DNA from: an uncultured delta proteobacterium
Lineage (GTDB): Bacteria > Myxococcota > UBA727 > VGSZ01
Direction of reading: 5' to 3'
DNA: 64,000 nucleotides
Assembly: GCA_963775425.1 (NCBI GenBank)
Contig: CAVZJB010000014.1
Location: 1 to 64,000, forward strand
Below the pieces are notes generated by a model. The model had not been told where the DNA came from. It made no database searches and saw nothing but the letters and a program-made list of their open reading frames with translations. Below, piece after piece: positions 1 to 64,000 of the stretch; within the stretch, counting starts at the first letter, position 1, and each line of letters starts with the position of its first letter. The position numbers and the translations under genes are program-made.

Positions 1-37
1 CTAGAACACCGATCAGGTTGCTGCGAGCGTTGGGACG

Positions 38-344
38 CGGCTCAGCGTGATGGGCGAGCGGGGAGCGGTCACGTGTACGGCAAGCGCGTGCGGCTCACGG
101 GCGCGGTCACGGCGAGGGGGACCGCGACCGCTGCCGTGACCGCGAGTCGCACGCGCTGCCCGTTCACGCTCCCGCTCGCCGTTCCCGCTCCCGCTGTCCG
201 TTCCTGAGCCGGACTCGTGACTGACCGGCTCTGCTTTTCGCCGCGCACCTTCCGCGCCAGCGCCTCGCGTCTCACGACGAGGAACGAGGCTGGCGCTGTC
301 ACGGAAGCCGCGCGTGGTGGGGCAGAGCCGGTCAGCCACACGAG
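38..344 (+). other. Two long imperfect hairpins (about 38-211 and 214-344) upstream of the four-helix-bundle gene
   Basis: Stems read directly: CGCGGTCACGGC/GCCGTGACCGCG, AGCGCGTGCGGCT/AGTCGCACGCGCT, CGGCTCAG/CTGAGCCG, CTGACCGGCTCTGC/GCAGAGCCGGTCAG, CTTCCG/CGGAAG, CAGCGCC/GGCGCTG. Confidence 0.75.
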
Positions 345-362
345 ACCGGCAAAGGAGCAACG

Positions 363-758
363 ATGCAGCACGACAACGAGAAGCAGAACAACGTGATCGG
401 CCCCGCCCGCTGGCAGTTCGACCACCATCGGCTGGATGCCTTCCACGTCGCTCGAGACGCCATGGTCCTCGGCGTCGGCCTGAGCAAGCGGCTGCCCCAG
501 GGCTACGGCAAGCTCAAGGACCAGCTCGAGCGCGCACTGGTCGGCGCATTCACGCAGACCACGGAGGCGTCGGCCCGCACGGACAATGATCGCCGTGCTC
601 GCTTCCGCGCCGCCCGGGCCGAGGCCGGTGAGGCGGCGGGAGTCCTCGAGGGCGTGGTCGCCCTCAAGCTCATCACCGCCGCCGAGGCGGACCCGGTCCT
701 CGCGCTCCTGTGGCGGCTATGCGCCATGCTCACCAAGCTCGCCGGCTACCACCGGTGA
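363..758 (+). CDS. Four-helix-bundle protein (23S rRNA intervening-sequence protein / Avd-like)
   Basis: 131 aa; AAGGAG RBS at 352-357. Motifs FDHHRLDAFHVA, LKDQLERA, TEAS..R and RFRAARAEAGEAAGVL match the family pattern (F+.L.v+..A; L.dQl.RA; EG..r; fl.iArgSa.E). Confidence 0.8.
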   Translation: MQHDNEKQNNVIGPARWQFDHHRLDAFHVARDAMVLGVGLSKRLPQGYGKLKDQLERALVGAFTQTTEASARTDNDRRARFRAARAEAGEAAGVLEGVVALKLITAAEADPVLALLWRLCAMLTKLAGYHR

Positions 759-765
759 CGTAGCG

Positions 766-801
766 GGCGCGCCCCGGCTACTTGCCGGGGCGCGCCTCTT
801 T
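766..801 (+). terminator. 13-bp GC stem-loop between passenger gene and transposase
   Basis: GGCGCGCCCCGGC-TACTT-GCCGGGGCGCGCC followed by TCTTT. The same stem is at 3237-3272 in copy 2. Confidence 0.55.
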
Positions 802-859
802 CGCCAAGGGCGATCGACGCGGGCCCGAGAATCTGATCCCCTCCGCGACGGAGGTGATG

Positions 860-2443
860 ATGGCAATCGAGCGATGGAAGCCGGCCGTGAAGCCGTCGGC
901 GGAGGAGGAGCGAATCCTGGCAAGGCTGAAGACACACCGGAAGCTGTTCGCGTTCTTGCGGCTTCACCGCCACGAGATTCTCGACGACGAGTTCCAGGAT
1001 CTGCTCGCCTCGAAGTACCGCGACACCGGCGCGGGCGCGCCGCCACAGCCTCCGGCGATGATGTGCATGGCGCTCCTGCTGCAGGACTACGACGGCGTGT
1101 CCGATCGCGAGGCCGTCGAGCGCACCGTCATCGACTCGCGGTGGCAGATGGTGCTCGACTGCCTCGGCGCGAAGAAGCCCGCGTTCTCGCAGGGCGGCCT
1201 CCAGCAGTTCCGCGAGCGCCTCATCGCGCACGATCTCGACGTCAAGCTCCTTGAGCGCACCGTCGAGGTCGCTCGGCGCGCGAAGAGCGTCGACTGGCGG
1301 AAGCTGCCAAAGACCCTGCGGGTGGCGATGGACTCACGCCCTTTAGTCGGCGCCGGGAAGGTTGAGGACACGTTCAACCTCCTCGGCCACGCCGCACGGA
1401 AGATCGCAGAGTGCGCCGCGACGACGACGGGCTTGTCGTTCGAGGATGTCTGCCGCCGCTCGCACGCCACGGTGTTGCTGGCGCCGAGCATCAAGGCCGG
1501 CCTCGACGTCGACTGGAGCGATCCAATCGAGAAGGCGGACGCGCTCCAGACGCTCTTCCTGCAGGTGTCCTCGCTGACCGAGTGGGTCGGGCGCATCATG
1601 GGCGGGGAGGGGCTCGACGGGCCGATCACGAAGTACCTCGAGGCGCTGCGGCAGGTTCAGGACCAGAACCTCGACGACACCGACGGCCGCGTCTCCATGC
1701 ACCAGGGCGTCGCCGCCGATCGCCGCGTATCGATCGAGGACGAGGAGATGCGCCACGGCCGCAAGAGCAAGAGCCACCGCTTCAACGGCTACAAGGAGCA
1801 CATCGCCGCCGACCTGGACAACGGCGTCATCCTCGCGTGCGCCGTGACGCCCGCGAACGTCCCCGAGGAGGAAGCCGCGCCGCTGTTGAAGGCCGACGTC
1901 GAAGCACAGGGATTCGAGATCCTCGAGCTATCCATCGACCGCGGCTACCTCAACAGCACCATCGTTGACGACGTCGAGAAGGCTGGCGGCGAGGTGCTGT
2001 GCAAGCCCTGGCCAACGCAGAACGCGAAGGGCCTGTTCACCAAGGCCGACTTCCGCATCGACCACGCCACCGGCACGATCACCTGTCCCGCAGGGGAGGT
2101 CGAGAAGTTCGAGCCCGGCGACGTCGTCGAGTTCGATCCCGACGCCTGCGGCAGATGCCGCCTTCGCGCCCAGTGCACCCACTCAGCGTCTGGGCGCGGC
2201 CGCACCATCCGCGTTGCTGACGACGAGCGCCGACAACAGCGTCTCCGCGAGCTCCGCTCGACGCCCGCCGGCCGCATGCGCCTTCGACGCCGCACCCGTG
2301 TCGAGCACCACCTCGCTCACGTTGCTGCCCGCCGCGCCCGACGGGCCCGCTACCGCGGGAGTCGCAAGAACGCCTTCGCGCTGCGCCGGACGGCCGCGCT
2401 GCAGAACCTCCAAGCGGCACAGCGCGCCATGGTGGCGTCGTGA
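860..2443 (+). CDS. IS1182-family DDE transposase
   Basis: DUF772-like N-terminus (LLLQDYDGVSDREAV), MDS, D.EMRHGRKS..FNGYK, DRGY, CPAG..CxxC..C and R..VE. GGAGG before ATG 857/860. Confidence 0.9.
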   Translation: MAIERWKPAVKPSAEEERILARLKTHRKLFAFLRLHRHEILDDEFQDLLASKYRDTGAGAPPQPPAMMCMALLLQDYDGVSDREAVERTVIDSRWQMVLDCLGAKKPAFSQGGLQQFRERLIAHDLDVKLLERTVEVARRAKSVDWRKLPKTLRVAMDSRPLVGAGKVEDTFNLLGHAARKIAECAATTTGLSFEDVCRRSHATVLLAPSIKAGLDVDWSDPIEKADALQTLFLQVSSLTEWVGRIMGGEGLDGPITKYLEALRQVQDQNLDDTDGRVSMHQGVAADRRVSIEDEEMRHGRKSKSHRFNGYKEHIAADLDNGVILACAVTPANVPEEEAAPLLKADVEAQGFEILELSIDRGYLNSTIVDDVEKAGGEVLCKPWPTQNAKGLFTKADFRIDHATGTITCPAGEVEKFEPGDVVEFDPDACGRCRLRAQCTHSASGRGRTIRVADDERRQQRLRELRSTPAGRMRLRRRTRVEHHLAHVAARRARRARYRGSRKNAFALRRTAALQNLQAAQRAMVAS

Positions 2444-2836
2444 CGCTGGTTTCAACCTGTTCGGCGTTCTAGCCCCCGGCTGGTGAGCAGGTTGCCGCGA
2501 GCGTTTGAACGCGGCTCAGGGTAATGGGCGAGCGGCGAGCGGTCACGTGTACGGCAAGCGCGTGCGGGTCACGTGCGCGGTCGCGGCGAGGGGACCGCGA
2601 CCGGTGCCGTGACCGCGAGTCGCACTCGCTGCCCGTCGACGCTCCCGCTCGCCGTTCCCGCTCCCGCTGTCCGATCTTGAGCCGGACTCGTGGCTGACCG
2701 GCTCTGCTTTTCGCCGCGCACCTTCCGCGCCAGCGCCTCGGATCTCACGACGAGGAACGAGGCCGGCGCTGTCACGGAAGCCGCGCGTGGTGGGGCAGAG
2801 CCGGTCAGCCACACGAGACCGGCAAAGGAGAGAACG

Positions 2837-3229
2837 ATGCAGCACGAGACGCAGAACACGGTGACCGGCCCCGCCCCCCGCTGGCAGTTCGATCACCACC
2901 GGCTGGATGCCTTCCACGTCGCTCGAGACGCCATGGTCCTCGGCGTCGGCCTGAGCAAGCGGCTGCCCCAGGGCTACGGCAAGCTCAAGGACCAGCTCGA
3001 GCGCGCCCTCGTCGGCGCGTTCACCCAGACCACCGAGGCGTCGGCCCGCACGGACAATGATCGCCGTGCTCGCTTCCGCGCCGCGCGGGCCGAGGCCGGT
3101 GAGGCGGCGGGAGTCCTCGAGGGCGTGGTCGCCCTCAAGCTCATCACCGCCGCCGAGGCGGACCCGGTCCTCGCGCTCCTGTGGCGGCTATGCGCCATGC
3201 TCACCAAGCTCGCCGGCTACCACCGGTGA
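2837..3229 (+). CDS. Four-helix-bundle protein, copy 2
   Basis: Protein identical to 363-758 after about residue 15; AAGGAG RBS. Confidence 0.8.
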   Translation: MQHETQNTVTGPAPRWQFDHHRLDAFHVARDAMVLGVGLSKRLPQGYGKLKDQLERALVGAFTQTTEASARTDNDRRARFRAARAEAGEAAGVLEGVVALKLITAAEADPVLALLWRLCAMLTKLAGYHR

Positions 3230-3330
3230 CGTAGCGGGCGCGCCCCGGCTAGTTGCCGGGGCGCGCCTCTTTCGCCAAGGGCAATCGACGCGGGCCCGAG
3301 AATCTGATCCCCTCCGCGACGGAGGTGATG

Positions 3331-4911
3331 ATGGCAATCGAGCGATGGAAGCCGGCCGTGAAGCCGTCGGCGGAGGAGCGAATCCTGGCAAGGCTGAAGA
3401 CACACCGGAAGCTGTTCGCGTTCTTGCGGCTTCACCGCCACGAGATTCTCGACGACGAGTTCCAGGATCTGCTCGCCTCGAAGTACCGCGACACCGGCGC
3501 GGGCGCGCCGCCACAGCCTCCGGCGATGATGTGCATGGCGCTCCTGCTGCAGGACTACGACGGCGTGTCCGATCGCGAGGCCGTCGAGCGCACCGTCATC
3601 GACTCGCGGTGGCAGATGGTGCTCGACTGCCTCGGCGCGAAGAAGCCCGCGTTCTCGCAGGGCGGCCTCCAGCAGTTCCGCGAGCGCCTCATCGCGCACG
3701 ATCTCGACGTCAAGCTCCTTGAGCGCACCGTCGAGGTCGCTCGGCGCGCGAAGAGCGTCGACTGGCGGAAGCTGCCCAAGAGCCTGCGGGTGGCGATGGA
3801 CTCACGCCCTTTAGTCGGCGCCGGGAAGGTTGAGGACACGTTCAACCTCCTCGGCCACGCCGCACGGAAGATCGCAGAGTGCGCCGCGACGACGACGGGC
3901 TTGTCGTTCGAGGATGTCTGCCGCCGCTCGCACGCCACGGTGTTGCTGGCGCCGAGCATCAAGGCCGGCCTCGACGTCGACTGGAGCGATCCAATCGAGA
4001 AGGCGGACGCGCTCCAGACGCTCTTCCTGCAGGTGTCCTCGCTGACCGAGTGGGTCGGGCGCATCATGGGCGGGGAGGGGCTCGACGGGCCGATCACGAA
4101 GTACCTCGAGGCGCTGCGGCAGGTTCAGGACCAGAACCTCGACGACACCGACGGCCGCGTCTCCATGCACCAGGGCGTCGCCGCCGATCGCCGCGTATCG
4201 ATCGAGGACGAGGAGATGCGCCACGGCCGCAAGAGCAAGAGCCACCGCTTCAACGGCTACAAGGAGCACATCGCCGCCGACCTGGACAACGGCGTCATCC
4301 TCGCGTGCGCCGTGACGCCCGCGAACGTCCCCGAGGAGGAAGCCGCGCCGCTGTTGAAGGCCGACGTCGAAGCACAGGGATTCGAGATCCTCGAGCTATC
4401 CATCGACCGCGGCTACCTCAACAGCACCATCGTTGACGACGTCGAGAAGGCTGGCGGTGAGGTGCTGTGCAAGCCCTGGCCAACGCAGAACGCGAAGGGC
4501 CTGTTCACCAAGGCCGACTTCCGCATCGACCACGCCACCGGCACGATCACCTGTCCCGCAGGGGAGGTCGAGAAGTTCGAGCCCGGCGACGTCGTCGAGT
4601 TCGATCCCGACGCCTGCGGCAAATGCCGCCTTCGCGCCCAGTGCACCCACTCAGCCTCTGGGCGCGGCCGCACCATCCGCGTTGCTGACGACGAGCGCCG
4701 ACAACAGCGTCTCCGCGAGCTCCGCTCGACGCCCGCCGGCCGCATGCGCCTTCGACGCCGCACCCGTGTCGAGCACCACCTCGCTCACGTTGCTGCCCGC
4801 CGCGCCCGACGGGCCCGCTACCGCGGGAGTCGCAAGAACGCCTTCGCGCTGCGCCGGACGGCCGCGCTGCAGAACCTCCAAGCGGCACAGCGCGCCATGG
4901 TGGCGTCGTGA
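3331..4911 (+). CDS. IS1182-family transposase, copy 2
   Basis: Nearly identical to 860-2443 (one Glu fewer, T>S, R>K). Confidence 0.9.
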   Translation: MAIERWKPAVKPSAEERILARLKTHRKLFAFLRLHRHEILDDEFQDLLASKYRDTGAGAPPQPPAMMCMALLLQDYDGVSDREAVERTVIDSRWQMVLDCLGAKKPAFSQGGLQQFRERLIAHDLDVKLLERTVEVARRAKSVDWRKLPKSLRVAMDSRPLVGAGKVEDTFNLLGHAARKIAECAATTTGLSFEDVCRRSHATVLLAPSIKAGLDVDWSDPIEKADALQTLFLQVSSLTEWVGRIMGGEGLDGPITKYLEALRQVQDQNLDDTDGRVSMHQGVAADRRVSIEDEEMRHGRKSKSHRFNGYKEHIAADLDNGVILACAVTPANVPEEEAAPLLKADVEAQGFEILELSIDRGYLNSTIVDDVEKAGGEVLCKPWPTQNAKGLFTKADFRIDHATGTITCPAGEVEKFEPGDVVEFDPDACGKCRLRAQCTHSASGRGRTIRVADDERRQQRLRELRSTPAGRMRLRRRTRVEHHLAHVAARRARRARYRGSRKNAFALRRTAALQNLQAAQRAMVAS

Positions 4912-4936
4912 CGCTGGTTTCAACCTGTTCGGCGTT

Positions 4937-6953
4937 CTAGCAGCCTGCGGCAAAGTTGAACCCTGCGCGTCGTTCAAGCGGGGCCGGCGTCCCGTGCGGC
5001 GTCGGGGCACGCCGATGGCGGCACAGCGCGAGCGCACGTCGTCGACGACGCCGACCGCTGGCGCCGGTGGGGCTCAGGAATTGGTCGAGGCCGCGGCCTA
5101 CGCCGCCCGCTGCTGCTCCACAGGTGCCGCAAGCCGTCTCGCGAGCAGGCTGAGATTGCAGCGCCCTGCGATCAGGTGGGCCTGCATGTGCGCCGCGCGA
5201 AGGCCCCACGCCCGCGCCGTGCGCGCACCGTGTCGCACGAGCTGGTTCACGAGGCGCTCCGTCTGTGTACGCGTCCTGTACGCCTCGCGCGTCGCGGGCT
5301 CCGCCCACGCGTCGCGTGCCTCGCGGAGCTCCTTCTCGAAGGGGTGGAGGAGCAGACGGTGCCCGCCGGTTTGCTTGCCGCGGCACTGCGCCCTCATTGG
5401 GCATTGCGAGCAGACCTCGTTGCTCCACTTGAACACCGGAAGGTGCGTTCCCGCGTCGCTGCTCCACGTCGTGTACGTCGTGCTCGCCGGCTTTCCGGCG
5501 GGGCAGGTCACGACGTTGTTGTCGAAGTCGACGTCGAAGTCCTTCCGGCTCAATCGGCCGTCTTGGACGCTCACGGGCGGGGGCGGCGCGATGATCTGAA
5601 GGCCGAGTTTTTCTCGGACCCGATGTCGAAGCTCGGCCGAGCCGTAGGCTGTATCGCCGAGGATGCACTCGATCTCGCCGTACAGCTTCTTTGCCCGCGC
5701 AAAGAGGCGATGCGCGGGGACATTGTCGTGCACGTTGCCAGATGTCACGGCCACCGAGGCAATGACGCCACTGACGACGTCGCCGACGAGATGAAGCTTG
5801 AAGCCATCGAAGGTCGCGCTCTTCGACTTGCGTCCATGCCGCGCCTTGGGGTCCGTCAAGCTGATGAGACGATCGCGCGCAACTCGCTCAGCGATCGTCA
5901 GGCGCCCTTTCGCGTCGGTCTCAAGGTCAGACTCGACGGCGCGCAGAACATGGGCGCATCGATGGAGAAGCCCTTTGCGGTGCCCGGAGGCGACGTCCGT
6001 GATGTTGCCGCGAATGAACTCGACGACGCGGAGCGCGCCGTGAGCCAGGGTGTCGACGACGTTCGCGCGCGCGTCGTCATCGGACCAGTCAACTCGGAAC
6101 GCGCCCTTGGTGCTCTTCGCGAGGACCCACGGCGCTTCCCACCGCTCCGCGACCGTGGCGACGGGCGTGTTCGTGAGCTTCGCCCAGCGCTTCGCGAGCC
6201 CTCGAACACCGTCGCCGAGCAGCTCGATCGTGTCGAGGACGGCGCCGTAGGCCCACATCGGAGTGCTGTCCGTCGCCCAAGTTGGCTTCGCGACGACGCC
6301 GTTTTCGACGCAAAGACGAACGAGATGCTCGTGCAGGAGCAGGTACCTCGGGAGATGAAGCTCAGGGTGGCGGCCGCGGAGAAAAGCTTCGAATCGGCGG
6401 ACGGTTCTCTCGTCCGGTGTTGCGGCACCGATCTGAAGATCCATCGCCGCGAGCCACCTCGTGTCGTGCTGCGCGCGACGAGCACACGCCCGTCGGCTCA
6501 TCCCCTCGTCCTCCCAGCGCAACAGCAGCATGGCCGCCAACGAGCGAACGGGCCAGGCTCGTCGTCCTCGACGACCCTCGCCGGCCCAGCCGTCGAAGAT
6601 CCACGACGGGAACAGCATGGAAGCGAAGCGCGAGAGGATCCAAGGCAGCTCGCCGACGACGAGACAGCTGGGGTCCGCGAACGCGGGACTGAAGATCGAG
6701 CGCTGAGCAATGCGGAGCTGAGGCATCGAAAACCTCGCCGCCCTTGCCAACGCAGTCGTAGTGGATCAGCCTGCGCGGGACGTCGGGCGCGTTGGTCGTG
6801 TGTTGTGTCGCAACTCCACAACGATCACCGATTCCCGACGTCGTCAATTGCCCTCGTCACCAGCGACGCACCCTCGCAGGCAGCACCGCGGAACCCACCG
6901 CCGCGTAACGGATCGATTTCATTGACGAAACGAATTTCGCCGCAGGCTGCTAG
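4937..6953 (-). mobile_element. Third, distinct IS1182-like element
   Basis: Inverted repeats CTAGCAGCCTGCGGCAAAGTT (4937-4957) and AATTTCGCCGCAGGCTGCTAG (6933-6953) match 19/21 and enclose one transposase. Confidence 0.85.
5098..6726 (-). CDS. IS1182-family DDE transposase
   Basis: TDST, DPKARHGRKS..FDGFK, GDTAYG, CPAG..CSQC..C and YR.R.QTER motifs. Start is either ATG 6726 or TTG 6750. Confidence 0.88.
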   Translation of the reverse strand: MPQLRIAQRSIFSPAFADPSCLVVGELPWILSRFASMLFPSWIFDGWAGEGRRGRRAWPVRSLAAMLLLRWEDEGMSRRACARRAQHDTRWLAAMDLQIGAATPDERTVRRFEAFLRGRHPELHLPRYLLLHEHLVRLCVENGVVAKPTWATDSTPMWAYGAVLDTIELLGDGVRGLAKRWAKLTNTPVATVAERWEAPWVLAKSTKGAFRVDWSDDDARANVVDTLAHGALRVVEFIRGNITDVASGHRKGLLHRCAHVLRAVESDLETDAKGRLTIAERVARDRLISLTDPKARHGRKSKSATFDGFKLHLVGDVVSGVIASVAVTSGNVHDNVPAHRLFARAKKLYGEIECILGDTAYGSAELRHRVREKLGLQIIAPPPPVSVQDGRLSRKDFDVDFDNNVVTCPAGKPASTTYTTWSSDAGTHLPVFKWSNEVCSQCPMRAQCRGKQTGGHRLLLHPFEKELREARDAWAEPATREAYRTRTQTERLVNQLVRHGARTARAWGLRAAHMQAHLIAGRCNLSLLARRLAAPVEQQRAA

Positions 6954-7001
6954 GCGACGTCACGGGGCGCGCCCCTATGGCGCGCCCGTGTGGCGCGGGG
7001 T

Positions 7002-7907
7002 TCACGGTGAGCAGAGCAGCAGCGTCGTCGTCCCTCGGTCGTCGGGGGTAGCGACGCTGCGCGAGGAGCAATTGGGGAGGGCGCCGCCGCAGTCCTCGTT
7101 GCCGTTGCAGACGCGGGAGCAGCCCTGGGGGGTGCACAGCCCGCTTTGGCAGTCGGTCTCGACGCTGCATGCGTCGCCGAGGTCGCCGGCGCCGGCGGCG
7201 ACCTCGCAGATGGCGTCGAAGGCGTTGGTGGTGAGGTTGCCGTTGTAGGTGCACACGCGGTCCTGCGGACAGCTCGCGTCGTCGACGCAAGAGGGCACGC
7301 ACACGGACAGGAGGGTATCGGGCGGACCGAACGGGTACGCGGTGCACGTCTCACCGCTGCCGCAGTCGGCGGCGCTGTCGGCGCAGACCTCGCTGCAGGC
7401 GTCGGCGCGCGGCGTACAGAAGCCGCTCGCGCACGTGTCGCCGCTGTTGCACAGGGAGCCGCGCGCGTCCCCGGCGACGGCGGCGACGCAATAGGCGCGC
7501 ACGGCGTCGCTCTCGGCCCTGAGGTCGGAGCACACGTCGCCGCCACAGTCGCGGGACGACGAGCAAACGACGTCACCCTCGCCCTCGCCCTCGCCCTCGC
7601 CCTCCCCCTCGCCCTCGCCCTCGCCCTCGCCCTCCCCCTCCCCCTCGCCCTCGCCGTCACCCTCGCCCTCGCCCTCGCCCTCGCCCTCGCCCTCGCCCTC
7701 GCCCTCGCCCTCGCCCTCGCCCTCGCCCTCACCCTCGCCCTCGCCTTCGCCCTGGTCGCTGGCGCACGCGCCGGACGAGAGATCGCAGGCCTCGCCGGCT
7801 GGGCAATCGGCATCGTTCTGGCACGTGTAGTACCCGGTGACGCCGCAGGCGTCGCACGACGTCGCGAGGGCGAGCGCGAGGATGGCGAGAGCGGCGAGCC
7901 GTGTCAT
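7002..7907 (-). CDS. Cys-rich secreted/lipoprotein with a long (GE)n tract
   Basis: Signal peptide ending LATSC, about 30 GE units, many Cx4-5C motifs. Confidence 0.75.
   Translation of the reverse strand: MTRLAALAILALALATSCDACGVTGYYTCQNDADCPAGEACDLSSGACASDQGEGEGEGEGEGEGEGEGEGEGEGEGEGEGEGDGEGEGEGEGEGEGEGEGEGEGEGEGEGDVVCSSSRDCGGDVCSDLRAESDAVRAYCVAAVAGDARGSLCNSGDTCASGFCTPRADACSEVCADSAADCGSGETCTAYPFGPPDTLLSVCVPSCVDDASCPQDRVCTYNGNLTTNAFDAICEVAAGAGDLGDACSVETDCQSGLCTPQGCSRVCNGNEDCGGALPNCSSRSVATPDDRGTTTLLLCSP
7574..7752. repeat. Hexamer repeat encoding (Gly-Glu)n
   Basis: (CCCTCG)n with variants. Similar tracts at about 12650-12720, 12877-12930, 13717-13783, 20355-20530, 36932-37047 and 56003-56030. 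Confidence 0.9.
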
Positions 7908-7981
7908 GGGCGGAGCGTAACGCGTCTGCGTCTCGTTCGAGGACAGCACGGCATCAAGCCCAAGCAAAAGCGCGGCGGAGG

Positions 7982-8047
7982 CCGCCACCGAAGTCGTCGC
8001 ACTCGAAGGCCCCAGAGAACCCCGAGGAGCGACGACTTCGAAGGCGG
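7982..8047. other. Intergenic long hairpin
   Basis: CGAAGTCGTCGC (7989-8000) pairs with GCGACGACTTCG (8029-8040), downstream of the M48 gene. Confidence 0.45.
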
Positions 8048-8105
8048 GCTCCGCCGCTCCGGGCGCCCGGAGGGCGCGGCTGTTCGTGAGCGTCAGCGAA
8101 CAAAA

Positions 8106-9611
8106 TCAGCGAACAAAGTTGAAGATCAGTTGGGTGGTGTCGAGCGGGCCGCTGTCGACGCAGGGCTCGTCGTAGCCCTGCTTCTTGAACTCGACCGTGC
8201 ACACGGCGACGAGCTTCTTGCGCGACGAGACCTTCGCGGGCATGTCGGCGATGATGTCGTTGGCGAACGCCCCCTTGTCGTCGACGCCGAGGTCGCTCAC
8301 CCAGACCCTGGGCGCGCCGTCCTTGTAGAGCCGGTCGACGAGCGCGAGCGCCTTGTTGGTGGACAGGTTCGCGATGGCGTCGTGGTTCTTGGCTTTGCGC
8401 TGTTCGCGCAGCCACGCCCGCGCCTCATGGCGCGCCGGCGGCGGGGGCGCTGCGGCGGTGCCGGCGACGCCCAGGCCGCCGGTGCCGAGGGTGTTGGCCG
8501 CGTCGTTGCCCGCGCCGTCGGCGTCGCCCGCGAGCCCGCCGGCGCTCCCGCCGGCCTGCTGCGCCTGGATCTGCGCGAGCAGCGCGTTGAGGTCCTGCGG
8601 CTGCGCGTCGCCGTTCGGCGCGAGGAGGCCTGCCTGGGCCGCGTTGTCGTCGAGCTGGTGCTGGGCGGCGGCGGCCTTGGCGCGCTGCTGGAACTTCATG
8701 AAGTTGGGGATGGCGACGGCGGCGAGGATGCCGACGACGCAGACGTACAGGTAGACGGTGGCGAGCCCGGTGACGCCGCCGGCCGCGAAGCCGAAGAACG
8801 GCGCGAGCACGTAGGACATCGGGTTCCTGCCGACGTCGGGGGCCATGCCGGCGTCTCTCGCGCGGTGCAGGGCGGCCGCGCGCTTGCTGAGGTACGGGTG
8901 CGTGCTCGACAGCTCGACGAGGGCCATGATCAGGCTGCCCGTCTCGTGGCGCTGCTCGAGGAGCGCGTCGACGCTCACCTTGCGCGCCTGCCGCCCGCCC
9001 GCGGCGAGGACGGCGAGGGCGCGGGCGGAGGTCTCGACGTCGCCGGCGGCGGCGAGGCCGCAGGCGTCGCTCGAGTACTCGCAGGCGCGCGAGTAGGCGG
9101 GCCCGAGCAGCGGCACCAGCTTCGCCGGCCACAACAGCCAGCTCCAGCTCAGGTGGCCGAGGGCGAGGTGGCCGAGCTCATGGCCGATGATGAAGTCGAC
9201 GGCGGAGGCGTCGCCGGGGGCCTTGCCCTCGTCGAGGGTCTCGCACGCGTCGAGGATCTCGGCGTTCAGGATGACGAACTTGCGCGAGAAGAGCTTGGTG
9301 GCGAACGCGTTCAGCACGCCGCCGCCCGACGTGACGTAGACCTCGGGGATGCGCTCGAGGCCGAGCTTCTGGCAGGCCGCCTCGATGCGCTTGTACAGGT
9401 CCGGGAGCTGCCGGGTCCCGACGCGGACGGCGTTGCCCGTGATGCGCGCGAGCAAAAAGGCGTGGCCGAGGGCGACACCGACGGCGACGAACGGCGCGTA
9501 GAGGAGGCCGACCAGGCTGACGACCAGCGCCACCCACACCAGCGACGAGAAGATGAGGGCGATGATGAAGAGGTTGCGCTCCTTGGTGGAGCGGCAGGCG
9601 GCGGCGAGCAT
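8106..9611 (-). CDS. M48-family Zn metallopeptidase with a pilin-like helix and C-terminal domain
   Basis: LNAFA, FIIGHELGH (HExxH), YSRACEYSSD and STHP motifs; N-terminal TM helices. Confidence 0.85.
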   Translation of the reverse strand: MLAAACRSTKERNLFIIALIFSSLVWVALVVSLVGLLYAPFVAVGVALGHAFLLARITGNAVRVGTRQLPDLYKRIEAACQKLGLERIPEVYVTSGGGVLNAFATKLFSRKFVILNAEILDACETLDEGKAPGDASAVDFIIGHELGHLALGHLSWSWLLWPAKLVPLLGPAYSRACEYSSDACGLAAAGDVETSARALAVLAAGGRQARKVSVDALLEQRHETGSLIMALVELSSTHPYLSKRAAALHRARDAGMAPDVGRNPMSYVLAPFFGFAAGGVTGLATVYLYVCVVGILAAVAIPNFMKFQQRAKAAAAQHQLDDNAAQAGLLAPNGDAQPQDLNALLAQIQAQQAGGSAGGLAGDADGAGNDAANTLGTGGLGVAGTAAAPPPPARHEARAWLREQRKAKNHDAIANLSTNKALALVDRLYKDGAPRVWVSDLGVDDKGAFANDIIADMPAKVSSRKKLVAVCTVEFKKQGYDEPCVDSGPLDTTQLIFNFVR

Positions 9612-9689
9612 CGTGGGGCACCCCGAGAAAAGGAGAGCCCTCGTAGCCCGCCGCCGCCGCGGCGTCGGTGACCTGCGCCACGCGGGCGC

Positions 9690-10325
9690 TCAGGCGATGC
9701 CGAGCAGCCGCTGGATGTGGAGCAGCGCCGCCTCGGTGCGCTCGGCGACCTGCTCGCTGCCGAAGATGTCCGTCCCGAAGAAGCGCGCGGTGACCTCGGG
9801 CAGCCCGAAGAACAGCAGGTGCACGCCGGCGGTGGACATCACGAGCTGCTTCGGATCCTGCCTGGGGACGTGGCCTTCGGCCATGCCCTGCTCGAGCAGC
9901 GAGGCGCTCGTGCGCAGGACGACGTCGAGGGCGTCGCCGGCCGCGGCGAGGGCGGAGCCGCCGTCGACGAACTCGCGCAGCAACAGCCGAGCGGCGACCG
10001 GGTTCCCACCGAGGTAGCCCTGCACCGCACGGGTCGCGCGGGCGACACGGTCGGGGAATGGACAGTCGCTCTGGAGCGCCTCGGAGACGTGCGTGCCGAG
10101 CTCCGCGAGGATCCCGGAGAGCGACTCGCGATACAGCTCGTCCTTGGTGGCAAAGTGATGAAAGAGAGACGACTTTCGGATGCCAGCCCTTGAGGCGATG
10201 TCCCCCATGCTGGCGCCTGCGTAGCCGAGTTGCGAAAACGCCTCCCGGGCGACCCGCAAAAGATGCTCTCTCGTAACGGGGCGGGCCGGTCTCCCGGGCC
10301 GCCGTGGCGCCTCTTCCTCGTGCAC
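9690..10325 (-). CDS. TetR/AcrR-family regulator
   Basis: HTH: AREAFSQLGYAGASMGDIASRAGIRKSSLFHHFATKDELY. Confidence 0.92.
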   Translation of the reverse strand: MHEEEAPRRPGRPARPVTREHLLRVAREAFSQLGYAGASMGDIASRAGIRKSSLFHHFATKDELYRESLSGILAELGTHVSEALQSDCPFPDRVARATRAVQGYLGGNPVAARLLLREFVDGGSALAAAGDALDVVLRTSASLLEQGMAEGHVPRQDPKQLVMSTAGVHLLFFGLPEVTARFFGTDIFGSEQVAERTEAALLHIQRLLGIA

Positions 10326-10423
10326 GTCTCCCCCCGGATGCGTTCACCTGCAATCCTTACACGGATCGGGAGAAAACGGACGTGCACTTGCGCATGCATG
10401 CGTTTTCGCCTCTAACGGACGCT

Positions 10424-11218
10424 ATGCCCATCTGGCTCAGCGTGCTTTTCCTGGGGTTTGTCGAGGGTGTGACGGAGTTCCTCCCGGTGTCCTCTACCGG
10501 ACACCTCCTCATCGCGGAGCGTTGGCTGCCCCGCCAGACCGACCTGTTCAACATCGTCATCCAGTGCGGCGCCGTCCTCGCGGTCGTCCCGATCCCGGTG
10601 TTCCGCGCGCGCATCGGCAAGATGCTGCGCATGGGCCCCGAGGGGCGGCTCTACGCCGGCAAGGTGCTCGTCGCCTTCGGCATCACCGGCGCCGGCGGCC
10701 TCGTCCTCGACAAGATGGGCTTTCGCCTCCCGGAGACGCTGCTGCCGGTGGCGCTCGCCTTGCTGATCGTCGGCGTGCTGCTGGTCGTGGTCGAGCGCGT
10801 CATCCGCGACAAGCCCGCGCGCGACGAGATCACGTGGCTGGTGGCCGCCGTCGTCGGCGCCGGCCAGCTCGTCGCCGCGGTGTTCCCGGGGACCTCGCGC
10901 TCGGGCGCCACCATCCTGCTGATGCTCCTCCTCGGCGTGAGCCGCACGGCCGCCACGGAGTTCACGTTCCTCGTCGGCATCCCCACGATCCTCGCGGCGG
11001 GCGGCTTCAAGATCTTCAAGGCGCTGCACCACGCGGCGCCCGACGCGCCCGCGGAGAGCTGGTCCATGGTGGCGCTCGGCTTCGTCGTGTCCGCCGCGGT
11101 GTCGTTCGTCGTCGTGAAGTGGCTGATGGCCTACATCCGCACGCACACCTTCACGGCCTTCGGCTATTACCGCATCGTGCTCGCCGGCTTGATCTTCGGC
11201 CTGCTCTTCACGGCGTGA
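10424..11218 (+). CDS. uppP: Undecaprenyl-diphosphatase (BacA)
   Basis: GFVEGVTEFLPVSSTGH and PGTSRSGATI motifs. Confidence 0.95.
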   Translation: MPIWLSVLFLGFVEGVTEFLPVSSTGHLLIAERWLPRQTDLFNIVIQCGAVLAVVPIPVFRARIGKMLRMGPEGRLYAGKVLVAFGITGAGGLVLDKMGFRLPETLLPVALALLIVGVLLVVVERVIRDKPARDEITWLVAAVVGAGQLVAAVFPGTSRSGATILLMLLLGVSRTAATEFTFLVGIPTILAAGGFKIFKALHHAAPDAPAESWSMVALGFVVSAAVSFVVVKWLMAYIRTHTFTAFGYYRIVLAGLIFGLLFTA

Positions 11219-11223
11219 GGCCG

Positions 11224-11814
11224 ATGATCACCCGCTTCGACACCGCCGCCCTCGACCGCATCCGCGCCCGCCTCGCCGGGCTCGCGGTGCGCACGGCGGG
11301 CGAGGACGATATGCCGCGGGCGGCGGTGTTGGTGCCGCTGTGTATCCGGGACGGCGCCGCGGCCGTGCTGTTCACCAAGCGCACCGAGACGGTCGGCACG
11401 CACAAGGGGCAGGTGAGCTTCCCGGGCGGGCGCATGGACCCCGAGGACGCCGACGAGATCGCCTGCGCGCTCCGCGAGCTCGACGAGGAGCTCGGGGTCC
11501 CGCCCGCGAGCGTCGCCGTGCTCGGGCGGTTTCACGAGGTCATCAGCATCACCCGCATGCGGGTCACGCCCGTCATCGGCTTCCTCGGCGATCGCGCAGA
11601 TCCGGAGAAGCTGAGGCCGTCGCCGGCGGAGATCGACGACGTCTTCGCGCTCACCCTCGAGGAGCTGCTCGCCGCGCGCGACGTGCGCCCGCTGCGCTCG
11701 GGACGGCCCGGCCCCTGGTACACCGCGGGGCCCCACCCGGTCTGGGGCCTCACGGCCTTCATCCTCGACGAGGTGTTGCGCGACGTGCTCGAGCTCCCCG
11801 TCCCGCCCCTGTGA
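11224..11814 (+). CDS. Nudix CoA pyrophosphatase
   Basis: AAVLVPL, HKGQVSFPGG, ALRELDEELG and VWGLTA motifs. Confidence 0.9.
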   Translation: MITRFDTAALDRIRARLAGLAVRTAGEDDMPRAAVLVPLCIRDGAAAVLFTKRTETVGTHKGQVSFPGGRMDPEDADEIACALRELDEELGVPPASVAVLGRFHEVISITRMRVTPVIGFLGDRADPEKLRPSPAEIDDVFALTLEELLAARDVRPLRSGRPGPWYTAGPHPVWGLTAFILDEVLRDVLELPVPPL

Positions 11815-11844
11815 AAGCCGCAGCGCCGCCGCCGCCGCGCCGGC

Positions 11845-13101
11845 CTACTGGCAGGTCTTCGGCGAGCCGGTGCAGACGAGGTCTGCGGAGCAGCCCGTGG
11901 CGACGGAGCAGCACTCGCTCGTCGACGTGCAGGTGTGGTTTTTGGCGAGGCCGCCGCAGTCGGCGCCGTTGTCGCCCATGGAGATCTCGGAGCCGCTGGT
12001 GTGCACGTTGGATTGCAGCTTGCAGAAGTTGCCCGTGAGCTTGCCGCCGGCGTCGCGCGCGCACGGGTTCGATGAGGCGCAGGTGTTGCTGCCGGGCGTC
12101 TCGAACAGCGCGCGGAAGCACTGGTCATACGTGGCCCGGGTGTTGGTCTCGTCGTCGGCCGCCGGTCCCGGATCGGCGAGCACCCCCGACGGGCAGAGGA
12201 TGCCGCGCGTGCGGAGGGTGAGAGCGCCGGTGGAGTCGGCGGCGGGGATGGAGGAGAAGCTCGTGACCACCATGTCGATGTTGTCGGCGCCCATGGTCAT
12301 CAGGAATTCCTCGGTGCCGAACGAGTTGTCGATCCGCGACTGCTGCGCGCAGGTGCCGGCGGCGTCGTCGAAGAGGTACACGACGGTGTCGATGGGCGAG
12401 CCCACTTGCACGTCGACGGTCATCCCCGCGCGCATGGCGGTGCGGCGGCGCACGTTGAAGCGGTCCTGGCCGTCGAGCGTGAAGCGGTCGCCGGTGATGT
12501 TGTCGAGCGTGACGGCCTGGTCCGCGAAGAAGTCGATGGTGCTGGAGGGGATGCTGTCGCAGATGACGGCGCCGGCGTCGTTGGTGCATACGTCGTTGCC
12601 GGTGCAGGACTGCAGCGCGCCGCAGAACGGGGCGCCGCAGACCGGCGGTTCGCCTTCGCCCTCTCCTTCGCCTTCGCCTTCGCCTTCGCCCTCGCCTTCG
12701 CCTTCGCCTTCGCCCTCGCCGGCGCCGGCGCAGGCGACGGTGTCGAACGTGCAGCTCGTGGTGCACTTCAGGGTGCCGCCGCTGAAGCCGAGCGACGTGC
12801 AGCTCCCGCCGCGCAGGTCGTTGCGGTCGCACTGCTCGCCGCCGGAAGCGACGCCGTCGCCGCACACGGCCTGATCGCCTTCGCCCTCTCCCTCGCCTTC
12901 GCCCTCGCCGACGTCACCTTCGCCTTCACCGACGGGCAGCGGGCCCGAGGGATCGGCGATGCAGGTGCCCTTCACGCAGATCTGGCCGTCGTCGCAGTTG
13001 GCGCTCACCTGGCACTGCGACCCGAGGGGCTCGGCCGGCCCGCAGCCGGAGAGGGTCGGCAGCGCGAGCCCGGCGAGCAGGGAAAGCAGGACGGAGCGCA
13101 T
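11845..13101 (-). CDS. Cys-rich (GE)n lipoprotein with a PPC-like domain
   Basis: LSGC lipobox, CGDG..EQCD repeat, GE tracts, DTVVYLFDD motif. Confidence 0.75.
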   Translation of the reverse strand: MRSVLLSLLAGLALPTLSGCGPAEPLGSQCQVSANCDDGQICVKGTCIADPSGPLPVGEGEGDVGEGEGEGEGEGDQAVCGDGVASGGEQCDRNDLRGGSCTSLGFSGGTLKCTTSCTFDTVACAGAGEGEGEGEGEGEGEGEGEGEGEGEPPVCGAPFCGALQSCTGNDVCTNDAGAVICDSIPSSTIDFFADQAVTLDNITGDRFTLDGQDRFNVRRRTAMRAGMTVDVQVGSPIDTVVYLFDDAAGTCAQQSRIDNSFGTEEFLMTMGADNIDMVVTSFSSIPAADSTGALTLRTRGILCPSGVLADPGPAADDETNTRATYDQCFRALFETPGSNTCASSNPCARDAGGKLTGNFCKLQSNVHTSGSEISMGDNGADCGGLAKNHTCTSTSECCSVATGCSADLVCTGSPKTCQ

Positions 13102-13116
13102 CGACCCGCGAGCGTA

Positions 13117-14025
13117 TCACGGGGCGCAGGCGCCCGCCGGGTTGCTGTCGAATACGATCTTGATCGTATCCCCGGTGCCGAAGCCGTTGCGGCAACTGTC
13201 CGTCACGCAGCAGAAGTGGCCCGACGTCGTGCCGTCGCCGTTCAACAGCGAGCACGGGTTGCGGCCGCACCCCTGCGCCGCCACCCGCGGCGCGCACTCG
13301 TCCCAGGTCGCCTCGGAGTCCGTCACATGGCCGCACAACAGCGGCCGCGTCTCCAAGGAGAACGCGCCCGTCGCCCCGCTGAACCCCGTGACCACGAGGT
13401 CCGCCTCCGACACGGCGCTCATGTCGACCACCAGCCGGGAGTCGGTGTTCTGGGCGGCCAGGTCGATGTCGTCGTTCTTGTCCACCTGGGTGCACAGGCC
13501 GCCGCCGTCGTCGAAGAGGTAGAGCAGCGTGTCGAAGGCGGCGCTCGTGAGCGTCACCCGCAATTGCATCGACGGGTCGGCGCCACTCACGGTGTAGGCG
13601 CGCGCGAGGCGCTCCTCGCCGTCGAAGCTCGAGGTGGCGCCGGTGGTGTCGTCGAGGGTGGCGCTCACGGTGTCGAAGACGCCGATGGTGGCGCCGTCGA
13701 AGGTGGAGCAGACGTCGCCCTCGCCCTCTCCCTCTCCCTCTCCCTCTCCCTCGCCCTCGCCCTCGCCCTCTCCCTCTCCCTCGCTGGGGCCGCCGTCTTT
13801 GGCGACGTCGGGGCCGCCGTCCTTGGCGACGTCGGGGCCGGCGTCGCCGGGGGCCACGACGCCGGTGGGGTCGTCCGCGCAGTCGCCGTTGAGGCAGATG
13901 CCGCCGGGCCCGCAGTCCGCGCTCACCTTGCACTCGCTGCCCGGAGGGGCGGGGCAGCCGGGCGCGCCGCCGACGACCCCGGCGAAGGCCACGATGACGA
14001 GGACGGCGAGCAACGCGGGACGCAC
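13117..14025 (-). CDS. Cys-rich (GE)n secreted protein, paralog of 11845-13101
   Basis: GTG start, signal peptide, GE tract, DTLLYLFDD..NDD motif. Confidence 0.7.
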   Translation of the reverse strand: MRPALLAVLVIVAFAGVVGGAPGCPAPPGSECKVSADCGPGGICLNGDCADDPTGVVAPGDAGPDVAKDGGPDVAKDGGPSEGEGEGEGEGEGEGEGEGEGEGDVCSTFDGATIGVFDTVSATLDDTTGATSSFDGEERLARAYTVSGADPSMQLRVTLTSAAFDTLLYLFDDGGGLCTQVDKNDDIDLAAQNTDSRLVVDMSAVSEADLVVTGFSGATGAFSLETRPLLCGHVTDSEATWDECAPRVAAQGCGRNPCSLLNGDGTTSGHFCCVTDSCRNGFGTGDTIKIVFDSNPAGACAP

Positions 14026-14060
14026 GCCCCGAGGGTAGCATGCGGGCCGCGGCCCGCTCT

Positions 14061-15398
14061 TCAGAGGGTGGCGTCGAGCAGGTCCTGCAGGCGCTCGATG
14101 GTCTCGTCGGCGGTGGGCCGCTTGTCCGGATCTTTTTCGAGGAGCAGCGCGACCAGCCTGTCCACCGCCGTGGGCAGGGACGGCACGACCTCGGACGGCG
14201 GGACCGCGGTCTCGCGGAGCTGCATCAGCGCCACGGCCATGACGTCGGGGTTGTCGGAGCGGAAGGGCACCCGGCCGGTCAACAGCTCGTAGAGCATGAT
14301 GCCCACCGAGTACACGTCGCTGCGCCCGTCGTAGGTGCGGCCGCGCAGGCGCTCGGGCGCCATGTACGCGGGCGAGCCGGCGATGGCGTCGCGGGTGGCG
14401 GCCGCGTTGCCGTCGAGGAGCTTGGCGACACCGAAGTCGAGCACCTTCACCACGTCTGCGCCGCCGGCGTGGTGCAGGAACACGTTGGCGGGCTTGATGT
14501 CGCGGTGGATCACGCTCTGCGCGTGCGCCGCCGCCAGGCACCGGCACACGGGGATGAGCACCTCGACCGCGCGCGAAACGGAGAGCCGGCTCTTGTCGTT
14601 CAGCTCGTCGTCGAGGTTGTGGCCGCGCAACAGCTCCATCACGAGGTAGGCGTGGCCCGAGGGCATCACGCCGAAGTCGAACACGCGCACGGCGTTTTCG
14701 TGCTGCACGCGGCAGGCGCGCACCCCCTCGTTCCTGAAGTCCTCCGCCGCCTCCTGCGACGGCGCCTTGCCCTGCACGCGCCCCATGGAGTCGATGGGCG
14801 ACAACAGCTCGGTGCCGCCGCCGGAGACGCCCTTGAGCACCTTCACGGCGACGTCGGTCTCGAGCGTGGTGTGGCGCGCCCGGAACACCACGCCGAAGCT
14901 GCCGGCGCCGATCTTCTCGATGAGCTCGTAGCGCTCGTCGATGACGAAGCCAGGCGCCGGCTCGCCGGGGCCGCTCACCGGGACCGGGGCGTCGGGCTCC
15001 TGGTGGCGGCGCAGCCGGGCCTCGATGCGCGCGAGCAGCACGCTGAAGTCGTAGGGCTTGGTGATGTAGTCGTCCGCGCCGAGCTCGAGCGCGCCGACGA
15101 CGTCCTCGCTGCCGCCGAGCGCCGTGAGCATGATGACGATGACGTCGGGGAACTCCCGGCGCATGCGCCTGAGGGCCTCGATTCCCGACAGGACCGGCAT
15201 CATCCAATCGAGCAGAATCAGATCGAACGTCTTTCCGCTCTTCTTGCTCTCGTCGAGGATCTCGAGGAGCTCGAGGCCGTTTTGCGCGCCCTCGACGTCG
15301 AAGCCCTTCTTCTCGAGATAGATGCGCAGCATCTGGCGATTGGCATCGTCGTCCTCTGCCAGCAGGATTCGCCGCCGCGCCACCATTGGGTCGGTCAT
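14061..15398 (-). CDS. Response-regulator receiver fused to a Ser/Thr protein kinase
   Basis: LLAEDD, LLDWMMP and ADDYITKP, followed by IGAGSFG, VAVK, HRDIKPAN, DFG and APE. Confidence 0.92.
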   Translation of the reverse strand: MTDPMVARRRILLAEDDDANRQMLRIYLEKKGFDVEGAQNGLELLEILDESKKSGKTFDLILLDWMMPVLSGIEALRRMRREFPDVIVIMLTALGGSEDVVGALELGADDYITKPYDFSVLLARIEARLRRHQEPDAPVPVSGPGEPAPGFVIDERYELIEKIGAGSFGVVFRARHTTLETDVAVKVLKGVSGGGTELLSPIDSMGRVQGKAPSQEAAEDFRNEGVRACRVQHENAVRVFDFGVMPSGHAYLVMELLRGHNLDDELNDKSRLSVSRAVEVLIPVCRCLAAAHAQSVIHRDIKPANVFLHHAGGADVVKVLDFGVAKLLDGNAAATRDAIAGSPAYMAPERLRGRTYDGRSDVYSVGIMLYELLTGRVPFRSDNPDVMAVALMQLRETAVPPSEVVPSLPTAVDRLVALLLEKDPDKRPTADETIERLQDLLDATL

Positions 15399-15496
15399 CC
15401 TCGACCGCGCGACAGATCAAAGTAAACCTGTCCGCGTCGCTGTCCGCCCGGCGACCGCCGTGTGATCCGCGCACGCTGCCGCTGTATACCGGCGGC

Positions 15497-16324
15497 GTGC
15501 CGTCCCCCCGCCGCGCCCTGCTCCGCGCCGCCGCCCCGCTGGCCGTCGTCGCCGTCGCCCTCGCCCCCGCGTGCAAGAGCGCGCCGCCGCCCACGCCGCC
15601 GCCGCGGCCCATCGTCATCGACGAGGACGCGCCCTCGCCCGTGACGTGGGCGGCGCTGCACGCCCGGGGGACACAGGTGCGCTTGCCCGCGCGCCCGGCG
15701 GTGCCGCTGCACCTCGGCGAGGGCATGGAGCTGGTGCACTACGCCTCGGGCGCCCTCTCGCTCCTCGCGGTGGTGGCCCGCCCGCCGCGCACCCCGCTCA
15801 CCGCAGACACCCCCGTGGAGCGCGGCCCCGGCCTCGTCCTCGTGCACCAGGGCGGCGCCCTCGACGACGGCACCCTGACCGCCGCCGCGCCCTTCGTCGC
15901 CGCCGGCATCGTGGTGATGCTGCCGTCGTTTCGGGGCGAGAACGGGAACCCCGGCGCGCCGGAGGCGTTCTTTGGCGAGGTCGACGACGCCAAGGCCGCG
16001 GCGCGCTTCCTCGCCGAGGAGCCCGACGTCGACGTCGACCACCTCTCCGTCTTCGGCGACGGCCACGTGACCGCGCAGCTCGCGCTCGACCCCGATTGTC
16101 CGTTCCGCCTCATCGGCGCCGCCGCCCTCCCCGACGCCGCCGACTACCGCGCCCTCGGCGTCACCACCGTGCCGGAGCGCGCCGCGCGCGCCTTCCCGCC
16201 GCACGCGCAGGAGGCGGCGAAGGATTGGCTGCTCGTGGGCGTGGACGCGGCCGCATTCGCCGCGCGCGTCGTCAAGGCTTCGCAGCCGGCGCTGCTTTCT
16301 GCTTCTTTTCGCTTTGGACCTTGA
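15497..16324 (+). CDS. Alpha/beta-hydrolase-like lipoprotein (possibly inactive)
   Basis: LAPAC lipobox, LVLVHQG, PSFRGENG..GEVDD. No GxSxG motif visible. Confidence 0.6.
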   Translation: MPSPRRALLRAAAPLAVVAVALAPACKSAPPPTPPPRPIVIDEDAPSPVTWAALHARGTQVRLPARPAVPLHLGEGMELVHYASGALSLLAVVARPPRTPLTADTPVERGPGLVLVHQGGALDDGTLTAAAPFVAAGIVVMLPSFRGENGNPGAPEAFFGEVDDAKAAARFLAEEPDVDVDHLSVFGDGHVTAQLALDPDCPFRLIGAAALPDAADYRALGVTTVPERAARAFPPHAQEAAKDWLLVGVDAAAFAARVVKASQPALLSASFRFGP

Positions 16325-16959
16325 CCCAGTGGGTGGCCTGCTTGAGGCCCTTGTTCACCAGGATGTCGCGGATGAAGCCGGGGACCCAGCCCTTGATGGC
16401 GATGTCCACCGAGTACTCGACGATGCTGCGCTTGGGGTTCCCGTCGACGCTGTTGACGCGCCAGAAGCCGACGCTGTCGTCGAGGTCGCTGTTGCGTGTG
16501 TAGTCGAGCGTCCAGGTGCCCCAGCGGTGCTCCATGTCGTAGTCGTGGTGGATGTAATACTCGATGCTCACCGGGAAGCTCGAGAATCTTGAAGTCGACG
16601 TCGATCTTGCCGCCGTCCCGCTTGTAGACCTCGCACTTCTTCACCTCGTCGATCCACTTGGGGTACGAGGCGAAGTCGTTGATGGTGGCCCATACGATGT
16701 CGGGGCTCGCGTCGACGGCGAAGATCGCCATGCCGCGGCCGCCGGCGTCGGCCTCGGTCTGGCGCATCACGGGCTTGTCCTCGTCGATGCGCTTTTGCTC
16801 GGCGGGGGTGAGCTTGAGCGGCGGCGGCGGGCGCGGGTAGGGCTTGAGCTTGCCGTGGTGGTCGTGGGGCTTGTTCGGGTCGGCGGCCCAGGCGCGCGGG
16901 GACGCGAGCGGCACGAGGGCGAGCGACAGCGCGGCGAGGCCGAGGAGGAGGCGCGTCAT
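16272..16959 (-). pseudogene. SRPBCC/START (polyketide cyclase-like) secreted protein with a +1 frameshift at about 16586
   Basis: VWATINDFASYPKWI..VKKCEV continues in another frame as SIEYY..WTLD..SVGFW. Removing one base restores KISSFPVSIEYY. Confidence 0.7.
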
Positions 16960-17012
16960 GCCCCGAAGGTTAGACGGCGCGCCGCGATGCGCAATCCGCG
17001 CGCCGACCGGGG

Positions 17013-19284
17013 TCAGCGCTGGCAGCGGCGGATGCACTTGCGGATCTCGACCATCAGCGCCTTGGTCTCGTCCATGGAGAGCGTGGCGATGTGCGCGGCC
17101 TCGTCCGTCGTCGAGCGCGCGCAGGCCACCCGCTCGAGGCAGTAGCGCTTGAGGTAGTCCACGCGCCCCTTGAGCGTGAGCGACTCGGGCTCGGTGGGCG
17201 GGGGCTGCGGCGCGGGCCGCGCGATCTTGTCGGTGGCCGCGACGGCGTGCGCCTCGACGGGCTTGTGTTCCGCCGCCGGCTTGTGATCCGCCGCGGGCTT
17301 GTGATCCGCCGCGGGCCTGGTGGTCCGCGCGTCGACCGGCTTCGCCTTCTTGTCGACGGCCGGGTGGCGCCGATCGTCCGCGTGCCGCCGGGTGTCGTCC
17401 ACCCGCGCCCCGTCGTCATGGGCGCCGTCGACCCGTGCCGTCGTCATGGGCCCCGTCGTCATGGGCCCCGTCGTCATGGGCCCCGTCGTCATGGGCGCCG
17501 TCGTCGTGGGCGCCGTCGTCGTGGGCGCCGTCGTCGTGGGCGCCGTCGTCGTGGGCGCCGTCCTGTCCGGCGCCGTCCTGCGTGCCGGCGTCGGCGGCCG
17601 GCAGGGTGGCGTCGTGCGGCGGGTCGACGGTGGGCGCGGCCTCGACGAGGACGACGGGCTTTCGGTGCGCGCGCTCGTCGAGGAGCTGCGGCACCGCGAT
17701 GGCCGCGAGGACGGCGAGGACCACGAGCACGACGGCGGCGGCGGCGGCGATGGCGGCGGGGGAGATGCGCGGCGGCGGCGGCGCCCGCTGCGTGCGCCGG
17801 CGAGACGGTGAGGTGACGGGATCTTCGAGCGGAGGGAGCGGCCTCGCCAAAGCGCGCTGCTGCGGCTCGCGCGCGCCCTCGCGCGAGCGCCGCGGCAAGG
17901 ACGGCGCCGTGGCGTTCATGGCGGGGCGCAGGTTTTCGTCGACGACGCGGCGGGGCGGGGCGACGTCGGCGGGGGTGTCGCCGTCGAGGCTGCGCACGCG
18001 GGTGGTGAGCGCGGCGGCGACGTTGGCGGGCATCGTCTGGTCGCTCTCGCTGTCGGCGAAGACGTTGGGGTCGCGCGCGACGCGATCGGCCTCGATCCTC
18101 TCGATGAGATCGCTGACGGGCTGGCTCGGCATCTGCGTCTCGGCGTTCGGGTCGAAGCCCGACACGAGATCGGCGAGCCTGCCCCGCACCTCCGCGGGCG
18201 ACACGACCTTGGTGCGCCCCACCGACGTCGACGTCGACACGCTCGGCTCGTCGCTCACGGCCGGCTGAGCGAACAGCCGCGTGCGCGCCTCCGCGAGCCC
18301 CGTGGCTTGGAGGATCATCTCGCGCTCGAGCTGGCGCTCGGCGGCGAAGATCTCGGTCATGAAGCGCGCGCTGGCCCGCCGCGCCTCGCGCACCCGCCGC
18401 GACGCCGCGGCCTCGAGGATGGCGTCGCGCATGTGGGCCGCGCTCTGGAAGCGATCGCGCGGCGAGCCCGCCAGCGCCAGCTCCAGGATGTTCCTGAGGT
18501 CGGGGGGCACGCGGTCGTAGAGCCTCGGCCGGTGCGTGCCCTTCATGGCCACGCGCCAGATGTCCTCCTCGGAGAGCCCCTCGTAGAAGCGCTCGCCGAC
18601 GATGAGCTCGTACAGCATGACGCCGACGGAGTAGAGGTCGCTGCGCCCGTCGATGGCGCGATCGCGCACCTGCTCCGGCGCGTTGTAGCGGAGCTTGCCG
18701 ACCATGATCCCCGGCCGCGTGAGCTCCTGCTTGAGCTCGTGGTCGGCGAGGCCGAAGTCGATGAGCTTCACGTAGCCGTCGAAGCCGAGCATCACGTTGT
18801 GCGGGGACACGTCGCGGTGGACGATGCCGAGGGGCCTCCCTGTCATCGGGTCGACGAGGCCGTGGGCGTAGTCGAGGGCGACGAGCACCTCGGACAGGAT
18901 GTGAAAGATCAGCGTGTCCGGGACCTCCTGGCCGAGCTTCTGGGCCCGGGTCTGGACGTCGCGGATGTTGCGACCCGAGATGAACTCGAGGGCGAGGTAG
19001 TAGATGCGGTCCACCACGCCGGCGTCGAGCGTGTGACAGATGCTCGGGTGATCGAGCTTCTGCACCACGCGCGCCTCGTCGAGGAAGCGCCCCACGGCCT
19101 CGCGGTCGTCCTTGAGGTCCGTGCGCACGGTCTTGACGACGCAGACCTCGTCGGTGGGCTCGTTGTCGACGGGGCGCAGCGCGAGGAAGACCTGACCCAT
19201 CCCCCCCTGGGCGATCAACCGGATGAGGGTGAACGGGCCCAGGGGCCGCGGCAGCTCGGTCAGGGATTCGAAGCTCGTGCCCAT
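17013..19284 (-). CDS. Membrane Ser/Thr protein kinase; C-terminal tail frameshifted at about 17437
   Basis: GGMGQV, VVK, HRDVSPHN, DFG, APE and a TM helix. The open frame ends at 17416, but the repeat-derived sequence continues to 17013 in another frame. Confidence 0.85.
17409..17580. repeat. 15-bp tandem repeat encoding (DDGAH)n
   Basis: CCGTCGTC(A/G)TGGGC(G/C), about 8 good units plus degenerate flanks. Confidence 0.9.
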
Positions 19285-19309
19285 GAGAGCCGACAAAGGT
19301 GATACCACG

Positions 19310-20152
19310 GTGCTCGTGCTCGTCGCCGAGTTGCTCCTCGCCGTGTCCGTCGCGGCGGCGCCCGCCCCGGTGGCGGTGCTGCCCTCGGTGGGCACCGCCT
19401 CGGAGGGCGTGCGGCGCGACGTGGACTCGGCGCTGCGCGGGGCGCTCCTCGACATCGAGAGCATCGACCTGCTCTCGCCCGTGGAGACTCGGCGCCACCT
19501 GGTCTCGCTGGCCGAGATGGGCCTCGTGTGCCTCCCCGACGACGTCACCTGCCTCGTGAAGCTCGGCCTGGCCGCCAACGTGTCGTTCGTGCTGGTCCCG
19601 GAGGCCACGCCCGCCGACGACGACATGGTCGACGTCGAGATCGGCGTGATCGACGTCTCGGAGGCCCAGCGCGCGCGCACGGTGACGGCGCACCTGTCCA
19701 CCGGCGACGCCGCCGCGGCCGTGAGCCTGGTGCACCGGGCGCTCGGCCTCGACGCGCCGGCGCCGGCGGATCCGGCGAAGGACCCGCCCGATCGCGTGGT
19801 CCCCGACGACACCGTCGACCACAAAACCCCGCCCGTCGACGACGACGGCCGCGCGCACCCCACGCTCGACGACACCGACGACGGCGCCGGCGCGGCGCCG
19901 GCGGAGGGCAAGCCGCTGGCGCCGGCGGCGGTGGTGACCGGCGTCGCGGCCGCCGTGGGGGTCATCGCCCTCGGCGGCGCGGTCACATGTGACCTCCTGT
20001 ACTCGGACACCCTCCCGTTGGCGGATGCCAAGACCCGCAAGGACATCATCCAGCCCGTGGGAGCGGGGTTGTGGGTGACGACGGCCTTCGCGCTCGCGGG
20101 CGTCGGGGCCGGCGCCTATCTGTTGATCACGACTCCCGACGACACCCCTTGA
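19310..20152 (+). CDS. Hypothetical secreted protein with C-terminal hydrophobic helices
   Basis: Signal-like N-terminus, VAVLP, C.PDD..CL..LG..A motif, two C-terminal TM segments. Start uncertain. Confidence 0.6.
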   Translation: MLVLVAELLLAVSVAAAPAPVAVLPSVGTASEGVRRDVDSALRGALLDIESIDLLSPVETRRHLVSLAEMGLVCLPDDVTCLVKLGLAANVSFVLVPEATPADDDMVDVEIGVIDVSEAQRARTVTAHLSTGDAAAAVSLVHRALGLDAPAPADPAKDPPDRVVPDDTVDHKTPPVDDDGRAHPTLDDTDDGAGAAPAEGKPLAPAAVVTGVAAAVGVIALGGAVTCDLLYSDTLPLADAKTRKDIIQPVGAGLWVTTAFALAGVGAGAYLLITTPDDTP

Positions 20153-20167
20153 TAGACTCTCGGCTCC

Positions 20168-21733
<1,566 letters not shown>

Positions 21734-21796
21734 TCGAGCGGCCTCTTGCGGCCCCCTCGTCGCTCCGCGGCGATTCGCCGCGGGGGGTGGTCGCGG

Positions 21797-21831
21797 TTGA
21801 CACGGTGTCGACGAGGCCCTACGTCGCCGCC
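21797..21831 (+). promoter_or_regulatory. Sigma70-like promoter, probably leaderless, for atpF'
   Basis: TTGACA-N17-TACGTC-N6-ATG. Confidence 0.6.
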
Positions 21832-22254
21832 ATGGAGCTCAACGCGACGTATTTCCTCGAGCTGGCGATGTTCTTCGCGCTGCTCGCGTGGCTCTCGCCG
21901 ATGTTGTTCGACCCGTTCCTCAAGCTCTTCGAGGAGCGTGAGCGGCGCATCGTGGGCGCGGCCGAAGAGGCCCAGCGGCTCGCGGGCAGCGCCGACGAGG
22001 CGTCCGCCGAGATCGCCAAGCGCACGCAGGAGGCGCAGGCGGAGGCGCGCAAGGTGCTGTCGTCGTTGCGGGAGAAGGCGCAGGCGCGCGAGCAGGAGAT
22101 CATCGCCGAGGCCCGCGACAAGGCGTCCAGCCGCATCGACGAGGCGCGCGCGGATCTGTTCGAGGCCACCGAGGAGGCGCGCCGCGCGTTGCGCGAGGAC
22201 GCCAAGGCGCTCTCGGAGGAGATCGTCGAGAAGGTGCTCGGGAGGGCGGCATGA
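21832..22254 (+). CDS. ATP synthase F0 subunit b'
   Basis: N-terminal TM, LFDPF...ERERRI, coiled coil; overlaps the atpF start. Confidence 0.85.
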   Translation: MELNATYFLELAMFFALLAWLSPMLFDPFLKLFEERERRIVGAAEEAQRLAGSADEASAEIAKRTQEAQAEARKVLSSLREKAQAREQEIIAEARDKASSRIDEARADLFEATEEARRALREDAKALSEEIVEKVLGRAA

Positions 22255-22829
22255 TGAACGTCATCGACATCGCCGGCTCGCTCGCGGCGGCGGAGCACGG
22301 CGGCGAGCCCCACGTCGCCAACTGGTGGGGCATCGGCACGCAGTACGCGGAGGCGCCGGCGCTCGGCTGGGTCGCCGTGACCTTCGTGGTCTTCGTGGTC
22401 GCCATCGTGATGTACCTCGGGCCGCGCTTCCGCAACGTGCTCGCGGACCGCGCGGACCTCGTGGAGAAGGGCATCGAAGAGGCCCGCCGCGCCCGCGAGG
22501 CTGCGGAGGCGCGCGCGCAAGAGGCGGAGAGCAAGCTCAAGAACCTCGAGGACGAGATGCGCCGGCTGCGCGCCGACTTCGAGGAGCAGGGCAAGGCGGA
22601 GCTCGAGCGCCTCGAGAAGATGGCGCAGGACACCGCCGTGCGCATCGGCAAGGACGCCGAGGACACCATCGCCGCCGAGACCGATCGCGCGCGCCAGAGC
22701 CTGCGGGCCGAGGCCGCGCGGCTCGCGCTCGAGATGGCCGAGGAGCGCATCCGCGCGGCGCTGTCGGGCAGCGACGACGCCCGCCTGCAAAAGGCGCTCA
22801 TCGACGACCTCGGGCGCCCCTCTGCCTGA
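22251..22829 (+). CDS. atpF: ATP synthase F0 subunit b
   Basis: TM helix plus Ala/Glu coiled coil; atp gene context. Confidence 0.85.
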   Translation: MMNVIDIAGSLAAAEHGGEPHVANWWGIGTQYAEAPALGWVAVTFVVFVVAIVMYLGPRFRNVLADRADLVEKGIEEARRAREAAEARAQEAESKLKNLEDEMRRLRADFEEQGKAELERLEKMAQDTAVRIGKDAEDTIAAETDRARQSLRAEAARLALEMAEERIRAALSGSDDARLQKALIDDLGRPSA

Positions 22830-22863
22830 CTCCGCCTGAGCGTCAGCTCCCGGTGCCTGAGCG

Positions 22864-23652
22864 TCAGCTCCCGGTGATCGGCGCGCCCGTGATCGCCGAT
22901 ACCTTCTCGGCCAGCGCCTGCGCGTCCGCCTTGGCGACGCCCGACGAGCCTTCGTCGACGAGGCTGACGAGCCCGCCGTCCTTCATCGCGAGCGCGACCT
23001 GCACGAGGTCGTGGGCCGTGTGCTGGCCCCACGTGCGCACGTGCGCGATGTCGTCGAAGGAGCGCTCGGTGGACTCGGTGCGCCGCCACAGGACGCGTCC
23101 GACGCGCACGGTGCGCGCGGCGGGGTCGAGCACGAGCTCGAACGAGCGCGGCGCGGTGAAGAGCTTCCACGACCACGTGACGGCGAAGAGGAACGACACG
23201 GCGACGCCGAGCCACGGCATGCCCGCGCGTCCCGTCGGATAGGTGACGGTGAGGCTCGGCGCCGCCCCCGACCTGAACGCCTGCGCCTGGGAGACCGCCG
23301 CGTGGTAGGCGCGGGTGGTGTCGCCGCCGTCGCTTTGGTTCGACAGTTGCTGGCGGCCGGGCTTGCCGCGCTCGCCGACGAAGAGGACGCCGTGCTCGAG
23401 GTGGAGCTTCGACAGGTCGTCGAGGGGGAAGGTCCGCGGCTTCCAGCCGAAGCCCACCGGGCTCACGGTGCACTGCGCGGCCGCGCGGTCACACGTGAGG
23501 GTGATGTCCCTGGGCGCGCCGAGGTTCACGGCCGTCAGGAGCACGGACAGCGGCAGGATCAACACCAGGCTGACCCAACCGATGACCTTCACGAGGCCGA
23601 GGCGCGCCTTGCGCTTGATGACGAGCTTTCCGGTGGTTTCCACGATGTCCAT
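22864..23652 (-). CDS. Hypothetical two-TM membrane protein between atpF and atpH
   Basis: GGAG RBS, two TM helices, TLTCDR...C motif. Confidence 0.65.
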   Translation of the reverse strand: MDIVETTGKLVIKRKARLGLVKVIGWVSLVLILPLSVLLTAVNLGAPRDITLTCDRAAAQCTVSPVGFGWKPRTFPLDDLSKLHLEHGVLFVGERGKPGRQQLSNQSDGGDTTRAYHAAVSQAQAFRSGAAPSLTVTYPTGRAGMPWLGVAVSFLFAVTWSWKLFTAPRSFELVLDPAARTVRVGRVLWRRTESTERSFDDIAHVRTWGQHTAHDLVQVALAMKDGGLVSLVDEGSSGVAKADAQALAEKVSAITGAPITGS

Positions 23653-23725
23653 CGGCGACCTCTCCGGCCGGCACCATATCCCGGGTCCGCGGCGTTCTGC
23701 CGCGGCTTTGTGCGCGGCGTCGCCG

Positions 23726-23761
23726 TTGACACGGCGACGAGCGGCAAGTAGCCCCGGCGCC
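23726..23761 (+). promoter_or_regulatory. Sigma70-like promoter for atpH
   Basis: TTGACA-N17-TAGCCC-N7-ATG. Confidence 0.5.
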
Positions 23762-24319
23762 ATGCAGGAAGGCATCGTCGGTCGTCGCTACGCGCGCGCG
23801 CTGATCATGGCGCTTGAAGGCGCGTCGCAGGACGCCATGTCGAAGGTCGAGGAGGAGCTCTCCGCCGTCGCCGCGCTCCTCGACCGGCGCACGGGGCAAG
23901 CGGACTTCCGCCAGGCCATGCTCAACCCGAGCTTCTCGCCGGACCAGCGAAAGAAAGTGCTCGCCGCCGTCGCCGAGGCGCACAAGTTCGAAGCCATCAC
24001 CGGTACGTTCCTCGCGCTCCTCGTCGACAAGGATCGCGTCCCGCAGCTCCCCGCCGTCGCCGCGGCCTTCCGCGACGAGGTCGACGAGAAGGTCGGCCGC
24101 GTGCGCGCCACCATCCTCACCGCCAAGGAGCTGTCGGCGTCTTCGCTCGCCGAGATCGTGCGCGGCCTCGAGAAGCGCACCGGCAAAAAGGTCGTCCCCG
24201 ACGTCGCCGTGGACCCGAGCATCATCGCCGGCGTCCAGGCTCGCATCGGCGGCCTCGTGTTCGACGCCACCGTGCGCGCGCAGCTCGATCGGCTGCGCCA
24301 GGAGTTCCACGTCCAATAA
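23762..24319 (+). CDS. atpH: ATP synthase F1 delta
   Basis: RRYARAL, FL.LLVDK.R and VDPSIIAG....IG..VFD motifs. Confidence 0.93.
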
Positions 24320-24322
24320 CGC

Positions 24323-24395
24323 GCGGGGGCTCGTCCCCCGTCGCCGTGGGGCGGGCCGCGCCCGCATCCCGTAGGGCGGGGGCTCGTCCCCCGCG
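24323..24395. repeat. REP-like palindromes (GTAG type)
   Basis: GCGGGGGCTCGTCCCCCG occurs twice, the second preceded by GTAG. A relative, GTGGGGCGGGGGCTTGTCCCCCGCCC, is at 42756-42781. Confidence 0.6.
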
Positions 24396-24408
24396 TCGGA
24401 GAGAAGAA

Positions 24409-26046
24409 ATGCAGCTTCGTGCCGAGGAAATCAGCCGCATCATCAAGGGCCAGATCCAGGCCTTCGAGCAGAAGACGGAGGTCCAGGAGACCGGCTCCAT
24501 CCTGTCCGTCGGTGACGGCGTCGCGCGCATCTTCGGCCTCGAAAAGGCGCAGGCGGGCGAGCTCGTTGACCTCGTGGGCACCACGGGCGGCACCGTGAAG
24601 GGCCTCGTGCTCAACCTCAACGAGGACAGCGTCGGCGTCGCCATCATGGGTGACGACCAGGGCATCCGCGAGGGTGACACCGTCCGGCGCACCGGCCGCA
24701 TCGCCGACGTCGGCGTCGGCGACGGCGCGCTCGGGCGCGTGCTCAACGGCCTCGGCGAGCCCATCGACGGCAAGGGCCCGGTGAAGGTCGCGGAGCGCCG
24801 CATCATCGAGACCAAGGCCCCCGGCATCATCGCGCGCAAAGGCGTGCACGAGCCCTTGCAGACGGGCCTCATGGCCATCGACGCCATGATCCCCGTCGGC
24901 CGCGGTCAGCGCGAGCTCATCATCGGTGACCGCCAGACCGGCAAGACCGCCGTGGCCACCGACACGATCATCAACCAGAAGGGCCTGGGGGTGAAGTGCA
25001 TCTACGTCGCCATCGGACAGAAGCAGTCCACGGTGGCGCAGGTCGTCGACAAGCTCACGCAGTACGGCGCCATGGAGTACACCGTCGTCGTCAGCGCCAC
25101 CGCGAGCGACCCGGCCCCTTTGCAGTTCATGGCGCCGTACACCGGCTGCACCATCGGTGAGTACTGGCGCGACAACGGCGAGCACGCGCTCATCATCTAC
25201 GACGACCTCTCCAAGCAAGCGGTCGCGTATCGCCAGTTGAGCCTGCTGTTGCGGCGCCCCCCGGGCCGCGAGGCGTACCCGGGCGACGTCTTCTATCTCC
25301 ACAGCCGCCTGCTCGAGCGCGCCTGCAAGATCAGCACGGACGAGGACGAGCTCAAGGCGTACCCGAACATCAAGAAGGGCGGCGGCTCGCTCACCGCGCT
25401 GCCGGTGATCGAGACCCAGGCGGGCGACGTGTCGGCGTACATCCCGACCAACGTCATCTCCATCACCGACGGGCAGATCTTCCTCGAGACCGACCTGTTC
25501 TACCAGGGCCAGCGCCCCGCGATGAACGTCGGCATCTCGGTCAGCCGCGTCGGCGGCGCCGCGCAGGTGGCGGCGATGAAGCAGCTCGCGGGCACCATGC
25601 GCCTCGACCTCGCGCAGTACCGCGAGATCGCCGCGTTCGCGCAGTTCGGCTCCGACCTCGACAAGCCCACGCAGGAGCTGCTCGCCAAGGGCGAGCGCCT
25701 GATGGAGCTGTTGAAGCAGGGCCAGTACAAGCCGTGGCCGGTGGAGCAGCAGATCGTGCTCATCTACGCCGCCACGCAGCCGCGCCCCGGCGAGAAGATC
25801 GGCTGGATCCGCAAGTACAAGAAGACCGAGATCCCGCGCTACGCCAAGGAGCTCATCGACTTCCTGAAGTCCAAGCACGTGGCCGTCCTCGACGACATCC
25901 GCACGCACCCGACCGCCAAGATCGACGTGCCCGGCACCAAGCCGGCGGACATCGAGAAGGGCAAGGCCATCGCGGTGCGCGAGCGCCTCGACAAGGCCCT
26001 CGCCGAGTTCGAGAAGGTGTTCTCCGCCGAGACGGTCGAGGTCTGA
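24409..26046 (+). CDS. atpA: ATP synthase F1 alpha
   Basis: GDRQTGKT and [21 protein letters not shown] motifs. Confidence 0.98.
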
Positions 26047-26049
26047 GCC

Positions 26050-26937
<888 letters not shown>

Positions 26938-27033
26938 TTGACGTCGTGGGTGCGTCGTAGACCGCGCCTTGTGGCGCGCGCTTCGACCGCTTGTTTCGTT
27001 GTCGTGGTGCAAGCGCGCCGTTAGGTGCAGCGC

Positions 27034-27354
27034 ATGGCGAAGAAGAAAAAAGCAAAGTCGTCGAAGAGCAGCACCCGCAAGAAGGCAAAGAAGAAGGCGG
27101 CGCGGACGCGCAAGAAGAAGGCGCGGCGGACCGGCAAGGTCGCGAAGAGGGCCGCGCGTTCGAGCAAGAAGGGCACCCGGCGCACCGGCAAGAAGGCCTC
27201 GAAGAAGGTCGCGCGCGCGATGGGAGAGCTCAAGCGCGGGACGCTGAAGAGCGGCTCGGGGCAGAAGGTGAAGAGCCGCGAGCAGGCGATCGCCATCGGC
27301 TTGTCCGAGGCGCGCAAGGCCGGCGCCACGGTTCCGCCGAACCCCAACGGCTGA
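27034..27354 (+). CDS. Lys/Arg-rich small protein with DUF6496-like C-terminus
   Basis: KV..M.E.KRGTLKSGSG.KVKSR.QAIAIGLSEARKAG, preceded by a histone-H1-like basic tail. Confidence 0.75.
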   Translation: MAKKKKAKSSKSSTRKKAKKKAARTRKKKARRTGKVAKRAARSSKKGTRRTGKKASKKVARAMGELKRGTLKSGSGQKVKSREQAIAIGLSEARKAGATVPPNPNG

Positions 27355-27447
27355 CGCGGGGGCTCGGGACCGGCGGGCCGGAGCCGTCGACCGTTCGCGC
27401 GGTGCGATTCCGACAATCGCGTGCGATTGCCGCGTTATTGTCGACGG

Positions 27448-28077
27448 ATGAGCGAAAAGATCGATCCACCCTCCTCGCCGGCAGGCGCGCCTGAGCCCTC
27501 GTTGCCGCCGCCTTCCGTCGGCGCAGGATTCTGGATTCGCGTCGGCGCGCGTCTCATCGACATGGCGCTGCTGTTCGGAACCTCGCTCGTGGCCGGCGCG
27601 GTCGCGGGGATCGCCGTCGGCGTCGTGGTCGCCGCGTCGGGCGGCGACGTCAGCGCCCACCTCGCGCGCGGCTCCGGCTTCAAGGTGCTCCTCTTTGTCG
27701 CCGGGCTCGCGGCGGGGATCCTGTTTCACGCAGTCTGCGACGTCTTCGCCGGCGGCAGCCCCGGCAAGCTCGCGCTCGGCCTGCGCGTCGTCACCGTCGA
27801 CGGAGATCGCATCGGCGTCGGCGCCGCCTTGCTGCGCAACGTCGCGTACTACGTCGACGGCTTCTTCTTCGGCATGCCCGCGGCCTCGGCCATGAGCGCC
27901 AGCGGCGCGCGCAACATGCGCTACGGCGACCAGTGGGCCAAGACCATGGTCGTCCCCGCCGCGGACGCGCGCATGCGCGTGCACCGCAGCGCGCTCGGCG
28001 TCCTCCTTGGCGTCGCCGGCGGCTTCGCCGTCGCCGTGGTGGTCGACGCCGTGGCCGGCTTCTTCACCTTCCTGTGA
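27448..28077 (+). CDS. RDD-family membrane protein
   Basis: AGFWIRVGARLID, SPGKLALGLRVV and GD.WA.T.V motifs. Confidence 0.88.
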   Translation: MSEKIDPPSSPAGAPEPSLPPPSVGAGFWIRVGARLIDMALLFGTSLVAGAVAGIAVGVVVAASGGDVSAHLARGSGFKVLLFVAGLAAGILFHAVCDVFAGGSPGKLALGLRVVTVDGDRIGVGAALLRNVAYYVDGFFFGMPAASAMSASGARNMRYGDQWAKTMVVPAADARMRVHRSALGVLLGVAGGFAVAVVVDAVAGFFTFL

Positions 28078-28083
28078 CGGCGT

Positions 28084-28437
28084 TCAGGGGCGCGCGTCTC
28101 GCTCGGGCTCCCACTCATCGATCGCGAGCGCCAGCAAGACGTCCTGGTCCTCCGCAGACGCCATCGGGCCGAAGCTCACGATGAGCTTGCCGCGGCTGTG
28201 GCAGCGCGGGCAGCGCAGGCCGACGACGGCCGCCATCTCTGCGGGATCCGACGAGCCCTCGAGCCTGCGAACCGCGATCATCTGTGCGTCGCGCGCCTCG
28301 ATCTTCTGGTGACACGCCGAGCAGCGCAGCAGCGCCCCGGGGAGCACCGAGAAGCTGGCGCTCATCCCTTCGTCATCGAGCTCACCGAGCTCGAGCTCTA
28401 CGCTCCCGGTCTCCACGTCGGAGCTGGCGATGGTCAT
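28084..28437 (-). CDS. Hypothetical protein with two CxxC pairs
   Basis: CSAC, RLEGSSDP and CPRC motifs; GGAGG RBS. Confidence 0.65.
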   Translation of the reverse strand: MTIASSDVETGSVELELGELDDEGMSASFSVLPGALLRCSACHQKIEARDAQMIAVRRLEGSSDPAEMAAVVGLRCPRCHSRGKLIVSFGPMASAEDQDVLLALAIDEWEPERDARP

Positions 28438-28506
28438 GGGGTCCTCCGAACGTCCTTCTGCTTCAAGAGTGGTACCGATCTCGGCCGCGCCATGGCATGC
28501 GGCGCC

Positions 28507-29358
28507 ATGCGCCTTCTCCTCCTCGTCTCCGCCGCCGCCGCCGCCGCCTGTGCGTCATCCCCCACAATGGTCTCCGTCGCCGTGCCGAAGCAAACGCCTG
28601 CTCCGGCGGTCGAAGCAAGCGCCGCCGTCGCCGGCGCCTCCGCCGACGCCGCAACAGCGGCCGCCCCGCTCGTGGTCGACGCCGCCATCGCCGCCGCCGT
28701 CGCCGCCCCCGGCCGCGACCCCGCCGACATCGCCCTCGACGCCGGCCGAAAGCCCGCGCAGATCCTCGCGTTCGCCGGCGTGAAGCCCGGCATGCGCGTC
28801 GCCGAGCTCGGCGCCGGCGGCGGCTACACCTCCGAGCTGCTCGCGCGCGTCGTCGGCCCGCGCGGCGTGGTGTACGGGCAGAACAGCCCGTTCCTCCTGC
28901 AGCGCTTCGCCGAGAAGCCCTGGGCGGCGCGCCTGCAAAAGCCCGTGATGAAGAACGTGAAGCGCGTGGACCGCGAGTTCGACGACCCGCTCCCCGAGGA
29001 CGCCAAGGACCTCGACGTCGTCGTCATTCACCTCTTCTACCACGACACCGTGTGGATGAAGACCGACCGCGCCAAGATGAACGCCGCCGTCTTCAAGGCC
29101 CTCAAGCCCGGCGGCGTCTACGTCATCGTCGACCACGCCGCCGCCGCCGGCCACGGCGTCGCCGACGCGCAGACGCTCCATCGCATCGAAGAGAAGGTGG
29201 TCGTCGACGAGGTCACCGCCGCCGGCTTCGTCAAAGACGCCGAAGCCGACTTCCTCAAAAACCCCGCCGACGCCCACGACTGGAACGCCGCCCCACGCGC
29301 CGCCGCCGACAAGCGCGGCACGAGCGACCGCTTCGCGCTCCGCTTCAAGAAGCCCTGA
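28507..29358 (+). CDS. Secreted class I SAM-dependent methyltransferase
   Basis: D.GRKP..L.F.GVKPGM.VAELGAGGGYT, YHD and LKPGG..VDH motifs. Confidence 0.88.
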   Translation: MRLLLLVSAAAAAACASSPTMVSVAVPKQTPAPAVEASAAVAGASADAATAAAPLVVDAAIAAAVAAPGRDPADIALDAGRKPAQILAFAGVKPGMRVAELGAGGGYTSELLARVVGPRGVVYGQNSPFLLQRFAEKPWAARLQKPVMKNVKRVDREFDDPLPEDAKDLDVVVIHLFYHDTVWMKTDRAKMNAAVFKALKPGGVYVIVDHAAAAGHGVADAQTLHRIEEKVVVDEVTAAGFVKDAEADFLKNPADAHDWNAAPRAAADKRGTSDRFALRFKKP

Positions 29359-29515
29359 CGTCGTCACCTTCGCTGCCCCCGTACGTAGAGCGTGTCGACG
29401 CCAAGCTGGGCCTTGAGCACGGCGTTGGCGTGCTCGGCGAGACCAGGGCGCGTGCGGTATCGCGCCTTCGTTCCGCCGTGTGGCCGTAGCGCCGTCCCCT
29501 TCCGGGTGGCTCGGA

Positions 29516-31438
29516 TCAACGGTCCATCGGGCCAGCCCTCGTCGCCACTCGCGGCGCTCTCGACGTGACGCGACAGCCTCTGAGGGCCGCGGTCGTTATC
29601 GGCGCGGCGGGCGGGCCCTCGCTCGCCTCGGCGCGTCGACGGGCGTCGGGCGCTGCACGGCCCGGCGCCGCGGCGTCCGCCGCACGCACGTCATCGTCCT
29701 GCGTGTACAAGATGAGCACCGCGGTGCTCCCCCACGCGCTGCCCTTGCGGCGGTGCGTGGCGACCGCGATGGCGGCATAGGTGGGCTTCGTCGAGAACAG
29801 CCTCTCGGGGAAAGTGAAGTGTTCGGCGTCGTAGACGTCGAGCTCCCACGCGCCCATCTCGCGCTTCATCTTGTTCACCGACGCGGAGAGGGCGTCCTTG
29901 CCCACGGCGGCGATGTCCTCGCCCTTCAGCAGGCGCGCTTGCGCGTCGGCGACGACGTCGTCGATGGGGATGACGCCGAGGGGCCCGAGGCCCCGCTCCG
30001 CGCGCTCGCGGGACAGGCGCTCCCACACCTTCACCGCCTCCGCCTTGGGATCCGCGGGCACCACGAGCGGCTCGTAGTCGACGACGAGCAAGCCGGTGAC
30101 GCCGTCGGCGACGCGATCGGCGCCCACGGCGGCGCGCGTGGCGTCCTTGGCGAGCAGCGCGCGCCGCATGCCCGGATGATCGAGCGCCTCCGCGAGCGCC
30201 TGGTCGAGCCGCCCGCTGTTGTCGACGAGCGACGCGAACGACGCGTCGTGGATGAGCATGTCGCGCACGTCCCAGCCGGCCATGAGGCCGAGCGCGATGG
30301 TGTCGAGCGTCTCGTCGTCGCGATCCGCACCGAGCGCGCGCGCGAAGTAGTGCGGCACGAGCTTGCGCGCGAACGCGCTCTCCTCCGTCGCCGGCTGCAG
30401 CGCGCCGGCGCCGGTCTGCGCGCGCAGCTGGTTCAACAGGGCGAGGACGGCGCCCTCCATCTGCGCGGGCGCGGGCATGGGCGTCTCCGGCACGTACGCG
30501 AGCCGCGTCCACGTGGCGGCCGCGTCGCGGTCTTGCACGGCGAGGATGCCGCCGACGACGTTCGACAGCAGACGCCCCTTGTCGCGCACCTGCACCTCGA
30601 CCAGGGCGGTGGCGTCGTCCGCCGCCACCGGACAGCGGAAGCGGAACGCCGGCAGCGCCACCGACGTGTCGCGGGTGCAGTCGGCGGCGCCGAGCGCGCC
30701 CTGCGTGACGTACGCGAAGACGGCGTCGATCTCCTGCTTCTTCGCGAGCGCGCCGTCGACGACGAGGGCGCCGTCCTTGGGGAGCTGCGACGCCGGCCGC
30801 AGCGCCAGACGCGGCCGCGCTTCCACGAAGTACGCCGTGGCCGTCTTCTTGTCCGTGTCGATGAGCAACGCGGCGCCCACGGACGAGCCGTCGTCGGCGA
30901 TCTCCTTCACCGCCGCCGCCAGCTTGTCTTTCGCGCTGTCGACGAGCGCCGCGGGCGTGGTGCCGGGCGCCACGTCGGTCCAGCGAAACGAACGATACCC
31001 CACGCTCTCTACGGAGCTGCCGCAGCGCGTGAGCATGTAACGCTCGAGGCGCGGCTCGGGGCGTGCGTCGCCGCTCGCCTCGAGGAATCGACCGAGCTCG
31101 CGCGCGCCGCACGCCAGCGCGGCGCGCGTCCTGTCGATGGGGACGGCGCCGAGCACGACGTCGGCGAGCGGCTCCCCTCCGGTCATGGTCGCCTCGCCCA
31201 CGGTGTCGGAGAACGGCCCCGCGAGGGTCCAGGAGGCGACCACGAACGGCGCCGCCGTCGCCGGCGCGGGCGGCGGCGCCTTGTGCGCAAGGGCGACGAC
31301 GGCCTCCCGCGTCGGGAAGTCAGGGACCCCCGCGCCGCCGCCGCCGCCGGACGCGGTGGCGCAAGCGACGGAGCCGAAGGCGGCGAGGGCGGCGACGAAG
31401 ACGGAGGCAAAGGCGGTGGGGATACGGGGGAATGTCAT
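29516..31438 (-). CDS. Hypothetical lipoprotein, possible CAP-like domains
   Basis: SVAC lipobox; LLNQLRA..GAGAL and L.RERAERGL segments. GC3-rich codon use. Confidence 0.6.
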   Translation of the reverse strand: MTFPRIPTAFASVFVAALAAFGSVACATASGGGGGAGVPDFPTREAVVALAHKAPPPAPATAAPFVVASWTLAGPFSDTVGEATMTGGEPLADVVLGAVPIDRTRAALACGARELGRFLEASGDARPEPRLERYMLTRCGSSVESVGYRSFRWTDVAPGTTPAALVDSAKDKLAAAVKEIADDGSSVGAALLIDTDKKTATAYFVEARPRLALRPASQLPKDGALVVDGALAKKQEIDAVFAYVTQGALGAADCTRDTSVALPAFRFRCPVAADDATALVEVQVRDKGRLLSNVVGGILAVQDRDAAATWTRLAYVPETPMPAPAQMEGAVLALLNQLRAQTGAGALQPATEESAFARKLVPHYFARALGADRDDETLDTIALGLMAGWDVRDMLIHDASFASLVDNSGRLDQALAEALDHPGMRRALLAKDATRAAVGADRVADGVTGLLVVDYEPLVVPADPKAEAVKVWERLSRERAERGLGPLGVIPIDDVVADAQARLLKGEDIAAVGKDALSASVNKMKREMGAWELDVYDAEHFTFPERLFSTKPTYAAIAVATHRRKGSAWGSTAVLILYTQDDDVRAADAAAPGRAAPDARRRAEASEGPPAAPITTAALRGCRVTSRAPRVATRAGPMDR

Positions 31439-31639
31439 CACGCGGCAAATCGTAGATCGAATTCCGCTCAATGGATCCGAGCGAAATGAATGCGTGATTC
31501 CGGCGGGCTCGCCGGTGTCTCGCGGACCTGACAGCGTCGCGTCGTCGCCAGCGTGCTCGGGGGCGCGACTCGCGGCGGCGGCCGGCGGATCGCACGCCCG
31601 CGCTGTTGTCGTGGACCTCGAGTGCGCCATGCTGATGGG

Positions 31640-32086
31640 ATGCGGCGCATCCCGCTCGTCCTCGCGGCGGCAGCCCTGGTGGCGTTTGCGTGGCTCGCGT
31701 CGTCGCCGCCGCCACCGCCGCCGCCGGTGCGACACGAGGTCGCCTTCGCGGTCCGCGGCTTTTGTGCGCGCGACGGCGGCGTGCACCCGGCGCCGTGCGA
31801 GCGAGGGGAGGAGCACCGGCTCGCCTACACCGCCGACGTGCCCGGCGTCGTCATCGTCGTCACCCGCGACGGCGACAGGCGCGTGCTCGTGGACAGCGCT
31901 TCACGCCTGCGGGCGCTGCCCCGCGCGGTGGATGCACCGAGAGCGGCGGTGCGCTTCGTCGCGGACCCGTCGATGAACGTCGACGCGCCGCCGGTCGACG
32001 TCGTGCTCTCGTGGGTGAGCGAGGACCAAGCGCGGACGGCGCGCGGGCCGGGCGCGCGGGGCGGGATCGATCGCGTTCCCCCGTGA
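31640..32086 (+). CDS. Hypothetical secreted/membrane protein
   Basis: Hydrophobic N-terminus followed by a Pro stretch. Confidence 0.45.
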   Translation: MRRIPLVLAAAALVAFAWLASSPPPPPPPVRHEVAFAVRGFCARDGGVHPAPCERGEEHRLAYTADVPGVVIVVTRDGDRRVLVDSASRLRALPRAVDAPRAAVRFVADPSMNVDAPPVDVVLSWVSEDQARTARGPGARGGIDRVPP

Positions 32087-32183
32087 GCGGTGCGAAGGCG
32101 CGGCGACAAAAGAATACGCGGTGGGCGCGACGTTGCCTCGACGACAACGTCGCTCCACCGCTCAAACCGTCACGCCGTGACGA

Positions 32184-32573
32184 TCAACGCTTGCTGAACT
32201 GGAAGCGCTTGCGGGCGCCGGGGCGACCGTACTTCTTGCGCTCCACGCGACGGGCGTCGCGGGTCAGCAGGCCGGCCTTCTTCAGCGGCCCACGGAGCTT
32301 CTCGTCGGCGTTGCAGAGGGCGCGGGCGAGGCCGTGGCGGATGGCGCCGGCCTGGCCGGAGAGGCCGCCGCCGCGCACGGTGGCGACGAGGTCGTACTGG
32401 TCCTTGGCCTCGGCGGCCTCGTAGGGCTGCGCGAGGATCATGCGGAGCACTTCGCGCTTGAAGTACACCTCGATGCCCTTGCCGTTGATGGTGATGGCGC
32501 CGTTGCCGGGGCGGATCCACACGCGCGCGCTCGCTTCCTTGCGGCGGCCGGTGGCGTAGAAACGGGTGGTCAT
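32184..32573 (-). CDS. rpsI: 30S ribosomal protein S9
   Basis: [19 protein letters not shown] and RKKYG...QFSKR motifs. Confidence 0.98.
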
Positions 32574-32590
32574 ACTGGGAGTCCTTGCTT

Positions 32591-33037
32591 TCAGGCGCGG
32601 CGCGCGGCGTCGAGCGTGAGCGGTTGGGGTTTCTGGGCGGCGTGCGGGTGCTTGTCACCGCCGTACACCTTGAGCTTCTTGAGCATCTTCTTGCCGAGCG
32701 GCCCCTTGGGGAGCATGCCCTGCACGGCGAAGCTGATCATCCGCTCGGGATGCGTGGCCCGCATGTTCTTGGCGGGCGTGGCCTTCTCACCGCCGTAGTA
32801 GCCGGTGTAGCGCCAGTAGATCTTCGCGTCTTCCTTCTTGCCCGTGAGCACGATCTTGTCGGCGTTGATGACGACGACGAAGTCGCCCGTGTCTGCGTTG
32901 GGCGTGAAGGTGGGCTTGGTCTTGCCGCGCAGGACGCTCGCGATCTGCGAGCACAGGCGGCCGAGCACCTGCCCGTCGGCGTCGACGACGTACCAGGCAC
33001 GCTGGGCGTCGTTCATGGAAATGGATGGAGTGTGCAT
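32591..33037 (-). CDS. rplM: 50S ribosomal protein L13
   Basis: WYVVDA.G.VLGRL, LRGK.KP.FTP..D.GD and GMLPKG motifs. Confidence 0.97.
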
Positions 33038-33251
33038 CGGGCTCGGGACCTCGCGGCATCGCGCCGCACTTGCGGAGGCCGGGTTCGGCGCCTTGCGGCG
33101 GGGGGAACACAGCCCTCGGAGTTGTGCCCCGCTGTTGGCCGGTCGGCCCCGACCTGTCAACACGGCCCCCGTGGACGTCGTCGCCTCCCCGCGCCTCACA
33201 CATGGCCCCGCCCGGCGGATCGGACGCGGGGGACACGCCCGCGCCGCAGCC

Positions 33252-34778
33252 GTGATCGTCGCGGCCGTCGTCGCCGTCGCCGCCGCCGGGTGCCACAAGC
33301 ATGAGGCGGCGCCCAGGAAGCGCCTCGTCATCGCGACCACCGCGGAGCCCGACACGCTGTGCGCCCTCGCGAGCAACAGCGGCGCGGCCCAGGAGGTGAT
33401 CGCGCTCCTGTCGCGGGAGCTCGTCGTCGAGGACCCCTCGTGGCGCACGATCCCAGACCTCGCCACCGAGGTCCCCAAGGCGCGCGTCGTCGACGGAAAG
33501 CTCGTCGTCACCTGGCACATCAAGAAGGACGCGGCCTGGGAGGACGGCGCCCCCGTCACCGCCGCCGACTTCGTCCTCGGCCTCGCCCATGACGAGCGCT
33601 CCGACGCCAAGCGCATCGAGTCCCTGGTCCCGTCGGCGGACGGCCGCTCCTTCACGGTCACCTGGCGCGACGAAAACCCGTTTTACGCCGCCACCCGCGT
33701 GCACCGGCCGCTGCCGTCCCACGTCGCCGCCGTCGCCGCGCTCGCCAAGGGCGCGCTGCGCGACTCGGCGTACTGCCGAAAGCCGCTGTCGAACGGGCCG
33801 TTCCGCTTGGTGGAGTGGGTCCCCGGGGAGCACCTGTTGTTCGCGCGCAACGAGCGCTTCCGCCCGCGTCCCGCGCTCGACGAGGTGCTCGTGCAGATCG
33901 TGCCGTCGACCACGGGCATCCTCACGCGGCTCGCCGCCGGCGACGTCGACGCCGCGTTCCCCTCGGGAGGTCCCTCGCCGGTCGAGGCCAAGCGGTTCGC
34001 CGGCGGCCACCCGGGCTTCGCCGTCGACAAGGCCCCGGGGCAGGTGTGGGCGCACATCGATCTGAACGTCGACGATCCCGCCCTCGCCGACGCCGCCGTC
34101 CGCCGCGCCCTCGCCGCCGCCCTGCCGCGCGCGCAGATGGTCGGCGCCGTCTACGACGGCATGTACGACGTCGCCGAGACCTACATCCCGCCGCGCCACT
34201 GGGCCCACGCCGAGCTGCCGCCCATCGCCTACGACCCCGCCGGCGCCAAGGAGGTGCTCGCGCCGAAGAAGCTGCACCTGACGCTGTCGTCGGCGTCGGG
34301 GCAGCCGCAGAGCGAGTCGCTGCTGCTGTTGGCCAAGGACGCCTGGAAGAAGGCCGGCGTCGACGTCGATCTCGACCTGCGCCCCTTCAAGGTCTTCTTC
34401 GGCGACACCGCGCGCAAGCGAAAGACGCAGATGGCGTTTTACGCCTGGACCATCGACAGCACGTCGTTCGGCGGCGGCCTGTGGCGCAAGGACCGCATCC
34501 CCTCGGAGGAAAACGGCTTCACCGGGCAGAACTTCCCGGGCTTTCACAGCGACGAGGCCACGACGCTCCTCGACAAGGCCGACGTCACCCTCGACCAGGA
34601 CCAGCGCGTGGCCCTCATCGCGCGCGTGCAGAAGATCGTGCGCGACGAGATGCCGGCCATCCCCATCTACTTTCGCCCCGTGGTGGCCCTGCACAGGGCC
34701 GGCGTCACCGGCCTCGCGCCGACCGGGACGCTGACGCCGCTCGCCTGGAACGCCGCCGCGTGGGACGTCTCGCCCTGA
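33252..34778 (+). CDS. Peptide ABC transporter substrate-binding lipoprotein (family 5)
   Basis: AAGC lipobox, EPDTL, W.DG.PVTAADF, GPF.L.EW.PG and VRRAL motifs. Start approximate. Confidence 0.88.
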
Positions 34779-34840
34779 TCGTCAGGCGGGAGGCGCGGAT
34801 GCAATCGATTCGCGGCGATCATTCGGGCTCGCCGTCCCGC

Positions 34841-34930
34841 AAAAAGAAAGCGGCGCCTCACGACGCCGCTTCCCACACACACACACCTGGCTGACCGGAC
34901 ACCTTGAGTCTCGGCGATCCCGAGATGGAG
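34841..34930 (-). ncRNA. Candidate small RNA with a (GU)n tract and intrinsic terminator
   Basis: Minus strand has a 5' hairpin TCTCGG-GATCG-CCGAGA, then GTGTGTGTGTGTG, then terminator AAGCGGCG..CGCCGCTT-TCTTTTT. No plausible CDS feeds this terminator. Confidence 0.5.
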
Positions 34931-34951
34931 TTGCTTTGACTACATCCCCGG

Positions 34952-34967
34952 TGTGATCGAAGTCACA
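34952..34967. promoter_or_regulatory. CRP/FNR-family-like box
   Basis: TGTGA-TCGAAG-TCACA, an exact TGTGA-N6-TCACA. Confidence 0.6.
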
Positions 34968-35011
34968 GGTTGAGGCGCAGGCCGCGGCGGGATGCGACAG
35001 CCTCGCCGCGC

Positions 35012-35938
35012 ATGAAGCTCTGCGTCTTCGGCCGCGACACCGACCCCGTCTCCGCGCACGTCGCGGTCGCCGCCCGCGCCCGCGGCCACGCCGTCGTCGA
35101 GGTGTCGCTCCACGACGCGCGCGTGTCCTTCGACGGCGCCGTGTGGCGCGCCGGCGGCCACGTCCTCGACGAGCAGGACGCCTTCGTGCTCCGCCGCTAT
35201 CCGTCCCCGACGGCGCAGCTCGCCCCCGCCGGCGAGACCCTCGACGGGGCCGCCTGGTGGGTCCGCGCCAAGAAGCAGGCCGAGCGCTCGAGCTTCGCCT
35301 GGTCCGCCCTCGTCGCCATGGAGCGCAGCGGAAAGGCCGTGGTGAACCCGCTCCTGGCGTCGGGTCCCTGCGAGCACAAGCCGTTTCAGCTCGCGGCCTT
35401 CATCGACGCCGGGCTCCCGGTGCCGAAGACCCTCGTCACCAACGACGCCGCGCTCGCCCGCGCCTTCGTCGCGAGCGTCGGCGAGGCGATCGCCAAGCCC
35501 GCCGCGGGCGGCGCCGCCGCCGTCGCCGTCGACGCGGGCAGCGACCTCGAGCCCGCGCGCGCGGCGCCCGTGATCTTCCAGGAGCGCGTGCGCGGCAGAG
35601 ACGTGCGCGTCACCGTCGTCGCCGGGCGCGTGGTCTCCACCGTGGCCGTGCGCGCCGCGGGCGACGACGTCGTCGACTACCGCGCCGGCGCCGCCTGGGA
35701 GCGCGGCGACGTCGTCTACGAAGACCACCCGCTGCCCGCCGCCGCCGCCGCGATGTGCGTCGACGCCGCGCGCGTGTGCGGCCACGTGCTGTCGGGCATC
35801 GATCTCAAGCGCGCCGCCGACGGCAGCTACGTCCTCCTCGAGGCCAACGCCGCCCCCGTCTACCTCGACATCGAAGCGCAGACCGGCGCCCCCATCACGG
35901 CCACGCTCCTCGATCACCTCGAGGCGCGCGTGCGGTGA
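35012..35938 (+). CDS. RimK/LysX-like ATP-grasp ligase
   Basis: VVNP, K..Q, GLPVPKTLVTND, KP..GG, FQE.V.G.DVRV, GIDL and LEANAAP motifs. Confidence 0.88.
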   Translation: MKLCVFGRDTDPVSAHVAVAARARGHAVVEVSLHDARVSFDGAVWRAGGHVLDEQDAFVLRRYPSPTAQLAPAGETLDGAAWWVRAKKQAERSSFAWSALVAMERSGKAVVNPLLASGPCEHKPFQLAAFIDAGLPVPKTLVTNDAALARAFVASVGEAIAKPAAGGAAAVAVDAGSDLEPARAAPVIFQERVRGRDVRVTVVAGRVVSTVAVRAAGDDVVDYRAGAAWERGDVVYEDHPLPAAAAAMCVDAARVCGHVLSGIDLKRAADGSYVLLEANAAPVYLDIEAQTGAPITATLLDHLEARVR

Positions 35939-35965
35939 GCTGCGCCCGCTGCCCGGCGCTCCGGG

Positions 35966-37255
35966 TCACTCCGCCGGACGCAGCAGGAGGGGGCGGTCGT
36001 CGACGCTGACGCCGAGCGCGATCGAGCGCCCGTCCGGCGTCCGCGCGGCTTCGTAGGCGGTCCGGACACCGCCGATGACGTCGGGGCCGGTGGCGTGCGC
36101 GACGCCGGGGGCCACGAAGTAGCGCACCGCCCGGCCGTCGTCGGTCTCGCCCCACGCGTCCACGCCGCCGTCGACGACGACGGGCGCGAGCACGGCGATG
36201 TCCTGGTCGAACGACACCCAGGTGCCGCTCGGGAACGTGGCGCGGCTCGAGACGAACAGGGCGCCGCCGCAGGACACGGCGAAGCGGCCGTCGGGGTGGG
36301 CGTCGGCGTCGAGGCTGCGCACGAGGCCCGGGAACGTGTGCGACGCGACGGGCCAGGCGCCGCCGTCTTCGAGGGCGGCGGTGCAGGTGTCGCCGACCAT
36401 GAACACGAGCACGCGCTCGCCCGACGGAAAGGCGTCCGCGAACGCGTACTCGGCGCCGGTGGTGCCGGGCACGGGATCGCTGACGCCGCTCGCGTCGGCG
36501 AACGCGACGCCCGCGCCGGTGAAGCCGACGCTCGGGCCCGACGGCCCCCGAAAGAAGAAGACCTCCGAGGACGAGTCCAGGCCCGTGAGGGGGATGCTGT
36601 CGTCGGCGATGAAGCCGCCGGCGCCGCGGTGGGCGACGAAGGCCATGGAGGCGTTTTCGAGGATGTCGCCGACCCACTCGACGCCGGCGCCGTCGAGGTA
36701 GGTGTGGGGCAGGGTCTCCGCGAGCGGGAACGGCAGCAGCCGGGTCTGCATCGCGGTGGCGGTGACGGTGATGCTCTCGGCGGCGAGGCCATCGTTGCGC
36801 GTGGCGAAGCGCGCGGCGCCCGCGGCGTCGACGACGAGGCCGCCGTCGAAGCCGGGCACCTCGACGGCCTCGAGGCCGCAGCACAGGGGCGTGACGGCGA
36901 GGGACGCGGTCTCGACGTTGTCGGCGGGGCCGCCCTCGCCCTCGCCCTCTCCCTCGCCTTCGCCCTCGCCTTCGCCTTCGCCCTCGCCTTCGCCTTCACC
37001 CTCGCCTTCGCCTTCACCCTCGCCTTCACCCTCGCCTTCACCCTCGCCGCCGGGGCCGTCTCCGGCGCCGTCCGGGCGCGTCGCGTCCGACGGGCGTTCG
37101 CAGATGCCTGCGCGGCTGCACGACAGGGGGGCGGGGCAGCGGTTGTCGTTGCCGGGGATGCAGCGCACGGCCGGGAGGCACGCGCTCGCGCCCGCGGCGA
37201 GGATGACGAGCAGCGCTCCGGCCCAGGCGCTTCGCGCCGTGCTCGCGGTGCTCAT
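35966..37255 (-). CDS. (GE)n lipoprotein
   Basis: ASAC lipobox, small Cys knot, GE tract, beta-rich C-terminus; start overlaps the upstream stop. Confidence 0.7.
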   Translation of the reverse strand: MSTASTARSAWAGALLVILAAGASACLPAVRCIPGNDNRCPAPLSCSRAGICERPSDATRPDGAGDGPGGEGEGEGEGEGEGEGEGEGEGEGEGEGEGEGEGEGEGEGGPADNVETASLAVTPLCCGLEAVEVPGFDGGLVVDAAGAARFATRNDGLAAESITVTATAMQTRLLPFPLAETLPHTYLDGAGVEWVGDILENASMAFVAHRGAGGFIADDSIPLTGLDSSSEVFFFRGPSGPSVGFTGAGVAFADASGVSDPVPGTTGAEYAFADAFPSGERVLVFMVGDTCTAALEDGGAWPVASHTFPGLVRSLDADAHPDGRFAVSCGGALFVSSRATFPSGTWVSFDQDIAVLAPVVVDGGVDAWGETDDGRAVRYFVAPGVAHATGPDVIGGVRTAYEAARTPDGRSIALGVSVDDRPLLLRPAE

Positions 37256-37932
37256 CGGTCGTCCTCCTCGGTGAGCGTGGCGACGAGCATCAGCCCGCCG
37301 CCCGCGGCGACGGCGGCGCCGGCGACCGCGGCGGCCAGCGGGAGGGTGCCGGCGAGCGAGATGGCGCGCGCCTTGTCGGCGCCGGGGACCTCGGCGCGTG
37401 AGACGGTGTCTGCCGCGTAGCCCCACAGGCCCGCGGTGCCTGCGAGGGCGGCGGCGCCTGCGGCGGCGAGGCCGCCGCCGGACCACAACAGCACGGCGGG
37501 CAGCGGCGACGGCGCCACCGCCGCGGCGCCCGCGCCGCGGGAAGCCTCGCGCAACGACGCGCCGTCGGGTGTGGCCTCGCGCTCGGCGCGCCCGAGCACG
37601 GCGCCCGTGTTGAGGTCGAGCTCGCGCGCTTCGACGACCCAGCGATCGGGCCAGCGGCGCGCGGCGACGCTCAAGAGCCGGTTCGCGCCCAACGCGTTGC
37701 CGACTTCGGCGAGGCAGCTCTCGTCGGCGCCGCAGGACTGCCACTGCGCCTCGACGCGCAACAGGGCGCGGATGTCGTCGGGGGCGACCACCTCGCAGCG
37801 CGTGGCGCCCGCCGCCCCGGCGGCCGCGGCCGCAGTGACGAGCTCCCGCCTCGAGGCGCTGTCGCTGCTCGTCAACTGCGCGGGCATGACGACGATGGAG
37901 CAGCCCGCCACGAGGGACGCGAGGATCAGCAT
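37252..37932 (-). CDS. Hypothetical secreted protein with C-terminal hydrophobic helices
   Basis: CGADESCLAEVGNALGA motif; two Gly/Ala-rich TM segments. Confidence 0.65.
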   Translation of the reverse strand: MLILASLVAGCSIVVMPAQLTSSDSASRRELVTAAAAAGAAGATRCEVVAPDDIRALLRVEAQWQSCGADESCLAEVGNALGANRLLSVAARRWPDRWVVEARELDLNTGAVLGRAEREATPDGASLREASRGAGAAAVAPSPLPAVLLWSGGGLAAAGAAALAGTAGLWGYAADTVSRAEVPGADKARAISLAGTLPLAAAVAGAAVAAGGGLMLVATLTEEDDR

Positions 37933-37940
37933 GCGGGCTG

Positions 37941-37960
37941 AATGTAACGATCGTTACATT
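37941..37960. promoter_or_regulatory. Perfect 20-bp palindromic operator overlapping a promoter
   Basis: AATGTAACGA-TCGTTACATT, next to a minus-strand TTGACA (37963-37968). Confidence 0.7.
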
Positions 37961-38007
37961 TTGTCAAACCCAACCCTGTCGATCCGCGCCCGCGGCCTGT
38001 GCAGCGC

Positions 38008-38325
38008 TCACGCGTCGGAGGAGGCGAGCGCGGCCCACAGGCCCAGGCCGATGACGGCGGCCACCGCGATGAGCTGCGCCGGCGTGTCGAGCGCCAGCGT
38101 CCCGCGGGCGAAGCCGAAGGCGCCGACGGCCCCGGCGACCGCGCCGAAGCCGACGAGCGCGACGTCGCGCCGCGAAAACGGCAGCTTCCGCCGCGCCGGG
38201 GTCTTGTTCGGGAGGCGCGCGAGCACGGCGTCGGTGAAGCGGTCGTCCGCCGCGACCCGTTGGGCGTCGCCCTCGAGCAGCGCGGCCAGCCAGCGGTCGT
38301 CGTCGGTGGGCGGGAGAGAGCTCAT
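38008..38325 (-). CDS. Probable membrane anti-sigma factor
   Basis: DD.FTDAVLARLP plus two TM helices; coupled to the ECF sigma gene. Confidence 0.65.
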   Translation of the reverse strand: MSSLPPTDDDRWLAALLEGDAQRVAADDRFTDAVLARLPNKTPARRKLPFSRRDVALVGFGAVAGAVGAFGFARGTLALDTPAQLIAVAAVIGLGLWAALASSDA

Positions 38326-38918
38326 GCGGCCTCCGGGCGGTACGCGGCGAGGAGCACCTTGAGCTTCTCCTTGCCGCGGGCGACGTGCGACTTGAGGGTG
38401 CCGACGGGCATCTCGAGGACGGCGGCGGCCTCCTCGTGGGTGAGCCCGTCCTCGAAACAGAGCGCGAGCGCGGCGCGCTCCTCCGCTTTGAGGGTGGCGA
38501 GCGCGCGCGCGACGTCGCGGCGGGCGGCGGCGTCGGGGGCCGCGGGGGACGCGACGGTCGCGCCCGCGTCGTCGTCGACGGTCTCCCTGCGCCGGTGCGC
38601 GCGGCGGGCGTCGGTGAGGAACGCGCGGTAGCAGAGCTTGAACAACCACGAGCGCAGCGCGCCGTCGCCGCGGAAGCCGCCGAGGTTCTTCCAGGCGAGG
38701 ACGAAGGCGTTTTGGGCGACGTCGTCGGCGCGGCCGCGGTCGCCGCAGCACAGCCGGAGCGCGAAGGCGCGCACCGGCGGCTGGTGGCGGCGCACGAGCG
38801 TGGCGAAGGCGTGGCGGTCGTCGTCGACGACCACCCGCGCCACCAGCTCGCGGTCGGACGGGCCCATCACCACGCGCATCGTAGGTGGCTCCACCCCGGA
38901 AGCGAACCCTCCGTCCAC
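38322..38918 (-). CDS. ECF RNA polymerase sigma factor
   Basis: AF..LVRRH, ADDVAQ.AF, SWL and E.A..L.MPVGTLKSH..RG motifs. True start may be 38879. Confidence 0.92.
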   Translation of the reverse strand: MDGGFASGVEPPTMRVVMGPSDRELVARVVVDDDRHAFATLVRRHQPPVRAFALRLCCGDRGRADDVAQNAFVLAWKNLGGFRGDGALRSWLFKLCYRAFLTDARRAHRRRETVDDDAGATVASPAAPDAAARRDVARALATLKAEERAALALCFEDGLTHEEAAAVLEMPVGTLKSHVARGKEKLKVLLAAYRPEAA

Positions 38919-38919
38919 G

Positions 38920-39591
38920 TCACTTCTCGCGGTGCTCGACGTACCAGGCCGCGAGGTAACCGATGCCGAGCAGCAGCGGCACGAGGCCGACGGCCCACGC
39001 GCCGTCGCCGTCGCTGTCGACCATGAAGAGGAAGGCCGTGAGGCCGAGCCCGAGCCCGACGAAGACGATGCCGCGCCGGCGATCGTTGGGCTTCTTCTTG
39101 TCGAAGGTGAGGAGCGCCTCGGGGATCTCGGTGCCGCGCTCGATCATCGCGTGCAGCGTGTCGTGCAGCATCGCCTCGCGGCGGTGGCGGGCGACGGCGA
39201 GCGCGACGACGATGCCGAGGATGGTGAGGAAGAAGCCGAGCGGCACCAGGATGGCGACGGCGCTCTTGTCGCTGTCATGGGAGTTGCGGAGGATGCTCTC
39301 GATCTGCTGGCCCGTGAGGCGGCTGCGCACGTCGGGCGGCAGGCGGGCGATGGTGGCCTCGGCGCTCTCGTCGTCGCTGTCGCTGCCGCCGCTCGAGAGC
39401 TGGATGTGCAACCCGCCGTGCTCCTTCGCTCCGTCGGCGTCGGCGGCGCCGTCGCCCGCCGCCGCGGCCCCCGCCTGCGCCGCCGCGGCCCCCGCCTGCG
39501 CCGGCGTGCCCGCCGGGGGCGCCGGCGCGTCGTCGGCATGGGCCAGGGGCGCGAAAACAAACAGGAATGCAAAGGCGACGGCGGCTCTCAT
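38920..39591 (-). CDS. DUF6249-like membrane protein
   Basis: H.T...MIERG.EIP..L..DRRRGIV.VGLGLGL..GLVPLLLGIGYL. Confidence 0.7.
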   Translation of the reverse strand: MRAAVAFAFLFVFAPLAHADDAPAPPAGTPAQAGAAAAQAGAAAAGDGAADADGAKEHGGLHIQLSSGGSDSDDESAEATIARLPPDVRSRLTGQQIESILRNSHDSDKSAVAILVPLGFFLTILGIVVALAVARHRREAMLHDTLHAMIERGTEIPEALLTFDKKKPNDRRRGIVFVGLGLGLTAFLFMVDSDGDGAWAVGLVPLLLGIGYLAAWYVEHREK

Positions 39592-39666
39592 ACCCACCCG
39601 ACGCGCGCGGGCGCCGATCCGGATGCAGATCTGCTCCTGCGCCCTCCGCGACGGCAGCGGGACCCG

Positions 39667-39996
39667 CTACGGGGCCTTCATCAGCAGGCGCTCGACGGGG
39701 CGGCCGTGTACGAGGTGCTCGTCGATGATCGCGTCGACGTCCTCGACGGTGCGCGCGGTGTACCAGACGCCCTCGGGCGGGTCCTTCGCCCCATAGACGA
39801 CGAGCGCGGGCCCCTGGCTGCAATGGTCGAGGCAGCCGGCCTTGTTCACGCGCACACGCCCCTTCAAGCCGAGCTTGTGGCAGCGCTCCTTCGCGTGGGC
39901 GTGCAGGAGCGCCGACTGCTTGAGCGCGCAGGACCCCTTGGGATCTTCGGGGCTGCGCTCATTCGTGCACACGAAGAGGTGATGCTCGAAGGGCAT
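39667..39996 (-). CDS. Thioredoxin-like [2Fe-2S] ferredoxin
   Basis: H.FVCTN.R..GSC, GCLD.C..GP and GVWY motifs. Confidence 0.92.
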   Translation of the reverse strand: MPFEHHLFVCTNERSPEDPKGSCALKQSALLHAHAKERCHKLGLKGRVRVNKAGCLDHCSQGPALVVYGAKDPPEGVWYTARTVEDVDAIIDEHLVHGRPVERLLMKAP

Positions 39997-40021
39997 GAGC
40001 GATGCCTACTATGCTGACCGG

Positions 40022-41425
40022 ATGCCCGCCACCGCCGGACGGCGCATCCTCGTCGCCGAAGACGACGACGCCGCGCGCCAGCTCATGGCCCGCGCGTTCG
40101 CCCACCGTGGCGACGACGTGGTCACCGTCGCCGACGGCGCCGCGGCGCTCGAGGCCCTCGCCGGCGGCGGCTTCGACGCGGCCGTCCTCGACGTCATGAT
40201 GCCGAAGCTCAGCGGCTTCGAGGTGCTCGAGCAGGCCCGCGCCCGCGGCGACACCACGCCCATCATCATGGCCACCGCCGCCGCGAGCCCCGACGACGTC
40301 GTGCGAGCGCTCGAGCTGGGCGCCGACGACTACGTCACCAAGCCCTTCAGCTTCGCCGTGCTGTTCGCGCGCATCGACGCCCGCGCGCACGTGAGGCCCT
40401 CGACGGCGCCACCGGTCCCACCGATCCCACCGATCCCACCGATCCCACCGATCCCACCGATCCCACCGGAGGGCGCCACGGTCGACGCCGCCGCGGACGT
40501 CATCGAGGTCGACGACGACGCCGCCGTCGCGGTCGCCGCGCAGCCCGGCGTGCTCGCGCGCATCCGCGCCGCGGCCCGGCGCATGAAGCAGCGCGCGCTG
40601 CCGGCCGCGTTGGAGCTCGCGCCGGGGACGACGCTCGCGGAGCGCTACGTCGTCGGCGAGCGCATCGGCGAGGGCGGCTTCGGCGTCGTCTTCCGCGCGC
40701 GCCACGTCGACCTCGATCAGGACGTGGCCGTCAAAGTGCTTCGCGCGTCCGCGGGCGCCAGGGCGGTGAAGGCCTTTCGCCGCGAGGCGCAGAACGCGTG
40801 CCGCGTCCGCCACGAAAACGCCGTGCGCGTCATGGACTTCGGCGTCGTCGACGGCGCCGCGTACCTGGTGATGGAGCTGCTCGAGGGCCCCACCCTCGAG
40901 CAGGTCTGCAAGAAGAGCGGCCCGCTCGAGCGAGAGCGCGCCTTGACCATCATGCGCCGCGTGTTCTCGGCGCTGGCCTGGATGCACCACGAGGGCATCG
41001 TCCACAGGGACGTCAAGCCGCACAACGTCGTGCTTCACCGGGAGCGGGACCGCGAGGTGCCGAAGCTCCTCGACTTCGGCGTGTCGTGCATGCTCGACGA
41101 CGCCGGCGGCGACGGCAACGCGGTCGTCGGCTCCGCGGCGTACATGGCGCCCGAGCGGTTGCGCGGCGAGCCGTACGACGGCCGCGCCGACGTCTACGCG
41201 TGCGGCGTCATGCTCCACCGCGTGCTCACCGGCGCTTTGCCGTTCCGCATTCCGCTCGACGACTTCGAGGCGCTCGCGCTCTGGCACCTCAACGAGGCGC
41301 CGCCGCCGGCGCAGATCACGCCCGGCGTGGACAAGCTTCTGCAGCGGCTCATGGAAAAAGATCCCACCCTCCGTCCCGACGCTGCGGAAGCGGAAGCGCT
41401 TCTCGAGGCGCTCGTGTGGGAGTGA
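40022..41425 (+). CDS. Receiver domain fused to a Ser/Thr kinase (paralog of 14061-15398)
   Basis: LVAEDD, LDVMMP and DYVTKP, then IGEGGFG, VAVK, HRDVKPHN, DFG and APE. Confidence 0.92.
   Translation: MPATAGRRILVAEDDDAARQLMARAFAHRGDDVVTVADGAAALEALAGGGFDAAVLDVMMPKLSGFEVLEQARARGDTTPIIMATAAASPDDVVRALELGADDYVTKPFSFAVLFARIDARAHVRPSTAPPVPPIPPIPPIPPIPPIPPEGATVDAAADVIEVDDDAAVAVAAQPGVLARIRAAARRMKQRALPAALELAPGTTLAERYVVGERIGEGGFGVVFRARHVDLDQDVAVKVLRASAGARAVKAFRREAQNACRVRHENAVRVMDFGVVDGAAYLVMELLEGPTLEQVCKKSGPLERERALTIMRRVFSALAWMHHEGIVHRDVKPHNVVLHRERDREVPKLLDFGVSCMLDDAGGDGNAVVGSAAYMAPERLRGEPYDGRADVYACGVMLHRVLTGALPFRIPLDDFEALALWHLNEAPPPAQITPGVDKLLQRLMEKDPTLRPDAAEAEALLEALVWE
40409..40468. repeat. 9-bp tandem repeat encoding a (PPI)n linker
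   Basis: (CCACCGATC)x5 plus flanking partial units. Confidence 0.9.
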
Positions 41426-41473
41426 GCGCGGTTCAGGTTGACACCCGCGCCTCCGTGGCCAACAAGTCCTGCC

Positions 41474-42730
41474 ATGACACGTAGTTATCTCTTCACAAGC
41501 GAATCCGTCACCGAAGGTCACCCCGACAAGATGGCCGACCAGGTCAGCGACGCGATTCTGGACGAAATCCTCAGCCTCGATGACCACCCCGAGAACGCAC
41601 GTGTGGCCGTGGAGACGCTCTTCAAGACCGGCATCTGCATCGTCGCCGGCGAGGTCCGCACCCACGCGCACCTCGATGTCGCCAAGATCGTGCGCCGCAC
41701 CATCAACCGCATCGGCTTCGACCACAGCGACAAGGGCTTCGACGGCCACACCTGCGGCGTGCTCAACGCCATCGAGGGGCAGTCGGCCGACATCGCCATG
41801 GGAGTCGACACCAAGAAGAAGAAGGAGCAGGGCGCCGGCGATCAGGGCCTGATGTTCGGCTTCGCCTGCGACGAGACCCCCGAGCTCATGCCGATGCCCA
41901 TCGCGTACGCGCACAAGCTCACCAAGCGCCTCGCGGACGTGCGCCGCTCGTCGCACAAGTGGCTGCGTCCCGACGCCAAGAGCCAGGTCACCATCGTGTA
42001 CGAGACCGGTGACGACGGCGTCGTCACCCCCAGCTACGTCGACACCATCGTCATCTCCACGCAGCACGCGCCGGAAGCCTCGCAGAAGCAGATCCGCGAA
42101 GCCGTGATGGACGACGTGATCAAGAAGGCCATCCCGGCCCGCATGCTCACCAAGCAGACCAAGTTCCACGTGAACCCCACCGGCCAGTTCATCGTCGGCG
42201 GGCCCATGGGCGACGCCGGTGTCACCGGCCGCAAGATCATCGTCGACACCTACGGCGGCATGGGCCGCCACGGCGGCGGCGCCTTCTCGGGCAAGGACCC
42301 GTCCAAGGTCGATCGCTCGGCGGCGTACATGGCTCGCTACGTGGCCAAGAACATCGTCGCCAGCGGCGTCGCCCGTCGCTGCGAGGTGCAGGTGGCCTAC
42401 GCCATCGGCGTCGCGGAGCCCGTGAGCGTCATGGTGGATTGCTTCGGCTCGGAGCAGGCGCCCGTCGAGAAGATCGAGAAGGCGGTGCGCAAGCTCTTCC
42501 CGCTCAAGCCCGCCGGGCTCATCGCGCACCTGAAGCTGCTCACGCCCGTCTACGAAAAGACGGCGGCGTACGGGCACTTCGGCCGCCCCGAGTTCACGTG
42601 GGAGAAGACCGACCTCGCCGACGCCCTGCGCAACGAGCTCGGCCTCGCCAAGAAGAAGGGCAACGGCGTGAACGGCCACGCCTCCGCCCCGGGCAAGGGC
42701 AAGAAGGGCCGCGAGCTCTACGCGTCCTGA
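41474..42730 (+). CDS. metK: S-adenosylmethionine synthetase
   Basis: [19 protein letters not shown] and GGGAFSGKD motifs. Confidence 0.98.
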
Positions 42731-42850
42731 TGTGACGCGCGAATCGCCGGTGACCGTGGGGCGGGGGCTTGTCCCCCGCCCTTTCGTTGCCGCGCCCGCA
42801 AACCGATCTTCCGTGAACCGACCACCGAGGTCCGATTTTCTGCCGGCGCT

Positions 42851-43312
42851 TCAGTAGCCCTGGGCGACGGTCTCGGGCGAGGCGGCGGGCGCGTCCTTGG
42901 GGCTCGAGGCGTCGACGGCCTTGGCGGGGCTCCCGGGGACGCGCGCCTTCTTGATGCGCACGATGTCGCCCTTGATCGTGTAGTCGCGGGGGGCGACGCA
43001 GCCGAAGGTGACACCGTTGATGATCAGGTTCACGCAGCCCCACTGCGACTCGTAGGTGAGGTTGGCCACGCCGTCGGCGCCCTTGGCCTGCACCTGGCGC
43101 TTGATCTCCGTGGAGAAGAAGTCGGGCGGCGGGTCGCCGATCAGACCGAAGATGAAGAAGTAGTTGGTCTTCTCGATGTTGAGGGCGCCGACCTTCTCCG
43201 TGTCCTCGGACTTCACGTCGCTGCGCAGGGTGCCGGGGAGGTTGGCGTCGACGGTGTTGCAGCCCGCGGCGAGCGCGGCGCTGGCCAGGGCGAAGAGGAT
43301 GAAGCGCTTCAC
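42851..43312 (-). CDS. Small lipoprotein (Bor/TRL-like)
   Basis: LAAGC lipobox; YFFIFGLI; .T.G..P...I.G. Confidence 0.6.
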   Translation of the reverse strand: MKRFILFALASAALAAGCNTVDANLPGTLRSDVKSEDTEKVGALNIEKTNYFFIFGLIGDPPPDFFSTEIKRQVQAKGADGVANLTYESQWGCVNLIINGVTFGCVAPRDYTIKGDIVRIKKARVPGSPAKAVDASSPKDAPAASPETVAQGY

Positions 43313-43866
43313 GGGGCACCTCCGGTGGTGGCCGCGGGCGGCGGCGAGGACGATACGGGCGGCGGCTCCGGCTCACCCGTGGGCGCCGGCGGCTCCGCGA
43401 CGTCGCCGGTGCCGGCGACCTTCACCCGCGTGCCGGAGAAGGTGACGTCGAGCGGCGGCATCACGCAGGGGGCGATGAAGTCCACGACGGGGATGATGCC
43501 GACGATGACGGAGATGCCGAAGTCCCACCCCGAGTACAGCTCGCCGATGTGGACGTTGCGCAGGGCGCCGTCGCCGGTGGCGGCGGCGATCTCCTCGGTG
43601 GCGCTCTCGTTGGCGATGGGGAACAGGCCCTTGATGAGCCAGTACTTCCGATCGACGACGGTGACGGAGCCGCTGCCCTGAACGCCGTCACCCCACAGGA
43701 TGGCGTCGAAGCCGGTGCGGCTCTCGGCCTTGGCGGGCTGCGACTCCGCGGGCGCGCCGCTGCCGTCGGAGCGCAGATCGAGGACGCCGGGCACCCTGGT
43801 GGTGATGTGGTTGCAGCCGGCGCCGGCGAGGGCGAGCGCGGTGCAGGCGAGGAGGGGAGCACGCAT
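43309..43866 (-). CDS. Small lipoprotein (Bor-like), resembles its neighbour
   Basis: GAGC lipobox; the PG.L.LRSD start resembles that of 42851-43312. Confidence 0.6.
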   Translation of the reverse strand: MRAPLLACTALALAGAGCNHITTRVPGVLDLRSDGSGAPAESQPAKAESRTGFDAILWGDGVQGSGSVTVVDRKYWLIKGLFPIANESATEEIAAATGDGALRNVHIGELYSGWDFGISVIVGIIPVVDFIAPCVMPPLDVTFSGTRVKVAGTGDVAEPPAPTGEPEPPPVSSSPPPAATTGGAP

Positions 43867-43925
43867 GGGCGCGTTGGTAGCCCGGATCCCTCGCACCTCG
43901 CAACGGGCTTGTGTAGAAGCGCGGC

Positions 43926-46697
43926 GTGAGGCCAAAGCTCTTCGCCGTCGCTGCCCTCGTCGCCGCGCTGCCGGCGTGGGCGGGCCCTGCCGCGGCCGAG
44001 GGCCCTGCCGCGGCCGAGGACCCTGCCGCGGCGCAGGCGCAGCAGATCACGCCGCCCGAGATCGTCGCCGGCGCCGAGCCCGTCTACCCCCCCGACGCCT
44101 TCAAGGAGGACGTGAAGGGTGACGTCGTCATGGACGTCGACCTCGACGACGAGGGCCTCGTGCAGCGCGTCGTCGTCAAGGCGAGCCCCGACAAGCGGTT
44201 GTCGTGGGCGGCGCTCGGCGCCGTCGTCAACATGGAGCTCCTGCCGGCGCGCCAGGGCGACGTCTCCATCCCGGTGCGCTTCGAGTACAAGCTCACCTTC
44301 ACCATCGACGAGGAGGTGCGCGAGCGCGCCCTCGCCGAGGACGAGGCCCGCCGCCTGGCCGCCCGCAAGGAGACGGCGCCGGTGAACCTCGACGGGCGGG
44401 TGCTCATCGCGGGCGAGCGCGCCTCCATCCCCGGCGCCTTCGTCTCCGTCGAAGGCCTCGACGCCGGCGACGTCGTCAGCGGCGACGACGGATCGTTTTC
44501 GGCCCGCGGCGTCCCCGAGGGCAAGCAGCACATCCACGTCGAGGCCAGCGGCTTCCTCCCCGGCGACGTCGACGTCGACGTCAAGCCCAACATCGTCACC
44601 GACGTCAACATCTTCCTCGTGAAGAAGCCCGGCGTTCAGGACGAGACCGTGGTCTACGAGCGCCGCACGCAGCGAGAGGTGAGCAAGCGCGTGCTCACGC
44701 AAAAGGAGCTCACGCGTGTGCCCGGGACGTTCGGCGACGCCATCCGCGCGGTGCAGCGGCTCCCCGGTGTGCAGCGCGCGCCCTTCGGCCTCGGGGCGCT
44801 GCTCGTGCGCGGCGGCTCCCCCAACGACAGCACCATCCTCGTCGACGGCCACCTCACGCGCATCCTCTTCCACCTCGGCGCCGGCCCGTCCGTCATCAAC
44901 TCCGACCTCGTCGACAAGCTCGAGCTGTATCCGGGCGGCCAGGGCGTGCGCTTCGGGCGCGCCATCGCCGGCGCCGTCGACGTCGTCACGCGCGACCCGC
45001 GCACCGACGAGTACGCCGGCAAGGTCACCATCGACCTGTTGCAGACGGGCTTTCACCTCGAGGGGCCGCTGCCGCTGCCGGACTCGTGGGCGCAGGTGCT
45101 CGGCGACACCAACGGCAAGATCGGCTTCTTCGTCGCCGGCCGCAGCAGCTACGCCGCCGAGGTGCTCAACATCGGGGACACCATCACCAGGTTCGTGGAC
45201 CTCGGCGTCGACCAGCTCACGCTCGCGCCGCGCTACAGCGACTACCAGGCCAAGCTCGTGTGGAAGCTGCCGTACCACCAGTCGCTCTCGATGCTGCTGC
45301 TCGGCTCCCACGACGACCTCGACCTCGCGCTCAACGCCGCCGAGCTCAACCCCAACGCGCCGTCCAACGTCGGCATCACCATCGGCTTTCACCGGCTCAA
45401 CCCCGTCTACAAGTGGCAGAGCGGCGACCAGAACAGCGACGGCACGCCGCACCTGCGCGTGTGGATCTCACCGGCCATCGAGACCAGCTACAGCGAGAAC
45501 CGCTTCGACGCGTCGCAGTTCCGCCTCGACGTCAATCGCGCGTCCTTGCGGGCGGAGGTCGAGCTGCGGCCCACGGACGGCTTCGGCCTGCTCATCGGCA
45601 CCGACGACACCGCGGCCACCTTCCACTCCGTCACCGACGTCCCCGCCATCATCCCCGACGAGCGCCTGTTCCCGCGGCCGGTGACGTCGGACCAGCCGCG
45701 CTTCCTCATCGCCGACGACGTGCTCGGCACGTCGTACTCTGCGTACGCCCAGGCCGACGCAAAGCTCGGCAACCTGCTCCTCGTCGGCGGCGCGCGCGCC
45801 GACATCTGGACCTACTACGACCAGATCCGCACCTCGATCGATCCGCGGCTGGCGCTGCGCCTCGACATGCTCGACTTCGTCACGCTCAAGGGGAGCGTCG
45901 GGCTCTACCACCAGACGGCGTCGCCCTTCGAGCTGGCCAAGAAGTTCGGCAACCCCGACCTGCCGCTCGAGCAGGGCTGGCAGGTGTCGGGCGGCTTCGA
46001 GTCGCAGCTCACGCGCTCCCTCGAGGTGGACGCGCAGCTGTTCGGGCGCACCGCGGAGAACATCGCCGAGCTGGTGGTGAGCCCGGTGCGCTTCTTCGCG
46101 ACGGGGGCGCCGCGCATCCAGCCCATCGGGGAGCAGCGCGTGTTCGGCGCGGAGTTCCTCTTGCGCCAGCACATCGACGCCATCCCCGGCGTCGGCGGCT
46201 TCTTCGGTTGGATCGCGTACACGGTGATGAAGGCCGAGGAGCGCAGCGACGCGCCGGTGGGCGTGGAGAACGCCGAGGCCTTCGGCTGGACGCCGTCGAC
46301 GTTCGATCAGACGCACAACCTCTCGGTGGCGATGTCGTGGCAGACGCCGGCGTGGCCGGTGGTGGGCCCGTTCGAATTCGGCGCCGCCGTCCGCTACGTG
46401 ACGGGGAACCCGGCGACGTTGGCGCAAAAGGGCATCTTCGACGCCGACACCTCGGACCACCAGCGCGTCAACGACCCGTACAACAGCGATCGCCTGCCGG
46501 CGTTCTTCCAGCTCGACCTGCGCGTCGACAAGAAATTCACGTTCGACACGTGGGCGCTCGCGCTCTTCTGCGACCTGCAAAACGCCACCAACCAGCGAAA
46601 CTTCGAGCTGTTCCAGTACAACTACGACTTCTCGCAGGTGGAGGGCTTCCCGGGCCTGCCCATCCTCCCCGTCGTCGGCGCCGAAGCCTCTTTCTGA
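43926..46697 (+). CDS. TonB-dependent receptor with N-terminal TonB-C and carboxypeptidase-like domains
   Basis: P.YP..A..G.V; VPGTFGD..R..Q.LPGV; VRGG; YPGG..FGR; RLP.F.QLDLRVDK; terminal Phe. Confidence 0.9.
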   Translation: MRPKLFAVAALVAALPAWAGPAAAEGPAAAEDPAAAQAQQITPPEIVAGAEPVYPPDAFKEDVKGDVVMDVDLDDEGLVQRVVVKASPDKRLSWAALGAVVNMELLPARQGDVSIPVRFEYKLTFTIDEEVRERALAEDEARRLAARKETAPVNLDGRVLIAGERASIPGAFVSVEGLDAGDVVSGDDGSFSARGVPEGKQHIHVEASGFLPGDVDVDVKPNIVTDVNIFLVKKPGVQDETVVYERRTQREVSKRVLTQKELTRVPGTFGDAIRAVQRLPGVQRAPFGLGALLVRGGSPNDSTILVDGHLTRILFHLGAGPSVINSDLVDKLELYPGGQGVRFGRAIAGAVDVVTRDPRTDEYAGKVTIDLLQTGFHLEGPLPLPDSWAQVLGDTNGKIGFFVAGRSSYAAEVLNIGDTITRFVDLGVDQLTLAPRYSDYQAKLVWKLPYHQSLSMLLLGSHDDLDLALNAAELNPNAPSNVGITIGFHRLNPVYKWQSGDQNSDGTPHLRVWISPAIETSYSENRFDASQFRLDVNRASLRAEVELRPTDGFGLLIGTDDTAATFHSVTDVPAIIPDERLFPRPVTSDQPRFLIADDVLGTSYSAYAQADAKLGNLLLVGGARADIWTYYDQIRTSIDPRLALRLDMLDFVTLKGSVGLYHQTASPFELAKKFGNPDLPLEQGWQVSGGFESQLTRSLEVDAQLFGRTAENIAELVVSPVRFFATGAPRIQPIGEQRVFGAEFLLRQHIDAIPGVGGFFGWIAYTVMKAEERSDAPVGVENAEAFGWTPSTFDQTHNLSVAMSWQTPAWPVVGPFEFGAAVRYVTGNPATLAQKGIFDADTSDHQRVNDPYNSDRLPAFFQLDLRVDKKFTFDTWALALFCDLQNATNQRNFELFQYNYDFSQVEGFPGLPILPVVGAEASF

Positions 46698-46718
46698 CGC
46701 GCCCGGTTGTCCCGAGGC

Positions 46719-48359
46719 TCACCACGGATCGGGGATGCGGACGTCGCCGGAGGTGTCGAAGCTGAAGGCGAGGGCGAGCTTCTTTTCGACGTTGGGCGCG
46801 AGCTCCACCGGGACGCGCACGATGCCGTGCTCGTCGGGCTTGTGCTCGCCGAGATCGACGCTGGAGTGCTGCGGCGAGGGCAGCACCTTGAGCTGCTTCA
46901 CCTCGCTGACCGGCATCCGCAGGTGGACCATCACGCGCTCGGTGCCGTCGCCTGTGTGCGAGAGCACGGCTTCGCGGATGAAGTGCACCACGTCCTTGCC
47001 CACGAGCTTCTTGTCTTCGGCGCGGCGCTTCTTGGTTCGCACGGTGAAGCGGTCGTCGCTGCCGAAGCTGAGGTCGAAGCTCTCGCCGACGCCGACGTAG
47101 GTGACGTCGCCGGTGCCGACGAACGTCCCTTGCTGCGACAGCGCAACGCCGCCCGCGAGGATGGGGCCCGCGCCCGCGTTCTTGAGGCTCGCGCGCAGGA
47201 ACACCTGGGGCGCGAGCTCCGGATACGCGATGCGCTCGACGCTGCACGGCGCCGTGAAGCTCGCCACCTGCACCCGGTGCGGCCGGCCGTCGTCGGGGAT
47301 GGTGCTCTTGTCCGCCCGGAACGTGCGCGCCTCGCCGCCGTCATCGACGCCGGGCGCCGTCCCCTGCGTCGCGCTCTTGGGCACGCCCTCCTCGCGGTGC
47401 TCCACCACGATGGTGCGGCGCTCCTCGGCGGTCTTTTGTCGCAGCGTCAGCCGGTCCGCGCGCAGCGCCGGCAGCTCCGCCCCCGCCGACGGCCGCGCCG
47501 TCGACAGCGCCAGCGCGACGTCGGTCCACGCCTCGCCGGTGCGGTTCCAGACGGCCGCGCAGGTCACGAAGCGCACCTCGCCCCCGTGGCCGTCGGCGGC
47601 GGCGCCCTCGAACGACAGGTGCGCCTCGTGCGCCGGCCGCCACGCCGCGCAGGCGGTGACGTTCGAGAGCGACAAGCGATAGCGGCCGCCCGTCGGCGAC
47701 GACACGCGCAGCCGCACCTCCGCCACCGTGCGCTGCCCGAGCGGGCGCGGCCGCGCGTCGTCGGCGGCGCGGACGCGCTTCTTCTTCAGGGCGTCGAGCG
47801 CCGCGCGCTTCTCGGCGCGCTCGGCGTCGCAGGCGGTGATCTTGTCGTCGAGCACGTCGAGCGACGCGCGCCACGACTCGACGCTGCCGCCGCCGCGGCC
47901 CACCGCGCGCGCCAGCAGATCGCCGTAGCGGCGCAGCGCGATCTCGGCGCGGGCGCGCTCCGCGCTCACGCGCTTGAGCGCGATGTCGGCGAGGGCGATG
48001 TCATCGTCGAGCTTCTCGATCTCGTCGTGGAGCGCGGTGCGCCGACGGTCCTGATCGTCGGACGGCGCGCCGTCGTCGACGATGAGGCGCTCCACGCGCG
48101 TGTCGTTCAGGTGCGCCACGCCCGCGCCATCGACGGGGTGCAGGTGCGCCACCACGTGCTCGTCGGACAGGAGCACCGGCAGCTCCTTGACGACGACCAG
48201 CGCGGCCCCCGCCGGCAGCGTCACGTCGGCCTCGCGCGCGACGTCGGCGCGGTCCTCGTACACGGTGACGCGCACGATGGGCGCGGTGACGTCGATGGAT
48301 GCCGTGGACGACGGGCTCGCGCCGGGGCCCGCGGAGGCGTGCTCGCTGTTGTCATTCAC
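46719..48359 (-). CDS. DUF4140/DUF4139 (MuiA-like) protein
   Basis: I.RVTVYEDRA.V.R, A.W.P and N.TGE.W..V.L.LSTA.P motifs. Confidence 0.85.
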   Translation of the reverse strand: MNDNSEHASAGPGASPSSTASIDVTAPIVRVTVYEDRADVAREADVTLPAGAALVVVKELPVLLSDEHVVAHLHPVDGAGVAHLNDTRVERLIVDDGAPSDDQDRRRTALHDEIEKLDDDIALADIALKRVSAERARAEIALRRYGDLLARAVGRGGGSVESWRASLDVLDDKITACDAERAEKRAALDALKKKRVRAADDARPRPLGQRTVAEVRLRVSSPTGGRYRLSLSNVTACAAWRPAHEAHLSFEGAAADGHGGEVRFVTCAAVWNRTGEAWTDVALALSTARPSAGAELPALRADRLTLRQKTAEERRTIVVEHREEGVPKSATQGTAPGVDDGGEARTFRADKSTIPDDGRPHRVQVASFTAPCSVERIAYPELAPQVFLRASLKNAGAGPILAGGVALSQQGTFVGTGDVTYVGVGESFDLSFGSDDRFTVRTKKRRAEDKKLVGKDVVHFIREAVLSHTGDGTERVMVHLRMPVSEVKQLKVLPSPQHSSVDLGEHKPDEHGIVRVPVELAPNVEKKLALAFSFDTSGDVRIPDPW

Positions 48360-50598
48360 GGCGGTTTCCCCCCGACAGCTCGGCCTTCGCCGGCAGGTCG
48401 ATGCTGTACGTGAAGTCGACGCTGTGCTTGACGCCCGGCATCAGCACCGCGCGCCACTCGAAGCCGCCCTTGAGCTCCTGGCCGTGCGCGTCCTTGTCCG
48501 TGCGGTTGATGGGCGGCTTCTCTTCGAGGACCTGCACGGTGACGTCCTTGACCTCGTCGGCGGGCACCGGGAGGCGGTCGTAGAGCACCAGGGGCGCCGG
48601 CTCCTTGCGCGTGGAGAGGAGCTCGAGGTGCACCTTGTGCTCCACCCGCGACGTCGACGTCACGATGCCCTTCTCCTTCTGGTTCACGTGCACCGTGCGC
48701 GACAGCACGCGCACGTCGGGGTCGACGCCGAGGTTGACCTCGACGGCGCCGGCGCCGGCGACGCGCGCGGCGCCCGGGTCGAGCCGCGCGTTCACCTTGA
48801 AGGCGCCGTCCTCGTAGACCGCGAGCGGCCCCGGCGGCAGCGGCGCCCCGCCGATCTCGAGCTTGCAGGTGCGCCACACGTCGTTGCTCTCGCGCGGCAC
48901 CGCCTTGTGCTCGGTGGCTGCAGGGCCGGCGTCCTCGCGCACCTCGACGCGGTAGAAGGTGCCGTCGCCGGGGACGTCGGTGGCGTCGGCCGCGCGCATC
49001 ACCGCCGGGAAGTGGGTGCCGAGGAGCGCCGAGGTCCCCCGCGGCAGCGGCGCGCGCTCGAGGTTCTGTCGCGCCCGCTCGAGCGCGAACAGGGCGCGGC
49101 GCAGCTCGGCGCGGCCGGCGCTGTCCGTGTCATGCGCCTCGAGCAGCCACTCGAGCCGGGACGTGGCATCGAGCGGCAGCAGCGCGCCGCGCTGTGGCTC
49201 GTCGGGGCCGGCCATGCGCATGCTCGAGGCGCGCAGGCGCGGCGGCAGCTCCGCCGCCGGCGCGCGCAGGACCGCGCTGCTCTCCTCGCGCGCGGCGCGC
49301 TTGCGCATCGGGCCGCCGCCGAAGCCGCGGGACATCGAGGCGCGGGGCGGCATCGGCGCCCCGGGAGACATGGCGTTCATCATCTCCATGGGCATGCCCG
49401 CGGAGCCGACCATCATGCCCTGGGCCTGCGCCAGCGGCGCCGGCGGCGGCGGCGGCGGCTCGCGCGACATGGCCGCCTCGTCGACGTCGAAGCCCACGCC
49501 GGTCTTGGTGGACGCGCCGAAGGCTTCGCGCGAGCGCGCCGGCGTAGCCTCGTCGGCCTCGGCGCTCGCCTCGTCGTCGAAGAGATCGATGCCGGCGTCG
49601 GTCTGTTCCTCTTCGAACGAGCGCACCTCGCCGGTGTCGGCGCGCTCGAAGGCCGCCATGGTGTCGGGGCGCCGCGACGGCATCGGCCGCGGCACCGGCT
49701 GGGTGGGCTCCGGCGGCGGCGGGCCGCCCCTGTTGCGCGCGAGCTTGCGCGGGGCGCGGTCGTAGCCGGAGAAGAGCTGCGGCAGGTCCGTGGGCAGCGG
49801 GCGGAACGCGCGCAGCGCGGCGGGCTGCGCGCGCCCGATGCGCCACGACGACAAGACGGGCAGGGTGGTCTCGCGGGCGAGGTCGGCGGTGCAGACGCCG
49901 ACGGTCACGCCGCTCCAGTCCTCGCCGGTGGCCTGTGCCACCAGCGCGGCCGTGACGAGGCGCGCGCGCCCGGTGGCGAGGTGGAGCGCGTACGTGGGCA
50001 CCCACCGGGCGGCGTGCACGAAGTACTCGAGCCTGAAGGGGACGTCCTCGTCGGCGTCGAGCCGGAAGCGCACCCCGCGCAGGACGCGGGGGGTGCGGTC
50101 GGGGACGGCGCCGGCGCGCTCGTCGAGCTTGCGCCGCTCGCGGTCGAGCTCGCGGCGCTTCTGCTCGAGGGCCCGGCGGCGGTCGGCGACGGCGCGGGCG
50201 CGGCCGGCGGCGAAGTCGACGAGGTCGACGAAGTGCTTGCCGTCCACGAGGCCGTCGGCGGGCGCGCGGGGGTCGGGCAGCTCGGGCATCAGCCCGTCGA
50301 GCACCTCGAGGAGGCCGGCGCACGTCTTGATCTCATCGTCGACGGCGGAGATGCGCAGGAGCAGCGCCGCGCGCTCCTCCTCGGGCACCGGCAGCGGCGC
50401 CGGCACCGTCTCGAGCTTCACGGTCTCTTCGAGGGACGCCACCTCGCCCCGGACCGGCCGGACGCGCAGGGAGTCCGCCGAGAACAGGAGCGGGAGCCCG
50501 CGCACCTCGACATCGCCGCGGCCGGCGCCCTCGCGCACGACCAGGGCGCCGTTTCGGTAGACCGTCACCTCGGAGATCCGGGTTGCCGCGACTTGCAT
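48352..50598 (-). CDS. DUF4140/DUF4139 protein
   Basis: I.EVTVY..GA.V.R, ARW.P.Y, VAQATGEDW.GV and DRLPV motifs. Confidence 0.85.
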   Translation of the reverse strand: MQVAATRISEVTVYRNGALVVREGAGRGDVEVRGLPLLFSADSLRVRPVRGEVASLEETVKLETVPAPLPVPEEERAALLLRISAVDDEIKTCAGLLEVLDGLMPELPDPRAPADGLVDGKHFVDLVDFAAGRARAVADRRRALEQKRRELDRERRKLDERAGAVPDRTPRVLRGVRFRLDADEDVPFRLEYFVHAARWVPTYALHLATGRARLVTAALVAQATGEDWSGVTVGVCTADLARETTLPVLSSWRIGRAQPAALRAFRPLPTDLPQLFSGYDRAPRKLARNRGGPPPPEPTQPVPRPMPSRRPDTMAAFERADTGEVRSFEEEQTDAGIDLFDDEASAEADEATPARSREAFGASTKTGVGFDVDEAAMSREPPPPPPAPLAQAQGMMVGSAGMPMEMMNAMSPGAPMPPRASMSRGFGGGPMRKRAAREESSAVLRAPAAELPPRLRASSMRMAGPDEPQRGALLPLDATSRLEWLLEAHDTDSAGRAELRRALFALERARQNLERAPLPRGTSALLGTHFPAVMRAADATDVPGDGTFYRVEVREDAGPAATEHKAVPRESNDVWRTCKLEIGGAPLPPGPLAVYEDGAFKVNARLDPGAARVAGAGAVEVNLGVDPDVRVLSRTVHVNQKEKGIVTSTSRVEHKVHLELLSTRKEPAPLVLYDRLPVPADEVKDVTVQVLEEKPPINRTDKDAHGQELKGGFEWRAVLMPGVKHSVDFTYSIDLPAKAELSGGNRRE

Positions 50599-50641
50599 GA
50601 CCCGCACTTAGCACGTACACGCCTCGGCTTTGGAGGCACTC

Positions 50642-50761
50642 ATGGGCAAGGGCGACCAGCGTTCGCGTCGTGGCAAGATCTACCGGGGCACCCACGGAAA
50701 GACCCGTCCGGCGGGCAACAAGAAGCGTGACCACGCGGCGGAAGCAAAGTCCGTGCGGTGA
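50642..50761 (+). CDS. 30S ribosomal protein THX (bS31-like), 39 aa; not in the ORF track
   Basis: MGKGDQRSRRGKIYRGTHGKTRP.. matches the Thx pattern MGKGD..T.RGKI..G.YG..RP; GGAGG RBS. Confidence 0.9.
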   Translation: MGKGDQRSRRGKIYRGTHGKTRPAGNKKRDHAAEAKSVR

Positions 50762-51287
50762 TTTTCTGCGCTGACGCGCAGGCAGCCGGGCCCTCCGGGC
50801 CCCCCCGCGCTCCGCGCGGGTCCCCCCCGGCTTGAGCATCTTCCCGCCTGGAGCCGCGCGCGGAGCTCGCGCTCGCGTGGCGGCGTGGCGATCGCCGGAT
50901 GTCGCGGGACGGAGTCCCTCCACTTGATGCAGCTCCTCCACGAGCTCGGGCTGCTCGTGTTGCCCGGCGGCGCGGCTGCGCGGCCAACCTCCGCGGATGA
51001 CGAAGCGGGTCTGCTCGAGCTGGTCGCGGACGATCACGTTTGCCGAGCTCGCGGAGCACGTCGACACGAAGGGCGACGCGCTGTCGAGCGTGTTCGCGGA
51101 CTCCCTGCGGCGCTGGGCGAGCATCGGCGCTGGGACACCCGCTCTCGGGGGGCGAAACCGCGACGCGATGACGGGACGGCGCCCCGCTTCCTCCACGGCG
51201 GGAGCGTGTGGCAAGTGGCAATCGCCGCGTACCGCAGCGCCGCATTGATTTCGGATCTCACTCGCTTCCAGGTGATACGCTCGCATC

Positions 51288-52364
51288 ATGCGTCCGTTCC
51301 GCCTCTCCGCCCTCGTCGTCGCGTCGGTGCTCGGCAGCGGATGCGGCGCAGGATTGCTCGATCCGAATCGCTACGATCGCACGTGCAATGCGGCGTCCGA
51401 CTGTGTGGCGGTCTCGTTCGCGCCCGCGTGCAACACCGGTTGTGGACCTGGACCGAACGGCGCCATCAACCGATCCTCGCTCGCGCAGCTTGAGAAAGAC
51501 ACGCAAGACGCCACGGCGTTGTGCGGACCACAGTTCGCCGAGTGCTTGCTCGGCGGCGGCCCACCAGTGATCACGACGTGCGACAGCGGCGCCTGCGGGA
51601 TCGAGCCCGCTCCGGTGCCGCCGACGGACGTCTCGTGGAGCTGGTCGAACCCGATCGCGGCGACGACAATCCCGACGAACACCGTTTTCGCCGGCACCGT
51701 CAGCGCAGGCACCGACCCCGCGCAGGGGCTCTCCGTCACGCTCACGGTGGAGGGCGAGGACGACCCCCGCAGCGTGACGATCACGACCGACACCGCGCGC
51801 TGCGCCGCGTTCGGCGGCTGCGAGAGCGTCCTCGACGTGGGGCCGCCATTGCCGCCGCACGCGAACATCGAATTCAACTTCACGCCATCTTCCTCGTTCA
51901 GCGACATTGCGTGGACCACCGGGGACGGCGACGACGTCACGGCGCCGAGCGTCGTCCCGTTCGAGGTGACCGCTACGGGCGTCGCGAAGGCGAACGGCGT
52001 GCTCGAAAAGGTGGTGAACCTCCGCGCGCAGTTGCCCGCCGATGACTCCGGCCTCGCGACGATCGACGTCTTCCGTACGATCGACGGCGGCGAAGAGAAG
52101 GCGCTCGACCGCTTGCGGCCCGACTCCCTCGAGGTCGGCGATCAGATCCCGAGCGCCTCGGGTGCCGAGACCGCGTGCTACGTGCTCGCCGCATCGGACT
52201 GGGCGGGCAACACCGCGCGCGCGGATCCGGTGTGCGTCGACGTTGGCGTCAGTGACGCCGAGGCAGCGTCACTCAACGGTGGATGCGCGTCATCGACCGA
52301 CACCGCGCCGCTCGCGGCCGCGGCCCTGCTCGCGCTCCTGCCACGGCGTCGCCGCCGGCGCTGA
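51288..52364 (+). CDS. Cys-rich lipoprotein with MYXO-CTERM-like tail
   Basis: GSGC lipobox; C-terminal GGCASS..LAAAALLALL.RRRRR. Confidence 0.75.
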   Translation: MRPFRLSALVVASVLGSGCGAGLLDPNRYDRTCNAASDCVAVSFAPACNTGCGPGPNGAINRSSLAQLEKDTQDATALCGPQFAECLLGGGPPVITTCDSGACGIEPAPVPPTDVSWSWSNPIAATTIPTNTVFAGTVSAGTDPAQGLSVTLTVEGEDDPRSVTITTDTARCAAFGGCESVLDVGPPLPPHANIEFNFTPSSSFSDIAWTTGDGDDVTAPSVVPFEVTATGVAKANGVLEKVVNLRAQLPADDSGLATIDVFRTIDGGEEKALDRLRPDSLEVGDQIPSASGAETACYVLAASDWAGNTARADPVCVDVGVSDAEAASLNGGCASSTDTAPLAAAALLALLPRRRRRR

Positions 52365-52375
52365 CGGCGCTCCTG

Positions 52376-52661
52376 TGCACGTGCGCGGTCGCGGGAGCGC
52401 TCGCGTGTACGGGGAGCGAGTGGGTGACACGTGCGCGGTCGCGGGAGCGCTCGCGTGTACCGCGGTCGCGTGAACGGGGAGCGACTGCGTGACACGTGCG
52501 CGGTCGCGGGAGCGGTCACGTGAACGGGGAGCGACTGGGTGACACGGGCGCGGTCGCGGGAGCGCTCGCGTGAATGTGCCCGCTCCTCGGCCGTGTCCGT
52601 GAACGTGTCACCCACTCGCTCCCCCTCACGTTCCCGCTCCCCGCTCCCGCTCCCCGCTCCC
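52376..52661. repeat. Intergenic array of about 50-bp direct repeats with an inverted arm
   Basis: CACG(T/G)GCGCGGTCGCGGGAGCG occurs four times. 52411-52432 is a perfect 22-bp inverted repeat of 52603-52624. Confidence 0.85.
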
Positions 52662-52678
52662 GGTGCTAAACGAGCCCC

Positions 52679-53284
52679 ATGAACATCGAGCTCTTCTACG
52701 ACCTCGAGTCGAGCTACTCGTATCTCGCCTTCACCGCGCTCGACCGCTACGTCCCCGCCGTGTGGCCGGGCGTGGAGCTCGTGCTGCGCCCCGCGCTCCT
52801 CGGCGGTGTCTTCAAGGCCGTCGGCAACGTGCCGCCGGCGACGCTGCCGGCGCGCGCGCCGTACCTGGTGAGCGACATGGCGCGGCTCGCCAGGTGGTAC
52901 GGCGTGCCCATGCAGATCCCCGACGGCTTCCCGTCGACGTCGCTGCAGGTGATGCGCGCGCTCACCGCCGTCTCCCAGCGCGAGCCCGCCAAGCTGCGCG
53001 ACGTCACGCGCGCCCTGTACCGGGCCCACTGGGGCGAGGGCAAAGCCGTCGACACGCCCGAGGCGTGGGCCGCCGCCGGCGCCGGCTTCGTCGACGCCGC
53101 CACCGTCCAGGATCCGGCGATCAAAGACGCCCTCAAAAAGACCACCGAGGAAGCCGTCGCGCGCGGCGCCTTCGGCTTCCCCGCCATGTTCGTCGACGGC
53201 GGCGATCTCTTCTTCGGCGCCGATCGAATCGAGCTGCTCGCGCGCGAGCACGGCCTCCCCTGGCGCGGCCCCGCACCGGCGTGA
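52679..53284 (+). CDS. DsbA-like 2-hydroxychromene-2-carboxylate isomerase / GST-kappa family protein
   Basis: FYD..S.YSYLA, P.LLGGVFK..GN, A..RGAFG.P and FFG.DR motifs. Confidence 0.9.
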   Translation: MNIELFYDLESSYSYLAFTALDRYVPAVWPGVELVLRPALLGGVFKAVGNVPPATLPARAPYLVSDMARLARWYGVPMQIPDGFPSTSLQVMRALTAVSQREPAKLRDVTRALYRAHWGEGKAVDTPEAWAAAGAGFVDAATVQDPAIKDALKKTTEEAVARGAFGFPAMFVDGGDLFFGADRIELLAREHGLPWRGPAPA

Positions 53285-53469
53285 CCTCGGCCACAGGCGC
53301 GCCGCATTCGTGCGACGCGCGCATACGAAGACGTACACCAGCGTGACGGTCGACCACATCGGACGTGATGAGGGTCCGGAACCACATGTCGCATCCGTCA
53401 GTTGAACGGCGCTGATTGCGCTCGCGCCCCCTACGCTTTCCGACAACGGGAAACAGGGTGGGTGAACTG

Positions 53470-55719
53470 ATGCGCTTCTTTGCTCTTGCCGTCCTCGCCG
53501 CCGTCACCGCAACGCCCGCCGTCGCCGCGCGGGACCTCGCGGTCTTCCGCAAGGGCGTGCCGCAAAAGCGCATCCCCGGCGTGGGCCTCGTCAAGCTCCG
53601 CGGCATCGACGCCCACCAGCTCATCGTCGACGGCGACGCCCTCAAGGATCTCTCGGCGCGCAGCCACGTCGACGTCACCCTCATCCGCCCCGTGGTCCTC
53701 GGCTGGGCCTTCGTCGAGATCCGGGCCCACGGCGACACCACCGTCCCCGACGAGGCCACCACCCTCTCCCTGCTCGAGCAGCTCAAGAACGATCCCGCCG
53801 TCGAGGCCGTCAGCGCCGACAAGTGGATGCACGCCCTGCGCGTCCCCAACGACCCCGGCCTCCCCCAGATGTGGCACTTCGACATCATCCACGCGCAGCA
53901 GGCGTGGGACATCACGCAGGGCCTCACCAGCCAGCGCATCGGCATCATCGACACCGGCCTCGTGCGCAGCCACGAAGACGTCGGCAACCGCGCCGTCAAC
54001 GGCTTCGACTTCATCTCCTCGACGCAGACCTCCAACGACGGCAACGGCCGCGACAGCGACTTCAACGACGCCGGCGACGCGTGCAACGGCCCCTCCAGCT
54101 TCCACGGCACCCACGTCGCCGGCACCATCGGCGCCACCGCCGACAACGGCATCGGCGTCGTCGGCCTCAACTGGAACGCCGGCCTCGTCATCGCCCGCGC
54201 CCTCGGCGTGTGCGGCGGCGATCTCGTCGACATCATGGAGGGCGCCGTCTGGCTCGCCGGCGGCCACGTCGACAACGTCCCCGACGTCGGCGCCGACCGC
54301 GTCTCCGTCATGAACCTCTCCCTCGGCAGCGACGGCGGCTGCTCCAGCTTCGAGCAGCAGGGCGTCGACTTCGTGAACCAGCAGGGCGTGATGTTCGTGG
54401 CCGCCGCCGGCAACAGCTCCGGCCCCGTGGGCAGCCCCGCCAACTGCAACGGCGCCATCGCCGTGGCCGCGCACGGCCCGCAGCACGAGCTCGCGTCGTA
54501 CTCGAGCTTCGGCAACGAGGTCGCCATCGTGGCCCCCGGCGGCGACGAGGAGCAGTTCGGCCAGGCCGGCGGCGTCCTGTCCTCCATCGGCCCGAACGGC
54601 GACGCCTACGCGTTCGAAGAGGGCACGAGCATGGCCACGCCGCACGTCACCGGCTCCATCTCCTTGATGCAGGCGCTCAACGCCAGCCTCTCCCGCACCG
54701 ACATCGTCGGCATCCTCCAGCAGACCGGCGTCACCTGCAGCGGCTGCGGCAGCAAGAAGGCCCTCGCGCTCGACGCCGCGCTCGCGGCCGTGCCCGGTGG
54801 TGGCGGCGTCACCAACCCGCCGCCGCCGCCGCCGCCCACGGGCGACGACGCGTTCGAGGAGAACGACAGCTTCGACCAGGCCAAGGACGGCCTCGCCTGC
54901 AACGGCACGCAGAACCTCATCGCGCTCCCCGCCGATCAGGACTGGTTCCTCCTGCCCACGGCGGCGGGCGAGTCCATCGACGTCTCCATCGCGGGCGGAA
55001 ACACCACGAACGGCGATCTCGATCTCTACGCGTTCACCGCGCCGACCAACGACGCCATCGTCGCGGCGTCGGAGACCAACACGGGCAACGAGAGCATCCA
55101 CGTCGACGGCGACGGCACCACCCTGCACATCCTCGTGAACCCGTTCGTCGACACGCAGAACAACATCAACAACAGCGGGCCCTACGCCATCACCGTCACG
55201 TGCTCCGGCCCGCAGCCCGGCGCCACCGACCCCGGCACGGATCCGGGCACCGATCCGGGCACCGACCCCGGCACGGATCCGAACCCCGCGCTCGACGACT
55301 CCTACGAGGACAACGACACCCTCGCGCAGGCGGGCAAGATGTTCTGCGACGAGGAGCTCGACCTCCAGGCCAACGACGACGACTTCTTCACGGTCGACGT
55401 CCGCGAGGGCGACGCGCTGCAGATCGAGGTGCAGTCGGGGGTGGCGCTCGCCACCCAGATCTTGAACAGCAACGGTGACGTCGTCGCGGAGAGCAGCGGC
55501 ACCGCCGCCGCGCGCGCCGACGCCCTCGCCGCGGGCACCTATGTGATGAAGATCTCGCCCACCGGCGCGGCCGGCCCCTACCACCTGAAGGCCGACTGCA
55601 TCGCCGCGAGCAACCCGCAGGTGCAGACCGTCGGCGGCTGCTCCAGCAGCGGCGCCGCCGCCGCCCCCATGGGCTTCGCGCTCGCGCTCCTCGCGCTCCT
55701 CCGCCGCAAGCGGCGCTGA
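53470..55719 (+). CDS. S8 subtilisin-like protease with PPC domains and MYXO-CTERM
   Basis: IIDTG, HGTHVAG and GTSMATPHV triad; (TDPG)n linker at 55225-55281; GGCSS..LALLALLRRKRR. Confidence 0.95.
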   Translation: MRFFALAVLAAVTATPAVAARDLAVFRKGVPQKRIPGVGLVKLRGIDAHQLIVDGDALKDLSARSHVDVTLIRPVVLGWAFVEIRAHGDTTVPDEATTLSLLEQLKNDPAVEAVSADKWMHALRVPNDPGLPQMWHFDIIHAQQAWDITQGLTSQRIGIIDTGLVRSHEDVGNRAVNGFDFISSTQTSNDGNGRDSDFNDAGDACNGPSSFHGTHVAGTIGATADNGIGVVGLNWNAGLVIARALGVCGGDLVDIMEGAVWLAGGHVDNVPDVGADRVSVMNLSLGSDGGCSSFEQQGVDFVNQQGVMFVAAAGNSSGPVGSPANCNGAIAVAAHGPQHELASYSSFGNEVAIVAPGGDEEQFGQAGGVLSSIGPNGDAYAFEEGTSMATPHVTGSISLMQALNASLSRTDIVGILQQTGVTCSGCGSKKALALDAALAAVPGGGGVTNPPPPPPPTGDDAFEENDSFDQAKDGLACNGTQNLIALPADQDWFLLPTAAGESIDVSIAGGNTTNGDLDLYAFTAPTNDAIVAASETNTGNESIHVDGDGTTLHILVNPFVDTQNNINNSGPYAITVTCSGPQPGATDPGTDPGTDPGTDPGTDPNPALDDSYEDNDTLAQAGKMFCDEELDLQANDDDFFTVDVREGDALQIEVQSGVALATQILNSNGDVVAESSGTAAARADALAAGTYVMKISPTGAAGPYHLKADCIAASNPQVQTVGGCSSSGAAAAPMGFALALLALLRRKRR

Positions 55720-55745
55720 GCCGCGTCCGACACGTTCCGTCGACG

Positions 55746-55780
55746 AGAGCCGCCCGATCACTCGGGCGGCTTTCGTTTTG
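55746..55780 (+). terminator. Intrinsic terminator
   Basis: AGCCGCCCGA-TCAC-TCGGGCGGCT followed by TTCGTTTT. Confidence 0.75.
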
Positions 55781-55863
55781 TGCGCTTGTCCGCCGAACCC
55801 GCTGTCGAGCGGGGTCGTATTCGGCTTGGCACCTCATCAGGGGCGCCCACATCAGGAGGAACC

Positions 55864-57057
55864 GTGACTCGCAAAACCGCGACGCGGCTTTGGTGCGTCG
55901 CCTTCGGGCTCGGTTTGAGCCCGCTCGCGTCGTGCAGCTGCGGATTGACCTGCGGGACTGGCACCGCAGACAACGGCCAGGGGCAGTGTCTGCCCGTCGG
56001 AGCAGAAGGAGAGGGAGAGGGAGAGGGGGAACAGCTCACCTGCGGCGCCGGCACCGTCGACAACGGCCAGAGCCAGTGCGTCCCTGAAAACCCGCTCGCG
56101 TGCGGCGCGGGCACCAACGACAACGGCAACGGCCAGTGCGTGGTGACCAACCCGATCACCTGCGGGGAGGGCACCGAGGAGCAGACCGGCGTGTGTCTGC
56201 CGGTCGGCACCTTCACGCCCGCGCCGGCGTCGACGAGCCTGGAGCTGCCGTTCGACGCGGCGCCGAGCCCCGACGGCAGCGTCATCTACTACACCGCCGG
56301 CGGCAGCGACGGGGAGACGCACTCGTTGTGGAGCGTCCCGTTCGACGGCAGCGCCGCGCCCAGGGAGCTCACCACGGGCCTGGTGGCGCCGCTCGGCATC
56401 GCGGTGTCGTCGGACGGCGGCACCGTGTTCGTCGGCGACACCGGCGACGAGGACGGCGCAGACCCAGACCAGATCGGCGGGCTGCTCTCGGTGGACGCGT
56501 CCACGGGCACGGCCACGCGCGTGGCGGGCGCCGACGGCTTCGAGATCAAGGGGCTCGACCTCATCGACAACAACGGCACCGACGAGATCACCTTCAGCGG
56601 GACGGATCCCGCCGACGGCGAGAAGGGCATCTTCGCGCTCGTCGGCGGGAGCGTGACGCTCATCGCCAAGGGCGCGCCGTTCAGCGACCCGAGCGGCGTC
56701 GCGGTGACGTCCACGGGTGACCGCTATGTCGTCGACACCAGCGCCGCCGAGGACGGACAGGGCGCGGTGATCAAGGTCGACTCCGCCGACGCCGCGTCGG
56801 TGTTCGTCGAGGGCATCAACGCCGGCTACCCCGCGGGCGCCGCCCTCAGCCACGACGAGGCCACGTTGTTCGTGTCGGGCATCGGCGCCGACGGCAACGC
56901 CCTCGTCAACGTCATCGACCTCGCCACCGGCAACGTCAGCTTCGTCAACACGGGCCTGTTGGGCAACGACGAAGCCGGCGGACTCCACCGCGCCAAGGAC
57001 AGCGACTCCTTCGCGTGGGCCGGCACCACCACCGTCTACGGCATCACGTTCCAGTGA
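55864..57057 (+). CDS. Lipoprotein with four CGxGT..GxC repeats and a beta-propeller-like domain
   Basis: AGGAGG RBS, LASC lipobox, short GE tract, P.GIAVS.DG and DP.GVAV repeats. Confidence 0.75.
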   Translation: MTRKTATRLWCVAFGLGLSPLASCSCGLTCGTGTADNGQGQCLPVGAEGEGEGEGEQLTCGAGTVDNGQSQCVPENPLACGAGTNDNGNGQCVVTNPITCGEGTEEQTGVCLPVGTFTPAPASTSLELPFDAAPSPDGSVIYYTAGGSDGETHSLWSVPFDGSAAPRELTTGLVAPLGIAVSSDGGTVFVGDTGDEDGADPDQIGGLLSVDASTGTATRVAGADGFEIKGLDLIDNNGTDEITFSGTDPADGEKGIFALVGGSVTLIAKGAPFSDPSGVAVTSTGDRYVVDTSAAEDGQGAVIKVDSADAASVFVEGINAGYPAGAALSHDEATLFVSGIGADGNALVNVIDLATGNVSFVNTGLLGNDEAGGLHRAKDSDSFAWAGTTTVYGITFQ

Positions 57058-57086
57058 ACCCCATCAAGGAAATCAGGAGAGACATC

Positions 57087-58481
57087 ATGAAACGCCAGAT
57101 GAAGACCCTCTTCGGCGCCGCGCTCATCGCGCTCGTGCCCACCACCGCGATGGCGTCGAGCCATCGGGAAGCCCCGGCCATCAGCAACGATCCCGCGGCC
57201 GACAACACCGACCTGTATGCGTGGGTGACGCCGACCACGCACGACAAGCTGATCGTTATCGCCAACTACATCCCGCTCGAGGAGCCCTCGGGCGGTCCGA
57301 ACTTCCACTCGTTCTCGGACGACGTGCGCTACGAGGTCCACCTGTTCAAGGGCGACGACATCCAGCGGGACTTCGTCACGTACCGGATCCGCTTCCACAC
57401 GTCGCACCCGAACGCGGCCAACCCCGGCGACGCCACGGCGAGCCCCATCGGAAACGGGCTGAACTTCTTCAGCCAGATCTCCGGCGATACGCAGACGTAC
57501 ACGGTCACCAAGATCGATCGCCAGGGTCACCGCACGGTGATCGCCAGCGACGTGCCCGTGGCGCCGGTGAACATCGGCCCCCGCACGGAGGCCGTCGTCC
57601 ACGGCGGCGCCGCCTACGACGACGACTTCACGCAGACCTTCGTCCAGAACACCACCGACGGCGGCCGCGTCTTCGCCGGCCCGCGTGACGACGGCTTCTA
57701 CGTGGACCTCGGCGGCATCTTCGACCTCGCGAACCTCCGCCCGAACGGCACCGCGCAGGACGGCGTCGCCGGCTTCAACACCCACAGCATCGCGCTCGAG
57801 ATCCCGTTGACCACCCTCTTCGGCAACACGCTGCCCTCGGTGTCCAACAACGACAGCATCGTGAGCGTGTATGCGTCGGCGAGCCGCCGTAAGGTGAGCA
57901 TCCTCAAGCGCAACGGCCGCCACCGGAGCGCGGGCCCGTTCGTGCAGGTGAGCCGCCTGGGCCTCCCGCTCATCAACGAGGCCGTCATCGGTCTGCAGGA
58001 CAAGGACCGCTACAACGCGTCGCTGCCCAAGGACGACGTCGCCAAGTTCGGCGGCTACTTCCTGAACCCGGTGGTGGTGCGTGACGCCGTGGCCGTGGGC
58101 ATCTACGACCAGGCCACCGTGGACGCCGGCGGCTTCGACCGCAACCGCACCGACATCCTCGACGTCATCGGCCTCAAGGGCGGCGACGTGAACCTGAGCC
58201 AGATCGGCGACGTCCTGCGCGTCGACGTCACCAAGGACTCGGCGTTCCCCAACGGCCGCGCGCTCGAGGGCACCACCGACGTCCTCGGCAACACCCGCGC
58301 CGCGGATCAGGAAAACGGCGACGTGACCGACATCGAGCTGTCGCTGCTGCTGTTCAAGCTCGGGTCCATCGTGAGCGACGGCGTGCAGCACAACGACAAG
58401 CCGTTCCTCGATCACTTCCCGTACCTGAACACCCCGTGGCGCGGCTTCGACGAGGGCCACGGCAAGCCCACGGCCCCGTAG
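57087..58481 (+). CDS. DUF4331-family secreted protein
   Basis: ASSHREAP..DP.ADNTDLYA, VFAGPRDD.F..DL, QVSRLG.P..NE and FPNGR motifs. Confidence 0.9.
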   Translation: MKRQMKTLFGAALIALVPTTAMASSHREAPAISNDPAADNTDLYAWVTPTTHDKLIVIANYIPLEEPSGGPNFHSFSDDVRYEVHLFKGDDIQRDFVTYRIRFHTSHPNAANPGDATASPIGNGLNFFSQISGDTQTYTVTKIDRQGHRTVIASDVPVAPVNIGPRTEAVVHGGAAYDDDFTQTFVQNTTDGGRVFAGPRDDGFYVDLGGIFDLANLRPNGTAQDGVAGFNTHSIALEIPLTTLFGNTLPSVSNNDSIVSVYASASRRKVSILKRNGRHRSAGPFVQVSRLGLPLINEAVIGLQDKDRYNASLPKDDVAKFGGYFLNPVVVRDAVAVGIYDQATVDAGGFDRNRTDILDVIGLKGGDVNLSQIGDVLRVDVTKDSAFPNGRALEGTTDVLGNTRAADQENGDVTDIELSLLLFKLGSIVSDGVQHNDKPFLDHFPYLNTPWRGFDEGHGKPTAP

Positions 58482-58572
58482 TCGCGCCGGGACCGGCGCG
58501 GGGAAAACGGCCTCGCGCCGGCCCCGGGGCATGTGCGCCCGCACAGAGCGGTCGCTGTATGACTCCGGTTGT

Positions 58573-58606
58573 GACGGGGCCCCCACTTTCGGGGGCCTCG
58601 TCGTTT
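58573..58606 (+). terminator. Intrinsic terminator candidate
   Basis: GACGGGGCCCCC-ACTTTC-GGGGGCCTCGTC followed by GTTT. Confidence 0.5.
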
Positions 58607-58639
58607 GGTCAGGATCCACCCGTGGCTCGTAGGTCAGGC

Positions 58640-60007
58640 ATGAAGCGCACCTCTCCCCTCGCCGCCCTCGCCCTCGCCCTCGCCTGCGCCGCGTGCTCGG
58701 CGCCGCCGCGGGCGCCGGCGCCGGCCGCGGCGGCCTCGTCCTCGCCGGCGCGCGCGCTCTGCCTCGCGACGCCCGGCGCCGCCGCCCCCGACGGCAGCGG
58801 CGCGGCGGAGGTGGACGGCGTGTTGAAGGAGCGCCGCGAGGCCGTGGAGAAGGACCCCGACAAGATGGCGCTGTGGGTGCTCCTCGGGCGCGCGTGGGTG
58901 GAGAAGGCGCGCAACTCGGGGGATCCCGGCTTCTACCTGCACGCGGACGCCTGCGGCCAGGAGGTGCTCGCGCAGGAGCCCGACAACGTCCTCGCGCTCG
59001 GGCTTCGCTCGCTCGCGCTGATGAACGATCACAAGTTCGAGGACGCCAAGGCGCTCGCCGGCGAGATGCTGCAGAAGGACCGCGACGACCTCACGGCGTG
59101 GGGGACGCTGTCCGACGCCGAGCTCGAGCTCGGCCACATCGACGCCGCCGAGAAGGCCGCCCAGGAGATGATGGATCGCAAGCCGTCGTTGCCGTCGTAC
59201 GCGCGCGCCTCGTACTTGAAGTGGCTGCGCGGCGACGACGACGGCGCGCTCGAGGCCATTCGGCTCGCGTACGACGCGGGCCGCGGCCAGAAGGATCATG
59301 AGCCGTCGGCGTGGGTGCTGTCCGAGGCCGCGAAGATCTTCTGGATGCGCGGCGACGTCGCCGGCGCTGAGAGGGGCTACGACATGGCGCTCGCCGAGAA
59401 GGCCGATCACCCGCAGGCGCTGGTGGGCAAGGCGCGCTGCCTCATCGCCGAGGGGAAAGCGGCGCAGGCGCTGCCGCTCCTCGAGGAGGCCTGGCAGAAG
59501 CGGCCGCTGGTGAAGACCGCGTGGTGGGTGTCCAAGGCCCACGACGTCCTCGGGCACGCCGCGGACAAGGAGCGCTGGCTGCAAAAGGCCATCGACCACG
59601 GCAAGGAGGGCGACCGCCGCACGCTCGCGCTCGTGCTCGCCACCGTGAACCGCGACATCCCGCTCGCCGAGCAGAGCGTCGCGCTCGACAACGCCCACCG
59701 CGGCGGCCCCTACGCCGACGACATCGCCGCGCTCACCGCGTGGCGCGCTGGCGACATGAAGACCGCGCTCGCCGCGAGCGCGCACGCCTTGTCGCTCGGG
59801 ACACCGGACCCGATGCTGCGTTTGCACCGCGGGGTGATCCTCGCCGCGAGCGGCGACGCGTCGGGCAAGAAGCTCGTCGCGGACGCGCTCGCCCAGGGCA
59901 TGCGCTTCGATCCGTCGGCGGTGGCGCTGGCGGGCGAGGTGGGCGTCCCGGCGCCCTCGTCGTCGCCGTCGCTGCCCGGCGCTCGCGTGGCCGGGGGTGT
60001 CCCGTGA
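58640..60007 (+). CDS. TPR-repeat lipoprotein
   Basis: Lipobox AAC, repeated helical TPR patterns, SYARASYL. Confidence 0.8.
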   Translation: MKRTSPLAALALALACAACSAPPRAPAPAAAASSSPARALCLATPGAAAPDGSGAAEVDGVLKERREAVEKDPDKMALWVLLGRAWVEKARNSGDPGFYLHADACGQEVLAQEPDNVLALGLRSLALMNDHKFEDAKALAGEMLQKDRDDLTAWGTLSDAELELGHIDAAEKAAQEMMDRKPSLPSYARASYLKWLRGDDDGALEAIRLAYDAGRGQKDHEPSAWVLSEAAKIFWMRGDVAGAERGYDMALAEKADHPQALVGKARCLIAEGKAAQALPLLEEAWQKRPLVKTAWWVSKAHDVLGHAADKERWLQKAIDHGKEGDRRTLALVLATVNRDIPLAEQSVALDNAHRGGPYADDIAALTAWRAGDMKTALAASAHALSLGTPDPMLRLHRGVILAASGDASGKKLVADALAQGMRFDPSAVALAGEVGVPAPSSSPSLPGARVAGGVP

Positions 60008-61053
60008 TCGGCGCCGTCGTCGCGGTCGCGCTCGCGTGGTCCGCGCCGGCGCACCAGGTGGGGCTGTCGCGCGGGCTGTACACAGTCTCCGACGACGGCG
60101 TGGACCTCGAGCTCACGCTGGCGCGCGGCGAGGCGGCGCGCACGGTCAAGGGGCTCGACGTCGACAACAGCGGCACGGTGGAGGATCGCGAGCTGAACGC
60201 GGCCGCGGCCTACTTCGCCACCGACGTCGTCGATCAGGTCGTCGTCACGAGCGAGGGCAAGCGCTGTCCGGGGCGCTTCGTGGGCGCCAACCTCACGGAG
60301 GAGGACGGTCTCGCGGTGCGCGCCCACTACGCCTGCGAGCGCACCGGCAAGATCACCGTCGACTTCCAGCTCGTGCACAGGCTCTCCACGGGCCACCGCC
60401 ACCTCGCCCACGTCGTCACCACCGGCGGCGAAGAGGACTTCGTGGCGTTCACGGGCTCGACGCAATTCACCTTCGGGCAGGACGCGCCGCCGCCGTCGCG
60501 CCTGGAGTTCTTGAAGCTCGGTGTGGAGCACATCCTCACGGGCTTCGATCACCTGGTGTTCCTGTTCGGCCTCATCCTCATCGGCGGCCGGCTGCGCTCG
60601 CTCCTCGGCGTCATCACGGCGTTCACGCTGGCGCACTCGGTGACGCTCGGGCTCGCCGTCATGGGCGTGTTCGCGCCGCCGCCGCAGGTGGTGGAGCCGC
60701 TCATCGCGGCCTCCATCGCCTACGTCGGCGTCGAAAACTTCTTCGTGAAGAACGCCGAGGGGCGCTGGCGCATCACGGCGCCCTTCGGCCTCGTGCACGG
60801 CTTCGGCTTCGCGGGCGCGCTCGCCGAGGTGGGCGTGCCCAAGAGCGACGTGCCGCTCACGCTCTTCCTGTTCAACGCCGGCGTGGAGTGCGGCCAGCTC
60901 ATGGTGCTCGCCGTGGTGCTCCCGCTCCTGTGGCTCGCGCGCAAGAAGGGCATGCTCGGCGAGCGCACGGTGAAGGGCCTGAGCGTCGTCGTCATCCTGC
61001 TCGGCACGTTCTGGCTCGTGCAGCGGGTGCTGACGGCGCTCGGCGTGCTCTGA
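60004..61053 (+). CDS. HupE/UreJ-family membrane protein
   Basis: LGVEHILTGFDHL.F, TAFTLAHS.TL, FGLVHGFGFA and FN.GVE.GQ motifs. Confidence 0.92.
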   Translation: MIGAVVAVALAWSAPAHQVGLSRGLYTVSDDGVDLELTLARGEAARTVKGLDVDNSGTVEDRELNAAAAYFATDVVDQVVVTSEGKRCPGRFVGANLTEEDGLAVRAHYACERTGKITVDFQLVHRLSTGHRHLAHVVTTGGEEDFVAFTGSTQFTFGQDAPPPSRLEFLKLGVEHILTGFDHLVFLFGLILIGGRLRSLLGVITAFTLAHSVTLGLAVMGVFAPPPQVVEPLIAASIAYVGVENFFVKNAEGRWRITAPFGLVHGFGFAGALAEVGVPKSDVPLTLFLFNAGVECGQLMVLAVVLPLLWLARKKGMLGERTVKGLSVVVILLGTFWLVQRVLTALGVL

Positions 61054-61064
61054 GAGCGGGCGCT

Positions 61065-62042
61065 TCAGGGCAGGGCGCTGCAGCGCATGCCGCAGACGCC
61101 TTGCGCTTTGCCCGGGTCCTTGGCGCAGCCGCCGAGCGCGCAGTCGAAGTCGACGCTGCACGGCTCGCCCGCGTTGTTGAGAGCGGTGCAGGTGCCGTTG
61201 GCGCAGCGCGCGCCGTCGACGCAGCCGCCGCGCGTGCAGGGCTTGCCGGCGGCGATGCGGCCGGCGGCGCACTTGCCGGCGTCGCAGCGGTTGCCGTCGC
61301 CGCACTCGATGTTGGCCTGACAGGCGTCGCCCGCGTTCTTGGGCGCGCGGCAGACACCGAGCTCGCAGGTGCTCCGGTCGCAGGACGGGTGCTCGCGATC
61401 GATGTCGACCTGGGGCATGACGATGGAGAGCGCGTCGACCGCGCCGCCGCAGCGGCCGCCGGCGGCGGCGGGCTTGCCGCAGCGCCCCGTGTCGAGGGGG
61501 GAGACGCCGAGGCAGCGCAGGCCGTCCTTGCACTCGAGGCTCGAGCGGCACACGGCGCCGCCGTCGAGGGAGCCGCGCAACAGCCCGCTGCACTCGGGCG
61601 GCGTTCGCGGCGGGATGGGGCCCACCCAGGCGCAGCCCTCGGTCTGCCTGGCGCGCGCGTCGGCGCAGCTCTTCGCCTTCGCCTCGTCGAGGGTGACGGC
61701 CTTGCCGGCGAGGGCCGCGCTCAGCACGCCCGCGCAGGTCCGCGCGAGCGGGCTCGGTCCGGGCTTGTCCTTGCAGCACGCGGCCTTCCTCTCGGCGGGC
61801 GCGGTGTACAGGGCGTCGCACAGGGCGACGGCGGCCGGCGTCGGCGGCGTGTTGGCGTCGTAGACGGGCTGGATGTCCTCGTGGGCGCTGGCGTCGTCCG
61901 CGGTGCCGGGCGCGCCCGCGTCGACGGTCGCCGCCCGGGGCGGGCCGCCGGCGTCGGCCGCCTGGGACGCGCCGCCCTTCTTCGGACAACCCGCGATCGC
62001 AGTGACGACGACGACGACGGCGACGAGGGCGGTGCGCTTCAT
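61065..62042 (-). CDS. Cys-rich (Dickkopf-like repeat) lipoprotein
   Basis: IAGC lipobox; repeated G..C....C.....C....C. Confidence 0.75.
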   Translation of the reverse strand: MKRTALVAVVVVVTAIAGCPKKGGASQAADAGGPPRAATVDAGAPGTADDASAHEDIQPVYDANTPPTPAAVALCDALYTAPAERKAACCKDKPGPSPLARTCAGVLSAALAGKAVTLDEAKAKSCADARARQTEGCAWVGPIPPRTPPECSGLLRGSLDGGAVCRSSLECKDGLRCLGVSPLDTGRCGKPAAAGGRCGGAVDALSIVMPQVDIDREHPSCDRSTCELGVCRAPKNAGDACQANIECGDGNRCDAGKCAAGRIAAGKPCTRGGCVDGARCANGTCTALNNAGEPCSVDFDCALGGCAKDPGKAQGVCGMRCSALP

Positions 62043-62584
62043 CCGCGCTCGATAGGTTGGCCGGCCGGCGCGAGCAAGCCCGGAAGCGCCGCCAGCGGCT
62101 GGCGCGCGAGCGCGCGGGCGGCGTCGGCGAGCGGCGAAGGCACCGGCAGCCCCGCGTTGCCGAGGGCCTCGAGCGCGGGGACGGCCGCGAAGGCGCGCTC
62201 GAAGAGGCGCGGGTGGGGCACGGCGGGACCCGCGCCCTGCGGCGCGTCTCCGTCGACGAGCGGCGCGTCGACGCTCCACAGCACGTCGAGGTCCAGCGTG
62301 CGCGACGCGTTGGCCATCGCCCGCACGCGGCCGCACGCGGCTTCGATCGCGTGAAGCGCCTGCAGCAGCGCCGCCGCCGGCAGCGCCGTGTCGACGACGA
62401 CGGCGGCGTTGACGAAGCGCGCCGCGGTGGCGCCGCCCGCGGCCGGGCTCTCGTACAGCCGGCTCGCCGCCACGACGCTCAGCATCGGGTGCGCCCCGAG
62501 GCGCGCGGCCCCCTCGCGCACCCGCGAGGCCGCGTGGTGATCGGAAGAGCCGAGGCCGACGACGAAGCGCACGCGCGGCAGCAT
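62039..62584 (-). CDS. folK: 2-amino-4-hydroxy-6-hydroxymethyldihydropteridine diphosphokinase
   Basis: GLGS, S.LYES, FVNA, IE...GR.R, RTLDLD.L and PHPR..ERAF motifs. Start may be GTG 62572. Confidence 0.9.
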   Translation of the reverse strand: MLPRVRFVVGLGSSDHHAASRVREGAARLGAHPMLSVVAASRLYESPAAGGATAARFVNAAVVVDTALPAAALLQALHAIEAACGRVRAMANASRTLDLDVLWSVDAPLVDGDAPQGAGPAVPHPRLFERAFAAVPALEALGNAGLPVPSPLADAARALARQPLAALPGLLAPAGQPIERG

Positions 62585-62620
62585 CGCGTCACCTGCCGCG
62601 GGCGGCAACGCGATCCGTAC

Positions 62621-63067
62621 TCAGCTCACCTTCTGGGCTTCGGCGAGCGCGGCGGCGTCGACGCGCTCGTTCTCCGGGTGGCCGGCGTGGCCGCGCACCC
62701 ACTCCCAGGTGACCTCGTGCTTGCCCGCCTCGGCGATGAGCGCCTCCCAGAGGGGACGGTTTTCGACGGGCTTGCCCGCGCTGTTCCGCCAGCCCTTCTT
62801 CACCCAGTTGTGGCGCCACTCCTTCATGCCCTTCACGACGTAGTTGCTGTCGGTGACGATGTGCACCCGGCAACGGCGCTTGAGCGCGGCGAGGCCGCCG
62901 ATGGCGGCTTGGAGCTCCATGCGGTTGTTCGTCGTCGCCGGGGCGCCGCCGGTGACCAGCTTCTCTTTGCGCGCGCCGTCCTTGTCGACGACGAGCAGCG
63001 CCGCCCAGCCGCCGGGCCCCGGGTTCCCGAGGCAACTGCCGTCGCAAAACAAGCTCACGCGCTCCAC
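62621..63067 (-). CDS. rnhA: Ribonuclease HI
   Basis: DGSCLGNPGPGGW, TTNNRMEL, TDS.YV and WVRGHAG..ENERVD motifs. Confidence 0.97.
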   Translation of the reverse strand: MERVSLFCDGSCLGNPGPGGWAALLVVDKDGARKEKLVTGGAPATTNNRMELQAAIGGLAALKRRCRVHIVTDSNYVVKGMKEWRHNWVKKGWRNSAGKPVENRPLWEALIAEAGKHEVTWEWVRGHAGHPENERVDAAALAEAQKVS

Positions 63068-63074
63068 GCGCCGC

Positions 63075-64000
63075 CTACTCCAGGTACTGCAGGAACAGGA
63101 GCGCCGTGGACATGTAGATGAGGATGCCGGTGATGTCGTTGGCGGTGGTGACGAACGGCCCCGACGCGATGGCGGGATCCACGCCGAGCCGCTTCATCGC
63201 CGCCGGCGCCAACGTCCCCATCGACGCCGCCGCCGTCATGGCCGCGACCATGGCCACGAAGACCACGAGGCCGAGCATGAACTTGCCGTGGGCGAAGAAC
63301 AGGATGCTCACGACGCCCACCACCGCGCCGCACACCACGCCCATCAACATGCCCACGCGGAATTCGCGAAAGAGGATGGAGCTGAGCTCGGCGACGTTGA
63401 CGCGGCCGGTGGCGAGGCCACGGGTCAGGATGGTGGCGGACTGCGTCCCGACGTTTCCGCCCATGGCGGTGATGACGGGGACGAACGCCGCGAGGATGAC
63501 CGCCTGCTTGAGCACGGGCTGGTACCAGAACAGGAGCGTGGCCGACACGAGCGAGCCGAACAGCGTGGTGACGAGCCACGGCAGGCGCACGCGGGCGATG
63601 GGCAGCACCCGGTCGCGGTAGAGCAGCTCCTCCGCCGAGGTACCGGCCTGCTTGAGGGCGTCCTCCTCGGCCTCCTCGGCGACGACGTGCATGATGTCGT
63701 CGTGGAGGATGCGGCCGAGCATGCGGCCATCGCGGTCGACCACGGGCAACGACACCGCCGAGTACTTCTTGAAGATGCCCGCCACGCGCTCCTGGTCGAC
63801 GTCCGGAGTCACCTTGGCGATCGGCGGCTCCATGATCTCCGACATCTTCTTGTCGGGCTTGTTGAGCAAGAGCAGCGTGAGCTCGACGTAGCCGACGAGG
63901 TGGTCCTCGTCGTCGACGACCCAGACGCCGTGCACGGGGATGTCGTCGTCGACGAGGGCGCGCACGCGGGCGATGGCGTCGTCGATGGTGGCGCTCTTTT
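63075..64000 (-). CDS. mgtE: Magnesium transporter MgtE (5' end outside window)
   Basis: CBS pair, RLPWL, GGNVGTQS and DPAIASGPFVTT.ND motifs. Confidence 0.95.
   Translation of the reverse strand, partial: KSATIDDAIARVRALVDDDIPVHGVWVVDDEDHLVGYVELTLLLLNKPDKKMSEIMEPPIAKVTPDVDQERVAGIFKKYSAVSLPVVDRDGRMLGRILHDDIMHVVAEEAEEDALKQAGTSAEELLYRDRVLPIARVRLPWLVTTLFGSLVSATLLFWYQPVLKQAVILAAFVPVITAMGGNVGTQSATILTRGLATGRVNVAELSSILFREFRVGMLMGVVCGAVVGVVSILFFAHGKFMLGLVVFVAMVAAMTAAASMGTLAPAAMKRLGVDPAIASGPFVTTANDITGILIYMSTALLFLQYLE

Follow-up and report, generated by a model that had tools for sequence, protein, structure and literature searches.

A probable transporter IS of the IS1182 family with a hairpin and four-helix-bundle cassette in an uncultured member of the Myxococcota

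Organization of the locus

The window, a stretch of 64,000 nucleotides from the genome of an uncultured soil member of the Myxococcota (G000), starts with the first base of contig C14, and the left flank of its first element therefore lies outside the contig. Two copies of an IS1182-family element and a third, cargo-free IS1182-like element lie side by side at this end (Table 1). The parts that the first-pass annotation had listed for copy 1, i.e., terminal inverted repeats (IRs), hairpins, a 131-aa gene, a stem-loop, and a transposase gene, are all present, and the hairpins and the gene for a four-helix-bundle (4HB) protein are indeed located inside the IRs. The first 4 nt of the left IR of copy 1, CTAG, constitute a target or duplication motif common to adjoining elements: neighboring elements in the window have a single CTAG between them, also where the third element abuts copy 2.

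Table 1 Features at the left end of the window
Feature	Position	Strand	Remarks
IS1182-family element, copy 1	1-2471		2471 bp; terminal IRs (18/20) enclose hairpins, 4HB gene, stem-loop, and transposase
Left terminal IR, copy 1	1..20	+	CTAGAACACCGATCAGGTTG; 18/20 positions complementary to 2452-2471
Hairpin 1 (type A), copy 1	43..196	.	Arms 56-106/134-184, 76% complementary
Hairpin 2 (type B), copy 1	202..356	.	Arms 217-264/292-339
4HB (IVP/Avd-like) gene, copy 1	363..758	+	131 aa
Stem-loop 3' of 4HB stop codon, copy 1	766..796	+	Perfect 13-bp GC stem
GATCGAC box of canonical transposase 5' leader	812..818	+	From comparison of 25 leaders
IS1182-family DDE transposase, copy 1	857..2443	+	528 aa; start ATG at 857
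Right terminal IR, copy 1	2452..2471	+	CAACCTGTTCGGCGTTCTAG; pairs with 1-20 at 18/20
Copy 2 of whole unit	2468-4940		98% identical to copy 1
Variant left end, copy 2	2468..2493	+	CTAG + CCCCCGGCTGGTGAGCAGGTTG; CTAG common with end of copy 1
Hairpins 1 and 2, copy 2	2517..2829	.	Arms 2530-2580/2607-2657 and 2690-2737/2765-2812
4HB gene, copy 2	2837..3229	+	130 aa
Stem-loop, copy 2	3237..3267	+
Transposase, copy 2	3328..4911	+	527 aa
Right terminal IR, copy 2	4921..4940	+
Third IS1182-like element, cargo-free	4937..6953	-	550-aa transposase (6750..5098); 21-nt IRs

Hairpin 2 stops just 5' of the Shine-Dalgarno sequence AAAGGAG of the 4HB gene. The region from 1 to 380 folds with an energy of -239 kcal/mol (z -9.5), a stability that was reached by none of 100 shuffled sequences. 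The stem-loop that follows the 4HB stop codon is likely a transcription terminator or insulator; it does not satisfy the T-run rule of a terminator scan, and in a homologous module (L055) the stem is followed by TTTTT. The transposases of the two copies differ by one codon indel, two non-synonymous, and three synonymous changes. The left end of copy 2, CTAGCCCCCGGCTGGTGAGCAGGTTG, is a variant that is 6 nt longer than that of copy 1, and an end resembling it is located at C12:376490.

The four-helix-bundle protein

The small ORF had been predicted to encode a four-helix-bundle protein, a prediction borne out by both profile and structure comparisons. Both copies score 26.8 bits with TIGR02436 (cut-off 24), but the matches to PF05635 (23S_rRNA_IVP, E 1.5e-5), with 25.6 and 25.7 bits, stay below the gathering score of 33.8. 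Among the scanned relatives from the same subfamily, five pass this score (42.2, 38.7, 46.8, 38.9, and 35.4 bits) and two do not (L070, 30.8 bits; L068, 30.1 bits). The subfamily is distinct and well conserved, with the motifs FDHHRLDA, ARAEAGEAA, and LWRLCAML. The AlphaFold model of the protein (pLDDT 92.5), with helices at 25-41, 49-70, 74-100, and 106-126, is an up-down four-helix bundle that can be superposed on solved IVP/Avd members, which are listed with five chains, A-E. Foldseek gave TM scores normalized to the query of 0.77-0.79 to 2gsc, 0.71 to 2rld, and 0.68-0.71 to Avd, and a profile match to 2gsc was obtained with an E value of 1.8e-5. The proteins in the first two structures, Xcc0516 (2gsc) and BT_0352 (2rld), are solved examples of the PF05635/TIGR02436 23S rRNA intervening-sequence proteins.

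With the intervening-sequence (IVS) proteins, the window protein thus shares its fold (TM 0.71-0.79) and the association of a small ORF with a long stem structure and selfish or inserted DNA. In the classical IVS layout, the stem surrounds the ORF, whereas the hairpins in the window lie upstream of it and do not bracket it, and the subfamily is a distinct one. A link of the PF05635 family with 23S intervening sequences, as well as its homology with Avd, is given in the available text of PMC10053308. No rRNA was found around the 4HB genes, as a permissive Rfam scan of 1-7000 yielded just two sub-threshold matches to ctRNA, and a 23S rRNA intervening-sequence ORF was therefore rejected as an identity for the gene. 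Avd of DGRs (4dwl, 8ub7) also has the four-helix-bundle fold (TM 0.68-0.71) and is encoded beside a structured nucleic acid on a mobile element. The sequence identity is only 11-12%, however, there is neither an adjacent reverse transcriptase nor a template/variable repeat (TR/VR) pair, and a DDE transposase would take the part of the partner enzyme. In 1-8000, family matches were obtained just for the two 4HB genes and for three transposase genes; with no reverse transcriptase and no TR/VR-like repeat in this region, the candidate identity of a DGR accessory protein Avd was also rejected.

The core of the 4HB gene had been noted to differ between the copies at synonymous sites only, which had been taken as a sign of purifying selection. 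Over 116 codons, all eight substitutions are at third codon positions and synonymous (dN 0, dS 0.092; S 92.2 and N 255.8 sites), and the proteins are identical from RWQFDHH onward. The chance that eight random substitutions would all be synonymous is calculated to be approximately 2e-5. In a third, decayed copy (C8), six of eight substitutions are at third positions. This substitution pattern indicates that selection in the source genome keeps the gene intact.

Conservation of the hairpins

The gene-adjacent type B hairpin was compared with its homologues in a set of 17. Of the cells in this alignment, 90.6% are paired, vs 35-49% with slid partners, and compensatory changes occur at 17 of the 27 pairs. 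The covariation score is 0.437, compared to at most 0.104 for slid partners, and was reached by 0 of 500 shuffles; the structured element that had been noticed beside the ORF is thus conserved and covarying. Its inner motif, GCGCAC..CGCGCC..(stem)..GTCACG..GCGC, is conserved as well. Of 23 upstream regions, 15 fold at z <= -3. The hairpin has no strand bias, with 69 G-U pairs on the + strand vs 65 on the - strand; a role at the RNA level would therefore be hypothetical.

Cargo-free relatives of the transposase

The assignment of the transposase to the IS1182 family was upheld by NF033551 (299.2 bits, cut-off 270) and by matches above the cut-offs to PF05598 (DUF772), PF01609 (DDE_Tnp_1), and PF13751 (DDE_Tnp_1_6). 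Relatives with 50-67% identity are present in 55 other Myxococcota genomes (56 of 401 genomes when G000 is included). In 29 related loci that were examined (54-67% identity), a 4HB gene was never found. Both IRs could be located in 25 of these, delimiting elements of 1661-1756 bp in which 80-121 nt separate the left IR from the start codon, while the left IR was not found in the other four. In the closest relative (G008, 67%), this distance is only about 80 nt.

The element in the window resembles these canonical Myxococcota IS1182 elements in its IR family (CTAGARCNCCGATCAGGTTR...), its CTAG ends, the GATCGAC leader box, and its transposase. It differs from them in length, 2471 bp, and in having a second gene. 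As the relatives are 1661-1756 bp long and lack the 4HB gene, the window element carries an insert of approximately 0.77 kb. The insert occupies approximately positions 30 to 805, with the left IR on one side and the transposase leader on the other, and near 805 the match to the 25 leaders of cargo-free relatives picks up again. It contains the type A hairpin, the type B hairpin up to the ribosome-binding site, the 4HB gene, and the terminator-like stem-loop.

An obligate machine of hairpin, Avd-like protein, and DDE transposase in which the small protein would assist transposition, as had been proposed at first, is not supported by these data: none of the 29 transposase relatives has a 4HB gene, and an IS1182-type transposase is absent from all of 41 related 4HB loci (see below). 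Relatives with the left IR close to the start codon and no cassette had been named beforehand as evidence against such a machine, and this arrangement is the one seen in 25 of the 29. Here, the module is cargo and does not belong to the machinery by which this IS lineage transposes. The alternative offered by the first-pass annotation, a 4HB cassette hitch-hiking on an IS, fits best.

Free-standing modules

In total, 94 homologous 4HB proteins were found. The 41 related 4HB loci, of which 40 are in Myxococcota MAGs and one is on a metagenome contig, were searched with tblastn for an IS1182-type transposase, without success. The modules have unrelated housekeeping genes as neighbors, as in L058, where the module lies between clpP and clpX. 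The repeat unit is 0.6-0.9 kb. The module in the window is a member of a dispersed, multi-copy family of hairpin-4HB cassettes in Polyangia, most of which stand alone.

Some of these data are compatible with the module being an independent mobile element that moves by a route of its own, e.g., hairpin-directed recombination or mobilization in trans, and that inserted itself into the IS leader, ISs being safe landing sites, rather than being captured by the IS. Modules are present in multiple copies with decayed fragments alongside in several genomes, and at a syntenic intergenic site in two Labilithrix MAGs a module is present in one (1067 nt) and absent from the other (spacer of about 45 nt). 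The covarying structure has no strand bias, in agreement with a hairpin at the DNA level; the module of L079 is bracketed by nested inverted repeats of about 150 nt, and the order of gene and hairpin is permuted in the MAG G401, where the hairpin is 3' of the gene. However, no recombinase or transposase is consistently found near free-standing modules, terminal repeats or target duplications could not be defined for these copies, the IS1182 IR motif is absent from their borders, and the filled and empty Labilithrix sites are too diverged to give borders at base level. Such a nested element is considered improbable; it would, moreover, be compatible with the module being cargo, as in either case the module now travels with the IS.

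Copies and derivatives in the source genome

Decayed copies at C8:404246-404495 and C13:148084-148517 give separate support for the order left IR, hairpins, 4HB gene, stem-loop, and transposase. The left 60-260 nt of the element have matches at approximately 28 further sites of the genome, and 13 of 23 dispersed fragments that were inspected start with the left IR. Hairpin 1 also recurs as a dispersed repeat or as the core of a MITE. In small derivatives, e.g., around C5:62128 and at C8:156283-156347, the left IR and hairpin-1 sequence are joined directly to the right IR, which shows that the IRs are real element ends; the MITE-like derivative at C8:156283-156347 has CTAA on both flanks. The two adjacent copies and a decayed one on contig C8 suggest that the element may have moved as a unit in G000. 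This genome has just two intact genes of this 4HB subfamily, both on the IS, and the fates of IS and cassette are therefore linked in it.

The duplication of the whole unit that had been described was recovered as a second copy with 98% identity, but the tandem junction found no confirmation in public contigs: the junction of copies 1 and 2 (2471/2472) is bridged by none of the contigs of three public soil-metagenome runs. In a contig of run X1, sequence of the copy-2 type is linked with a canonical left IR and with a flank that differs, and another public contig is a hybrid of the copy-1 and copy-2 variants. In view of the missing bridge and the alternative join in X1, the tandem arrangement is supported by this assembly only. 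These observations, together with the start of the element at base 1 of the contig, would fit a mis-join of repeats or strain variants at the contig end that created the tandem or even the linkage of cassette and transposase. The internal order is the same, however, in two copies that differ at 70 columns of their alignment, counting both substitutions and indel positions; the decayed copies on C8 and C13 link the left IR and hairpin 1 to the 3' end of the 4HB gene and the hairpins to the transposase leader; and X1 contigs span exactly the stretches from left IR to hairpin 1 and from hairpin 2 to the 4HB start. An artefact of this kind is very unlikely, and it could affect no more than the tandem arrangement, while the cargo-bearing IS would stand.

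The module in other DDE elements

An independent capture of the same 4HB subfamily has occurred in an IS5-family element of G401 (L086:3041-4640), in which DUF4096 and DDE_Tnp_1/DDE_Tnp_1_2 sequences and the 4HB gene lie within one pair of 20-nt IRs. Four full dispersed copies with 99-100% identity are present. Full copies L086 and L087 and the internally deleted derivative L091 have TAA on both flanks, L149 is flanked by TTA, and L148 is ambiguous (TTA/TAA); a duplicated TAA or TTA was observed for three of the full copies. Like the window element, it carries a 4HB protein of the subfamily (55-60% amino acid identity to the window protein in the aligned pieces) and a type A hairpin of approximately 190 nt adjoining one IR, and it has given rise to MITE-like and one-ended derivatives. 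It differs in its two-ORF IS5-type transposase, from which the module is divergently oriented, in the position of the hairpin 3' of the gene, and in lacking a type B hairpin. In all four full copies, the same 2-nt deletion frameshifts the 4HB gene, from which it follows that this IS moved without a 4HB protein encoded in cis; an intact copy in G401 (L061) could act in trans. In L065, the module is possibly located inside the IRs of an ISAs1-like element. Position and orientation of the module relative to the transposase differ among the three IS contexts, as expected for cargo.

The IRs of at least two and perhaps three DDE elements that are unrelated to each other thus enclose the same cassette type, an observation counter to plain cargo; this recurrence goes beyond a single accident and could reflect a functional tie. 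Also counter to plain cargo, which does not predict it, the solo fragments in both genomes show a strong excess of the IS end by the long type A hairpin. The linked fates of IS and cassette in G000 are a further point of this kind.

It has to be considered, then, that hairpins and 4HB protein form a co-opted accessory system that takes part in or regulates transposition, as Avd supports the DGR reverse transcriptase. The protein could, for example, bind a subterminal hairpin and aid synapsis or damp transposase expression, and a gain in fitness would explain why different DDE elements recruit the module again and again. Besides the recurrence in IS1182-type, IS5-family, and possibly ISAs1-like elements and the excess of the hairpin-bearing end among solo or MITE-like pieces, the presence, in the two well-defined cases, of a long hairpin no more than about 20-40 nt away from one IR and the purifying selection on the IS-borne 4HB gene speak for this idea. 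It is nevertheless unlikely: the module is missing from all 29 close transposase relatives, the 41 4HB relatives are never next to an IS1182-type transposase and are mostly free-standing, its orientation and position relative to the transposase are different in each case, and the recently active G401 element has a frameshifted 4HB gene in every full copy.

A probable transporter IS with a hairpin-4HB cassette

An IS in the strict sense encodes transposition functions only; the window element, with an extra 4HB gene and two hairpins inside its IRs, falls outside this definition. Transporter ISs (tIS) are, in the available text of PMC3129680, IS copies with passenger genes that are unrelated to transposition. 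The window element is probably such a transporter IS, i.e., a canonical IS1182-family IS of approximately 1.7 kb that has acquired a self-contained module of approximately 0.77 kb. It shares with tIS the combination of one transposase and an extra gene within one IR pair, as well as the MITE-like and partial derivatives in the same genome, and differs in that the cargo is a conserved module of hairpin(s) and four-helix-bundle gene.

In this transporter IS, the DDE transposase would cut at the IRs and insert the element into CTAG/CTAR with a 4-bp duplication, by which the module would be carried along, and the stem-loop may insulate the transposase from the cassette transcript. By analogy with the nucleic-acid-binding barrel of Avd, the 4HB protein might bind its own adjacent hairpin, which could result in autoregulation or in a small nucleoprotein particle. 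Such binding would benefit the cassette or the host and not the transposase.

A literature search returned no report of a hairpin-4HB module as IS cargo, and we know of no described IS1182-family tIS with such cargo. The element would thus represent a tIS whose cargo, a hairpin-4HB cassette, is of a new kind.

Layout and ends of the window element

The window takes up the first 64 kb of contig C14; the genome measures 8.26 Mb in 18 contigs, with 72% GC. The first unit of the window (copy 1, 1-2471) is bounded by the terminal inverted repeats (IRs) CTAGAACACCGATCAGGTTG on the left and CAACCTGTTCGGCGTTCTAG on the right, complementary at 18 of 20 positions. Window positions 1-380 fold with a z-score of -9.5 relative to shuffled sequences. 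Copy 2 and a third, more distant element follow directly in the assembly (see table); neighbouring elements meet at a shared CTAG, forming a stack of three. Such a pile-up would be expected of elements that insert into CTAG and regenerate CTAG at both ends; a preference for CTAG targets is familiar from IS5-like elements. The 550-aa transposase of the third element (6750..5098) shares 30% identity with those of copies 1 and 2 and scores 216 bits with NF033551, below the cut-off of 270.

Features of the stacked elements, and loci of a module with two 4HB genes in another genome (IR, terminal inverted repeat; 4HB, four-helix bundle)
Feature	Position or loci	Strand	Remarks
Hairpin 1	arms 56-106/134-184		first inside left IR of copy 1
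Hairpin 2	arms 217-264/292-339		after hairpin 1, copy 1
Shine-Dalgarno sequence and 131-aa 4HB ORF	363-758		after hairpin 2
Stem-loop, perfect 13-bp	766-796		between 4HB ORF and transposase
Transposase, 528 aa	857-2443		last gene of copy 1
Copy 2	2468-4940		second unit; CTAG common with end of copy 1
Third IS1182-like element	4937-6953	minus	no extra gene; 21-nt IRs; CTAG common with right end of copy 2
Copies of the two-gene 4HB module in G040	L023, L028, L031, L032, L035, L037-L046		several at contig ends

The first-pass annotation placed the cassette (hairpins, 4HB gene and stem-loop) inside the IRs, and this is borne out by dispersed fragments and decayed copies, which indicate that the element's functional end is the left IR that precedes the hairpins. 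Approximately 28 further places in the genome match the left 60-260 nt of the element, and the left IR stood at the start of 13 of the 23 that were inspected. In MITE-like pieces, for example around C5:62128 and at C8:156283-156347, the left part is joined directly to the right IR, the latter derivative having CTAA on either flank. Independent linkage comes from two decayed copies: on contig C8, the 3' end of the 4HB gene with its stem-loop is attached to the left IR and hairpin 1, and on C13 the transposase leader is attached to hairpins. Copies of the left IR and/or hairpin 1 are scattered through the genome as a repeat whose inner break points vary (e.g., C16:449645-449760, C11:726414-726514 and window 52393-52654); the right 200 nt of the element were found at only one place, as against about 28 for the left part.

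The only full copies in the assembly are the two in the window. Among the Logan contigs of three public runs, which belong to a single soil-metagenome study and may derive from the source sample, none bridged 2471/2472 and none linked the 4HB gene to the transposase. One contig of run X1 carries copy-2-type sequence with the canonical left IR, directly flanked by a repeat present at 43 places in the window's genome (e.g., C6:77009-77029) that ends in GGCGGTGGCGACGTTGTCTAG; it is another CTAG-ended repeat serving as an insertion site. Beyond the stack, positions 7002-7988 (minus strand) encode a secreted protein rich in cysteine; its long (Gly-Glu)n stretch is specified by a 6-nt tandem repeat at 7531-7800 (14 registers of a 90-nt family).

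Family and fold of the two proteins

Both family assignments of the first-pass annotation were upheld. The curated IS1182 model recognises the transposase at 299 bits (cut-off 270), and DUF772 and DDE domains are present as expected. For the small protein, the TIGR02436 score of 26.8 exceeds the cut-off of 24, and the score with PF05635 falls under the gathering score (25.6 versus 33.8), which five of the seven scanned relatives of its subfamily do pass. A profile built from 46 homologues matches the solved protein 2gsc with an E-value of 1.8e-5, and the AlphaFold model is a four-helix bundle (pLDDT 92.5) with 2gsc, 2rld ("S23 ribosomal protein" family) and Avd, the accessory protein of diversity-generating retroelements (DGRs), as its top structural matches. 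Homology among Avd, PF05635 and 2GSC is described in an excerpt of one published study (PMC10053308).

A permissive Rfam scan of 1-7000 returned no known RNA family, only two sub-threshold ctRNA_pGA1 matches over stem-loops. Consensus scans of 1-2600, which are uninformative in a genome of 72% GC, gave no promoter-like site, and the stem-loop failed the T-run rule for a terminator. The predicted complex of transposase and 4HB protein (score 0.00, no controls) gave no verdict and counts neither for nor against.

Relatives of the transposase without cargo

Transposases of 50-67% identity were found in 56 of 401 Myxococcota genomes, a count that includes the window's own genome and G195, which is flagged as unpublished and was used in no other analysis. 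The nearest, with 67% identity and the same IRs, is in G008, a genome of the same family and a different genus, where only about 80 nt separate the left IR from the start codon. Both IRs were located in 25 of 29 related loci, the elements being 1661-1756 bp long with the left IR 80-121 nt from the start; in the other four, no left IR was located within five mismatches. None of the 29 loci contained a 4HB gene. The leaders of these relatives share a GATCGAC box that corresponds to window 812-818, and from this box and the leader comparison it follows that the window element carries an insert that begins near position 30 and ends near 805. The cassette is therefore not part of this IS family, and the proposal that hairpins, 4HB gene and transposase form an obligate unit is not supported. 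In G008 the cargo-free relative sits at the CTAG end of an element of about 150 nt with GGCTCGGACCCCAAAGTTTTGGGGT inverted repeats (L048:2620-2790), apparently another MITE.

The free-standing module and its hairpins

A search of genome contigs with the single protein gave nothing, and it was an alignment-based scan, whose relatives are Polyangia/Myxococcota MAGs, that yielded 40 module loci in Myxococcota MAGs; one metagenome contig was added. In a large protein collection, 94 homologues of the 4HB protein were found, mostly 50-82% identical and mostly from short metagenome contigs. No IS1182-type transposase was detected by tblastn at any of the 41 loci, where the neighbours are unrelated housekeeping genes, as judged with length and GC3 filters that small or degraded genes may escape. 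At the borders of the free-standing module the IS1182 IR motif was absent within four mismatches, apart from three scattered, chance-like matches. Within genomes, the repeated unit measures about 0.6-0.9 kb and consists of the ORF with 200-400 nt of upstream and about 100 nt of downstream sequence. In one Labilithrix MAG the module occupies a spacer between convergent genes that is 1067 nt long, versus about 45 nt at the syntenic, module-free site of a congener. Another free-standing module (L058:3008-5087) lies in the clpP/clpX spacer of a tig-clpP-clpX cluster.

A hairpin of 130-170 nt with z <= -3 precedes the start codon in 15 of 23 loci, and in several its 3' arm takes in the Shine-Dalgarno sequence. 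Seventeen hairpins could be aligned on a common structure of 27 pairs, in which 90.6% of the cells are paired (35-49% with slid partners) and 17 pairs show compensatory changes (6-10 in slid controls). The covariation score was 0.437, against at most 0.104 for slid partners, and none of 500 shuffles reached the observed values, which confirms that the hairpin adjoining the ORF is a conserved, covarying structure. Its inner motif reads GCGCAC, variable helix, CGCGCC, 7-bp helix, loop, GTCA(C/T)G, variable helix, TGCGC. G-U pairs numbered 69 on the plus and 65 on the minus strand, and the more stable strand was plus in 7 and minus in 10 of the 17; with a structure free of strand bias, action at the RNA level and at the DNA level are both possible. 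Many loci also bear a second, more distal long hairpin of short tandem repeats resembling hairpin 1 of the window, and for this reason the whole 0.77-kb insert is regarded as one type of module.

Distant 4HB paralogues (29-45% identity) were set aside as other subfamilies; none of 21 such loci from other genomes had an IS1182 transposase within 1.5 kb. G040, of the same phylum, contains 15 copies (about 77% identical) of a module of about 1 kb with two convergent, distantly related 4HB genes, one of which copies (L032) adjoins a toxin-antitoxin-like gene pair. In a Nannocystis MAG the module (L079:1387-2210) is bracketed by nested inverted repeats of about 150 nt (1387-1546 versus 2099-2210), a stem-around-ORF layout that recalls rRNA intervening sequences.

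Of the readings offered in the first-pass annotation, a 4HB cassette hitch-hiking on the IS fits best, as the relatives of the element are cargo-free and the module lives elsewhere without IS1182.

Divergence between the copies

Copies 1 and 2 differ in 70 alignment columns (substitutions and indel positions), which are unevenly spread: divergence is 11.5% over positions 1-200, about 5% over 201-758 and 0.5% within the transposase. In the core of the 4HB gene, all eight substitutions are synonymous (dS 0.092, dN 0), as noted in the first-pass annotation, and variation in the protein is confined to the first 15 or so residues (in-frame indels and replacements). Since the core substitutions are all synonymous, the cargo gene is, on this comparison, under purifying selection. 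In a third, truncated copy on C8, six of eight coding substitutions are at third positions. Inspection of the differences between the window copies revealed no compensatory changes in hairpin 1. For the transposase, dS was 0.0078 and dN 0.0017; given a synonymous divergence of 0.092 in the cargo gene versus 0.0078 here, the element is a mosaic. Gene conversion, or exchange of the left part, has given its two halves separate histories.

Other insertion sequences with the same cargo

In the MAG G401, a 4HB gene of the same subfamily is enclosed by the 20-nt IRs of an IS5-family element of 1600 bp with a two-ORF transposase (DUF4096 and DDE_Tnp_1/DDE_Tnp_1_2 domains), and a hairpin of about 190 nt (z -9.85) separates this gene from the right IR. 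Besides four full copies (99-100% identity), the genome contains four MITE-like copies with internal deletions and over a dozen fragments of the right end. Two full copies and one deleted derivative have TAA on both flanks in differing surroundings, and a third full copy (L149) has TTA flanks. In each of the four full copies the 4HB gene is put out of frame by the same 2-nt deletion, so that this IS has moved repeatedly with a dead cargo gene; the only intact 4HB gene of the genome (L061) is not in a full element. An origin of the 5'-truncated copies by retrotransposition was rejected, as they end at the right IR. In L088 an RVT_1 reverse-transcriptase ORF (5257-6579) lies between the frameshifted 4HB gene and the right IR (6749), a location that makes it look like a later insertion; it is probably a group II intron that entered the decayed element, not a DGR.

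L065 may be a third case: here a transposase convergent with a hairpin-4HB module lies inside 17-nt putative IRs; from its domain architecture we take this transposase to be ISAs1-like. The element is present as a single copy in its genome. An ISAs1-like transposase region with 68% nucleotide identity to L065 is located just upstream of the Nannocystis module (L079, 281-1268).

The hairpin-bearing end of the G401 element is in excess, the same asymmetry as in the window's genome. Three features are left unexplained by plain cargo: unrelated ISs have captured the module more than once, solo copies of this end are in excess in both genomes, and cargo and transposase have diverged to different degrees. 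They would speak for a module that interacts with transposition or is itself mobile, which we consider improbable.

Interpretation and significance

The window element is best read, with somewhat better than even confidence, as a transporter IS, that is, an IS with a passenger gene, an accepted category according to an excerpt of one paper (PMC3129680). Its novelty lies in the cargo, a conserved hairpin and four-helix-bundle cassette; in the open-access papers and preprints searched, no report of an IS carrying a four-helix-bundle or 23S rRNA intervening-sequence protein (IVP) gene was found. In a transporter IS of this kind, all DNA enclosed by the IRs would be moved into CTAG/CTAR by the DDE transposase, the stem-loop behind the 4HB gene would separate two transcription units and the 4HB protein may, by analogy with Avd, bind the neighbouring hairpin.

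It is also conceivable, if unlikely, that the module is an unrecognised small selfish cassette functionally tied to DDE ISs, its protein binding the subterminal hairpin (as RNA or extruded DNA) and either tuning transposition or exploiting the transposase to spread. This would explain the module inside the IRs of unrelated IS families, the solo and MITE-like spread of the hairpin-bearing IS end and the free-standing copies scattered in Polyangia genomes. Four-helix-bundle proteins of the 23S-IVS/Avd family are very common in bacterial genomes, and we know of no function for them outside DGRs. If true, a selfish cassette would give this enigmatic family its first role outside retroelements.

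A well-conserved 4HB subfamily has thus been defined. It comes with a long covarying hairpin and behaves like a dispersed cassette, and two or more DDE transposons that are unrelated to each other have acquired it. For annotation, IS1182-like elements of Polyangia that are about 0.8 kb overlong should not be taken for two independent features. For IS biology, the module is a new type of cargo for transporter ISs and raises the question why the hairpin-bearing end multiplies alone. Protein and hairpin, with or without the transposase, form a testable system in which it can be asked what is bound and whether there is any effect on mobile DNA.
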